NCBI GenBank assembly: GCA_013416795.1
Contig: RQSC01000154.1
Coordinates: 1-47,658, forward strand
Source: Prasinococcaceae sp. CCMP 1430
Taxonomy: Eukaryota > Plantae > Prasinodermophyta
DNA: 47,658 nt
Direction of reading: 5' to 3'
Shown: in pieces, positions 1 through 47,658 of the stretch
Layout: every line of letters starts with the position of its first letter
How positions within the stretch are numbered: position 1 is the first letter of the stretch
Position numbers and translations under genes: made by a program
Notes under the pieces: model-generated
The model's input: the letters and a program-made list of their open reading frames with translations, nothing else
What the model was told of the DNA's origin: nothing
Database searches by the model: none

Positions 1-12
1 CAGGTCCCACTG

Positions 13-2207
13 GTGCGTTGTTTTTTTCCCGTAATTTTGGCGTTGAGGGGAGCGAGTGCCGTCCGCAGGGCGAGCGGCCGCGCCGGCGTGGGAGGCAGGG
101 CTGGGGGCGCACACGCCCGCGCGCAGCCTCTGTGGACGAGCGATACCCGGGCTGGTGAGTCAGCTCTTGTTCCAAACGAGGAGTGGCACAGCGCGCTCGC
201 GCGCCTTCGGCGGGACGGCGTCGGCGAGGTCGACGCCAGCACGCGTGCGGCGCTCGTGGAGAGCGGCTTCGCTCCGGAGCAGCCATGCTTCATCGTGGGC
301 CCGCGTTGCCACCCACGCTGTCAGCAGCCGGCCCCTCCAACACCCGTGGAGGCACTCTCGCGCGTCTGCCTAGCCGCGCTCCCGGACGACGGCGAGACGC
401 GGCTCTCGGCGTGGCAGCTGGAGGTGCCTGCCAATTTGGATGCAGGATACACTAGTGGCTACAATGGCAGCGTCGGCGCGCGTGACTCGGATGCTGGAGC
501 TACCGGAGGTCCAACTCAGCGTTTCGGCGTGCCCGCGGTCATCGGCATCGGACCTGCCAAGAGCGCCAGCACTGGGCTCTTCGGAATGCTCTATCGCCAC
601 CCGGCGGTGCCAGAACCTGTGAAACCCCCGAAAGCTGGGGGCGCGGGAGGAATCTTCGAGCCAGGACACTTCACGAGTTTCGACCACATCTTCAGCATGG
701 GACTGCCGCACCTCGCGAGTTACTTCCCCGTCGCTTCGGGCCCTGCCGCATTGGACGAGCGCGAGCGCGTGGCACGGGGCAAAGGCCTGCGCGAGCGCGT
801 CCAGATGGATGCCCTGTCCGCTCGGGCGATCGCTGACCACGTTGGCTCACGCGTGACAAGCGACGCAACGCATCGCCTAGCTGCGATGCATGCGGCAGCG
901 GTTGCAGCCCCCCGACAGACGGTCACTGCTGGCGGCGGCACGGTGGCCACACCCAGCGCGCCAGAACTGACGCGCGGCGCCCCGCTCTTCGCCGAGAAGA
1001 GTCCATGGTACATCAGCCACCCCCTTGCGCCTTACCGATTGCACGCGACGCTGCCGGGCGCCCTGGCGGTGGCGACCCTTCGGGACCCAGTCGAGCGCGC
1101 ATTTTCCGGCTTTGTACACACGAACAAGAATCGCTTCGCGAGGGGGCTGGGGCCACTCATGCCTTTCAATCAAACGGTCGAGATGGCCATTGCGGAGGTC
1201 GAGCGCTATCGCACGTGCCGCGATGCGACGTGGCCGACGGCGGCGGCAAGCGCGGGCGCTCAGGCGGACACGTACCACGCGCTGTTCACGAGTGATGGCG
1301 TCTCGACGCGGACGCTCCAAGAGATCGATGAGCACATTTGGTACGCGTGCGGAGACTACGCTGGCTTCGATTTTACGCACGTGCGCAATCGCTTCTCGGT
1401 GCGTGCGCCGTGCGCCTATGGCGGTGGCCATCGCCCGTCGCGCGCGCTGGCGTGTCCGCTGCTTCGAGCGCGTGATCGCGCCGGGAGTCACTGACCGGTA
1501 CCTGAGCACACGGCTACGCCCCCCGCCTCCCCCTCCACATGCCACTTTTGATGACGCAGGCGCCTGTCGATGAAATCGTGTTCTATTCCCTGTATCACGA
1601 GCATTTGCCGCGCTGGAGACGAGTGCTCGGGAACCGGCTGCGGATCGTCTCGGAGGGCGATCTGAGGAACGACGCAAACGCAACCATGAACTCGCTGGCC
1701 GCGAGCCTGGGCCTTGCGCCTTTCGATTTCAGCAAGGGAGGACTGGGTTCGCCCAACAACAAGACAGAGGACATTCTCCGCCGCGCCGCACGGGTCAACA
1801 ACGTCAACAAGGGTCGTGGGGAAGGCCGGGGCGGGCGCCCTCCCGGGCGGCGAGGCGTATGGGGCGGTGGCGCACTGGCTGCTGATGGAGGGCGTCACGC
1901 AGGCCACCGCGCGGGCTCACGCCGGGCGAGCGCCGGCGGTGGGCGAAGGCGCGGCAATGACGTCAGCGACGCCGCGCGACGGAGGCTTCTGCAGCAAGCT
2001 CTCCCTCCCCGAAACCATCATCACGTGGGCGAGCGCGCAACGGCGCTCGGTACAGCAGGCGTGTTGCGCACCAGCCGCCCCTTCACCGACCTGGACACCC
2101 TGCGCGATTCGGCTGCAATGGCACGGCTGCGCGCGTACGTCAGGGTCGTTCCCGCAGGCGTCAGCACTGACCCCGCGCTGCCAGAGAATGCATGGTTGAG
2201 GGACTGA
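13..2207 (+). CDS. PAPS-dependent sulfotransferase (heparan-sulfate O-sulfotransferase-like fold); 5' end uncertain or outside the window; intron 1399-1559
   Basis: 5'-PSB-like motif VIGIGPAKSASTGL and 3'-PB motif LRDPVERAFSG in ORF 13..1494. A GT at 1399 and CAG ending at 1559 (phase 0) join it to ORF 1539..2207, which carries SLYHEHLPRW..LRIVSEGDLRND..LGLAPFDF, typical of the sulfotransferase C-terminal half. Confidence 0.8.
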
Positions 2208-2294
2208 GCGGCACAGCGAGCGACGCCCGCCCCCCCTCCCCGCCCGCTCCGGCCTTCGTCTCATGTTCACGGCTCCTTTCTGGCCATCAGGCGA

Positions 2295-2731
2295 CATTAT
2301 CTTGGAGGGGGTCTCGTGTTGCCTTTAAAGTCACATCTTACGGTGAAGGGGTTGAAACCCTTTAAAACCTGAAAACTAAGCTTTGACCCAGGCCTACGCA
2401 AAATAGACCGGGTTGGGTGGGTGAGCTCGTGTGCAGACCCTCCTCTGACCCGATAACCCATATTAACCGAGGCTGAATATGCCATTATCTTGGAGGGGGT
2501 CTCGTGTTCACGCCGCGGGGGTTGCTGCGCGCGACAGCGCGCAAAGCAACAAGAGTGGCACACGCCGCGCGCGCGCCTCCTGCGCCAGATATTTTGATTT
2601 TTGGCCGCCCAGGCGCGTTCAGGGAACGCGCTCGGGGAACGACCGGCCAACACTGCAGTTCCACACGCGCTCGTGTGCAGACCCTCCTCTGACCCGATAA
2701 CCCATATTAACCGAGGCTGAATATGCCATTA
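2295..2731. mobile_element. Putative miniature split-direct-repeat element, A1-x-B1-A2-y-B2
   Basis: Exact 26-bp repeat at 2295-2320 and 2483-2508. Exact 63-bp repeat at 2425-2487 and 2669-2731. B1 and A2 overlap by CATTA, and CATTA is also found at both outer ends. The repeats are directly visible; mobile-element status is inference. Confidence 0.55.
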
Positions 2732-3357
2732 AAAAAAGAGGTCGTTGAACTCTTCCACGCTTCTTGACGAGCATCGAACCCAAAAAAATCTGTGAGCCGG
2801 TCCGCGAAGAATTGCAGGCTTTTTGACGTGCGTCGAACAGCGCGTCGGCCGGTCGGGCGAAGGCATTTACGCCCGTTCCACAGCCGTGCGGAATATCTAT
2901 GGCGAATGCATCCATTACATTGACCGCGTTTTTAAGTTTGTATGGTCTTTGAGACTGAAGAATCGCGGCGATGCGAGAATTGCGCTTGCCATTCCGTAGA
3001 GTACGCGGTGCGCGTGCGCGAACGCCGCCGAATTCAAACGTCGGATCGCGCGCGCCCGCAAGCGGACGCGCACAAGGCTTCTTTGAACTCCGCTGAGTTC
3101 GCAAAAGGGCTCGGTTCCGCATTTGGAAGAATCGCGGAAGGAGGTTTTGGCGCGCCGCGGCGGGACGCGGCGCGAGCGCGAGGGAGAGTCGTGTGCGTGG
3201 CGACGTGGAGGCAATGTCAGGCTAAGCGGCGGCGGCGGCGCCGCGGCGCGTGCGGCCGCGCGCTGCAGACGCGGCCAAGGTCGGAGGGGGTGCTGGGGGG
3301 CAGCATGACTCGACGGCGCAGCGTCCGGCGCCACCGGCGGGCTCCCGCGCGCTGAGT

Positions 3358-4734
3358 ATGCGGCAGAAGCACCCGCTGCGCATGTCAAAGCCATTTCGCC
3401 GCCCGCAGGGGGCGCGCGCAGCTCCGCGCACGGACGGCGCCGGGAGCGCTGCCAACGGCGTGTTTGCTGCTGCGGCGCAGGCCATCTCAACCTCCGACGT
3501 GCCGCTTCCGCCGACCGTCAAGCCCGCAGACGCGGAGGAGGATTCTGCGCCCGTGGCCGCGTCTGCGGATGCGCCAGACGAGCCCGTACCCCGCACCGAG
3601 CGCACCGCCGCGTCCGCGCGGTCCGCGGAGCCGGTGCCGCAGCCTCAACGGCGTGCGGGCTCGGCGCGGCGTGCGGGGGCGGCAGGCAAGTCGAAGCCGA
3701 GGCGCACCAACACCGTCACGAACATGCTGGCCACGGCCCCGCGGCGCCATCCAAAGGCTGTGTTCATTGGCTCGCGTCCAGATGGGGTGACGGTGGGGTC
3801 GATGCTCAAGGCCGACGGGCACGAGGTGGGAGTCGCAGGCGTGCCAGCTGATGTGACGGAATTGGCGAAGGGCGTGCGCACCAGCCCCCCTGAGTCGCTG
3901 GTATGCCTGGCGGCCCTCGGAGGCGACGAGGAGAAGATTCAGGCGAAGGTTGGCGCGCTCCGCTCGCTCGCGACCGCGGCAGCGGCGGCGAAGACGCTGT
4001 CGGTTGCCGTGGTGGCGCTCCCTTCGGCTGAGGAAGTCGGGGCGCACCGATGCGATGTGGCCGAGGCCGCCGCCGAGGCCCTTCTCGAGGGAGAGGGAGC
4101 GGTGGATGCGCTCATCGTGCTCGATGAGGTCGCCTGCTTCGACACGCCCTTCGTGCTTGCCGAGCATGCCGGTGGGCTGATGCAGCTCCTGCGCGGCTCG
4201 AGTCGCGCGGACGCGCGCAGGGCCCTCCGCGGACGGGCTGTCCTGGGCGTGGGCAAAGGGCCAGCCGCAGAGGCTGCTCGAAAGGCGCTCGCCGCCTGCG
4301 CAGTCCCGGAGACGGCCATGCCTCGCTCGGTGGTCTACTCCATGCACGGGTGCGTGTCGATTGCCGCGGCCGACGAGGTGGGGGCAGTAGTGCGGACGCT
4401 CGCGCACCCGAACGCAGTCCTCGCGTTCGACTCGACGCTCGCTCCAAAGGGCGGAGAGAAGGGCATGGTGGTGATTGCCCTGGCGTCACGCTTCCACGGC
4501 ATCGGCAATGGCTTCCTTGCCGACTCGGCGCGCGCGGCCGCACTTGCCGAGCTGGCCATGGCCACCCCCGGCATAGACAGGCCCATGCCCAAGCTGCAAT
4601 ACGAGGAGACCGCTGTGCACAGCTTCCTTTCGCAGCGCGCGAAGGAGCGCGCGAGCGACTCTGCGGGCTACCTGCGGAGGCACAGCGAGGCGAAGGGCCG
4701 TGCGGCGTCGTCGCTGCTTGACGACATGCACTGA
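3358..4734 (+). CDS. Highly divergent FtsZ-fold protein (ARC3-like FtsZ domain) with degenerate GTPase motifs and a long low-complexity N-terminus
   Basis: Colinear similarity to FtsZ: KAVFIG, LVCLAALGG, LSVAVVALPSAEEVGAHRCDVAE, VDALIVL, ADARRAL..GRAVLGVG, AAEAARKAL, VGAVVRTLAHPNAVLAF, VVIALASRF. First in-frame ATG is at 3358. Confidence 0.75.
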   Translation: MRQKHPLRMSKPFRRPQGARAAPRTDGAGSAANGVFAAAAQAISTSDVPLPPTVKPADAEEDSAPVAASADAPDEPVPRTERTAASARSAEPVPQPQRRAGSARRAGAAGKSKPRRTNTVTNMLATAPRRHPKAVFIGSRPDGVTVGSMLKADGHEVGVAGVPADVTELAKGVRTSPPESLVCLAALGGDEEKIQAKVGALRSLATAAAAAKTLSVAVVALPSAEEVGAHRCDVAEAAAEALLEGEGAVDALIVLDEVACFDTPFVLAEHAGGLMQLLRGSSRADARRALRGRAVLGVGKGPAAEAARKALAACAVPETAMPRSVVYSMHGCVSIAAADEVGAVVRTLAHPNAVLAFDSTLAPKGGEKGMVVIALASRFHGIGNGFLADSARAAALAELAMATPGIDRPMPKLQYEETAVHSFLSQRAKERASDSAGYLRRHSEAKGRAASSLLDDMH

Positions 4735-4900
4735 ATGCCGCGGCCGGCCACGCGATGGAGGGGTTGAGCTGCCGGGGTGGTATGAAATCGAGAGCGCGCC
4801 CATCGAAGCCACTCGGTTGTATAAACCCGGCGCGAGTAGCGAGAGCCTTCGACGAGGAGAGTGGGCGCGGCGGGCCGACGACGTTGTGAAGATTGAATAT

Positions 4901-6058
4901 TTACAGGGTGTACATGAACGCGCTGCCGCCGCGCGCGCCAGGCAACGGGGCTCTGTCGTTTGCAGGTCCCGCCCCCGCCTGAATTCCAGGGTGAAGATGC
5001 TGGGGCGGGTGCAGGTGCGGCGGGAGCGTGGCCGGGTGCGTCGGCGGCTGGTACGCTCCGGCGCGCTGCTGTGCCGCGGGGTTTGGCGCGAGCGCCGAGC
5101 GGGACGCCTCCTCGTAGGCCTCCTTTATCGCGGATCGCAGCCAGAACTGCTTGCGGAGCCGGAGGTAGCGGTCGAGCGCGGCGTCGGCCTCGTCGGGCGG
5201 CACGTCGCACAGCGAGTGCTCGAGCGCCTCGCTCTCGTCCTTGGACTCCTTCACTGCCTCCCCCAGACGCGCCATGATGCCCGCGGTGGACATAGCGGCG
5301 AGCGCCTCGGCCTGCTTGGCCATGGCGCCCCTGTACGCTTCCAGCGCCGGCTCCAACTCGGTCGAGCGCACGATGGCCACATGGCCGCGCCCATTCTTTA
5401 TGTCTGGTTCGAGCGCGAGGTTGGCCTCGGCGAGAGCCTTGCACTCATCCTGCGCCTGCTGCACCATCTCTGCCAACTGGCCGGCGTTGCCCTGCTCCGC
5501 CGCGAAGGCGTCGAAAGCAGAGGATGACGTCAGCAGCGTGAGCAGTTCGTCGTTCGACAGCTCTCCGAGCGCCAGGAACCGCTCCGGCACCGCCGGAACT
5601 GTGGTTGACGACTGGCGGCACATGCTCGCCTCGTTGTGGCCAGAAGCCCTCGATCCGTTCGCGCCGCCGAGCGCTCCGGCACCCGCCCCGAGCGTCGCGA
5701 CCACGTCGGATACCACTTTGGCGAGATTGCTCCCCTTCGCCACGTCCCACAGCCGCGTGCGCTTGAAGCCCACCGCGCCGCTCTCGCGGTCCACCCACGG
5801 GTGACTCACCGGTGGCGACACACGCAGCTCCGGTGACACCGCCGGAAACTCGTCCGAGAGGCACACGTGCAGCGTCGCGGCCCCGCGCCCGCGCGGCAGC
5901 TGGAGCGGCAGCTCGAACTCGGCAGCGACGCTGCTTCCGCCTCGGCTTCCGCCGCCGCCTCCGCCACCGCCGCGGCCGTCCACCTCCACCACGGCGGGAG
6001 AAGCTTTCTGCAGCCCCACGACCTGCTCCGCGCGCGCGTCAGACACCGCCGGCGCCAT
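4901..6058 (-). CDS. VPS37: ESCRT-I subunit VPS37 (UEV-like N-terminal domain + Mod(r) domain)
   Basis: FPAVSPELRVSPPVSHPWVD (UEV-like), then LSNDELLTLL, LAEANLALEP, AIVRSTEL, ESEALEHSL and YLRLRKQFWLR, matching plant VPS37. ATG at 6058; stop overlaps TGTAA. Confidence 0.85.
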   Translation of the reverse strand: MAPAVSDARAEQVVGLQKASPAVVEVDGRGGGGGGGGSRGGSSVAAEFELPLQLPRGRGAATLHVCLSDEFPAVSPELRVSPPVSHPWVDRESGAVGFKRTRLWDVAKGSNLAKVVSDVVATLGAGAGALGGANGSRASGHNEASMCRQSSTTVPAVPERFLALGELSNDELLTLLTSSSAFDAFAAEQGNAGQLAEMVQQAQDECKALAEANLALEPDIKNGRGHVAIVRSTELEPALEAYRGAMAKQAEALAAMSTAGIMARLGEAVKESKDESEALEHSLCDVPPDEADAALDRYLRLRKQFWLRSAIKEAYEEASRSALAPNPAAQQRAGAYQPPTHPATLPPHLHPPQHLHPGIQAGAGPANDRAPLPGARGGSAFMYTL

Positions 6059-6158
6059 CGCGCCCGGCACTGTCCGCCCGCCCGCCCTCCAGCCAGCGCC
6101 CCCGCCTCCGAGGCCGCCCAACACCCCGCGCCCGCGGCGCCAGCGCTTGCGCCCAGCA

Positions 6159-6385
6159 CCGCTCGCACGCGCGCGCGCGCGCGATCGCATGCGTTTTCAC
6201 CTACGCTTCACATATGTACGTCAAAACGCAGGGAAATCGCGACGCCGCTCGCACGCGCGCGCGCGCGCGATCGCATGCGTTTTCACCTACGCTTCACATA
6301 TGTACGTCAAAACGCAGGGAAATCGCGACGCCGCTCGCACGCGCGCGCGCGCGCGATCGCATGCGTTTTCACCTACGCTTCACAT
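6159..6385. repeat. 86-bp tandem repeat, about 2.6 identical copies
   Basis: Unit starts at 6159, 6245 and 6331 (CCGCTCGCACGCGCG...TGCGTTTTCACCTACGCTTCACATATGTACGTCAAAACGCAGGGAAATCGCGACG). Confidence 0.95.
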
Positions 6386-6553
6386 GCAGTAGCTAGGTCA
6401 AAACTAAAGCACGCGTTTCTCCATCTCCGTCACATGTGAGAAGAGCGTACAGTACGTGACATGTGTGTGAGCGTGTGTGCGCGCGCGAGCGCGCACGGGG
6501 GTGGTGGCGGCACAGCGCGCGCGCGCCCCCCCTTGCGCGCGCCGCCGGCCGCG

Positions 6554-7231
6554 ATGCCGACCTTCGTGCTGTGGGTGAAGGCCGAGCTCGAGAACGTGGC
6601 GGAGATCGCAGCGCCGGCGGGCCACGCGTGGTGCATCGACGTGCAGCAGGCCGCAGGCACCGAGGAGAAGAAGGGGGTGTGGGTCGACCCCGCCGAGGAG
6701 GCCGAGCTGAGCGGCTCGCGCGGCGTCGCCAACCTCGTCATCAAGTTCGACAACAAGGAGGCCTCGGCCAGCCTGGTGGATATCAAGGTGTGTGTGAGAG
6801 AGTGAGTGCGTGCGTGCGTGTGCATGCGTGCGTTTGCGTGCGCGCGCGCGCGCGTGCGTGTGCGCGTGCGTACGCATTTGCATAGGTGTGTGTGCGTGTG
6901 TGTGCGCGCGCGTGTGTGCGCATGTGTGCGCTGACCGCCGCCTGTCCTTCCGCAGGGGCTGGTCCCGGCGACGTACACCGCCGAGGGTCAGGAGAAGGAC
7001 AAGTGGCAGCCGCTGATTGCGCTCGAGTGCCGCGGCCTCGAGCCCATCGCCTGGCAGCCGCGCGGGGGTTACAGTGTGACGAGCGCCGGCGGCAGCGGCA
7101 AGGTGTTCGAGGACGTTGAGTTCGAGGACGGCGAGTGGTGTGAGTATGACGACGAGGACGACCTCAGCGTGGAGATCGGTGAGCTGGAGCACGAGTGGCG
7201 CGTGCACAAGGAGAAGAAGGGCAAGAAGTGA
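6554..7231 (+). CDS. CZIB: DUF866/UPF0587 (CZIB/C1orf123-like) protein; exons 6554-6787 and 6956-7231
   Basis: LWVKAELENV, SGSRGVANLVIK, LECRGLEP and GEWCEYDD motifs. GT at 6788, CTGAC branch at 6931, CAG ending at 6955; phase 0 splice restores the frame. Confidence 0.9.
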
Positions 7232-7416
7232 CGCGAGCGCGCACGTGCACGCGTGAGCGAGCGAGCGAGCGAGCGCACGTAAGCACCGGCCGGACCGCCG
7301 CACGCCGTCGCCGCATGTGTCCACCACTGCCGCCACGCGCACGCGCGCGCACGTAGATTCACACAAGCACGCACGCGCGCACATCCTCACCCTCACACGC
7401 GCGCGCACACACACAT

Positions 7417-7417
7417 A

Positions 7418-7464
<47 letters not shown>
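7417..7464. repeat. (ACGC)12 microsatellite
   Basis: Directly visible, downstream of the DUF866 gene. Confidence 0.9.
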
Positions 7465-7979
7465 GCACACATCGGATAGCCGTCGAAGCCGAAACCGCCC
7501 GCTCCCATTCATGAGAAATTCATTTACCAGTCAAGACAACCCACGGGCGATCCTAAGGAGAAGCTTCGTTTGCATTGGCGTGTTTGATCTTTTCCAAAGC
7601 TTTTGGGTGCTGGGCGCAGAGGTGTGCCACTGTGCGCGCGGAGCGGCGGCGCGCTGAGGGCAGCGTTGGGGGCGTTCGAGTGGTGGGCGGCGATACGGCG
7701 CTCACCCGCGCGCTCGGCCCGGCAGCCGCCGGCCGCCGCGAGGGCTTTCGGAGGGCCCCGGCGGCCCCGCGGCCGCCCCCATCAAAACGCACGCCAAAAG
7801 CCAAACCCAAATGCGCTCGGTCATTTCGAAGGGCGACGCCCGCGCGTCACTTCCAAGGGCACTTCCAAGGGCGAATTTCACGACGAGCCCCCGAAAATTG
7901 CCGCGCGCGTCGACGTTTCAATGCACGATGCAATGAGAATATGCAGAATGCATTCGGGAGGGGGTTGCAAAGGCGGTTT

Positions 7980-9767
7980 ATGTCGCCGGACGTGTCAGCC
8001 CTCGCGGTGGGGGTGCCGGGCGTACGCGGACGATTTTGATTTTGATTTTGATTTTATTATTTTCGTCAAATTTTTGTGTTGGTTTGGGACGCTTGGGTTT
8101 AGGTTTGGGTTTGAGGTTAGATTGTAAACCCTAGAGTGCGCGCCCTGGTTCTAGAAGCTGCGGGCGTGGCGGCGGCTGGCGGCGGCGGCGGCGGCGGCGG
8201 CACACGCCGCCCGCCGCGCGGTGCGCAGGTGAGGGCGAGGGCGAGGGGAAGGGGAAGGCCGCGGTCAAGGGCGAGAGCGAGGAAAAGGGAGGGGGCGAGG
8301 CGGGCGGCGCGGCACTGGATGCGGCGGCTCTGGACTCCAGCGCACCGCTCGACCAGTCGCAGCCTGCCAGGGCCGCCGCGGCGGCCGAGGCCGCCGCCGC
8401 CGTGCCGCCCGACGTGGACCCGGTCGCTTTCAACTCCGCGGAGGCCGTGGCGGCGCGCACGCGCGTGCTCGAGCTCACGCGCTCCGGGCCTGAGCGCGTG
8501 GAGGTCGAGCAGCTGCCGGGCTGGTTCTATCCCAAGTTTCTCGATCGCCTGCCCGCGCTCTTCGGCCGCATGAGCGCCTTCAATGGCCCGATCATCTACT
8601 TCACCGGCGCGCTCTGGGCGGAGACGCAGGGGGCCGAGTTCGACTCGGTGCGCGCGCAGTGGCTCGTGTGGATGGCGCTTGGCTTTTACGTCGTTTACCG
8701 CGTGCGCCTCTGGCTCTGGCGGCGCAACAGGCGCAAGGAGCTCCAGGGGGAGGTTGCGGCCGCGGCGGCCGACAGCGACGCTGCGGCGGAGGGCGTTGAC
8801 GGATCCAGTGCGGATCCCGAAGCCGAGATCGCCGCGCTGCGCACGCGACAGGCCAAGTACGAGTGGCGGCGCTCGAAGCGCGATGCGTGGCTGGACATGT
8901 GCCTGTCGCAACAGATGCTGCTGCCTGCGGGCATGGCTGGGCAGGTGACTATGCTGTGGGTGCTGCCGGCAGTGTGGCTCGCGCGTTGGATCGCGCACGC
9001 CGACCCGCCCTTCCAGTGGCTGCGCCTGGCGCGTGGCGCGGCGACCAACGCCCTGATGCTGGTGTGCGCACCGGTCGCGCTCGCAAGCATGCTCTACGCC
9101 GGGGTGGCGTCGCTCGCCCAGCTTGTGCAGCTCGTCCCCACCGACCCCACGAAGGCCCTCATGCTCACGCCCATGAGCCTGCTCGTTTCGTACACGGTGA
9201 ACCTCGCGCCGTCGGGGCTGTTGTACAAAGCTATCGTCGCGCAGTGGCGCCGCATGCGCAACTGGCAGCGCTGGAGTCGCCAACTCAAGGAGGCTAAGGT
9301 GCGCAGCGCGTGCAGGCGCGCTCTCGCAGGCGATCGCACCTCATTCGGAGCTGCGGCTGGCCGGCGCGCTCGCCCGGCCGCGCGCGCGCGTTGAGCGCGC
9401 GACGCTGACGCGCGCTGCGCGCGCCTCTCTGCAGGAGGAGGCGGCCATCGCGGCCGGTGCGCCGCAGCCGACCAAGGCCCACCCGATGGAGAAGTTTGTG
9501 TGGATTGCGCTGTTCGTGGGGGCCATTGCATTCTCCATGAGCTTCCCCAAGAGATGGTTCAGCGACTTGCCTATCACGGGCATCTTCATCCTGCAGTGGT
9601 GGAACTCGGCCCGGCGCTCCGCGGGCGGCGAGGGCGTCTTCGACGCGGCAATTGACGTCATGATTAACAAGGGCGTCTCCAAGGAGGCGAAGGAGGCGGC
9701 CAAGGAGGTAAAGGACCGCCAGGCGGCGGTAGAGGGCACGGCGCCCCCCCCACCGGCAGCCGCGTAG
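7980..9767 (+). CDS. Unknown multi-pass membrane protein, probably organelle-targeted; proposed exons 7980-8021, 8135-9298, 9435-9767
   Basis: Several hydrophobic segments in ORFs 8402..9394 and 9486..9767 are joined by intron 9299-9434 (GTGCGC..CTGAC..GCAG, phase 0). The first exon is inferred from GTACGC at 8022 and TAG ending at 8134, giving an Arg/Ala/Ser-rich N-terminus. Confidence 0.65.
8126..8133 (+). promoter_or_regulatory. Telo-box-like AAACCCTA within a degenerate telomere-like tract (about 8080-8134)
   Basis: Exact AAACCCTA, preceded by GGGTTTAGGTTTGGGTTTGAGGTTAG. Confidence 0.4.
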
Positions 9768-9893
9768 GAGGGCGTCTGGTTGCGAGCCGCGCGCTCGAGC
9801 GAGGCAGCGCAGCAGCTCTATTTTGGAAGCAAATTTGATTATTATCAGCACTGCGCCGCGCCCCACTGCCCGTCCGGTGAGGCCGTGCGCGCC

Positions 9894-11156
9894 TCACCTG
9901 TAGAATTTCTTCCTCACGAGTCCCTGGAAAAAGTCGAGGCTAGCAGATAGCTCGCGTCGAGAGAGGCGGTACGGCCCGTCCTGTCAGCGCTGCGCATGCA
10001 TGCTGGTGTGCGAGACGCGCGGGCGACGCGCACGCGGGCGGGGGCAGCGCTTGTACGGCACTGAGCTGCGAGAGACATGCTGTACGTCACCTGGGAGTGC
10101 TACTACGTACCTGTTGCCGTCGGGGTGGAGCTCGTATCTCTCGCCGGAGGCGTCCTCGGCCAGCAGGTAGCCACCAGGCGTGAGGCCCTTGATCACCATC
10201 CGCAGGGATGAGCCGGCCTCCAGGAGGGTCACACGCTGGTTCGTGTGCAGCCAACTTGCTGTGTACTCGTCCTCGAGGGCCTGGAAGCCGCGCTCGCGCA
10301 TCCGTGCCTCCAGTGACTCGTACTCCCGGAGCGTGGCGGCAAGCAGAGCTTCACGGCTGAGCAGCGGCGCGTCCGACTCTCCTCCAGTCGCCTCCCTGAG
10401 CAGCGCATTGACGCACGTGGTTGGCTCCTCGTTGCTGACATTCACACCGAAGCCGATTGCGACGCGAAAGGTGCCGCCGGCATAGGTGCTCTGGCACAGT
10501 ACGCCGCCGATCTTGTGCTTCCCGGCGTAGAGATCATTGGGCCACTTGATGCGCACGCCCAGGTCGCGGCTGGTGAGCGTGCGCAGCGCCCGAATGACCG
10601 CGAGCGAGATGACGTACTGCACGTGCGGCAGCGTTGCGCCGTCGTGCCACTCGGTAACGAATGTCGCGCACAGGCATCCGCGCGGCGACGTCCACGCATT
10701 GCCGCCCCGACCAACGCCAGAGCGTTGAACGTCTGCGACCACGACCGCGCCGTCGACGAACGCGCCCATGTTGTTGTAAATGATTGGCTGCGTCGACGGA
10801 ACGACAGCCGCGTAGTGGCACACGGCGCCAATGCGCGGCGCTCCGTCCCCGCTCTGTTGCAGCGTGGCGAAGTACGCCGACGTGTCGAACTCGCAGCCGC
10901 CAGCTTGCCCCGAGCTGCCGAACGACACGTGCACCCGCGCAGCCGCCACGTCCTCTGCGCTTGCGTCGCCACCTGCGGAGCTCAACGACGCGGCCTTGCC
11001 CGCCGCGCCCTTCCGTTCCACGCGCAGGGAGCCCTCAGCACTCCCGGCGGCGGCGGCGTACGCCACTCGGGCGCGCTCGAGCGCCGCCGGCGCGACAGCC
11101 GCCGTGCACACCTCGTCCACGCCGCTCTCCTGCGCGGGGGCGCCGGCGCCGCCCAT
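9894..11156 (-). CDS. BPL1: Biotin-protein ligase / holocarboxylase synthetase; exons 11156-10111 and 9939-9894
   Basis: QRSGVGRGGNAWTSP, IKWPNDLY and KIGGVLCQS. Splicing gives ELHPDGNSLDFFQGLVRKK, matching the plant HCS C-terminus. Confidence 0.95.
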
Positions 11157-11522
11157 CGCCACAGCCGCGGACCGCTGGCACGCGGCGCGCGCGAAGGCGC
11201 GCGGCGCGCACGCAGGCACCCGCTCCCGCCGCGGCCGCCCGTAGCATGCACCACAGGGGCCCGCCCCGCCCACGTCACCCCCTTCCCACCCCACGCCCTG
11301 CGCGCAGCGCGCGGTGTGGTGGCCGCCAGCGGCCTCTGCATCTCCGCCGCTCGCCGCTCACCCGGGTCTACTCCGAACAAATACAGTACTCCCAAGGTTG
11401 AACGGGAAGCAACCCGGTGTGCGTGAGCTACTCGGGTCTAATCCGGGGAAATTTCGGAGTCGAAGGCGCTTCCATCTTCGCTTGCGATGGGTATTACTGT
11501 ATGTACACTTACACGGGGTGGC

Positions 11523-12174
11523 CTACCGGTGGTGCGTGCGGCACAGGGGGCAGGCGGCGCTCCTGTAGGCCCACTGCGTGGCGCACTTGGCGCACAGGGC
11601 GTGGCCACAGCCGCCGTACACCGCCACCTCTTCCAAGCCGTCGTCGCCCCCGAGCCCGCGAAAGCACACCGGGCACTCGGCGGCGAGGAGGCCTGCGAGC
11701 GACTGATACGAGGACGAGCCGTGCATGCTGCCGCCAGCCACCGAACTGTGAGGGGGAAAAGGCCGTCGTTGGCGAGTTGTAGGGGGTATGAGGAAGAGGT
11801 GGGAGTGCGGCCAGGGGCGTCAGTCGAAGTGTGTGTGTGCGCGCGCGCGAGCGAGCGAGCGCGTGAGTGAGCGTGGCGTGGACGCCTGCGCGGCGGGAAA
11901 CGGCGCACCTGAGTTCGCTCATGCTGTCGTCGCCACGTTCGCTCTCAGGCACAAATATGCTCCCATCGTCGACGGCCTCGCTGAATGCCACGAGCGGGGG
12001 GCGGCGTCGGTGCATGCCGCACCGCCGGTGGAGGCTGGACAGCGCGCCTCCCACCTTGCACACCACCTCCAAGCCTCCGACCGAGGCGATCGCCAGCTGC
12101 GCGAGCGGCCCAGCGCCGGCCAAAGTCGCGGCGGCGCCGAGCCACGCGAGCGGGTATATGCTCGTTCTGCTCAT
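11523..12174 (-). CDS. Small RING-HC (C3HC4) protein with hydrophobic N-terminus; exons 12174-11909 and 11745-11523
   Basis: CPVC..CGHALCAKC..CPLC. A GTGCG donor and CAG acceptor (phase 2) give an open 162-aa product. TGTAA lies just downstream. Confidence 0.8.
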
Positions 12175-12815
12175 GTCTGTTGCCACTGAGGCCGCTGCCG
12201 CGACCGCTCGCGCGCGCGCGGCCCGCTCGGGGAGCCCCGGCGCGCGTGTGCCGGCCCGCTCGAGGGTCGGTTTGTCGGTTCCGGTCCCCCGCGACCACGG
12301 GAATTCGCCCGCGCCTGCGCGGATCTCCGCATGGCGGCGAACCCGCGCAACCGCGGCCCCGCCGCTCTTTCGCGCGGCGCCGGCCGCGGTTTCGGATCTT
12401 CGCCGGGCCGGCGCGATCTGCCGGGCGCGGATTGATAAGATTGGGATTGCGCGCGTGCGCGCGCCGCGCGCGCGCCCACCTCACCAGCAATCAACTGATA
12501 GGGTTCAACACACAGATCAAAGTACCTTCAGAAAAAACGGAGTGCGCGCGGAATTGCACCCCAAACGCGCGCGTACTGATGGTACCATCTGATGGTTCGG
12601 CGCAACGGCGCGAGCGCCAGCGTCCGACCGAACCGTTTCGCTTCCCCTCCAGGCTGGCCTGGCGAGGCGTCGGTCGGCAGCGAGAGTGACCAACTGCGTT
12701 GCTGTTGGTTGTGGCATGTCGCTACTGGCTGGCTGGCTCGCCTTGCTTGCGGGGTTTGCCACAGACAGACAGAGAGAATTCAATCAATCGATCGGCAACG
12801 GACATCGGGCCGGAC

Positions 12816-12840
12816 ATCGATCGATCGATCGATCGATCGA
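12816..12840. repeat. (ATCG)6 palindromic microsatellite
   Basis: Directly visible in the RING/TPR divergent intergenic region. Confidence 0.9.
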
Positions 12841-13193
12841 GGACCTCTCGCACCGACTGACGGACTGACAGGTGGGCTTGGGGACCCGTCCCGGATGGGC
12901 GACACCCGCGCTCCCGCCGCTTCCGCCGCCGCGGGGACCGCGCGCTTGCAGGAACGGACCCGGAAACGGACAGACGCCGCGCCGGCCGCAACGGCCCTCG
13001 CGCGCCGCGGCCGATCGCGCGGGCGTTTGTCGGCGTCGCCTTTCGCGCAGCGTTCCGCGCGCGCGCGCGCGCTCGAGCGCATGCCATTTGACCTGTCGAT
13101 GCGCGAACGCGTGTGGATACTGACAGGCTCCCTCTGCCCGCGCCTGGAGTAAAATACGGTTCGGACATTCGCAGACTTGGGTCCTACCTTTGG

Positions 13194-14799
13194 ATGAATG
13201 CGATAATCCGCGCCACGAATCTGCCACGTAGGCGCCACGCGGCGCGGCGCGGCGCTGCAGCGCGGGGGGGGGGGGCGAGCGCTGGCCGCGCGAGCGCTGA
13301 CGCCGCCCGCCCCGCGCGGCGCCGTGCGACGCTCGCTCCGCAGTCGGGCGAGTTCCTCAAGGCCGCTGCGACGTACACCAAGGCGATCAAGTCGGCAGGC
13401 AAGGATGCGGCCAAGGACAAGGCCCTCGCGCCTGTCTACTCCAACCGCTCGGCGGCCTTCCTCAAGCTCAACAAGCTGAAGCAGGCGCTCGCGGATGCGA
13501 ACACGTGCACCGAGATCAAGCCCGAGTGGGAGAAGGGTGCGCTGCGCTCAAACAGAAGTGTGCCGCGCCGCCCGGAGCTGCGGCGCTCGGCGCTGACACA
13601 ATGCGCAACGCCTGCTTCCCCCTCCCGCAGGCTGGTTCCGCAAGGGCATGGCGCACGAGGCGCTGGCTGCCGTGGGTGGCGACGCCGCTGTCGAGCGCAA
13701 GGCCGCTGAGGCAGCCTATGCCAAGGCGGCCGAGCTCGCACCCGAGTCGAAGGACATCGCCGCCAAGGCCAAGGCGGCAGGCGGCAGGCAGAGGCGGAGC
13801 AACAAGCCTGGCCGCGCGGCGGCCGCTGCTGAAGCCTCTGCTGCCGACAAGTTCGCCTTCCCTGAGGTGCAGGCGCGCGCCAAGGCGCGCGGCGACAAGG
13901 CATGGGCCACCGACGAGCTGGGCCGGGGCGAGAAGGCCTGGCTCGAGGCCGCCCGCGCTCCCTCCAAGCTCAAGGGCGAGGACATCGCCCATGCGCCCGA
14001 GTTTGTGACCTCGCTCGTCAAGGCCGGCGAGGCCGTCAACGCCATCGGCCACTGGATGGGCGCGTACCTGCAGCTCGCGCAGAAGCAGAAGCCGACCAAC
14101 GCGCCGTGGTTCTACGAGGCGCCAGGTTTGGTCCAGATGCTCGACCTCGGTCTGTGGCAATGTCTCCTCGACGCGCTCGGCCATGTCGTGCTGGTGATCA
14201 TCGGGGCCGAGTCGCAGAAGGGGTCGTCCGTGGCGGACGCCGCTGCAGAGGCGGGCGCGGCGCTGGCGCACGCGTGCGCGGGCGTGCTGCACAACCTCCT
14301 GGGCCCCTCGCTGCGCGCCTGGCCCTCGCGCCAGGAGCACACGCAGCTCCTTGTCGCGTTCATGAAGGTGTGCGAGACCGAAAACACATTCCTGACCCTC
14401 CCGCCTGGCACAGAGGTGCCGCGCTCGGCTGAGATGGGCAAGTTCCTCACGCTTGCGGGGCAGCTGCTCGGCGATGCCGAGGCGTTCGCTGCGCTCACGG
14501 GCCACGCGCTCCTCACGCGCGTGCGCCTGAACATCCTACGCGCGCAAACCGCGCACGCGCGCGCTACCACCGACGCCGACAAGGAGAAGTGGAACAAGGA
14601 GGCGGTGGCCTCCGCCAGGGTGCTCGTGCTGCTGCTGCGCGTGCGCGAGGCGGGAAAATGGGAGGCGGTCGCCGAGCCCCTCTGCGATACCGAGGGGGCC
14701 AAGTCCTTCCACGGGGAGGTGGCTGGCTGCGTCACTCAGCACGAGATCCTGGCCAACGCCGCGCCGAAGTTCGGCTTCACGGGCTCATTCGGCCTGTAA
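13194..14799 (+). CDS. TPR-repeat protein with unknown C-terminal region; intron 13537-13630; true 5' end uncertain
   Basis: GEFLKAAATYTKAIK, YSNRSAAFLKL, ALADA and WEKG/WFRKGMA TPR motifs. The splice restores KGWFRKG. A CTGAC branch and CAG ending at 13343 suggest a further upstream exon. Confidence 0.8.
14795..14799 (+). promoter_or_regulatory. TGTAA polyadenylation signal overlapping the stop codon
   Basis: UGUAA is the established chlorophyte poly(A) signal. The same motif recurs at or behind other genes (4901-, 11509-, 14944-, 17581+, 23129+, 38939-, 43241+). Confidence 0.6.
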
Positions 14800-14991
14800 G
14801 GATTTTTCAGAATCGCCGCTTGGGCACGGTGCCACGCACTGCTCTTCTGCGCGCCCACGCCTGCGTCGCCCGCGCGCCCCAGCGCGCTGGGGCGCAATGC
14901 GCTCACGGGCAGCAAGCGGCTGCTGAGTCATTGCAGCACAATATTACATCAAATGGTACAACAGACTCCCTCCACCGGGCCAATGAGTGTG

Positions 14992-16193
14992 TCACGTTCG
15001 CGGGACAACGGGCGCCGAGTGGCGGAGGTTGATGTTGATCCGGCGCCTCGCCAGCCATTGGTCTGCTGCCACCGACGCCTGGTGGTGGACATCGCCAGCA
15101 CGCAACGTGGCATCGTCAGCTGCGCCGCAGCCGCTCGCGCGCCTCGCGGCATCTGGGCGAGCTCGGAGCCTCTGCCCGACCTCGGCATCCTCCTTGCCTT
15201 CCTCTTTTGCATCGCCAGTGAGGATTCTCGGCACCGCGTGGTAGTGAAATCTGGCCGGACCGCTGAGCAACAGCACGTCGCCGCTCCTGAGGAGCAGCGG
15301 CGTGGGCTCCGTTTGTTTGTCTTCGCCTCCAATGAGGAACACGCACGGCACGCCGAGCGATACGCTCACGATTGGCTGTGATAGATCCTCCTCGGTGTCG
15401 TCTTTGTGGAAACACAAGCGGTCGGAGACACCCGCGTAGAAGTTCACGATTGCGGCGTCGAATACTGGCTCGCGTTCGCAATTGCGCGCGAGTGCACCTG
15501 ACGCATGCGCAAGGCGGACGATGCGGGAACCAAGCTCTCTGAGTTCCTCAGGGAGCTTGCGCGAAGTCTCCACCACATCCTCTGCCGCCGCCGCGCCGGC
15601 CACATCGTATCCGCGCGAGTTCCAGTTGAACTGCCTGCCGAGCGTGGTCCACCGCAGGCGCCCGCTCTTGCGCCCTGCCGGCGCTGCGAGGCTGGCCCAT
15701 GCGGGGGCGCGGCCGTGTGTGGCTGTGTACCAGCGTTCCCTCTGGCTCGGGTCGTCGTGCGCATCCATGTTGCAGCCGGCAAGCTCAGGCGACAGCCAGT
15801 CATCGAGGGCGCGCGTCGCCAGCGCAGCAGCGACCCCCTTGCCTACTGCCTCTGGGAGCACGACCACGCCCGGCGCGCTCTTGAGCGTGCAGCACCTCTG
15901 CCCGCCCGCGCACTTCGTCTCAACACCGTGGCGCGTCCGCGAGCGCTCGCAGTCGAAGTCCACGATGGCATCGCTCGCCGGCGCGTGCAGCGCCGCCGTG
16001 CGCACCGGCACGAGCCGCACGCGTCTCCCCGGGGGGTGTAACGGGGTCCTGTTAGCTCGCGCCGCCGCCGTGACCGCTCGGCGCGCACGAGCGCGAAGCG
16101 CTTCTCCGCTGCGCGCAGCGCCGTGCGCTCGGCTGGGGAAGACGCCTCGCCGGGGCTGCTCTCCTGGCCCCCAGCTGCTGCCGCCGCCGCCAT
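14992..16193 (-). CDS. ALKBH1: AlkB-family Fe(II)/2OG dioxygenase, ALKBH1-like; frame join near 15974-16020
   Basis: LRWTTLGRQFNW, AAIVNFY, HKDD (HxD), IVSVSLG, LRSGDVLLLSG, YHAVPRI and RININLR. The N-terminal ERTALRAAEKRF motif is in another frame and can be joined by a 47-nt GT-AG intron. Confidence 0.9.
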
Positions 16194-16478
16194 CGCGGCG
16201 CAGTGTGGCACGCGCGACGGTGAAAACCAGAACGCGGACGGGTGTGGACGGCGGCGGACGCACCACACAGCGCTCGCTCGGCGGCTCAGCCCTCTCTGGC
16301 GTGCGCTTGCTGCTCGCTTGCTCGTGCGCGTGTCAAGTGGCGGCACGTGGCGCGGCGCGCGGCGTGATGCGCGTGATGCATGGCTAGCTAGGCGCTCGCT
16401 GGTTGGCGTGCGAGTGCGTCGATCGTGGGGAGAAGGTGCATGTGACTTTTCGAGTGTAGGGTGGAGTCGTCCGCCGTG

Positions 16479-17585
16479 ATGTCGAGCGCGCGACGCAGGG
16501 GCACGGATGGCCGGCTGCTGCTCCTTTGGGGGTTCGCGCTAGCGCTCGCGCCGCTGGCAGTGGGCTCTGCCGCCCGAGACGCGTACGCAACGCTGGGCGT
16601 GGCACGCTCTGCGAGCGCGTCGCAGATCCGCAGCGCCTTCCGCAGTAGGGCGCTCACCCTGCATCCAGACAAAAATCCGCCAGAGAAGCGCGCCGCCGCC
16701 GAGCGCAAGTTCGCCGCCCTCGGTGAGGCGTACGAGACGCTGAGCGATCCCGCGAAGAGGCGGGCATACGACGCCGCCGGGGGCGCCGCTAGGAGTGGCC
16801 AAGGAGTTGCAACAAGTCGCGCGCAGCAGCAGCCGTACTGGAAGGGGAGACGCCCTCCTGGCTTCAGCGGTGGTGATGGCGGCGGCGGCCGTGGGCGCAC
16901 TTCCCAGCAGCAGCAGCGGGAGCAGCAGCAGGAGCAGGAGCAGCGAAAGCAGAGGCAGAAACGGGAGAAGCAGAAGCAGAAGCAGAGCAAGAAGCAGTCG
17001 CAGTCGCAGTCGCAGCAGCACCAGCACCAACAGCAGCAGCAGCAAAGGACGACGAAATCGCAATACGCGGGCGAACACATGCATGAGACGCCCGAGCAGT
17101 CATCCGCGCCTCAGGCAGAACCAGAGCGCCTGCCCGCGCCACTCTCTCGTGCAGTCGCAGACGAGCAGTGCCCCATAGGCTCGCCGCTGTGTGTGCTGTT
17201 GGTCATGCCTCACGTGTCGTTGCAGAGCCGCGTGGACTCGATATATCAGGCGCTGCGGACGGCAGCAGAATTGCGATTGAACGATGGGAGCGCACTGCGT
17301 GTGTCCTTCGTTGACAGCAACGCCGAGCCGACGCTGGCGAGTGCCATGTACGTCTTGCAGGCCGACGCCTCGCGCGCGCGCGCTGGCGGCAAGCCTCAGC
17401 CCAGCCTGTGGGGGCGCGACGTCACGGTCGTTGCATACAAGCGGAAACATGCGGGCGCGGAGCGCGCGGCCGTGCTAACAGGCTCCGCATCACCCACCAA
17501 CGCGGTCGCCTTCGCGCGCTCGGCTGTCGGCGGGGACCTGAGCTTCGTGAGCACTTCCGGCGATCTCATGCGGCACCTATTGTAA
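16479..17585 (+). CDS. Secretory-pathway DnaJ (J-domain) protein with Gln-rich linker and possible thioredoxin-like C-terminal domain
   Basis: Hydrophobic signal-like N-terminus; [41 protein letters not shown]. Confidence 0.9.
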
Positions 17586-17604
17586 ACGAAAAATTATACA
17601 TTGC

Positions 17605-18713
17605 TCATAGCTTCGCGCGCTCCCCTCGTGCGCCACCTTTGCCCCCGCCCGTCTTGGAGCGCGCCCTCGCCACTTTGAGCGTGCGCCTGAAGTCATCGGA
17701 CATGAGCGCCTTGAGGATTGTCTCGTTTTCTTCGTCGAGGATGGCCTCCAGCGCCGCACGCTCGCGTGTGTGCATGAGGGCTTTTGATGCGCGCAGCGCC
17801 TGTTGATTCGGATGGGAGGCTAGGCGCCCGCCGAGATCAAGGGCCTGCGGCAACGACGCCATGCAGGGAATGTGGCAAGCGGCGAGCGGCGCACGGCCGC
17901 GCGCACACCACGTGCGCTCGTTAGCGACGAGAGCAGGCTGCCAGCATCGCGCGAAGCGCCCGAGGCCGAGCGCCAACGAGGCGTGAGTGGCTCGTGTCAG
18001 CCAACACATCGCACCTTACTCATGAGCTCCGCTGGCGGTACAATCGCGTTGACGAGAGGCCGGACCTCCTCTGGGCCGAACCAATCTCCAAAGAGGAGGA
18101 TCTCCTTGGCCTTTGCCGGGCCCAGAGCTGCCGCGAGGCGTTTCGAACTCGTGAGCTCCGGCGTGATGGCAAGGTCCGAGAAGGGCAGCTTGAACTTTGC
18201 CGCCGTGGAGCACACGACGAGGTCGTGGTACAAAAGCGCCATGTTCGCGCCACCGCCGATGGCCATGCCGTTGACTGCGACCACACTGGGCTTTGGGAAG
18301 TCGTGGAAGGCCAGCGAGAGTGACTTGCACGCTATGTCGGTCTGCGTAGGGGCCCTTTGGCGCGCGAGGTGTGCCTCGCGCAGGTCCTCGGGCAGGTGCA
18401 CGACGTGCGGCCGCGGCTCGGCCCAGTCTGCGCCCGCGCAGAACGCGCGGCCCTCGCCCGTCCAGAGCGCCGCATGCACAGCATCGTCGCGAGTCATGTG
18501 CTCGAGCAGGACGAACATTTCCCAGATGGTGTTCTGCCGCATCGGATTGAGCTTCTCTGGCTGCGCATACGTGCACACCGCCAGGCCGTTTTTGAGCAGC
18601 TCGTAGCGGATCGAGCGCAGCGCGTACGGTCGCCTCTCGTCCCCAGCGCCGAACGCCCACACGACACCCAGCCCCGCGTCTTCCGCTCCACCCGGCGCGC
18701 CGCCGCCCGCCAT
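17605..18713 (-). CDS. Crotonase-family enoyl-CoA hydratase/isomerase with C-terminal PTS1 (AKL), probably peroxisomal; exons 18713-18015 and 17844-17605
   Basis: TGEGRAFCAGAD, FPKPSVVAVNGMAIGGG, AKFKLPFSDLAITPE and AKEILLFG. Phase-0 splice gives LMSK/ALDLG. The protein ends in AKL. Confidence 0.9.
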
Positions 18714-19084
18714 CGTCTCGCCCGCATGCGTCGAGCACCACCACGACACACCACACCACCACACCACACACACACACACACACCTCCTCTCCCACTCTCG
18801 CCCTCCGGCCGCTCCTGGCGCCTCCCACCACCACCCCCTGCGCCGCCCGCGCGGCGTGTGGCACACCCCCACCCCCCACCCCCCTCACCCCCGCCCGCTT
18901 TGGGTCGTGCTTGTTTCAGGTTTCATCACGTCTTGAATTCATTCCAAACATACTTGCGCTTTCAGGGTTTACAGTACAGTTGTAACAACGTCATGCTCCT
19001 GTCGGCGCCCTGTGCTCATACCACTGCGTTCGCCGACGCGGCAATTGCGTCTATGTAAACCCTCCTCATGCATTTGTGACCTGA

Positions 19085-20554
19085 ATGAGGTTACGGTTTT
19101 CGTGTCTGTTGCGAAGTGCTGCGCGCGCGCCGTCTGCTGCGCCTGTTCGAAATGCGCACGCACTCATTGGCAGCCGCCGGCAGCGGCTGGCGGTGGCGTG
19201 CGGTGGCATGCGGTGGCGTGTGCGGCGCGCCACACCGCCTGGGAGGGGAGCGGTGGGTGGATCGGCCGGCGCGGCGGCGGCACAGGCCGGCGAGGCGCCC
19301 GCGCCGAGCGCCGCGTCCGTGGCGGGCGCGTACGCCACCACGTTCAAGGCCGCGGTCGGATCGGGCGTCCTCACGCTGCCCGCGGCCGTGCGCACGTTCG
19401 GCCTCGTCGGCGGCTCGCTCGGGCTCGTTGTGTTTGCGCTGCTCAGCTGGTACACGACAGCGATACTCATCGAGTGCGCCACGCGGCTGCGCGAGCGCGA
19501 GGGGGCGGACGCTTCCAGGGCGGTGCAGTACGACGACCTAGGAGAGGCGGCGCTGGGTGCGCAGGGCGTGGCGTGGGCGTCGTTCGCGGTGGTGACGTGC
19601 CAGCTGGGCTCATGCATCGCGTTCTTCGTCTTCATCGCGTCCTCGGTGGCGGACGTTTTCGGCATCTCGCAGGCGGCCGCGCTGCTGGGCGTAGCGCCCG
19701 CGGCTGCCGCGCTGTGCCAGCTGCGGTCGACGGCGCGCCTTGCGCCAGTCGCCGGCCTCGGCAATGCCGCCCTGGCGCTCGGCATGGCGGCGGTGCTCGG
19801 CTACGGCATCCAGGCCGTCTCCGTGGCTGGCGCGCTGCCCGCGCTCTCCTCGTACTCGATGGTCAACTGGAGCGGCTTTCCCTCCTTCTTCGGCATCGCC
19901 ATCTTCGCGTACAGTGCACACGCCGAGGGCCTCACCATTTCGCAGGACTTGCCAGAGGAGACGCGCCGTGTGTACCCCTCGATCCTGCTGCGCACCTTCC
20001 TGTTCATCACCGTGCTGTACGTCCTCTTCGGCGGCGCGTGCTACTACCTCTTTGGCGCTGGCACGCCTGACATCATCTTCGAGGCCATGGCGGCGGGCAC
20101 GCTGCTGACGACAGTGGTAAAGCTGGCTGTGTCGGCCGTGCTGCTCGCGCAGTTCCCCATCGCCATGATGCCCGCGCTCCAGATAATGGAACCGCCGCTG
20201 GTCAAGGCGCTCGGGGGGGGCGGCGACGAGGGCGGTGGCAGGGCCGGGGGAGGTGGCGAGCTTTCCAAGCGCGCGCTGGTGGGCACGGGCGTCTTCCGTG
20301 CGGTGACGGTGGCCTTGCTCGCCTACGTGGCGCTTTGTTTGCCCTTCTTCTATGACCTCATGTCCATCGTGGGCTCGTTCTCCACAGGGCTGCTGGGCTT
20401 CGTGCTGCCTCCGCTCATGTACCTCAAGTTTGCGGACAAGGAGCTCTCCCCGACGGTCAGGATGGCGAACATGGCCATCTGTGCCATCGGCGTCATCGGG
20501 GGTTTGTACTGCTCCTACGACACCGCCGTGGGAATGCTGGCCAACATGGCGTAA
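19085..20554 (+). CDS. Amino-acid/auxin permease family transporter (Aa_trans, AVT3/ANT1-like)
   Basis: TTFKAAVGSGVLTLP, GIAIFAYSAH, YYLFG, QFPI, IVGSFSTGLLGFVLPP; about 11 hydrophobic segments. Start codon uncertain. Confidence 0.9.
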   Translation: MRLRFSCLLRSAARAPSAAPVRNAHALIGSRRQRLAVACGGMRWRVRRATPPGRGAVGGSAGAAAAQAGEAPAPSAASVAGAYATTFKAAVGSGVLTLPAAVRTFGLVGGSLGLVVFALLSWYTTAILIECATRLREREGADASRAVQYDDLGEAALGAQGVAWASFAVVTCQLGSCIAFFVFIASSVADVFGISQAAALLGVAPAAAALCQLRSTARLAPVAGLGNAALALGMAAVLGYGIQAVSVAGALPALSSYSMVNWSGFPSFFGIAIFAYSAHAEGLTISQDLPEETRRVYPSILLRTFLFITVLYVLFGGACYYLFGAGTPDIIFEAMAAGTLLTTVVKLAVSAVLLAQFPIAMMPALQIMEPPLVKALGGGGDEGGGRAGGGGELSKRALVGTGVFRAVTVALLAYVALCLPFFYDLMSIVGSFSTGLLGFVLPPLMYLKFADKELSPTVRMANMAICAIGVIGGLYCSYDTAVGMLANMA

Positions 20555-20771
20555 ACGCGGCGCAGTGACGCGCGCGCGCGCCGGCTCACGTGGGGTGGTG
20601 GTGTGGATGGCACACAGGGCGAGCGTAAAGTGGGTCGTCCATATTATCGGAGAGTTCCGCGGGCGTCAGGCCATAGCGCGGCGGCGCAGGTATTGGCGGG
20701 CGCGGTGATGACGTACCGGTGCCCGCCGCGTCGGAGCGAGTGGCGAAAGCGCGGGCGAACGGCCCGCGCCT

Positions 20772-21992
20772 CTACCTCAGGCGGTCCGGCGGCGTCAACA
20801 CTCCGGCTGCCTTGTCCGGGACATAACCTTGTAGAACGAGCTTGTTGTAGGTCCCCTTGCCGATGCCGATGGTCTTCCCGGTCGCCATGTTAACGATGAG
20901 CCCGCGCTTGCACAGTGGGCTCATGGGCGAGGCCTCGCGGGCCGGCGCGCCCTCCCCGCCGGCGGAGGAGTCGCGGGCCCAGCTGCCGTGGAGGTTTTTG
21001 TCGCCCCTGTGCTGGGTCTCGGCCGCGAGGCTCAAGTCCGTGTTTTGCCAGTCGTCCTCGGCAGCGCGAGCGTCCCGTCCGTCGCCGTCGACCGGGGTGC
21101 GGGGCTCGCGGAGCGGACCGTCGGCGCTGTGCGCCTCCGGCTCTGTGCGTTCCGCCTCTTGCACCCTCGTACTCGATGTGGCGGCGGGGGCGTCCAGCAG
21201 CGCTGCGTCCAGCAGCGCCTGGAGGGAGCCGTCCGCCCCGAAACGCGTCGTAGAGAGCAGCCAGCCCGCACCCACGCATGCCACGAGGACCCACCGGCTG
21301 TACAGCATCGACGCGCACACGCAGATGCCGCTGCCGCGTAGGATCCACTCGATGAGCTCCGTGAGGCGCGCATTCTCGTCCGGCAGCGGCATATACATGT
21401 GGGTGACCATGGCGCCCAAGACGACGGTGGTGACCACGTAGTACGCGAATACACTGCTCGCGAGCACCTCGCCGGCGTCCGGCAGCCACGAACCGTACAG
21501 AATGCGCATGACCGTCGTGAAGCCGCCGGACGCGAGCGCGAGCCACACAGCGGTGGATCTGGGGCTCAGTCTGCGCGCTGCGAGGACCACCGTGAGCAGC
21601 AGCGCAGTGGCGCTGAACGTCACGCCGCCCAGCGCCAGGCGGGCCTGCGCCGAGCGCGAGAGCGGCTTGGCCATCGCGATGAGGCTCACGCCGGCGGTGA
21701 CGGCCCCCACTGCGTACTTGGGCGCGTCAACGTACTCGCGCGTGGCGACGCACCCGCCGAGGCTCCTGCCGTTCGTGGACGCTGTTGCCACGTACAGGTC
21801 CCCGTACGGCGAGGCGCTCACTTCGCACGCGTCGGACGCCGCCGTCGACGCGCTGGCACGCAGCGCAGCGGGGCTGCACGCGGCGCCGCTCGCATCGGCG
21901 CGCATCGCGGCCGCCTCGGCGGCGGTGTCCGCGATGTACGCCGAGAAGCGTCGCGCGCCCGGGCAGCGCACGCGCAACGGCCCGCGCGCCAT
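20772..21992 (-). CDS. Hypothetical multi-pass membrane protein with C-terminal NxxTGxxIxIGxxTYxKL motif
   Basis: Long ORF with coding-like GC3 bias, several TM-like stretches and terminal IVNMATGKTIGIGKGTYNKL. Confidence 0.7.
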   Translation of the reverse strand: MARGPLRVRCPGARRFSAYIADTAAEAAAMRADASGAACSPAALRASASTAASDACEVSASPYGDLYVATASTNGRSLGGCVATREYVDAPKYAVGAVTAGVSLIAMAKPLSRSAQARLALGGVTFSATALLLTVVLAARRLSPRSTAVWLALASGGFTTVMRILYGSWLPDAGEVLASSVFAYYVVTTVVLGAMVTHMYMPLPDENARLTELIEWILRGSGICVCASMLYSRWVLVACVGAGWLLSTTRFGADGSLQALLDAALLDAPAATSSTRVQEAERTEPEAHSADGPLREPRTPVDGDGRDARAAEDDWQNTDLSLAAETQHRGDKNLHGSWARDSSAGGEGAPAREASPMSPLCKRGLIVNMATGKTIGIGKGTYNKLVLQGYVPDKAAGVLTPPDRLR

Positions 21993-22392
21993 CGCCCGCG
22001 CGCGGCGTCCGCCGCGCTGCTGCGCGCGCGCGCTCTGTGGCGCGCGCTCAAATTCGACGCACGTTCGAAGGCTGCGTCCCTCACCCGGTCTGATGCCGGA
22101 GAGACCCGGTCAAAACTCGGCTGAAAGCACGATTACTAGGGTGGGGTGCTGTTGCAGACCCCTGGATAAAGTGGAAAAGACCGGGGTCGCCATGGAGCAC
22201 CCCTGCGCACACGCAGACACGCACGCCGCGCTGCCCGCAGGGTCGCCACACTGCACTCTTGGGGGTGGGGGCGGTGGTGCGGCGCTGGTTGGCGGGGCGG
22301 CAGGGGCGTGGTAGGGCGGGCAGTGCCTTCGCCTCACCTTGCCTCGCCCCGTGTCGCCTTGCTTGGTCAGGGCGGCGGTGGAGCTGCCGGCG

Positions 22393-23007
22393 ATGGCTGC
22401 AGCGGGAGGTGGCGGCGCAGGCAGCAGCAGCGGCAAGGAGCGGTTGCCGTCGCCGCCAGCGTGGGACACGCTCGCTCAGGCCGTGGGCGGCCCGTCGCGG
22501 GCGTGCCTTGCGTCAGCGGTCGCCGCGCAAGTGTGTGCGGGCGACAGGGTCGTCGGGGATGCCGACCGAGCCGTGTGCTCCGCGCTGTCTGAGGCCGAAT
22601 GGGCCATCGCGCTGGGCGTGGGCGATGCGTCAGACGTGGCTGATGGCGACGACGCGCCAGCGTGGCCTTCCGGGAGCAGGCCGAGGCACCCAGCTGATGC
22701 GCTGCGATTGCTCGAGTTAGTGCCGTCGACGGCGCTCGCCCTGGCGCTGCTACGCTCGGTGGTGCCGATTTTTTGCGCAGCGGCTACGACAGAGCGCGCG
22801 CGCCCTGCATCCCCAGCCGACGCTGTGTACGTGGACGCATTGTGCGCGCTCGCAGGGCGGTGTGCAGACTTGAGCCGCGCTGGAGACGCAGAGGAGGTGC
22901 CGCTACCTGAGCTGTCCCTGGAGCGGAGTTATGGTACCATTGGCACCGCTGTCGAGCGCGAGCTGCGCACGCGGGCGCAGATCGCGGCATTGGCCTCAAG
23001 CGGCTGA
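22393..23007 (+). CDS. Hypothetical protein; possible upstream exon 22192-22241
   Basis: Helical-looking ORF with TGTAA at 23129. GT at 22242 and CAG ending at 22370 would join ATG 22192 in frame. Confidence 0.55.
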   Translation: MAAAGGGGAGSSSGKERLPSPPAWDTLAQAVGGPSRACLASAVAAQVCAGDRVVGDADRAVCSALSEAEWAIALGVGDASDVADGDDAPAWPSGSRPRHPADALRLLELVPSTALALALLRSVVPIFCAAATTERARPASPADAVYVDALCALAGRCADLSRAGDAEEVPLPELSLERSYGTIGTAVERELRTRAQIAALASSG

Positions 23008-23203
23008 CAGCGCGTGTGCAGCGAGGGATGGCGCGATGAAGGCGACTCCTGGCCGCTCACACCTCACACCCGACATCCCCCGACGCGGCCCGATCTTCGC
23101 TGTGTCTCCAGTATCTACACCTCTGTAGTGTAAGTTATGTATACGATCATCACCGGGGCCGAGTGGCCCGACGCGCGGCCCGCAGTGCGCCGTGGCGCAG
23201 CTC

Positions 23204-24082
23204 TCACAGCTCGTAGGGGCCGCACCTATCGATGGTCACCTTTTTCAGTGGCCGCTCGTTCTCCGTGGGCAGGCGTTCGATCACCCGCAGCGTGCGAAGA
23301 CCTTCGATCACACGGCCGAAGGCGACCTTGGTGGTGTCGAGCCAGGGAAGGGGCCTCGTGGTGAAGAAGAACTGTGACTGGCCAGTGTGCGGGCCCGTGT
23401 TGGCCATGCCGAGCATGCCCGGTTTATCGAAGCACAGCCCGTACGTTTCGTCCGCGATGGGCGCGCCGTCGGGAAGGGTTGCGCTCTTTCCATTCTTGCC
23501 GCTGCCGTCCACGACGTCTCCCCCCTGCACCCAGCCGCCCTTTTTGATGCGGTGGAACTCCGAGCCCTCGTACCCCCACTCCTCCCCCGTCGCTGCATCC
23601 TTGACGCCCTCGCAGAGTTTGCGAAAGTTGTCGCACGTGTTCGGCGCCTCGCTCTGAAACAGCTCGATGGTGAGGCTTCCTTCCGCCTCACCGTCGACGC
23701 TGAGGTCCATGTGCACGAAGGAGCTGCGCGATTTGTCCATGTAGCTGCGCATGTGCAGTTTGGCGAGCCCCCGGTAGATCATGTCGTTCGAGCTGTCCGA
23801 GTAGCCGAACTTCGCGCCAGCCCAGTCGAGGAGGTCTCTGCAGTTGCCGACGTAGCGAGGCACGGGACCATTTAGGTAGCAGAAGGTGTTGCCCGAGTGC
23901 TGCAGCGCCTTCTTGTCAGGCATCTCCTTGCGCAGCCGCTCCACCAGCGTCTCGTAGTCGGTTGGCACCAGTGCGAGCACCGTCGCGGTCGCGAGGCGCG
24001 AGTCGCGCAGGAACTCAGCGCACTTCTTCGCACGCTGAAAGTGACGCGTGTTGAGCTTGCCGGCAACCACGATGCTCTCCAT
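23204..24082 (-). CDS. PPIL6: Cyclophilin PPIL6-like (cilia-associated)
   Basis: N-terminal extension VVAGK..FQRAKKCAEFL, then FHRIKKGGWVQGGD, GMLGMAN, SQFFFT and VAFGRVIEG. The GW[IV]QGGD variant is characteristic of PPIL6. Confidence 0.85.
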   Translation of the reverse strand: MESIVVAGKLNTRHFQRAKKCAEFLRDSRLATATVLALVPTDYETLVERLRKEMPDKKALQHSGNTFCYLNGPVPRYVGNCRDLLDWAGAKFGYSDSSNDMIYRGLAKLHMRSYMDKSRSSFVHMDLSVDGEAEGSLTIELFQSEAPNTCDNFRKLCEGVKDAATGEEWGYEGSEFHRIKKGGWVQGGDVVDGSGKNGKSATLPDGAPIADETYGLCFDKPGMLGMANTGPHTGQSQFFFTTRPLPWLDTTKVAFGRVIEGLRTLRVIERLPTENERPLKKVTIDRCGPYEL

Positions 24083-24361
24083 GGCCGCGTTTGCGAACGG
24101 CGAGGATCAGGACACCGGCGGCGCCCACACCGCGCACAACCCCACACACCGACGCGCTCGCGCGCCCGCGGTGACGGGAACGCGCGCCGCACGCGCGGTC
24201 GTGCGGCGCCTCTCTCGCCAGCCGCCGCGCGCGCTCGCACGCCAGTGAGAGAGAGACAGACAGACAGACGGACGGACAGACAGAGATCCCGACCCTTGGC
24301 AGGGCCCGCCGCCGCCGCCGCGCTCCCGTGTGGGTTCGCGCCCGCGCGCACGCCGCCCCGC

Positions 24362-24378
24362 NNNNNNNNNNNNNNNNN
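24362..24378. other. Assembly gap (17 N)
   Basis: Run of n in the PPIL6/cyclase divergent intergenic region. Confidence 1.
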
Positions 24379-24599
24379 CACGCGCGCACGCGCGCGCGCA
24401 CGCGTAGACCCGCGCGGCAGGAGGCGCGGCCTGCCGCGGGCCGAGCGCGCGTGGGGCGCTTGATGCGCGGCCGCGCATTGGTCGCCTGAGCACCTTTGCG
24501 CCGGCGACGAGTTCTGGGCGGGTAGCGCCCGCGCGCGTCAGCGACAGCGGCGCTTCTGAGGAGCCCTCGGCGCCTTGGGACACAAACGCGGCGGGCGCC

Positions 24600-27500
24600 A
24601 TGCCTCGCTGCAGCGATGGGGGCGCGGTCGTGATTGACGTGTCGGCCACCAAGTGGTTGGGCGAGCCCGCCATCGACACCGCCGTTACGGCCGAGCTCTT
24701 CCGCCGCCGTTCGGCGCCGTGCGCGGAGGCGGCGAACGGCGCGCCGCAGCGGAGCAGCTTCCCGGGGCGCGGGCGCGCACCGCGCGCGTCCGATGGGGTC
24801 GGCTTCGCCGGTGCCAAGGCGAGGATATCGCTCACGGGCGACGGCGACGGCCTCATCGCGCAGCGCCGCGCGAGCGTGCACCACCAGCACGCTCCCAAGG
24901 CGAGGGGTACGCACGCGCGCGCGCGCGCGCACGAACAGGCATGCCCCTCCGTCCCCCGCGCGCGCGCCGGGGAACGGGCCCATATCAAAACGCACTACGC
25001 GCGCGCTCCCGAAACCGCACCCGAGACCGCCCGCGCCGAACCGGGGCGAAGCCGCCACTCAGAGGCGGGCCGCGGCGAGGCGCGCGCGGGGGGACGCCGG
25101 AACGGGCCGGGGCGGGCAATGTCGTTACGCTCGCTCCCCTCCCCCTCCGCGCGCGCACGGCGCGGGCGCGTGCGGCGAGCGGTCGTGGCAGGCGCGCATG
25201 CAAGGGGCGGAGCGCGCGAGAGAGAGAGGCGACCGAGCGAGCGAGCGCTCGGGGGGCGGGCTAACTCGAGTGGGTGCGCCGGTCCAGCGCCGGCGCGAGA
25301 GGAGCGCCGCGCATCTCTGACTCAACAGCGCCCGCCTGCGTTCGTGCTCATCCCCTCACTCGCGCCCGCGCTCGGCCGCGCTCCGCTGCATCCACACGAT
25401 AGAGAATGGCAAGTCAAACGTGTTCGATGAGATGGAGACCAAGAGCACCAATTTCCCCGAGTGGAAGTTAAAGATCGCCGATCAGGTTGAGAATGGCGCG
25501 CCCGCGGCTATCATGATGCTCATCACGCTGTGGGCGCTCTTTGCGGACGACATCCGTCTTGCGGGCACCGACAAAGGGGCAGACGATGCTTTCGTGGGCA
25601 TGACCATATTCTGCCTGCTCGCCTTTACGCTCGAGCTGCTCGCTCTGAGCTTCTGCAAGAAGGACTACTTCCTGGGCTTCTACTTCCTGCTTGATTTCGT
25701 GGCGACAGGGAGTCTACTGTTTGACATTCCTGAGGTAAACGAGGGGCTGTACGGCTCGAGCGATGGCAGTGACGGGGCGCAGTCGACCACACTGGCTCGC
25801 GCGTCGCGCACGTCACGCGCTGGCACCAAGGCTGGGCGCATCGTGCGCCTCGTGCGCCTCGTGCGCATTGTCAAGCTGTACAAGCAGTGGACGATGAAGA
25901 AGGAGGAGCGCGAGCGCATGAAGAACGCCGACCTGATGGACGACGAGCTGCTCGATCTGCAGGAATCGCGCGTGGGAAAGAAGCTCTCCGAGCTCACCAC
26001 CCGCCGTGTGATCGTCGGTGTGCTTGCCATGCTATTCATCTTGCCGACTTTCGAGGTCGACTTCCACGACGACCGCAAGCTCGAGGAGTGGCATCTGCCA
26101 GCCACTAGGGCGCTCACGGAGACTTGGCTGTCGCCCTGCCACCTCGACGGTGAGCCCTATAGCTATGATGAGCTCGTAGACCTCAACGCGCGCGCCGCCC
26201 TCAATCCGAGCCTGCTGCTTGGCGGAGCGAACGCTGAGGTCAAGATCTGCAACCACTGCGCTGGTGTGATCGGCGAGGAGTGGAATGCGGTGCATGGTGC
26301 GTCGCGTCACGCTTTGCCTTGGCGGCGCGCCAGCTGTATTCGTACTTGCAGCTGCTGCCAGTGCCCGTGACTACCCTCGCACGTTTCTCCACGCTCGCCG
26401 TTCATTCTATTCTGACGGGCTGGCCTCGCACGCACGTGCGCGCCGGTCGCCTGTGCAGCCGCGCGGGCCCTCGAATGGCGCCACTGCACGACTCTATCCT
26501 TTCAGAAGGCGCTGGACGTATTCTGCGACAACACAGACGGCGTGGCAGGAGGCGGCGGCGAGCTTGGGTGGTTTGATTCGATCGATCGCGACCCCTCGTC
26601 TAGGCCTGGCATCCCGTGCAAGGATAAGTCGATCGCCAAACTTGTGATCGCTGTGCAAGCGGACAGCTCTGCACAGGGCACCAACCATGGTGATCACGGC
26701 ATGGGCGATCAGAGCGCCAACTCCGGCGCGGTCATCGTCAATGATGTCGAGCGCCTCGATGGGCTACGCGACGAAGAGGTCAAAGTCGCCGGATACACGA
26801 CGGTCGTATGGTGGTCGCCGGACGCGACGTACGTGTCGAGCGTCTCGCTTGACATCAAGGGCACATCACGGTTCAGCGCCATACTCAACATCCTGCGCAC
26901 CATTTTCATCACCATCGTGCTTGGCGCGGGCGCTATGCTCTTCTCGAAGGACGCAAACGAGCTTGTACTCACGCCTATCGAGCGCATCATCAAGCGCGTG
27001 CGTGACATCGCCGAGAACCCGCTCGCAGCAGTTGACCCCAGGACCAAGGGCGCAGACGATGATGATGGCAACGACGAACAGTTCGAGATGGTCATCCTTG
27101 AACACTCGATTAATAAGATCTGCTCGCTGCTTGCCATCGGCTTCGGCGAGGCTGGCGCGGAAATCATCGGCGAGAACATGCGCTCGGGCGGTGACCTCAA
27201 TCCCATGGTGCCTGGTCGCAAGATGGTGGCCATTTTCGGGTTCTGCGACATCCGCCAATTCACCGACGCCACGGAGGTGCTGCAGGGGGATGTCATGGAG
27301 TACGTGAACTCCATTGGCAACATCGTGCACAACGAAGTGTCGCTGCACGGGGGCTCCGCCAACAAGAACATCGGCGATGCCTTCCTGCTCGTCTGGAAGT
27401 TCCCCGAGCATGTGACCCTCGATATGGTGGAGGATGTTGTTTTCCACGGCGCGGACTGCCCGCACGAAATTTCTGAGGTTGCCGACAAGGCGCTCGCGTC

Positions 27501-28194
27501 GTTTGTGGTCATCGTGGCCGCGCTCCGCCGGTCGGCACGCCTCGCGGAGTATCGCAAGAACAAGGTGCTCAATGAGCGCATCCCCAACTTCGAGGTGAAG
27601 ATGGGCTTCGGCCTGCACGTCGGCTGGGCTATTGAGGGCGCCATTGGTAGCGCGCACAAGATCGACGCGAGCTACCTCAGCCCCAACGTCAACATGGCCG
27701 CGCGTCTGGAGGCAGCCACTAAGCAGTTCCGAACGCCCATGCTGCTGTCGCAGGACTTCGTATCCATCCTGAGCCCCAAGGCGGCGCCACACGTGCGCCA
27801 GATCGATGCTGTGACTGTCAAGGGCTCGAAGCGGCCCATTGGGCTATACACCTTCGATGTGCACACTGACGATATCACGCCCGAGCCGGAAGGGCGCTCG
27901 GCGAGCGAGGATCTTGCAGAGATGACCGACGAGTTCCTCGAGCACCCGGACATCCTCAGCGTGCAGGCCAAGGACGTCGAGTTCAACCAAGCGTTCGAGA
28001 TTGGCTTCCAAGCATATCAGCGCGGCGACTGGATCACCGCACGCACGCAGCTCGAGCGCACGCTGGAGATCGCCAAGCGCCCGGGATGCAAGTCCAACCC
28101 CGGCCCAAGCATTTCACTGCTTGAGGTCCTCCACGAGCACAATTTCCAGGCGCCGCCCGACTGGAAAGGCTTCCGCGAGCTCACGGAGAAGTGA
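24600..28194 (+). CDS. Class III adenylyl cyclase with N-terminal voltage-sensor-like TM domain and C-terminal TPR-like helices; exons about 24600-24906, 25403-26289, 26506-28194
   Basis: S4-like RIVRLVRLVRIVKLYK. Cyclase motifs FCDIRQFT, ANKNIGDAF, KIDASY and NMAARLE, with the Lys/Asp pair that specifies ATP. Splices: GTACGC at 24907 to TAG ending at 25402 (phase 1) and GT at 26290 to CAG ending at 26505 (phase 0). The first exon is less certain. Confidence 0.9.
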
Positions 28195-28340
28195 GTGCGA
28201 GCACAATCGCATAGGCCTCACACGCGCTTGCGATGGCGCAGACGCAGCTGCGCGCGCGTGCACGCATACACACATGCGCGCGCAAAGCCTGCCTAATGAG
28301 ACGACTAAGACTGTACACTAACAAATTATTCTCGGGCGCA

Positions 28341-28442
28341 TCAGAAGTTCCAGTCCCCAGGACCATCCTGCGGCAAGCTCGGCGGAGGCGGTGCACCAGC
28401 ATCCATGTAGTCTCCATCGCTCCGTCCGCCGCCGCGACCACC

Positions 28443-28473
<31 letters not shown>

Positions 28474-30395
28474 CCGCCGCGGCCGATTCTTTCCATTCCC
28501 CTTGCCTTTGCCACCCCTGCCGCCCCTGCCACCCCTGCCGCGCTGGGCCATGCCACGACCGCCAAGGTCGCCGCGGCTGCCGCGACCGCGCCCCCATGCG
28601 CCTCCGGCCTCATAGTTGGCGCCCCAACCACTGCTCCCAGCTCCTTCAGGACGGTAAAACTCGTTCGGGGCGCCGTAGCGCCCACCTCCACGCGTAGGCT
28701 GGTCTGGCGCGGCGCCATAGCGCCCATGCCGTGCGGGTGCATCGTCGGGGGTGCGAGCGTCCCAGTCCTGGTGGCGCCGGTGCTGCTGCGCACTCCCGCT
28801 GCCAATGAAGGACCCGCCAGCCGCGTCGTTACCACCAAAGCTGCCGAGAGGGCCGCGCGCGCGCTGACGCTCCCACATGCCTGTGCCATAAGCCCTCTCT
28901 GCGTCCTCGTTTCCGAAGTAAGTACCGCTCTCTCTATCGTATCGGCCCCGCCCGCCGCCCCGCCCACCGCCTCGCCCGCGCCAATCCGAGCGCCCGCCGG
29001 CCTGCCCACCGCTGTACCTGCCACCGCGCCCGCGCCTGTCGGCACCGCCCCGTTCCTGCTGTCTCGAAAAAGCAGGCGAGTCGCCCCCGCCGCGCCCCCC
29101 GCCGTAGCGCGCCTGCCGGGCGTCACCGGCACCGTAGCGCCGCTCCTTCGCGCGCTTTTTCTGTCCGGTGAGCTGAGCTGCTCGGCCCGCCCGCATTTCG
29201 AGCTCGGCCGTCGCGGCGGCGGGCACGTTGACGCTGCCGCGCCGCTGCGCGGCCGCCGTGATGGCTTTCGCAATGCTCGAGGCGGCCCTGCGTGCGCGCG
29301 GCAAGCGGGGTTCGCCAGCGAGAAAAGCGTGAGAGCAGGTGCGCGTCAGAAGCAGCACATTGTGCGCGAGCAGCGCACTGGGTGAGAGCGCGCGCGTTCA
29401 CGAAGACGTGCCCACGCAGTGTGCGTCGCGTGTCAACGGCGCACGCACGTGAGGCTAGGGTGACCGTCCGGGACGCTGCCGCGCGCCCTCGCCGTGGACA
29501 TCTCGAGCAGGAGCCTGGCCAGGTCCTGCACGTGCAGCGGGCCGAGCGCGTCGAGCGTCATGGCGGCTTTGACGCGCTCGCCGTGGCTCGCGGCGCCCGC
29601 CGCACCGCCGGGTGAGAGCTTGAGCGCGGCCTTGCAGCGAGACACCGCCGTGTTGGTCTTGCGGTCGAGCGAGGCCTCCTCGCCGACCGTCCAAGCGCCC
29701 TTGCCGCCGAGCAGCCCCCTCTTCAAGCACGTCACGTTGGCGAGCGCCTTGACGTCGTCGTCTGACGCGAGCAGCAGCAGGTGCGGCTGGTCGCGCGCGA
29801 GAGCGAGAAGCGCGCGCTTGTGCGCGCCGCGGTCGCCCAGGCCCTCGACGAGGCCGTCGCTCAGGGCGTACGCGTCAGCGTCGCCGAGCGGCCATCCCGA
29901 CGCCGCGCCGGCGCCGGCGCCGGCGCGACGCTTAGGCCGCCGGCCACTGCCGCCCAGCGCGTCCACGAAAGGTGCCGCGTCCGCGCGCTGTGAGCGCATC
30001 ACTGCCGCGGCCATGGGGCTCAGCTGCGCGGTCTCGCGGTCGCCGCCCCGCCCGCCCGCCTGCGCACCGCCGGGCTGCGGCTCGTCTTCAAAGTAGCCGA
30101 GCTCGTGCAGCTTGCACAGGAGCGCGGAGAACTCCCACCACTGTGGCTGCACGCCACCACCACCCGAGCCCTGCGCGGGGCTGGCGACCTTGGCGCCCTC
30201 GTCGCGCGCAAGCAGGTCCTCTGTGCCTGCGTCCGCGTCCGGGTTCTGCTCGAGCCACTGCTCGACGACATCCTCGTCGAGCTGCCAGCGCCCGTCGCCG
30301 CCCCGCGCCGCCGCGAGGCCCGACGCGTCGAACCCCTCCCCGCCGCCCGAGTGGCGCCCCGCCCCGCCCCGCCCCGCCCGCGGGGGGGGGCGCAC
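28341..30395 (-). CDS. VAR3/OZ (organelle zinc finger) family N-terminal domain fused to an RGG-rich tail; intron 29288-29448; frame break near 28485; start codon not found
   Basis: WEFSALLCKLHELGYF, KRALLALARD..DDVKALANVTC, DRKTNTAVSRCKAALKL and VQDLARLLL align with the conserved OZ/VAR3 domain as I recall it. A GTGCGT donor and GCAG acceptor (phase 2) link it to ORF 28318..29358. Confidence 0.7.
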
Positions 30396-30505
30396 GCGCG
30401 CAGCACGCCGCGAACCCTCGCCAAAAAGCGCACCGGCGGCTGGGCGACGCCCGACGGGACGGGCCTTTACGTAGGTTGAGGTTTGTATTGGGGTTGTTGT
30501 GGAAA

Positions 30506-30515
30506 TTAGGGTTTA
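30506..30515 (-). promoter_or_regulatory. Telo-box TAAACCCTAA in a degenerate telomere-like tract (about 30470-30522)
   Basis: Exact TTAGGGTTTA on the + strand, upstream of the OZ-like gene. Confidence 0.4.
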
Positions 30516-30550
30516 TGGTTTTGGCGCCCGGGCGCGGCGCCGCCCGATCG

Positions 30551-31951
30551 TCAGCCCCAGTTGTCGGCGTCCATGAAGTCGCCGAGCGCGTCGAAGGCGT
30601 TGCCGCCCGAGCTGGCGGCGGAGGCCTTCTTCTTGGCGCCGCCGCCGCGAGGCCCGCCGCGGCTGGCGCTGGTGACGCCCACGGGTGTGAAGCCCGCGAA
30701 GCTGCTCGCGCCCGTGCCAGGCCGCGAGCCGCCGCTGCCGCCCGCCCCGCCGCTCTTTCCCTTGGCGGGCTTGGAGGCGTTCTGCTTCAAGCGCTTGAGC
30801 TGGGCCTCGGTGTCCGTGTCGCGCTCGAACCACCCGCGGCACGCGTCCTCGAGCTCCGCGAGCTCCTCCTCCACAGCGGGTTTGTTGTTGAGGCGGCTGA
30901 GCACGGCCATGCTCTGCAGCCCCTTGGCGTTCTCGATCTTCTCCAAGTCAGCCAGCTCCTTGTATAGAACGCGCAGCCGCCCGGCGTCGGGCAGCGCGTG
31001 CACGATGGGGGGCGCAGCAGACACGGAGGCCTTGCGCTCCGTCAGCGATGCCACCACCTTGGAGAGCTTCTCCGCGCGCTTCGCGTTACCCGCGGCGTCC
31101 TCGAGGGCCGCGCTCGCTGCTGCCAGCTTGTCGTCGAGCTGCGCCACAACGCTCTTCTTCTCGGTCTCCGTGAGCTCGCCATCCTTGATCATGCGCTCGC
31201 ACTCGCCCTGCACCCACGCGATCTTGTCATGCATGTCAACCGCACCCTCGTACCGCTCGTTTTCCTTGTCGCTCAGCACGCCGCCGCTGCCCATTTTCGC
31301 CTCGAGCGCCTCCGACTCCTTGAGGCGCGCCTTGAGGGCATCAAGCAGCTCGCGCTTCGCTGCGAACTGCCGGGCGACCACAGGCACCAGCTCCTCAAGC
31401 TCGGCGGAGCTGCACACGCAGCAGCGGTCGGCGGGACTCATGCGAAGGAAGCGCGCGCCTTCGTCGTCGTCCTCGTCGTCCTCGTCGTCGCCCGCCGAGG
31501 CCTGCTTGACGTTGGGGAAAACGTGCATGAACTTGAGATCCTTGTCTGTGTCGTGCTGCAGCTTGAAGCTGCCGGCGCTGCTGGGGTCGAGCGACGCACC
31601 GCGGTCCTCGACGTAGCCGACGCCGACGAGCGCGTCGCTCAGGGCGCGCGCCAGCGAATCCGAGTACTTCTGCCGCACCTTCTTCCCACCGCCAACCACA
31701 AAGCTCAGGCGAATCATGCCGCAGCCCGCTGGCACGCCGATGGGTTGCGCGAACGCCGCTTTGCACAGGTCCGCACACGCGGCATCCGAATAGCCCGCGA
31801 GGTCATGCTGATCCGTCTCGCCTGCCGAGCGAATCACTTTGGCGAGCGAGGTCGCCTTCTCCGCCTGCGAAGCGCAGAGCACAAGCCGGTCAGCGAGCGC
31901 GGGCCCGCGGCGCAGCGCCGGCATCATCGCATCGCATCGCCGCGCCGCCAT
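30551..31951 (-). CDS. Hypothetical protein: compact N-terminal domain + coiled coil + Gly/Ser tail
   Basis: 466-aa ORF with strong codon bias; motif-like segment SFVVGGGKKVRQKY..GYVEDRGAS..GSFKLQHDTDKDLKFMHVFP. Confidence 0.8.
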   Translation of the reverse strand: MAARRCDAMMPALRRGPALADRLVLCASQAEKATSLAKVIRSAGETDQHDLAGYSDAACADLCKAAFAQPIGVPAGCGMIRLSFVVGGGKKVRQKYSDSLARALSDALVGVGYVEDRGASLDPSSAGSFKLQHDTDKDLKFMHVFPNVKQASAGDDEDDEDDDEGARFLRMSPADRCCVCSSAELEELVPVVARQFAAKRELLDALKARLKESEALEAKMGSGGVLSDKENERYEGAVDMHDKIAWVQGECERMIKDGELTETEKKSVVAQLDDKLAAASAALEDAAGNAKRAEKLSKVVASLTERKASVSAAPPIVHALPDAGRLRVLYKELADLEKIENAKGLQSMAVLSRLNNKPAVEEELAELEDACRGWFERDTDTEAQLKRLKQNASKPAKGKSGGAGGSGGSRPGTGASSFAGFTPVGVTSASRGGPRGGGAKKKASAASSGGNAFDALGDFMDADNWG

Positions 31952-31979
31952 CCGCGGCGCGCACTAGCATTCGCGCGCA

Positions 31980-32049
31980 CCGCCATCCGCGCGCACCGCC
32001 ATCCGCGCGCACCGCCATCCGCGCGCACCGCCATCCGCGCGCACCGCCA
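31980..32049. repeat. 16-bp minisatellite (CCGCCATCCGCGCGCA) x4.4, running into the gap
   Basis: Units at 31980, 31996, 32012 and 32028, partial at 32044, degenerate copy near 31945. Confidence 0.9.
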
Positions 32050-32349
<300 letters not shown>

Positions 32350-32352
32350 GCG

Positions 32353-34338
32353 ATGCGGGAGCGTTCGCGCACGCAGTCGGCGTCCCCGCCCCGCGATGCG
32401 CCGGACGGTAGTCCGCGCGCGCCGCGCGGGCGCGGCGACAGCCGGTATGAGCGCGAGCGCGAGCGCGAGCGCAGTGGCCGGGGCGGCTACGCGGACGACT
32501 ACAGGGGAGGCGGTGGGCGTGATGAATACGGGCGCAGCAGGAGGAAGTACTCGCGATCGCCGTCGCCGCGACCGCGCTATAGGCGCTCGCCTTCGCCGCG
32601 CTACAGGCGCTCGCGTTCGCCGCGCTACAGGCGCTCGCCCTCGCCGCCCCGGCGCCGCAGGCGCAGCCGCTCGCCGACGCGAGCCCACCGCCGCGAGCGC
32701 TCGCCGCCGCCCAGGGCGCCGTCGCCCACTGCCGAGGAGAAGGCCGCCATGCGCGCCGAGAAGGAGCTCGAGATGCTACAGCGCGAGAAACGCACGTTAT
32801 TCGTGGCCAACCTGGCGGTGCGCGCCACCGAGCGCGAGCTCTTCAACCTCTTCTCTGACGGCGGGGTCGTGACCGATGTGCGCCTGATGAAGGACAAGGC
32901 GAGCGGGCGCTCCAAGGGCCTGTGCTACGTGGAGTTCGAGGACGAGGAAGAGTGCCAGAAGGCGCTGGCCGCGCTGCAGGGCAAGGATTTCATGGGGCAG
33001 CGCATCCACGTGCGGAGCAGCGCGGCCGGCAGCAACGCTGCGCCGCAGCTCGCGCGCCCGCCGGGTCCGCCGGGTCCGCCCGGCATGCCGGGCATGCCTG
33101 GCCCGCCCGGCATGCCTTTTGGTGTTGCGAGGCCTCCCGGTATGCCGGGCATGCCGGGCATGCCCCCGCCTGGTCCGTTTGGCCCGCCTGGCATGCCTAT
33201 GCCTGCTGGCCCTCCCGGGCCGTGGGGCGCGCGGCCGCTCGGACCGGCGGGGCTGCCGGCCCCCCCGGGCCCGCCCGGGGCTGCTGACGGGGCTGCTGGG
33301 CCGCCCGGGCCGCCCGGGCCTCCTGGGCCGCCAGCGCCGGCGCCGGCAGCCGCAGCTGCAGCCGACGCTAAAGCGGACGAGGCCGCGCCGGCGCGTCGCA
33401 AGTCCACCATTCGCGTGACGAATCTGGTGTACGGGCTGGAGGAGGCGGACATGAAGGAGATCTTCGGCACCATGGGCACCATCGTGTGCCTGCTCTTCAA
33501 GCCTGCGGAGGGTGGGTGCGACATCACCTTCTCGTCGAGCGAGGAGGCGATGGCAGCGTACGAGGGCCTCAACGGCGTGGACATCGGAGGCAAGCCCATG
33601 TCGATAGCGGAGCCCGAGATGGAGTCACCCCCGCCCAAGGAGCCGACCAAGGACATTCCCGAGGCCCACGCGATGAGCGAGCAGCAGAAGGCCATAGCGG
33701 CCATGCAGGCGGCCGCGGTGGCTGCCGCCAACGCGTTCAATCCGACGCTGCGCGCGACCGCCGGGGCGCCGGGCATGCCACCAGCGGGGCAGATGCAGCA
33801 AGCGCAGGCCGCAGCGGCTGCCGCCGCCGCGCAGAAGTTCGCGGCGAATGCGGGCGGAAATGCCGCCTCCGAGGCGCTCGATGACGTGGCGGGCGACAGG
33901 GCGGGTGTGCAATTCTCAGGCAACAAGCGCTTCGAGCTCATGCAGAAGCTGGCTGGCGGCGCCGCCGCCAGCATTGGCGGGCCCAAGCCAGTGGCGCCGG
34001 CCGCACCTGCAGCCGCGGCCCCGCCCGCCTCGGGTCCTCCCATGAGCGCCGAGCCCACACCGTGCATCGTGCTACGGAACATGTTCGACCCAGCGGAGGA
34101 GACCGAGCCAGACTGGCAGGAGGAAATTCAGGCCGACGTGGCTGACGAGCTGTCGAACTATGGCAAGGTCGCGCACATCTTCGTCGACGGCCGCAGCAAA
34201 GGCGATATTTTCGTGCGATTCGAGGACGTCGCGGGAGCCATCCCCACCCAGAAGGCGATGAGCGGGCGCTGGTTCGGGAAGCGCCAGGTCGTATGCTACT
34301 TCATGCCCGCGGCGGCATATGCGCTTCGGTTTCCGTGA
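32353..34338 (+). CDS. RBM39: RBM39/CAPER-like splicing factor (RS domain, two RRMs, C-terminal UHM)
   Basis: RS repeats; RRM1 RTLFVANL..RSKGLCYVEF; RRM2 TIRVTNL; UHM CIVLRNMFDPAEETEPDW..RWFGKRQV. The N-terminus may be affected by the adjacent gap. Confidence 0.9.
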   Translation: MRERSRTQSASPPRDAPDGSPRAPRGRGDSRYERERERERSGRGGYADDYRGGGGRDEYGRSRRKYSRSPSPRPRYRRSPSPRYRRSRSPRYRRSPSPPRRRRRSRSPTRAHRRERSPPPRAPSPTAEEKAAMRAEKELEMLQREKRTLFVANLAVRATERELFNLFSDGGVVTDVRLMKDKASGRSKGLCYVEFEDEEECQKALAALQGKDFMGQRIHVRSSAAGSNAAPQLARPPGPPGPPGMPGMPGPPGMPFGVARPPGMPGMPGMPPPGPFGPPGMPMPAGPPGPWGARPLGPAGLPAPPGPPGAADGAAGPPGPPGPPGPPAPAPAAAAAADAKADEAAPARRKSTIRVTNLVYGLEEADMKEIFGTMGTIVCLLFKPAEGGCDITFSSSEEAMAAYEGLNGVDIGGKPMSIAEPEMESPPPKEPTKDIPEAHAMSEQQKAIAAMQAAAVAAANAFNPTLRATAGAPGMPPAGQMQQAQAAAAAAAAQKFAANAGGNAASEALDDVAGDRAGVQFSGNKRFELMQKLAGGAAASIGGPKPVAPAAPAAAAPPASGPPMSAEPTPCIVLRNMFDPAEETEPDWQEEIQADVADELSNYGKVAHIFVDGRSKGDIFVRFEDVAGAIPTQKAMSGRWFGKRQVVCYFMPAAAYALRFP

Positions 34339-34886
34339 GCGAGCTCGCGTGCCTGCCTGAGCCTGAGTGATGTGCGCCTAGCCTGAGTGTGGGCCAGGCA
34401 TCGATCACTGACGACACACATGTGCCGCGCCCATGGACTCGTGCGCGCGCTCACGCACGCGCGCGCGTTTGACGGCATGGAGCTGCTGGCGATTGGCGCG
34501 GCCTGTCGACGCCACTAAGTAAGGGCGCCCAGACCGCGGCAGCGTGTGCGCATGCGAACTGCGGTGTTGCCGACCGAGATCGGCATGCTCTGGGACTCAC
34601 TCGTTTCTCTCGCTGTGCTGCGCCCGTGGCGCGGGCAGTACTCTGCAGCAAAGCCCCTCTCTGTCTCTCCATCGTCTCCCCTCTGCGCAGGAGCCCAAGC
34701 GAAGGTTGCGGTGCCGGTGCGACGCACGGGATGGGACGGGCGGTCGCCGGGGACGCGCGCGCACGCCATGTAGCGCGACTGCTCTTGCCTCGCCGCCGCC
34801 GCGTGACATGCTTTGCCTCAAGAGAATTGTACAAAGATTAATTATGGTGTGATGTGAGGAAATTAGCACAGGCAGACACTGGTGTG

Positions 34887-36295
34887 TCACCGGCCTATGG
34901 GCCGCAGCCGCATGGGCGCATCTGGCTCGCGCGCCGCGTCCACGGAGGCGTAGCCGTCGATGAGCTCCCGCGCCGACTCGAGCGCCTCGTCGAAAGTGGA
35001 TGCATCCGTGTATTTCGTGTACTCATGCACGAACGCCTTGCGGCTGTACAACTTTTTGAAGCGCGAGGTCATCTCGCCGACAGTGTGGCGGATAGCGCAG
35101 CTGTTGGTGAGCGCGAGCACAGAGTGCGAGTTGTGCTCCGGCGGCGCGGAGCACAGCCCCCACTTGACGCCCTCGAGGTTCCAGTGAGCGAAGCGCAACC
35201 CTTTCTTGAACCTCGCTGCGCCGCGCTGCACGTCGTCCACGCTCAGATTGCCGCGCGCGAGCAGCGCGCAACACAGCGCCGCGGAGGAGCGCACGTCCGC
35301 GCGCACGAGCTGCGCCTCGCGGCTCGAGACCAGCGCAAATGACGCAGACACCGCCTGCGCGTTGGCGTGCGCCGAGGTGGGCGCAGGCCGCTGCGGGGGT
35401 GCGCGGGGGTCACTCCGTGCTCCCTCCGAGCCGGCGCGCCGCATGGGAGGCACCGGCGCCGCGGATGCGAGCAGCATGTGCCTCCGTGGAAACGGCACCA
35501 GATTGGTGGTGATCTCGCTCAGATCGACGTTGAGCTCGCCGCCGAAGCGGGTGCTCGCTGTCAGGCCGAGCAGCACGTCTGCCGCGAGCGCGTTCATCGA
35601 GTCGAACGGCGCGGCACGCGCCTCGGCGGCGGCGTCCGCCGCGCTCGCGCGCGCAGCAGCCGCCCTGGCACCGACAGAGCCAGCCGCCGACCGCTCCGAG
35701 CGCTTGGCGGTGATCTCTGCTCGTCGCACCATGTCGATGAGTGCCTGGTTTTCGAGGGGCACGACCGCGTCAGCGCCGTCGGCCAGAGCCTTGAGTGTCA
35801 GTAGCGCGTTGTACGGCGAGGTGACGACGTCGTCATCCTCCGAGGGAAACACCGAGGCCGCCAGCTTGAAGACCTTCGGGTACGCGTCCGCAAGCAGCTC
35901 GAGCGTAGCGGAGCCAACGCCGCTGCCCGTGCCGCCGCCCATCGAGTGCGTCATGAAGAAGCCCTGAAGCGAGTCGGCGTCCTCCGCGGCCGTGCGCAGC
36001 AGCTCGAGCAAGTCATCGGCGTACTTGTTGCCGTAGAAGTCGTGGCCGCAAGCCCAGTTGTTGCCCGAGCCGCTCACATCGGTGAGCAGCAGCTTGCGGT
36101 CCAGCACGCCGCCGAGCGGCCCGCGGAGCGCCTCCGTCACGGGGCCCTCCTCCATGTCCACCATCACCGCGCGCGCTCGCAGCGTGTCGATCGGGGAGCC
36201 CACGGCGTGCGGGCGGTCGCGCCCGTCCACGTTGCGAAAGAAGGTGGATAGCGCATCATCGTACGTTGCGACGACGCTCTCGCTGCCACCACCAC

Positions 36296-36345
<50 letters not shown>

Positions 36346-36449
36346 GCGCGGTGCAGCGCGGCGTGCTCGCCGAGTGCGAGCTGCCAGAAGCGCGTGCCGA
36401 GCTGGTTGCCGCACTGCCCGACGTGCACCGTAATCACCTCGCGCGGCAT
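34887..36449 (-). CDS. TUBE1: Epsilon-tubulin
   Basis: MPREVITVHVGQCGNQLG, FWQLALGEH, TFFRNVD, RARAVMVDMEEG, SGSGNNWA.GH, HSMGGGTGSG and EDDDVVTSPYN are diagnostic of epsilon-tubulin. Confidence 0.95.
36297..36344 (-). repeat. (CAG)16 coding trinucleotide repeat (polyQ) in epsilon-tubulin
   Basis: 48 bp of pure CTG on the + strand. Confidence 0.95.
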
Positions 36450-37091
36450 GCCACGAGCGCCCGCGCGCAGCGAGGAGCGGCAGACGGCGGGGCAGGTGGG
36501 GGGTCGGTGCTCCCACCGCCCGGAGCCCGCCGCCTGGGCTGCGCACACCGCAGCGCACACCACCCGCGCTGAGTGCCGCCCCCGCCTCGACCGCGCGCGC
36601 GGGCGGCGCGGGCTCGGGGGTTGTGGCGGGCGTCAGCGAGGGCGCGGCGCGCGCGCACGCGCGCGGGCGGCGCGCACGCGCGCGCTCGAAATCGCGCGCG
36701 CGTGCGAGGCGCCCCCGCGCACACCCGGTCTGATCGCGCTATGATCGGGTCTTTTCACGCCTTTGCCCCAGAATACCCAGGTTTATCATCGATCTGACCA
36801 GGGTAGACAGGCGTTTGGACGGCCGTTTTGATTTTGGCGGCGATTTCGCCGCGCGCGCGCTGGCAGGGCCTGGCAGCACCACTACGACGGCGCTGGGCGC
36901 TGTATGCCGGCCGGCCCTCCCGGCGCGTCCCGCCGCCATCGGTCCCACGCAGCTCCCTCGCGCGATCGACGAGAGGCGCCGAGCGCACAAGTCGGGCCGG
37001 GGGGATCCGCCGGCTGCCCGCGCGGGCAGCCTGGTGGGCAAGGGCAGGGAGGTGGTGGAAAGCACGTCGCGCTTCGCACGTGGTCGTCAAT

Positions 37092-38651
37092 ATGGCAGGC
37101 GCCGCGCCGGCTGAAGATGTGGCGACGCGCACGCGCGCCGCTACCAGCGCGGGCATGGCCAACAGGGAGATCAAGAAGGGCGTCGAAGCCACGCGCAGCG
37201 CGCTGCGGGAATTCTGGGAGCGCCGCGGGAAGCCGCAGCTCGCTGAAGACAAGCGCAGCAAGACAGCAGGGGGCAAGCATCGCCGCCTCGAGATGCATCG
37301 GCTCTGCCTTTGCGTGCTGGCCGCAGGCGGCCGCCCGCAGGTTGCGCAGAGACGCTGGTGGGCGTCAGTGGGCCGCACCGTGATGAGGCTCACGCGGGCA
37401 CAGCATGGCACGTCGTTCTCGAGCCTGATCACAAGGGCGTGGCGCGATTCGCTTGAATGCTTTGTTGACTCTCCAGAGCTCGAGAGGGTCCTCATCAAGT
37501 GGCCGGGGCTGGCGCAGCTCGCATATCCGAGCATGCACGCACTTGCAGTAGAAGCCAGCGGCGGCGCGGGCGAGGCTGTGCCCAAGGGTGGATGCGCGGG
37601 CAAGGGAACGAAGCGCATGCGGGCCAGCGAACCCGATGACGAAGACAGCGGCCCGCGAATTGATGGCCCGCATCGCTCCAGCAAGATCCTGTCTCCGGGT
37701 GCCCCGGCCGCGGCAGCGGCGGAGAAGCACGAACGCGCGCTTGACACACGTCGAGATGGAGGGGCAGAGTGCGACTCAGGAGGGGCGCGCCAGCAGCCGG
37801 AGGACGAGATCCTGGAGAACAGAGGTGGCAACGAAGGGCCGCCGGCACTGGAACTCCCGGCCTCCGCCAACGCCGATGCGGATGCAGCCGACGTGGGGGC
37901 GCTGCTGCAGCAGCTTCCTTTCAACTCGCCTCCTTCCAGAACGCGCGCGTACTGGAGCCGCGCCGATGACGATGCTGGCCACTCGATGACGGTGAGCTCA
38001 AGCGTCCTCCCTCTGACGTACCGCGACCTGCAGTGCGGCGCACCCGCCGGCGGTTCCGATGACGACGTCGCAGGATGGGCGGGGTATCTCACTGTGCCTG
38101 GCTTCGCGGTCTCCGATCTCACCGTCCACATCGACGAGGAACTGATGCTTGTACACGTGCGTGGGAATCCAGGTCAGGGTATCTCAGCGCGAGTCTCTCG
38201 GGCCGTCTGGGACACGATGGGCGTGAACGGCGCAACGGAGGCAGCGCTGCGACACTCGCAGGAGAGTGTCGGCAATGGCCACTCCGGCCGTCGGCACAAC
38301 GCGGGATCGATGCCACCACAGGCCGGCAGGGGCAGTCTCGACGGCATTGATGCCGACAGGGACACCGCCAGTGCTGATGCTGCGGCGGCGAGCGCGGGCG
38401 CGCAAGCCTTGCAAGGCCCAGCCTCGGCGGCGATGTACAGCAGCTGGGGCATCGCGAGCTTCTCTCGTGTGCTCAAGCTGCCACCTTGGAGCCAGGTGCG
38501 CTCGAGTGGCGTCCGCGCGAAGTTGCTTGCCCATGGCCTCATGTTCTTGTGGATTCCTCGAGGCGGCGACGGACGCACGATGACGAAGGACACCGCTGCC
38601 AGGGAAGAGCAACAGACCCCTCGCTCTGCGGCTTTGGCGGACCGCACATGA
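37092..38651 (+). CDS. ARID DNA-binding domain + C-terminal HSP20/alpha-crystallin domain protein
   Basis: LREFWERRG..GGKHRRLEMHRL..VLAAGG..V..RRWWASVG (ARID); YLTVPGFAVSDLTVHI..VHVRG and FSRVLKLP..VRAKL..GLMFLWIPR (ACD). Confidence 0.8.
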   Translation: MAGAAPAEDVATRTRAATSAGMANREIKKGVEATRSALREFWERRGKPQLAEDKRSKTAGGKHRRLEMHRLCLCVLAAGGRPQVAQRRWWASVGRTVMRLTRAQHGTSFSSLITRAWRDSLECFVDSPELERVLIKWPGLAQLAYPSMHALAVEASGGAGEAVPKGGCAGKGTKRMRASEPDDEDSGPRIDGPHRSSKILSPGAPAAAAAEKHERALDTRRDGGAECDSGGARQQPEDEILENRGGNEGPPALELPASANADADAADVGALLQQLPFNSPPSRTRAYWSRADDDAGHSMTVSSSVLPLTYRDLQCGAPAGGSDDDVAGWAGYLTVPGFAVSDLTVHIDEELMLVHVRGNPGQGISARVSRAVWDTMGVNGATEAALRHSQESVGNGHSGRRHNAGSMPPQAGRGSLDGIDADRDTASADAAAASAGAQALQGPASAAMYSSWGIASFSRVLKLPPWSQVRSSGVRAKLLAHGLMFLWIPRGGDGRTMTKDTAAREEQQTPRSAALADRT

Positions 38652-39111
38652 GCAATGCGAAGCAGCCCGAGCGAGACAGCCAATCGCCGGCCGCGATCCA
38701 ACAATGAATGAGGAAGGAGGCATGCTGACTTCGACAGCAATCGACCAGAATGCATGCTGCATAGACGCGACAAATTACTCTACTGAACGGGCCGTCGTCG
38801 CAAGGCGGGGCGACATTCTACGCATTCATGCCCACCGTACCTACATCAAAGTGACTGGGAGGTTGCAGCGCGATGCGATTGCACCACATGGACGGCCGCG
38901 CACGCGTGCGCAGTCCCAGAGTCACGAATACGCAATCATTACATCTTTCTCCTGCCTGGTGCGCGCCCGTGCGCGCTGGTGGCAGCGCCGCCACCTCCTC
39001 TCTCGACTTTCGCCGCGCAGCTTACGTCAGCCTGGACACTCCACTCGGCTGTCGATAGGATGCCAACTTCCCCTCAGCTCTCGGAGCCTCTTCCACGGTC
39101 CGCTCGCCGCG

Positions 39112-40698
39112 CTAGGCCAGGGTCCGGCGTGTGTGCCTCGTCTCGTCGCGTTCGGCGCGCCTGTGACCGGCGCCATCACGCTCGGCTCGTTCGCTCCTCT
39201 CGCGGCGCTCGTCGGCCTTGCGGCGGCGCAGCGCCTCGTATGCCTCTTCCTGTTCGGTGCGATTGTAATACGAGGACCGAATCCACTTCGTGGCGGTGCG
39301 CTTGTCGCCTTTGAGGACCCTGCAACCGGAATGCAGCGCGTGCGCGTGCGTGCCGTTCGGGTGGTAGTCGTGAAACATGATAGCCCAGCCCTTGCGAGGT
39401 GGCACGCTCAGCCCGGGCTTACGCTCGCCACCGCACATGCACTCGGCTCCGTGCACCTCGTTGCCGTCCGCGTCAAGGGGTATGCCGTGGGGGAAGTACG
39501 TCTCGCCGCCTTCCTCGACGTCGGTAAGGTACACAAGCACTGTAACCACGCGGTCGCCAGAGCTTGGTGCGTACAGGTCCATGTGCCCAATGCCGAACCA
39601 GTCCTCGTGCGGCACGTAGAACGCTCCGGGCTTGTAGTGAAGCAGCTGGTAGGTTTCTTGGTTCTCCACTGGAAGGCGCGAGAGTCGCGCGATCCGTGCC
39701 TCGGTCGCACGAACCACGGGATCGTCTCTCAGCCAGCCCGAGATGTCGGCACTCGTGCTCGTGCGTATCGTGCTCGCCTTCCCCGCTTCGGCGCTCTCGG
39801 TCTCGGCGGCTGTTTGACTGGCGGCCATTGCGGGTTCGCCCAGTGCGATCAGATGATCGCACTCAGCCTCGCTGAACAGGTTGGCGATCAGAAAGGCGCG
39901 GGCGGGCCGCCAGCTGAGCACCTGAATGGGGGCCTCCATGCCCGCGCCTAGGCCGCTGTGAGCCGACCTGCGCCAAGTCGCCGAGCTCAGCCGCCGTGCC
40001 TCCGCCTCGTCAACTCGATCAGTGGCGGCCTCGACCATGCGCGCGGTGGCATTCTCGCACCAGCCACACGTGCGCGCGCACAGAACGTGCAGGCCGATGC
40101 GGTTGTTGACGCATTCGCCCTGCTCTTTCCACAGTGGGCACTCGGAACGCTCGTCAGCGCACGACGCCTGCAGGTCACCCTGGCGACCCGCGCTCGGCGA
40201 GATGTATTCATCGATCACTAGCTCTCCAGAAGCGGCACGCAGCCACTCTTTAGCGGACAGGGCATCGCCGACGTCGCCATCGGTGGCGCCTGTGCCGCCG
40301 TCGCCGTGACGTGCAGCGTGGTGCGCGGCAGCCGCGGCGCTCTCGGCGGCCTCCGCGGCGGCTTCCGCGGCAGCCACCTCGGCGTCGGCGGAGTCGTCCA
40401 GACTGCGCCCGCGAGTTGACTGGAGCGCGGCTTCTGCGCCATCGCCCCCGTTGGCTTCTGCAAGGCCAGCGGCCTTGCCCGCGCGGAACCCCGCATAGCC
40501 AACCGACGTGATGACCAAGGTGGCCGCGAGCGCGGCCAGCGCCGCACGCCCGATCACGCGCGCATTCACCGGCCCGCCGGCGCGCGCGATAGCGCGCGAA
40601 CGCACGTGCCGCCGCGCGGCCTCCTCGGGCGTGACCGGAGTTTGGGACGCGCTGGCGCCCACACCACCGCCCCTCGCGCCCCTGCCGCCCACAGGCAT
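39112..40698 (-). CDS. P4H: Prolyl 4-hydroxylase with type II membrane anchor and an ShKT domain
   Basis: VLSWRPARAF..SEAECDHLI, IRTS, QLLHYKPGAFYVPHEDWF, RVVTVLVYLTDVEEGGETYFP, LHSGCRVLKGDKRTATKWIR. ShKT: CADERSEC..GEC..LCARTCGWC. Confidence 0.92.
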   Translation of the reverse strand: MPVGGRGARGGGVGASASQTPVTPEEAARRHVRSRAIARAGGPVNARVIGRAALAALAATLVITSVGYAGFRAGKAAGLAEANGGDGAEAALQSTRGRSLDDSADAEVAAAEAAAEAAESAAAAAHHAARHGDGGTGATDGDVGDALSAKEWLRAASGELVIDEYISPSAGRQGDLQASCADERSECPLWKEQGECVNNRIGLHVLCARTCGWCENATARMVEAATDRVDEAEARRLSSATWRRSAHSGLGAGMEAPIQVLSWRPARAFLIANLFSEAECDHLIALGEPAMAASQTAAETESAEAGKASTIRTSTSADISGWLRDDPVVRATEARIARLSRLPVENQETYQLLHYKPGAFYVPHEDWFGIGHMDLYAPSSGDRVVTVLVYLTDVEEGGETYFPHGIPLDADGNEVHGAECMCGGERKPGLSVPPRKGWAIMFHDYHPNGTHAHALHSGCRVLKGDKRTATKWIRSSYYNRTEQEEAYEALRRRKADERRERSERAERDGAGHRRAERDETRHTRRTLA

Positions 40699-41069
40699 CC
40701 CCCCGCCAAACGCGGCGGCGACACGCTCGCTTTCCGCTCGCCTCGCCTCCCGCCCGCCTGCGGACCCCCCGCGTGCGCCCCGCAGTGTGGCGCGTGCGCG
40801 CACCCGAGCGCGCGCCCCCGCGGGGGGTGTTACCGCGCCGGCGCTGCCGGCCAATGCATTTTGATGTGGGGAAATTGAGACAAATCCGCTGCATTAGTGG
40901 GTAACATTGAGTGGGCCGCCTCGCGCGCCTGCAAGCCCGAGTGTTGCCAGGGGGCAACTCGAGGCAGAGCGCGCGCGCCGCGCTGTGCGCTCGCGCGGGG
41001 GCTGCCAGGGGGCGTATTCGAGGCGCGCGGCGGGCGGAGCCGCCAGCACCGGCGGGTCGGTGTTGGCGG

Positions 41070-43217
41070 NGAACGGCCCGCCTGGCACTGGCCGCGCCGC
41101 GCCGCGCCGCGCGCGCCGTAGCCGCTGGCGTGAAAGTCGGCAATGAGGCGCTGCGAGTCGCCGCCGCGCAGCCCGCCGTTCCAGGCGGCACGGCATACAC
41201 CTCCCCCACCGAAGACTCGCCGGCTGCTGCAGGCACCAACAGCGGCGCCGCTGCCGCCGCGGGAGCGGCGGTCTCGATCGCTGCTGCAGCGGCGGCGTGG
41301 CGGCGCTGGGGCACCGACGTGTTGAGGAGGCGCGCGCGCGATGCCAGCGAGGAAGGCTCGGGTGGAGGCGCCTTTGACAGCTCGAAGCTCTTCAAAACGG
41401 TCCTGGACGAACCGACGGCCTCCTTCCTGGCCAAGCTGCCGGACGCCTTGCAAGCCGTCGACGACGCCTATTACGGCTCGGGTGGGAACGCGGAGCGCCT
41501 GACATTCCCCCGCGAGATGCGCGCACTGAAGGCGTTGGCGCGCGAGTTCCCCCTTGAGACCAAACCAGGCGGCGCGCCTTCTCGTCTGCCGTACGCCGAG
41601 GCGCTAAGCGCGGCGCGGCGGACGCTACCGGCCCCGTCGAAGGCGGAGCTTGCGCTGGGCGCGCGCATGCTCACCTTCGCTGAGGCCGCTTACGAGGCCC
41701 CTTCTGTCATCCACGAGGCATGTCGCGCAGAGGGGTACGAGGTCCTCTATGTCGAGCCTATCTCTCGGCCGGGCGCACCCGCTCATTTCCTGGCATTCTC
41801 CCCGCACGCCAAGACGGCCGTCCTTTCCGTGCGCGGCACCAACACAGTGGCAGATGTGCTCACAGACTTGGTGCACACGGTCGAGCCCATTCGCGCGCCC
41901 GGCGCATCGGCAAAGACCGACGTCGGTGCGGACGGCACATCGACGGCTGCCGCTGTCGCCACCTCCGACGTGCCCTTACGCAGCGACAGCGACGACGTGG
42001 CGGGTGCCGACGGCGTCGCCACAGCGCACGGTGGGATGTTGGGGGCCGCGTTGCATGTGGTGACACGCGCGACGCCAGCACTGCGCGAGCTCCTCGCGCC
42101 GGGGGGCTACCGTCTGATCATCACTGGGCACTCGTTGGGGGCAGGTACCGCCGCGCTCGCGGCGATGATGCTCTCCTCGGTCGCCGCGCCGCGCAGCGTG
42201 AGCGAAGAGCTGCGCGAAGCTGCGTCCGCGGCGGGCCAGGCCTACTGGCGCGCCGCCGAGTGGAGCGCCGAGGCTCTGCAGTCTGAGGCGGCCTCGAAGC
42301 GCGATGTCGCAACGGCGGCCGTGGCCGGAGATTCCGACGAAGAGGGCAGCGGCTCTGACCGCTACGGCCTGGCGGCGCTCGTGCAGAGTGCTGCCGACGC
42401 GCTCGACCGCGCCGCGAGCGCTGTGCAACAGCCACGGAAACGCTGGCCCACGCCGCTCGAGGGCGTCAACTGCGTGGCCTTCGCGCCGCCGCCTGTGGTC
42501 GACGCGCGCACAGCACTGGCCAGCGCCGCTGTGGGTCGCGCCTACGGCCAGGTCGCTCCCGGCGACAGCGCGGACCTTGCCGATGCTCTGGCTGGCTCCC
42601 TCTCCATTGATGCGCTGCGAGACGGCGATGCCGCCGCCGGGCTGAAGGACGCCCTCGCGCGTGGGGCCGCGACGCTGGCGGCATTCGGCGCCGACGACGC
42701 GCCGCTGGTGCTGTCCTTCTGCGCGAGGGAGGATGCGGTGCCGCGCACGTCCATGCGCAATGTGCGCGCCTTTGCGCAGCTCATCAGCGAGGTGGACAGC
42801 GCCCTGGAGAGCGGGCAGGGGCTTGAGGAGGGGCACGCCCTCGAGATGCTTCGCGGCTCGGCTTCCCACGACTTTGGCATGGGCGCGCGGGACTTGCTGG
42901 TGCCCGGCCGCGTGGTCATGCTCGCGTCCGACGCCCCCCGCCCAAGCAGCGGCGAAGCAGCTGACGGCGACGATGGATCGACGGATGGTGAGACGTGGTG
43001 GGCCGTGGTCGGCAGCGGCCAGTCGCTCGAGTGCCTGCGCTATGCTGAGCTGGCGCCCCGCTCGATAAGCGATCACATGGCGCCCGTGTACCGCCTCGCA
43101 CTGGGAGCCGCGTCAAGCGACGGGGGCCGGGCCGACGCGACGCGCGACGGCGGCGAATTCAAGGCGTGGCTGCGCGGGCGGAGCACCGAGGCGCGCGCCG
43201 CTGCGGGCTCGCCTTGA
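41070..43217 (+). CDS. Class 3 lipase (DAG-lipase-like); start probably hidden at the single N (41070)
   Basis: LSVRGT..DVLTD, AHGGML, ITGHSLGAG (GxSxG), CVAFAPPP, DAVPR and SDHM. A transit-peptide-like RTARLALAAPRRAARAVAA begins right after the N. The first in-frame ATG (41518) seems too late. Confidence 0.85.
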   Translation, partial: XTARLALAAPRRAARAVAAGVKVGNEALRVAAAQPAVPGGTAYTSPTEDSPAAAGTNSGAAAAAGAAVSIAAAAAAWRRWGTDVLRRRARDASEEGSGGGAFDSSKLFKTVLDEPTASFLAKLPDALQAVDDAYYGSGGNAERLTFPREMRALKALAREFPLETKPGGAPSRLPYAEALSAARRTLPAPSKAELALGARMLTFAEAAYEAPSVIHEACRAEGYEVLYVEPISRPGAPAHFLAFSPHAKTAVLSVRGTNTVADVLTDLVHTVEPIRAPGASAKTDVGADGTSTAAAVATSDVPLRSDSDDVAGADGVATAHGGMLGAALHVVTRATPALRELLAPGGYRLIITGHSLGAGTAALAAMMLSSVAAPRSVSEELREAASAAGQAYWRAAEWSAEALQSEAASKRDVATAAVAGDSDEEGSGSDRYGLAALVQSAADALDRAASAVQQPRKRWPTPLEGVNCVAFAPPPVVDARTALASAAVGRAYGQVAPGDSADLADALAGSLSIDALRDGDAAAGLKDALARGAATLAAFGADDAPLVLSFCAREDAVPRTSMRNVRAFAQLISEVDSALESGQGLEEGHALEMLRGSASHDFGMGARDLLVPGRVVMLASDAPRPSSGEAADGDDGSTDGETWWAVVGSGQSLECLRYAELAPRSISDHMAPVYRLALGAASSDGGRADATRDGGEFKAWLRGRSTEARAAAGSP

Positions 43218-43440
43218 CAGAGGCGCTCGCACTGCGCACGTGTAATAATTGCTGCGCCGGTGCTCCCGGACAAGAAAGTGCTAAAATTGCTTTGTACTGT
43301 GCGTGCGACTCGCGACTGCGTGTGTCGATGGCGCGCGTCGTCGGCGTGGTGGGTATTCCCTTATGCTTCTGAAACGGCCACGTCGCGCGCCTGCGCCTCC
43401 TCCGGCTTTCCTCTTCGGCCACTCGGCCCTAGTCTCTCAC

Positions 43441-44415
43441 TCAATAGCGCGTGGGGGTGCGCACGGGCGCGTCGGTCGGCGTGATGGGCGACTCGGTGGG
43501 GATGACGGGCTCGATTGGCGCCTTGGTGGGGGGCGGCACGGGCCTGTCCGTCGGCGACTTGGTGGGCGAGGGAGTGGGCCTGACGGGCGCCGCGGTGGGC
43601 GCGTTGGTTGGCGAGCACGTGCACGGCGGGCAGACGGGTGCGGTCGGCGCATCCGTCGGCGTGATGGGCGACTTGGTGGGGACCGGCACTGGCCTGACGG
43701 GTGCGTCGGTCGGCGTGATGGGCGACTTGGTGGGGATCACGGGCTCGATGGGCGCCTTGGTGGGCACCGGCACGGGGCGCACGGGCGCCTCGGTGGGGCT
43801 CACGGGCTCGAAGGGCGCCTTGGTGGGCACCGGCACGGGGCGCACGGGCGCCTCGGTGGGGCTCACGGGCTCGAAGGGCGCCTTGGTGGGCACCGGCACG
43901 GGGCGCACGGGCGCCTCGGTGGGGCTCACCGGCTCGAAGGGCGCGTCGGTCGGCGTGATGGGCGACTTGGTGGGCGGCTCCACGGGCGCGTCGGTCGGCG
44001 TGATGGGCGACTTGGTGGGCACCGGCACGGGGCGCACGGGCGCCTCGGTCGGGCTGGCGGGCTCAATGGGCGCCTTGGTCGGGCTGGCGGGCTCGATGGG
44101 CGCCTTGGTTGGGCTGGCGGGCTCGATGGGGGCCTTGGTCGGCACCGGCACGGGCCTGACGGGCGCCTCGGTCGGGCTGGCGGGCTCGACGGGCGCCTTG
44201 GTCGGGCCGAGGGGCTCGACGGGCGCCTTGGTCGGGCCGAGGGGCTCGACGGGCGCCTTGGTGGGCGGCGGCCCCTTGGTGACGGGCGCGACGGGCGCCT
44301 TGGTTGGGGGGCTCCTCACTGTGGCGGTGCCAAAGGAGATGTCACCAAGGGCGCCTCTAGTGGCGCTCAGCCCAACTGTGGCGCACAGCGCCGCGAGCAC
44401 GGCTGCACGGCCCAT
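43441..44415 (-). CDS. Secreted Pro/Thr-rich repeat (mucin/HRGP-like) protein
   Basis: Signal-peptide-like MGRAAVLAALCATVGLSA, then many PT[KED][AS]P repeats organised as 63-bp and 30-bp DNA units. Confidence 0.85.
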   Translation of the reverse strand: MGRAAVLAALCATVGLSATRGALGDISFGTATVRSPPTKAPVAPVTKGPPPTKAPVEPLGPTKAPVEPLGPTKAPVEPASPTEAPVRPVPVPTKAPIEPASPTKAPIEPASPTKAPIEPASPTEAPVRPVPVPTKSPITPTDAPVEPPTKSPITPTDAPFEPVSPTEAPVRPVPVPTKAPFEPVSPTEAPVRPVPVPTKAPFEPVSPTEAPVRPVPVPTKAPIEPVIPTKSPITPTDAPVRPVPVPTKSPITPTDAPTAPVCPPCTCSPTNAPTAAPVRPTPSPTKSPTDRPVPPPTKAPIEPVIPTESPITPTDAPVRTPTRY

Positions 44416-45031
44416 CGTTACGGGGCGGGGGCTGGCGGGGGCGGCGGTCCAAGCAGCACGCGCTTGTTGCGCACGGTGTGGCCGACACGCGCCCGCAAGC
44501 CGCCGTCACCGACACCGCGGCGTGCGTGTGCCGGGTACTGTGCCCGCAAACATGCTGCATCGTACTGCTAATTCTCGAGGTCGGCAAACCATCCTTGTAT
44601 CGCCGCCGCACGCAGCACGGGCCACGGGCTACGAGTGGCACGCCTGCGCACACGTTGCTGCGCACACGTTGACAGCGTTGTTTGCACTTGGCGCGCGATA
44701 CAGAGTGTTTGCAGCGCACACTCCGTTGCCGCGCGCATCTTGCCCCCCTTACGCAGTATGGCTCGCCGCTTTTGCCCGCAACGACCCCGCCGCTGCACTT
44801 GGCGGCGGCCAGTCAACGCGCAGCGCGGGCCTGCTCTTCCCTACAGCGTGTGCTCGGCAGGCGGTGAGGTGGGACGGGGCGGCACACTGGCGCCGCGCCG
44901 CGCGCGCGGTGTGGCGCCGCACGCCTGGCGCACTCCTCGAAAGCATCGTACAGTCGCGACAAACAAACAGACCCGATTGATTGAAGACGACGTCGTACAC
45001 CGTTGATAAGGCACATGCAATGAGAAATTTT

Positions 45032-45039
45032 AAACCCTA
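45032..45039 (+). promoter_or_regulatory. Telo-box-like AAACCCTA with degenerate neighbours (CACCCTAA, AACCTAAA)
   Basis: Exact motif in an AT-rich intergenic island. Confidence 0.35.
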
Positions 45040-45447
45040 CACACTTCTTCACCCTAATATATTCGAACCTAAATCGACGCGGCGACCGCGTCGCCCGCTC
45101 GCGTGCCCGCCCGCGGTCAGCCGCGGCGCGACTGCAGCCTGCTTCATCCGCTGCTGTGCTCACAATGCGCAAAAAAAGGCGGCGGCGTGCCGGCCCCGCT
45201 GTCCGCGCACGAGCGCACCCGGCGGTGATGGCCCCCTCTCCTCAGCTATCCGCGCGCGGTGCACCGGCGGCGCCGCTCTCGGGCGTGCGCGCAGCGGCAG
45301 CGCGGATTTTGCGGCGGAGACGTCGTCGGGCCGTTTGCAGGCGCGCGCGTGCGCGCGTGCGCGGCGTACGAGGGCGTCGATGACCCACGCGATGATCTTG
45401 CGCGTCGCCACCGTCGTCGGCGCGCCGATCCGGCGCCTGCCGTCCTC

Positions 45448-45756
45448 TCAGCCAGTGATGACGCCGTCGGTGCAGTGCGGGCACTTGTAATCGCCCGCGC
45501 CGCCGCAGCGCTCGCAATCGACGTACATGGTCGCCCATGGCGAGCCGTCCAGCGACTGCTCCACGTTGGGCTCCCCGTATATGAGCTCGTCGGGCGCGCG
45601 ATCGATGGAGCGGCGCACGCGGTCCCAGTAGTCGCTGGGGATCGTCACGGGGTAGCGCCCCGCGCCGTTGCACTTCGAGCAGCGCAGCATGCCGAAGCCA
45701 CCGCACGCTCCGCACCGCGCGCGCCTTCGCGCACTCTCTCGTATATTTTTTCTCAA
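45448..45756 (-). CDS. DnaJ-type Cys-rich zinc-finger protein (4x CxxCxGxG-like); 5' exon uncertain, possibly from ATG 45950
   Basis: CGACGGFG, CSKCNGAG, CERCGGAG and CPHCTDG. The ORF-track start is TTG, so an upstream exon is probably needed. Confidence 0.8.
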   Translation of the reverse strand: MRKNIRESARRRARCGACGGFGMLRCSKCNGAGRYPVTIPSDYWDRVRRSIDRAPDELIYGEPNVEQSLDGSPWATMYVDCERCGGAGDYKCPHCTDGVITG

Positions 45757-45949
45757 GCTATTAATACCATTCCCCCTCCTCTCAGGACCACCCGCGCGCC
45801 TGCGCGCGCTGCCGGCGCGCTCGGACGGCCGGTCCTCGCACGCGCCTCGCTCGCTACTCTCGCAGGCCGCACGTCGATGTTGTCAGCCTCCGTCGTCTCG
45901 CCGCTCCGGTGCCCTGAACAGGTCGCGGTGCGCGCACCCCCGCCGCGCA

Positions 45950-46718
45950 TCAGTCCGCCAGCTGCGGGCAGCAGGCGCGAGCGTCAGCGCGGGGCACCGA
46001 GCTGCGCGTGGGGTGCGCTCCTGCGCGCGGGCTCACACTCGGCTCGCCCGCAGGGACGAACGCGCACGATCGGGGGTGTCTCCCACGGAGCGGCGAGCGC
46101 GCCAGCCGCGAGCGCGCGCGTGCGCGCACCAGCGCGCGCGCGTGTGAGAGAGAGAGCGCAGGAGGGAGAGGGGACAGGGAGAGAGCGCGCACCTGCCACA
46201 GCCCGAGCGCCGGTCCCACGAAGCGGATGCACACCCAGATGAAGGCCAGCGCGAACGAGCCGTACCACGCCGTCTCGTTGAGCCACCATAGGAGGCCCTT
46301 CTGCCCGACGTAGGCGCTGTAGAGCTTGCCGGGCAGCGACTTGCCCTCGAAATCGGGGTCCTCCCAGAACGGCGGCAGCTCGTCCTTGCCGACGTCCGTG
46401 CTCGCGCGCACCGAGGGCATCATGCGGCGCGGCTCGGCCGCGGCGCCGCGGCTCGCCGCCGAGCGGTTTGCCTTCTTGCCCTTCTTCGCCCCGCCGCCGG
46501 CCTTGAGCAGCGCCTCCATCTCCGCGATGGAGTCGTCGCCGTCGGCGCCGCCCCCCTCGGCGCGCGCCGCCGCGCGCCAGCGCCCCAGCCGGCGCCACGC
46601 CGCGAGCGCCCGCTGTGGCGCGGCCCGCGAGCGAGCACCAGCTTTTTTTAATTTTGATTTTTGACTATTTTTGAAAATCAGTGCTCCAGCAAAAAAAAAG
46701 TCGCGAAAACCAAACCAT
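45950..46718 (-). CDS. Small, probably plastid membrane protein; exons 46718-46716 (proposed), 46612-46193 and 45961-45950
   Basis: PFWEDPDF..YVGQKGLLWWLN..FIWVCIRFVGPALGLWQ/LAD resembles a plant plastid protein C-terminus. Intron 45962-46192 is canonical. Transit-like RALAAWRRLGRWRAAARA precedes the mature part. Confidence 0.75.
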
Positions 46719-47658
46719 CGCGGCGCATGCGCGCAGCGCTGCCAGTCGTGCGAGCAAGGCGCCGGGCCTCTCTGTCTCTCCTTTCCTCCGAGGAGTCTCT
46801 GTTGGCCCTCTCCAATCTTCGCTGCACTGTGCTCCCGCTCCTTTTGCGTGTGTGATGATTGCGCGCGCTCTCGGCTGCCACAGCCTGTCGCTCGCCGTGA
46901 ACACGACAAGAACGGCGGGCACCATCAGGCCGTGAGGACGTTGGGCGTCTCGTGGCCGCGAGGGTGCGGTGTGCTGGGCGCGCGCGTCGTCTGGGACCTC
47001 TGGCATTTTGCGGCTGTTTGCTGGGGTGGGACGGACGCGCGCGCGGGGTTTGCTGGTCCCTTGCGCGTGCGGCAGGGCGCGTGCCCGGCATCTGCGTTGC
47101 CTTTTGATGGCATCTCCTCCCGCACGGCGGCGACGCTGGTAGCACACACTTTCGGCGCGCCGCGCGTGGAGTGGCAACGGCGCGCGAGCAAATCTGGCCG
47201 CACGCGCTCAGCCTCGTAACGAAGGCGCGATATCTGCCTGCCAGCTGGCGGACAGGAAATCGCCGCCCAACCGTCTCCAAGACGTAACTCCTCGCCGCGA
47301 GATATTTCGTGCAAGCTCGGCGGGCGCCGAGGCGGCGGGGTCGCGTGGAGTTGGGGGCTGCGACGACGGTGAGGCGGCCGCGTCCCCACCGTGCAGACCC
47401 GTTGACTCCCACGACGCGCGCCTCGTCATGCGCGCCTCGCACTGATGGGATGCACTCATCTGTGGAAGCAGTCCGGCGGCCGGCGATCGAAACGCCGCCT
47501 GAAAAAAAAAAAACAGGTCCGAGAGGGTCAAAATGAGAGGGAGCGCACTCGCGAGCTGCAAGTCTCCCGTGGCGGATCGATGCCACGGGCGGTGTGCAAA
47601 CCGAATCGCGCGCCGCGCGGCCCGCGGCGCGGCGTGGATTCGATCCGGCCGCGCGCGC

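Follow-up and report, generated by a model that had tools for sequence, protein, structure and literature searches.

A probable head-to-tail pair of short non-coding mobile elements downstream of a sulfotransferase-like gene in Prasinococcaceae sp. CCMP 1430

Described systems and the structure of the locus

Helitron2 elements carry the 5' arm of an inverted repeat 0-2 bp from their 5' end and the 3' arm 20-30 bp from their 3' end, just upstream of a hairpin; they make no target duplication, and tandem copies of them are known (PMC3627910). Non-autonomous elements of the Helitron2/Helentron type (HINE, DINE-1, Helitron-N of Chlamydomonas) also occur in green algae (PMC3627910, PMC4067079, PMC5148889). 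The DIRS/PAT/Ngaro elements are defined by split direct repeats as the architecture of the element itself, together with a reverse transcriptase (RT) and a tyrosine recombinase (YR) (PMC4157794).

The locus described here is a 437-bp block in a contig (RQSC01000154.1) of the green alga Prasinococcaceae sp. CCMP 1430, which a sequence-only reading had proposed as a candidate miniature element of the DIRS kind. I consider it, with a probability of roughly three in four, to be two members of a family of short, non-coding, non-autonomous mobile DNA (about 330 bp in the full form and roughly 5-12 copies per genome) that stand in a precise head-to-tail tandem. Judged by its layout the family resembles Helitron2, but I do not count it among the Helitron2 elements. 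Nor do I place it under DIRS/PAT/Ngaro, a placement that is largely refuted because split repeats appear not to be a property of the family as a whole. The insertion is real, but it is a fairly ordinary transposon and not a miniature DIRS-like retroelement.

The window, meaning the whole 47,658-bp stretch of DNA that was analysed, is compact eukaryotic DNA of 68% GC. Repeat and pattern searches recovered both pairs of direct repeats from which the block had been recognised, A (26 bp, at 2295-2320 and 2483-2508) and B (63 bp, at 2425-2487 and 2669-2731), the two copies of each being 100% identical, as well as the three CATTA motifs at 2295, 2483 and 2727. Shuffled sequence produced no A/B repeat matches (0/100), and no further copies of A or B were found in the 47.6-kb window, either with up to 3 mismatches allowed or by sensitive blastn. 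The two intervening segments, x and y, have the lengths originally given for them, but they are not unique, both being multi-copy by contig depth (Table 1).

The borders of the units (T2297 and A2484 for the first, E_x; T2485 and A2728 for the second, E_y) were set by a pair of occupied and empty alleles at an independent locus, L001, described below. Because the borders were set in this way, the outer CATTA motifs are partly host DNA, the host supplying CA at the left border and TTA at the right one. E_x and E_y abut head to tail with zero nucleotides between them. Neither the fold of E_x (z 0.03) nor that of the junction between B1 and A2 (z -1.1) rises above shuffles. Segment y folds far better than shuffles (z -3.4), with two GC-rich hairpins at ~2521-2553 and ~2607-2623.

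The units have no coding capacity, and the earlier view that they require an enzyme supplied in trans is therefore upheld. For a 73-aa ORF on the plus strand zero relatives were found, and exact look-ups of the ORFs of the window and of those internal to the L001 copy gave no record. Searches with Rfam (E up to 5) and ARAGORN gave neither an RNA family nor a tRNA within the element or near it, and ribozyme or retrozyme, snRNA-like and tRNA-SINE identities were dropped accordingly.

Table 1. Features of the insertion and its immediate host surroundings, in window coordinates.
Feature	Position	Strand	Remarks
Host 3' UTR of sulfotransferase-like gene	2208-2296	+	between stop codon 2205-2207 and insert
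E_x, first unit, 188 bp	2297-2484	+	A + x + B; the 329-bp form minus y
5' terminal block A1	2297-2320	+	again as A2 at 2485-2508; begins TTATC
Segment x	2321-2424	+	104 bp, 47% GC; multi-copy, 5-9x flank depth
3' terminal block B1	2425-2484	+	again as B2 at 2669-2728; ends CCA
Inner features of B1	AGACCCTCC 2435-2443; GATAA 2452-2456	+	complementary to 5' end
Hairpin of B1, CATATT(11 nt)AATATG	2459-2481	+	weak: junction fold z -1.1
E_y, second unit, 244 bp	2485-2728	+	A + y + B; apparently another subfamily, with a short stand-in for x
Segment y	2509-2668	+	160 bp, 67.5% GC, GC-rich hairpins; multi-copy, 9-12x flank depth
Host target directly 3' of insert	2729-2738	+	TTAAAAAAAG; empty alleles TTAATAACAG or TTACTAACAG

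Occupied and empty alleles in environmental contigs

Other copies of the element were reached by using a spurious minus-strand ORF that runs across it as a protein query. The query matched one predicted protein, on a 1059-bp Tara Oceans scaffold (L001) whose minus strand carries a single 329-bp unit, at 369-697 of the scaffold, in the order A-x-y-B; A and B occur once each, and an internal B-A junction is absent. A second search with the L001 protein led to P0002 on two contigs (L002 and L003) that represent the L001 locus without the element. The occupied allele reads GCGCGG/TTATC...GCCA/ATAAAAAG and the empty alleles read GCGCGG/ATAAAAAG in a rechecked alignment, so that the copy was inserted between the G and the A of GCGCGG^ATAAAAAG. 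These borders cannot be shifted either way, and no base is repeated relative to L002 and L003. It follows that the mobile unit is A...B with the termini 5'-TTATC...GCCA-3', that nothing is duplicated, that CATTA is not involved and that the A-run is host DNA; the unit has no terminal inverted repeats. CATTA had been proposed as the core of integration, but it is not required: although present in the empty site of the window, it is absent from this second target. Taking the two occupied/empty pairs together, there is no target duplication, or at most one of 3 bp (WTA) with one mismatch.

Compared by blastn with the L001 copy, E_x is 99.2% identical in its first 127 bp and 96.7% identical in its last 60 bp, and in the MAFFT alignment the two copies share an identical x (2321-2423 in the window). 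E_y has 92% identity to the L001 copy over 212 bp and is ordered as A, then 15-18 nt matching the tail of x' (a diverged variant of x, described below), then y and B. From these alignments E_x and E_y appear to be different internal-deletion variants or subfamilies of one family. Both A copies of the window differ from L001 by one common base (TTGAGG in L001 versus TTGGAGG), and both B copies have two common substitutions relative to it; the ends of the two neighbours are therefore more alike than those of distant copies. Closely related sources would account for this, as would local gene conversion or a dimer formed in a single event.

For the window's own locus the protein query was a minus-strand ORF that extends from the right flank into B. 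It returned two predicted proteins whose right-flank and left-flank peptides are directly fused. Three environmental contigs, L004 (6326 bp), L005 and L006, align to both flanks of the window with the whole block absent, and the junction reads GGCGACATTAATAACAGAGG in L004 and GGCGACATTACTAACAGAGG in L005 and L006. Removal of the 432 bp at 2297-2728 from the window leaves GGCGACATTAAAAAAAGAGG, which has the same length as the empty alleles and one CATTA; an empty site with a single CATTA had been predicted, and these three contigs supply it. The borders at this locus are ambiguous within CATTA. The L004 contig matches the window flanks at 98.4% over 2.2 kb and at 99.2% over 2.9 kb. Recency of the insertion, formerly argued from the identity of the repeats, is borne out by the emptiness of the locus in L004 despite 98-99% flank identity over ~5 kb, which implies a young insertion, or at least one for which very close relatives are polymorphic. 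Thus, closely related wild algae differ in whether the window locus and the L001 locus are occupied or empty, and with no coding capacity in the units the block is indeed a mobile non-coding insertion. No allele with only one of E_x and E_y was found among the recovered contigs.

The block starts 89 nt past the stop codon of a sulfotransferase-like gene, and the window also contains a Mod(r)/VPS37 gene. In contigs of two probable RNA runs a GT..AG intron of the sulfotransferase-like gene (1398-1558, 161 nt) is spliced out, and after it the frame continues in ORF 1539-2207. A contig of a probable RNA run spans 1914-2387 at the depth of the upstream gene and stops within x at 2387. Judging from this contig, the 3' UTR seems to stop within E_x, which would then supply the mRNA 3' end of the gene in the sequenced strain; empty alleles must use another mRNA end. 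On the other side of the insert, the intergenic stretch 2729-3211 has only 91% identity to L004, versus 98-99% in the flanking genes, and the 8 nt beside the insert show two differences between window and L004 (TTAAAAAAAG versus TTAATAACAG).

Copy number, target and origin of the tandem

Contigs of four public runs were placed on 1200-3800, and copy numbers were taken as depth ratios. The flanks are single copy (depth ~292 in run X1 and 33 in run X3), x (2305-2423) has a depth of 1586 in X1 and 282 in X3, and y (2526-2618) one of ~2600 and 388, the stretch from y to B standing at 2336. The ratios to the flanks give a family of roughly 5-12 copies per genome, and y, formerly regarded as a unique spacer, is its most repeated part. 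A high-depth contig of the sequenced strain joins 2423 straight to 2524, and the 100 bp that it skips are B1, A2 and the first 15 nt of y. Read-derived contigs break at repeats, and the B1-A2 junction is beyond their reach. Other copies of the family depart into unrelated flanks at 2298, 2732 and 2735. Furthermore, a single-copy X3 contig carries, at a further locus, an E_y-type copy with an internal deletion, and a loose contig end has a diverged, longer x' variant after A that runs into the same ACGCCGC motif as E_y. Segments x, y, A and B therefore make up a dispersed family with several structural variants.

One family copy, the one that departs before 2298, lies beside very AT-rich DNA (~17% GC over 30 nt, in a genome of 68% GC), which may derive from an organelle, a virus or some other foreign source; no match to this flank was found in viral contigs. 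Exact patterns of A, B, x and the AT-rich flank gave no hits in JGI metagenome contigs, IMG/VR viral contigs or GTDB genomes. To the right of the insert, at 3192-3226, the contigs of both DNA runs enter and leave a 33-nt stretch with unrelated sequence on either side, and because they diverge on both sides this piece, which lies upstream of an FtsZ-like gene, is common to another locus. The interval 3288-3635 is covered by X3 contigs and absent from X1 contigs, which may be a GC-related drop-out of one library set.

The four known right flanks begin TTAA, ATAA, TTAA and TTAA, which is striking at 68% GC, and the left flanks (GACA, GCGG, GTTAA) are dissimilar. With WTAA at the start of every right flank and varied left flanks, insertion is orientation-specific: the units insert in one orientation directly 5' of a host (T/A)TAA. 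Such an insertion would leave the TTAA intact beside the 3' end of the element, and since nothing is duplicated or destroyed, the WTAA next to a resident copy could be used again. A second insertion at a reused WTAA, with the two units arriving one after the other, would be the simplest route to a base-perfect head-to-tail pair. Alternatively, a circular copy might cross over with the resident copy within A, or a tandem donor might be copied as a single piece, and either event would give the same tandem.

Mobilisation and the alternatives

The enzyme supplied in trans may be one that nicks and joins single strands, of the rolling-circle (HUH) kind. I favour mobilisation of this type tentatively, at a little below even odds, because the layout resembles that of non-autonomous Helitron2/Helentron-type elements, and HUH elements characteristically insert precisely and in a fixed orientation beside a short motif, without duplication. 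DDE transposons are disfavoured because inverted termini are absent, and target-primed retroposition because there is no added tail or duplication and because y contains T-runs.

The likeness to Helitron2/Helentron-type elements covers several features. The family is short and non-coding, has asymmetric ends and a 5' T, inserts precisely into a T/A-rich target without duplicating it, and occurs as internal-deletion derivatives and as tandem copies. TTATC stands at nt 1 of the unit and GATAA 28 nt from its 3' end, 2 nt before the hairpin; TTATC and GGAGGGGGTCT are complementary to AGACCCTCC...GATAA, after which come the hairpin CATATT(11)AATATG and CCA. A 5' arm complementary to a 3' arm placed 28 nt from the 3' end, directly before a 3' hairpin, would in its geometry fit the Helitron2 arrangement. 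However, the arms here are short, interrupted and statistically unconvincing, since the score of A against the reverse complement of B was matched by 270 of 5000 shuffles and by 178 of 5000 random 63-mers of the window, which puts it barely above chance. The 3' hairpin is likewise weak, with a 6-bp A/T stem, a junction fold no better than z -1.1 and p ~0.04-0.05 for hairpin and complementarity, and no convincing 5'-terminal hairpin was found in A with the start of x or y. The target differs as well, lying 5' of WTAA here and between two T in Helitron2/Helentron.

Other elements share part of this picture. As in IS91/ISCR elements and Replitrons, insertion is orientation-specific, a short target motif abuts one end, there is no duplication and the right end has a hairpin (PMC10288648). 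Replitrons have direct terminal repeats of ~6 bp, whereas in the present family the recurrence is limited to TTA, of which the right-hand copy belongs to the host. The locus might represent a miniature eukaryotic transposon of an undescribed kind, free of inverted repeats and target duplication, that inserts exactly 5' of WTAA by means of a non-Helitron enzyme (for example a Replitron-type Rep or an IS200/IS605-like enzyme) and forms hetero-dimers through circular intermediates or reuse of the undamaged target. I consider this unlikely.

Several familiar classes were tried and rejected. Canonical Helitrons (Helitron1) have 5'-TC and CTRR-3' ends and insert between a host A and T; the ends here are TTATC...GCCA and the L001 copy sits between G and A. 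MITEs of DDE transposons have terminal inverted repeats and a target duplication of fixed length; here TTATCTTGG and the reverse-complemented 3' end TGGCATATT do not match. A solo-LTR was set aside for the lack of TG...CA ends and of a 4-6-bp duplication at L001, a piggyBac-like element because the left TTAA is absent, and a PIF/Harbinger-like element because there are no inverted repeats.

The units might instead be integrated as circles by a tyrosine recombinase, in a Crypton-like manner or as in the integration step of DIRS-type elements. The B-A junction of the circle would recombine with a short target core, and two rounds would give attL-E1-attP-E2-attR, the arrangement seen in the window. 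The window locus has one CATTA when empty and three when occupied, as expected for a common core, and the absence of inverted terminal repeats agrees with this reading; Cryptons too have no inverted repeats and are flanked by short direct repeats that are partly target-derived. In addition, the left junction of L001 has TTA and the right ATA, which a heteroduplex in a 3-nt overlap could explain without an extra mutation. However, the target GCGG^ATAA has only TA in common with the junction CCA^TTAT; a common core that shrinks to TA sets the L001 locus apart from Cryptons and is very little for an overlap region. No gene for a recombinase is known here either, and this route of integration seems rather improbable.

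A SINE-like retroposon, placed by target-primed reverse transcription at a TTAAAA-type nick and with the A-run as a short poly(A) tail, would agree with the full-length 5' ends and with the fact that every known right flank is A-rich after the element. It is nevertheless very improbable: the empty alleles have the A-run too, which makes it host DNA, neither locus has a target duplication or deletion, the T4 and T5 runs in y would stop RNA polymerase III, and there are no tRNA or Rfam matches.

The order of the tandem rests on one assembly, which has an N gap elsewhere, and the real locus might in principle contain one unit to which a 100-bp internal stretch (B, A and 15 bp) was added during assembly or polishing. 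In keeping with this, the assembly is not flawless, given the N gap and a 112-nt poly-G run in the window; the contigs of all runs contain only 0.90-0.92 of the sampled words, the junction-specific 31-mers making up ~9% of the stretch; and the junctions are bridged by no listed contig. However, links of low depth between high-depth repeats are lost when contigs are built, so the missing bridge proves nothing, and mis-joining of dispersed single copies could not create a base-perfect joint between the 3' end and the 5' end of two complete units. An artefact is accordingly a highly improbable explanation. The imperfect region itself (31975-32348) consists of a 187-N gap (32050-32236), with a 17-bp tandem repeat of CATCCGCGCGCACCGC-like units before it and the run of 112 G after it; it looks like a scaffolding or sequencing artefact, and because of the gap the assembly is not gap-free.

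I give just as little credence to the original proposal, in which A1-x-B1-A2-y-B2 is the architecture of one miniature PAT/Ngaro/TOC1-like retroelement, copied from RNA and integrated at CATTA. The order of repeats with its internal end-to-end junction is real in the assembly, the block as a whole has been inserted into a site that has a single CATTA when empty, and, as in PAT/Ngaro/TOC1, there is no classic duplication. Unlike in those elements, however, the split repeat is confined to the window copy. At L001 the member that moved independently is a plain A...B unit, in which A and B each occur once and the internal junction is missing. In the high-depth contig of the sequenced strain x runs directly into y, and y is multi-copy. 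CATTA is missing from the second target, there is no RT or YR gene in the window region and no RT, MT or YR gene near the element, and no evidence points to an RNA intermediate, a reverse transcriptase or a tyrosine recombinase. A single element with split direct repeats is thus not what the family displays. The locus also serves as a warning, in that two adjacent deletion derivatives of one family can mimic the split direct repeats of the DIRS order.

Read as a tandem of two such derivatives, an apparently exotic structure becomes a clear insertion polymorphism, of which ocean metagenomes show both the occupied and the empty alleles. Borders known to the base, together with a target next to WTAA, offer a handle for finding the mobilising enzyme. 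Finally, the locus points to a small family of non-autonomous transposons that is active, now or recently, in an early-branching green alga with a compact and very GC-rich genome.

What the first reader, a model, noticed from the sequence alone, without database searches (positions are those of the whole stretch)
3358..4734. GTPase-dead FtsZ derivative resembling ARC3 but lacking MORN repeats
Seen: an FtsZ-like domain order across both subdomains, but the tubulin signature GGGTG(T/S)G is replaced by LGGDEEKIQ, the GAG loop region appears deleted, and the T7 NxDFAD is reduced to SSRAD. Known: plant ARC3 is an FtsZ-derived, non-GTP-binding plastid-division regulator with C-terminal MORN repeats; from memory its N-terminus contains an IGSRxD motif like IGSRPD here. 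Seen: the ORF stops at 4734 and the next gene converges, leaving no room for MORN repeats. Inference: a stand-alone ARC3-like protein, an evolutionary intermediate, or a new FtsZ-ring regulator.
Basis: partly seen in the sequence, partly recalled or inferred. Interest (0 to 1): 0.7.

Follow-up and report, generated by a model that had tools for sequence, protein, structure and literature searches.

The report
GTPase-dead FtsZ copy in green picoalga
A marine green picoalga carries a conserved nuclear gene for a copy of the chloroplast-division protein FtsZ that has lost its GTP-binding parts but kept FtsZ's docking tail, so it most likely regulates the division ring, much as plant ARC3 does, though kinship with ARC3 could not be tested.

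Summary
ORF 3358-4734 (+) encodes a 458-aa protein whose residues 131-380 are a full two-subdomain FtsZ core:
- hhalign gives 99.6% probability, E 2e-24.
- VIA-align gives Z 23 and rmsd 2.4 A over 238 residues against solved FtsZ structures.

The nucleotide-contact motifs are gone:
- T1 reads GSRPDG.
- About 35 residues carrying T2 and T3 are deleted.
- T4 reads LGGDEEK.
- T7 is cut down to SSR..AD.

There is no MORN repeat in the protein, in the 47.6-kb window, in eight wild strain variants, or in the only other relative (P0002, 43% identical). In both species a convergent VPS37 gene follows directly.

- The family keeps FtsZ's C-terminal docking peptide (VPAFLR in P0002, VHSFLS here).
- P0002 still has an intact T7 loop (NIDFAD).

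The FtsZ-like domain is under purifying selection (6 synonymous, 0 nonsynonymous changes against a wild strain). Only two lineages carry the gene among 1.84 billion representative proteins.

Best reading: a lineage-restricted FtsZ-derived pseudo-GTPase that caps or poisons FtsZ filaments or competes for their tethers. It works like ARC3 without MORN. Kinship with ARC3 is neither shown nor excluded, because no ARC3 sequence could be obtained. The scan had not noted this gene before.

The parts
3358..4734 (+). Whole ORF, 458 aa plus stop: an FtsZ-derived pseudo-GTPase
   Evidence: Eight near-identical wild variants all end at the same stop.
3358..3747 (+). N-terminal 130 residues: basic, Ala/Pro-rich and not conserved. 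Presumed organelle presequence plus a disordered spacer.
   Evidence: In the first 50 aa there are 8 R+K against 2 D+E, and the first acidic residue is at position 26. All 6 nonsynonymous differences from the wild strain fall here, with no synonymous ones. The region does not align with P0002. Targeting is inferred from composition only.
3748..4197 (+). FtsZ N-terminal (former GTP-binding) subdomain and helix H7, residues 131-280. It has five strands instead of six.
   Evidence: Secondary structure of the model; alignment. Only 32% identical to P0002.
3769..3786 (+). Degenerate T1 loop: GSRPDG in place of GGGGGN
3916..3942 (+). Degenerate T4 tubulin signature: LGGDEEKIQ in place of GGGTGTGAA
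4198..4212 (+). T7 remnant SSRAD, a five-residue deletion relative to NxDFAD. Only the final Ala-Asp remains.
   Evidence: P0002 keeps NIDFAD at the same place.
4213..4497 (+). FtsZ C-terminal subdomain (H8 to S10), residues 286-380. This is the best conserved part of the core.
   Evidence: hhalign. H9 and the following loop are 83-86% identical to P0002. The best canonical matches to this part are plastid-type FtsZ fragments.
4498..4563 (+). Family-specific conserved extension after S10 (HGIGNGF followed by a helix), residues 381-402
   Evidence: 86-88% identical to P0002. There is no counterpart in canonical FtsZ. Model confidence is low here.
4603..4638 (+). Motif resembling the FtsZ C-terminal peptide (CTP), residues 416-427: EETAVHSFLSQR
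   Evidence: MAFFT places it in the columns of the canonical CTPs. The orthologous VPAFLR of P0002 fits the CTP pattern, which arises in 59 of 200,000 shuffled tails. The Phe that binds ARC6 in FtsZ2 (PMC11285052) is kept in both species.
4639..4731 (+). Charged C-terminal tail, predicted helical, poorly conserved
   Evidence: 19% identity to P0002
4901..6190 (-). Convergent neighbour, VPS37 (Mod_r). It bounds the gene and rules out adjacent downstream MORN exons.
   Evidence: Pfam Mod_r, E 1e-21. The same neighbour is found in L002 and L001. RNA contigs end at 4883-4904, one with a poly(A) trace.

Best explanation
This is a functional nuclear gene for an FtsZ paralogue that has become a pseudo-GTPase. 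It keeps the whole FtsZ core fold, but T1 and T4 are replaced, the T2/T3 segment is deleted and T6 has lost its Asn, so it very probably cannot bind GTP.

Three parts are kept under selection: the C-terminal subdomain, which forms the T7-side longitudinal face of an FtsZ subunit; a new conserved helix after strand S10; and a motif resembling the FtsZ C-terminal docking peptide.

I infer that it is imported into the chloroplast and acts on the Z ring in one or both of two ways:
1. It docks by its T7-side face onto the GTP-bearing end of an FtsZ protofilament. Because it offers no nucleotide face of its own, it ends or destabilises the filament, acting as a capper or poison subunit.
2. It uses its CTP-like motif to occupy the partners that normally hold FtsZ tails, such as an ARC6/Ftn2-type tether, SepF or MinC.

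Functionally this resembles ARC3 lacking its MORN domain, which is the fully active form of that inhibitor.

Shown here: the fold, the motif losses, the absence of MORN, conservation and selection, the narrow distribution, and the retained tail motif. Inferred: plastid location, FtsZ binding, and the capping or competition mechanism.
For: - FtsZ homology and fold.
- Loss of the nucleotide-contact motifs in both species. These segments are also the least conserved, 0-29% identity.
- Purifying selection on the FtsZ-like domain: 6 synonymous and 0 nonsynonymous differences from a wild strain, over 263 synonymous and 718 nonsynonymous sites. My estimate is that this split has a chance of about 4e-4 if changes were neutral.
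- Positional orthology across 43% sequence identity, with the same VPS37 neighbour.
- The relative keeps an intact T7 loop (NIDFAD) and a CTP (VPAFLR; 59 of 200,000 shuffles).
- The best canonical matches to the C-terminal subdomain are plastid-type FtsZ, 57-58 bits against 48 or less for the others.
- Literature: ARC3 without MORN inhibits FtsZ assembly most strongly, and its FtsZ-like domain was proposed to enter filaments and destabilise them (PMC12232670; PMC3494859). The FtsZ2 tail, with its key Phe, binds ARC6 (PMC11285052).
- Unchecked earlier notes say this genome also keeps SepF and a membrane-anchored MinC.
Against: - There is no experimental or localisation evidence. Targeting rests on composition alone.
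- In the window's own species both T7 and the CTP are degraded (SSR..AD; VHSFLS). Either proposed contact could therefore be weakened here.
- RNA support is thin: two 151-nt metatranscriptome contigs, and no contig in the one presumed RNA set of organism A that I laid, X1.
- The window strain lacks about 100 bp that carry the upstream in-frame ATG present in wild relatives. Its product may therefore start 60 residues later and could be mis-targeted.
- The AlphaFold model was built on an alignment dominated by canonical FtsZ, so it is not fully independent of the sequence evidence.
Confidence: 0.55

Rival explanations
1. It is the ARC3 orthologue of an early-branching green alga. Either it is the ancestral form from before the MORN fusion, or it is an ARC3 that lost MORN.
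For: - It shares the concept of ARC3: an FtsZ-like core without GTPase motifs in a green-lineage nuclear gene.
- A protein language-model search listed a streptophyte ARC3 cluster at score 0.80, against 0.86 for FtsZ clusters. This is a lead only.
- A review states that ARC3 arose early in chlorophyte evolution (PMC10030945).
Against: - None of the best 150 profile hits is ARC3-like.
- The 30 nearest ESM Atlas structures yielded a single row, an FtsZ family.
- MORN is absent in both species.
- The FtsZ C-terminal peptide is retained; from memory, ARC3 lacks it.
- IGSR is not conserved within the family.
- A genome survey places the first ARC6-ARC3 module in liverworts, although chlorophytes were included (PMC12232670).
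- The genome reportedly still has MinC, the factor ARC3 is thought to replace (unchecked).
Confidence: 0.17
2. It is a non-inhibitory structural partner: a nucleotide-free subunit or scaffold. It would co-assemble with or bundle FtsZ1/FtsZ2, or link the Z ring to the plastid peptidoglycan machinery, rather than limit assembly.
For: - The CTP-like motif and the new conserved helix suggest partner binding.
- This alga is reported to keep a bacterial-type septal wall machinery: FtsW, FtsI, SepF and an amidase (unchecked).
Against: In FtsZ, subunit-to-subunit contact along the filament needs the nucleotide face, which is destroyed here. Nothing in the sequence distinguishes activation from inhibition.
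Confidence: 0.15
3. It acts outside the chloroplast, either as a remnant of mitochondrial division or in a cytosolic role.
For: The N-terminus could equally be a mitochondrial presequence. The tree cannot place the pair among FtsZ lineages.
Against: The best canonical matches to the conserved subdomain are plastid-type FtsZ. From memory, green algae are not known to use mitochondrial FtsZ.
Confidence: 0.08
4. It is a decaying FtsZ duplicate without function.
For: - Catalytic motifs are lost and the protein evolves fast: 43% identity, against 68% for the neighbouring VPS37.
- Expression evidence is weak.
- The start region is disturbed in this strain.
Against: - The frame is intact in eight strain variants and in a distant relative.
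- The domain shows 6 synonymous and 0 nonsynonymous changes.
- Family-specific blocks are 83-88% identical across species.
Confidence: 0.05

Closest known systems
[quoted passage not shown]
   Same: Both are nuclear, green-lineage proteins derived from FtsZ that are thought not to be GTPases. ARC3 directly inhibits Z-ring assembly. Its MORN-less form is the fully active inhibitor (PMC12232670, PMC3494859).
   Different: ARC3 has a middle domain and C-terminal MORN repeats that bind PARC6/ARC6 and auto-inhibit it. This protein has neither. Instead it ends with an FtsZ-type C-terminal peptide motif and a charged tail. Sequence kinship to ARC3 could not be tested, and no ARC3 appears among its best 150 relatives.
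Plastid FtsZ2 / cyanobacterial FtsZ
   Same: Same core fold (Z 23). It keeps a C-terminal peptide of the IPDFL type, with the Phe needed for ARC6 binding (P0002 VPAFLR, window VHSFLS). The C-terminal subdomain scores best against plastid-type FtsZ.
   Different: T1, T4 and T6 are lost and the T2/T3 segment is deleted. T7 is lost in the window species. A new conserved helix follows S10. The protein falls below every curated FtsZ model threshold.
Protein cappers and poisons of FtsZ filaments (MciZ, SulA, interface-mutant 'capper' FtsZ)
   Same: The proposed action is the same: occupy one longitudinal face of a terminal subunit and prevent further growth. From established knowledge, a subunit with one good and one dead face acts as a capper.
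   Different: MciZ and SulA are unrelated small proteins, and capper mutants are laboratory constructs. Here the capper would be a natural, conserved FtsZ paralogue. No binding was tested.
FtsZ3 of streptophyte algae, bryophytes and lycophytes
   Same: Both are an additional FtsZ paralogue that regulates Z-ring assembly in part of the green lineage (PMC13650779).
   Different: GTPase-defective ftsZ3 mutants show a phenotype, so FtsZ3 depends on its GTPase. This protein has none.

Membership tests
FtsZ/tubulin superfamily (fold level) | Two-subdomain FtsZ core: a Rossmann-like N-subdomain, helix H7 and a C-terminal subdomain | tested here: met
   hhalign 99.6%, E 2e-24. Foldseek E 1e-15. VIA-align Z 23.4, rmsd 2.4 A, 238 residues. 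One beta-alpha unit of the N-subdomain is missing.
FtsZ proper (functional GTPase) | Tubulin signature GGGTG(T/S)G and the T1, T2, T3 and T6 nucleotide-contact loops | tested here: not met
   T1 is GSRPDG, T4 is LGGDEEK, about 35 residues with T2/T3 are deleted, and the T6 Asn is lost, in both species.
FtsZ proper (functional GTPase) | T7 synergy loop NxDFAD | tested here: not met
   The window protein has SSR-----AD. The orthologue P0002 still has NIDFAD.
FtsZ proper (functional GTPase) | Reaches the curated family thresholds (Pfam Tubulin and FtsZ_C, TIGR00065) | tested here: not met
   The window protein has no Pfam hit. P0002 scores 16 bits on FtsZ_C against a cut-off of 27, and 32 bits on TIGR00065 against 295.
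Plastid FtsZ2-type | C-terminal core peptide (IPDFL type) with the ARC6-binding Phe | tested here: inconclusive
   P0002 has VPAFLR, which arises in 59 of 200,000 shuffles. The window has the degraded form VHSFLS, with Phe and Leu kept. Binding was not tested.
ARC3 | FtsZ-like domain without functional GTPase motifs | tested here: met
ARC3 | C-terminal MORN repeat domain | tested here: not met
   - No Pfam MORN hit in the protein.
- No MORN-like motif in any of the six frames of the window (by regular expression).
- All strain variants and P0002 end before a convergent VPS37 gene.
- No spliced RNA contigs.
ARC3 | Closer in sequence to ARC3 FtsZ-like domains than to canonical FtsZ | not testable with these tools
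   No ARC3 sequence could be retrieved. Indirectly, none of the best 150 profile hits is ARC3-like. Because ARC3 is itself divergent, this does not exclude kinship.
ARC3 | Stromal location, direct FtsZ binding and inhibition of assembly | not testable with these tools
   Needs experiments

The most novel reading that the evidence does not exclude
The protein is the pre-MORN ancestor-type of ARC3, preserved in the earliest-branching green lineage.

On this reading ARC3 began as a duplicate of a CTP-bearing plastid FtsZ that first lost GTP binding. It was regulated through the FtsZ tail, and only later exchanged that tail for a middle domain and MORN repeats. That would date FtsZ-derived Z-ring inhibitors to the base of green plants, co-existing with MinC.
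Probability: 0.15. Interest if true: 0.75.

Novelty: new variant of a known kind. Interest (0 to 1): 0.55.

Why it matters
ARC3 is so far the only described FtsZ-derived, non-GTPase regulator of the chloroplast division ring, and its origin is obscure.

This gene is a second natural case, either independent or ancestral, and it has a different build: a dead core plus the FtsZ docking tail, and no MORN. It sits in an alga that is reported to keep much of the bacterial division set (MinC, MinD, SepF, FtsW, FtsI).

The gene gives a simple natural test of the idea that a nucleotide-free FtsZ subunit controls filaments by capping them. The two orthologues are a ready-made comparison, because one has an intact T7 loop and CTP and the other has both degraded.

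The family is unnamed in every source searched and is limited to two lineages.

Tried and rejected
- **Single-sequence searches.** Pfam, PDB phmmer and NCBIfam found nothing for the window protein. Homology became visible only with the profile that includes P0002.
- **Word-index protein search and exhaustive profile search.** They returned only the protein's own cluster and P0002. All other hits are canonical FtsZ.
- **JGI metagenome scan with the family profile.** There were 483 pattern matches, and none was confirmed.
- **ARC3 sequences.** No tool could deliver one, so the direct comparison and a tree with ARC3 were left out. I did not type ARC3 from memory. My recollection that ARC3 keeps more of the T1-T4 segment and lacks a CTP is marked as memory only.
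- **Maximum-likelihood tree with 51 canonical FtsZ cores (quick search only).** The pair sits on a very long branch (4.7 plus about 3 changes per site) at the midpoint root, so it gives no information on origin.
- **Language-model atlas searches.** Scores were 0.77-0.86, which are leads only. With FtsZ families masked, nothing informative appeared.
- **RNA evidence.** Only contigs were available. There are two short metatranscriptome pieces inside the gene and no joints. This neither proves transcription nor defines the 5' end.
- **Pseudogene reading.** Rejected on the selection and conservation evidence.

Full report
**Where it is.** The window is GC-rich (0.61-0.73), intron-poor eukaryotic nuclear DNA. 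Its genes include VPS37, an RBM39-like RRM protein, a tubulin, an amino-acid transporter and a lipoate/biotin ligase. Near-identical DNA occurs on a Tara Oceans scaffold (L002) and in marine metatranscriptomes. Earlier notes of this scan call the organism a marine green picoalga, and one names Prasinoderma coloniale. The published 69.8% GC of that genome fits (PMC7455551). I did not verify the name myself.

**The ORF.** The frame is open from a TAA at 3223. The first in-frame ATG after it is at 3358, and the stop codon is 4732-4734. A convergent VPS37/Mod_r gene occupies 4901-6190 on the other strand. RNA contigs of that gene end at 4883-4904, one with a poly(A) trace. That leaves about 150 bp between the two genes.

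**Is it FtsZ-like?** Yes.
- Alone, the 458-aa protein matches nothing in Pfam, PDB sequences or NCBIfam.
- The word-index search found one real relative: P0002, 543 aa, 43% identical, on a 2.6-kb ENA contig.
- A profile of the two conserved parts (A2) hits solved FtsZ chains at E 3e-9.
- hhalign against 24 canonical FtsZ gives 99.6% probability and E 2.1e-24 over 205 columns, running from strand S4 to strand S10.
- P0002 alone hits TIGR00065 ftsZ at E 7e-8, far under the family cut-off.
- An AlphaFold2 model of residues 128-458 has mean pLDDT 85 and pTM 0.75.
- The 50 Foldseek matches listed in the PDB are all FtsZ, at about E 1e-15.
- VIA-align gives Z 23.4, rmsd 2.4 A, 238 aligned residues, model 2-253 on FtsZ 11-314.
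- The 30 nearest ESM Atlas structures yielded a single row, an FtsZ family.

The model was built on an FtsZ-rich alignment, so it is not independent of the sequence evidence. The sequence profiles stand on their own.

**State of the functional motifs.**
- T1: GGGGGN has become GSRPDG (residues 138-143). P0002 has GAHGAG.
- About 35 residues covering S2, T2, H2, S3 and T3 are absent in both species. The model accordingly has five strands in the N-subdomain.
- T4: GGGTGTG has become LGGDEEK (187-193). P0002 has LGKGGSD.
- T6: the conserved Asn is lost.
- T7: NxDFAD is SSR-----AD in the window (281-285), but an intact NIDFAD in P0002.

These former nucleotide-contact segments are also the least conserved between the two species, at 0-29% identity. 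GTP binding is therefore very unlikely. That is an inference from motifs, not an assay.

- *The C-terminal peptide.* The tail carries EETAVHSFLSQR (416-427). P0002 has ETAVPAFLRLR at the same place, and MAFFT places both in the columns of the canonical FtsZ C-terminal peptide.
  - The pattern [ILVM]P.[FY][LMI][RKQ] occurs once in P0002, 36 residues from its end.
  - It arises in only 59 of 200,000 shuffles of that tail.
  - It is present in the last 40 residues of 33 of 74 long canonical hits.
  - In plants the core IPDFL of FtsZ2, with its Phe, binds ARC6 (PMC11285052).
- *A new conserved block.* Directly after S10 there is a family-specific block, HGIGNGF followed by a helix (residues 381-402). 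It is 86-88% identical between the species and has no counterpart in canonical FtsZ.
- *The C-terminal subdomain.* It is the best conserved part of the core, with H9 and the following loop at 83-86% identity.

**No MORN.**
- Pfam finds none in the protein.
- A MORN-type pattern occurs in none of the six frames of the 47.6-kb window (a regular expression, so less sensitive than a profile).
- Eight strain variants from metagenomes and SRA assemblies all end at the same residue.
- In the 43%-identical relative the gene is again followed by a convergent VPS37 gene. The two genes are therefore positional orthologues, and the MORN-less build is ancestral to both.
- No RNA contig shows a splice joint.

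**Is it a live gene?** Against the Tara allele (L002), the FtsZ-like domain (residues 131-458) shows 6 synonymous and 0 nonsynonymous differences, over 263 synonymous and 718 nonsynonymous sites. By my estimate the chance of such a split under neutrality is about 4e-4. The N-terminal 130 residues show the opposite, 0 synonymous and 6 nonsynonymous. The protein evolves faster than its neighbour: 43% identity against 68% for VPS37. Even so, its frame and several blocks are kept. Direct RNA support is weak: two identical 151-nt contigs at 3861-4141 in one seawater metatranscriptome, and nothing in X1, the one presumed RNA set of organism A that I laid.

**Distribution and origin.** An exhaustive profile search of 1.84 billion representative proteins returned only two proteins better than E 1e-30, namely P0002 and P0001, the representative of the near-identical (99%) wild-strain cluster. 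The next hits, from E 5e-11, are canonical FtsZ.
- The ten longest hits all carry Tubulin plus FtsZ_C domains.
- No hit has a MORN motif.
- Of the 17 signature-less hits over 330 aa, I read five in full and they are bacterial-type FtsZ variants; most of the others look like N-terminally cut fragments.
- A scan of JGI metagenomes found nothing.
- No source gives the protein a name.
- For the conserved C-terminal subdomain, the best canonical matches are plastid-type FtsZ fragments, at 57-58 bits against 48 or less for the rest. This is a hint of descent from the plastid FtsZ line.
- A tree could not place the pair because its branch is very long.

**Relation to ARC3.** ARC3 is defined by an FtsZ-like domain that is probably not a GTPase, a middle domain, and MORN repeats that bind PARC6/ARC6 and auto-inhibit it (PMC3494859; PMC12232670).
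- The first feature is met here and the MORN feature is not.
- The decisive test, sequence kinship to ARC3's FtsZ-like domain, could not be run. No tool would deliver an ARC3 sequence, and I did not type one from memory.
- Indirect evidence gives no support: no ARC3 among the best 150 hits, a retained FtsZ tail, and no conservation of the recalled IGSR motif.
- Two divergent families can each look closer to canonical FtsZ than to one another, so kinship is not excluded.
- The literature disagrees on when ARC3 arose: early chlorophytes (PMC10030945) or liverworts (PMC12232670).

**How it most likely works (inference).** A subunit that keeps the T7-side face and the C-terminal subdomain, but has no nucleotide face, can dock on the GTP-bearing end of an FtsZ filament and cannot be built upon. 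This is the logic of a filament capper. It matches the published speculation that ARC3's FtsZ-like region enters filaments and destabilises them. It also fits the finding that MORN-less ARC3 is the strongest inhibitor.

The intact T7 loop of P0002 could even trigger hydrolysis in the subunit it caps. The retained tail motif suggests a second route, competition for or co-anchoring by CTP-binding partners. These would be ARC6 or, if the unchecked notes are right, the SepF and membrane-anchored MinC of this genome. In the window's species both T7 and the tail motif are more degraded than in the relative, so the balance between the two routes may differ between the species.

**Caveat on the start.** Wild relatives have an in-frame ATG 180 nt upstream, giving an N-terminus that begins MAAVSARAGG and looks like a typical algal transit peptide. 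The window strain lacks about 100 bp there. It has instead a three-codon upstream ORF ending in the TAA at 3223. If the wild start is the true one, this strain's protein lacks 60 N-terminal residues.

**Verdict.** I file it as a new variant of a known kind: an FtsZ-derived, nucleotide-free Z-ring regulator. It is of moderate to good interest for plastid-division research.

Noticed in passing
window 3189-3226 (compare L002 9570-9700): The window strain lacks about 100 bp that wild relatives have just upstream of the gene, including the in-frame ATG used in three metagenome gene models. In its place is a three-codon upstream ORF (ATG 3214, TAA 3223). The promoter and 5' region, 2727-3188, is only 88.5% identical to L002, against about 99% for the gene itself.
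   Followed up: partly
window 2300-2726: A 427-bp stretch is absent from the otherwise collinear Tara scaffold L002 (BLAST). It lies about 630-1060 bp upstream of the FtsZ-like gene's ATG.
   Followed up: partly
window 4883-4944: RNA contigs of VPS37 (minus strand) end at 4883-4904, one with a poly(A) trace. Two metatranscriptomes carry G instead of A at 4944, a strain difference.
   Followed up: no
window 34887-36563 (-): A 558-aa tubulin-family protein. Its Tubulin GTPase domain is stretched over 238 residues, and about 130 residues separate it from the Tubulin_C match. It may be a delta-, epsilon- or other minor tubulin with inserts.
   Followed up: no
window 26001-28194: The lowest-GC stretch of the window (0.61 against about 0.68-0.72). 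It coincides with an ORF (26542-28194, +) that has a weak adenylate/guanylate cyclase domain.
   Followed up: no
window about 6150-7470: A repeat-rich stretch, apparently of dinucleotide type. It yields long spurious ORFs in several frames that are full of HTHA and RARA runs, between VPS37 and the next genes.
   Followed up: no
P0003, P0004, P0005 (deep-search hits): The best canonical matches are three short gene models that share one plastid-type FtsZ exon flanked by low-complexity junk, apparently from AT-rich eukaryotic contigs. Their organism is unknown.
   Followed up: no
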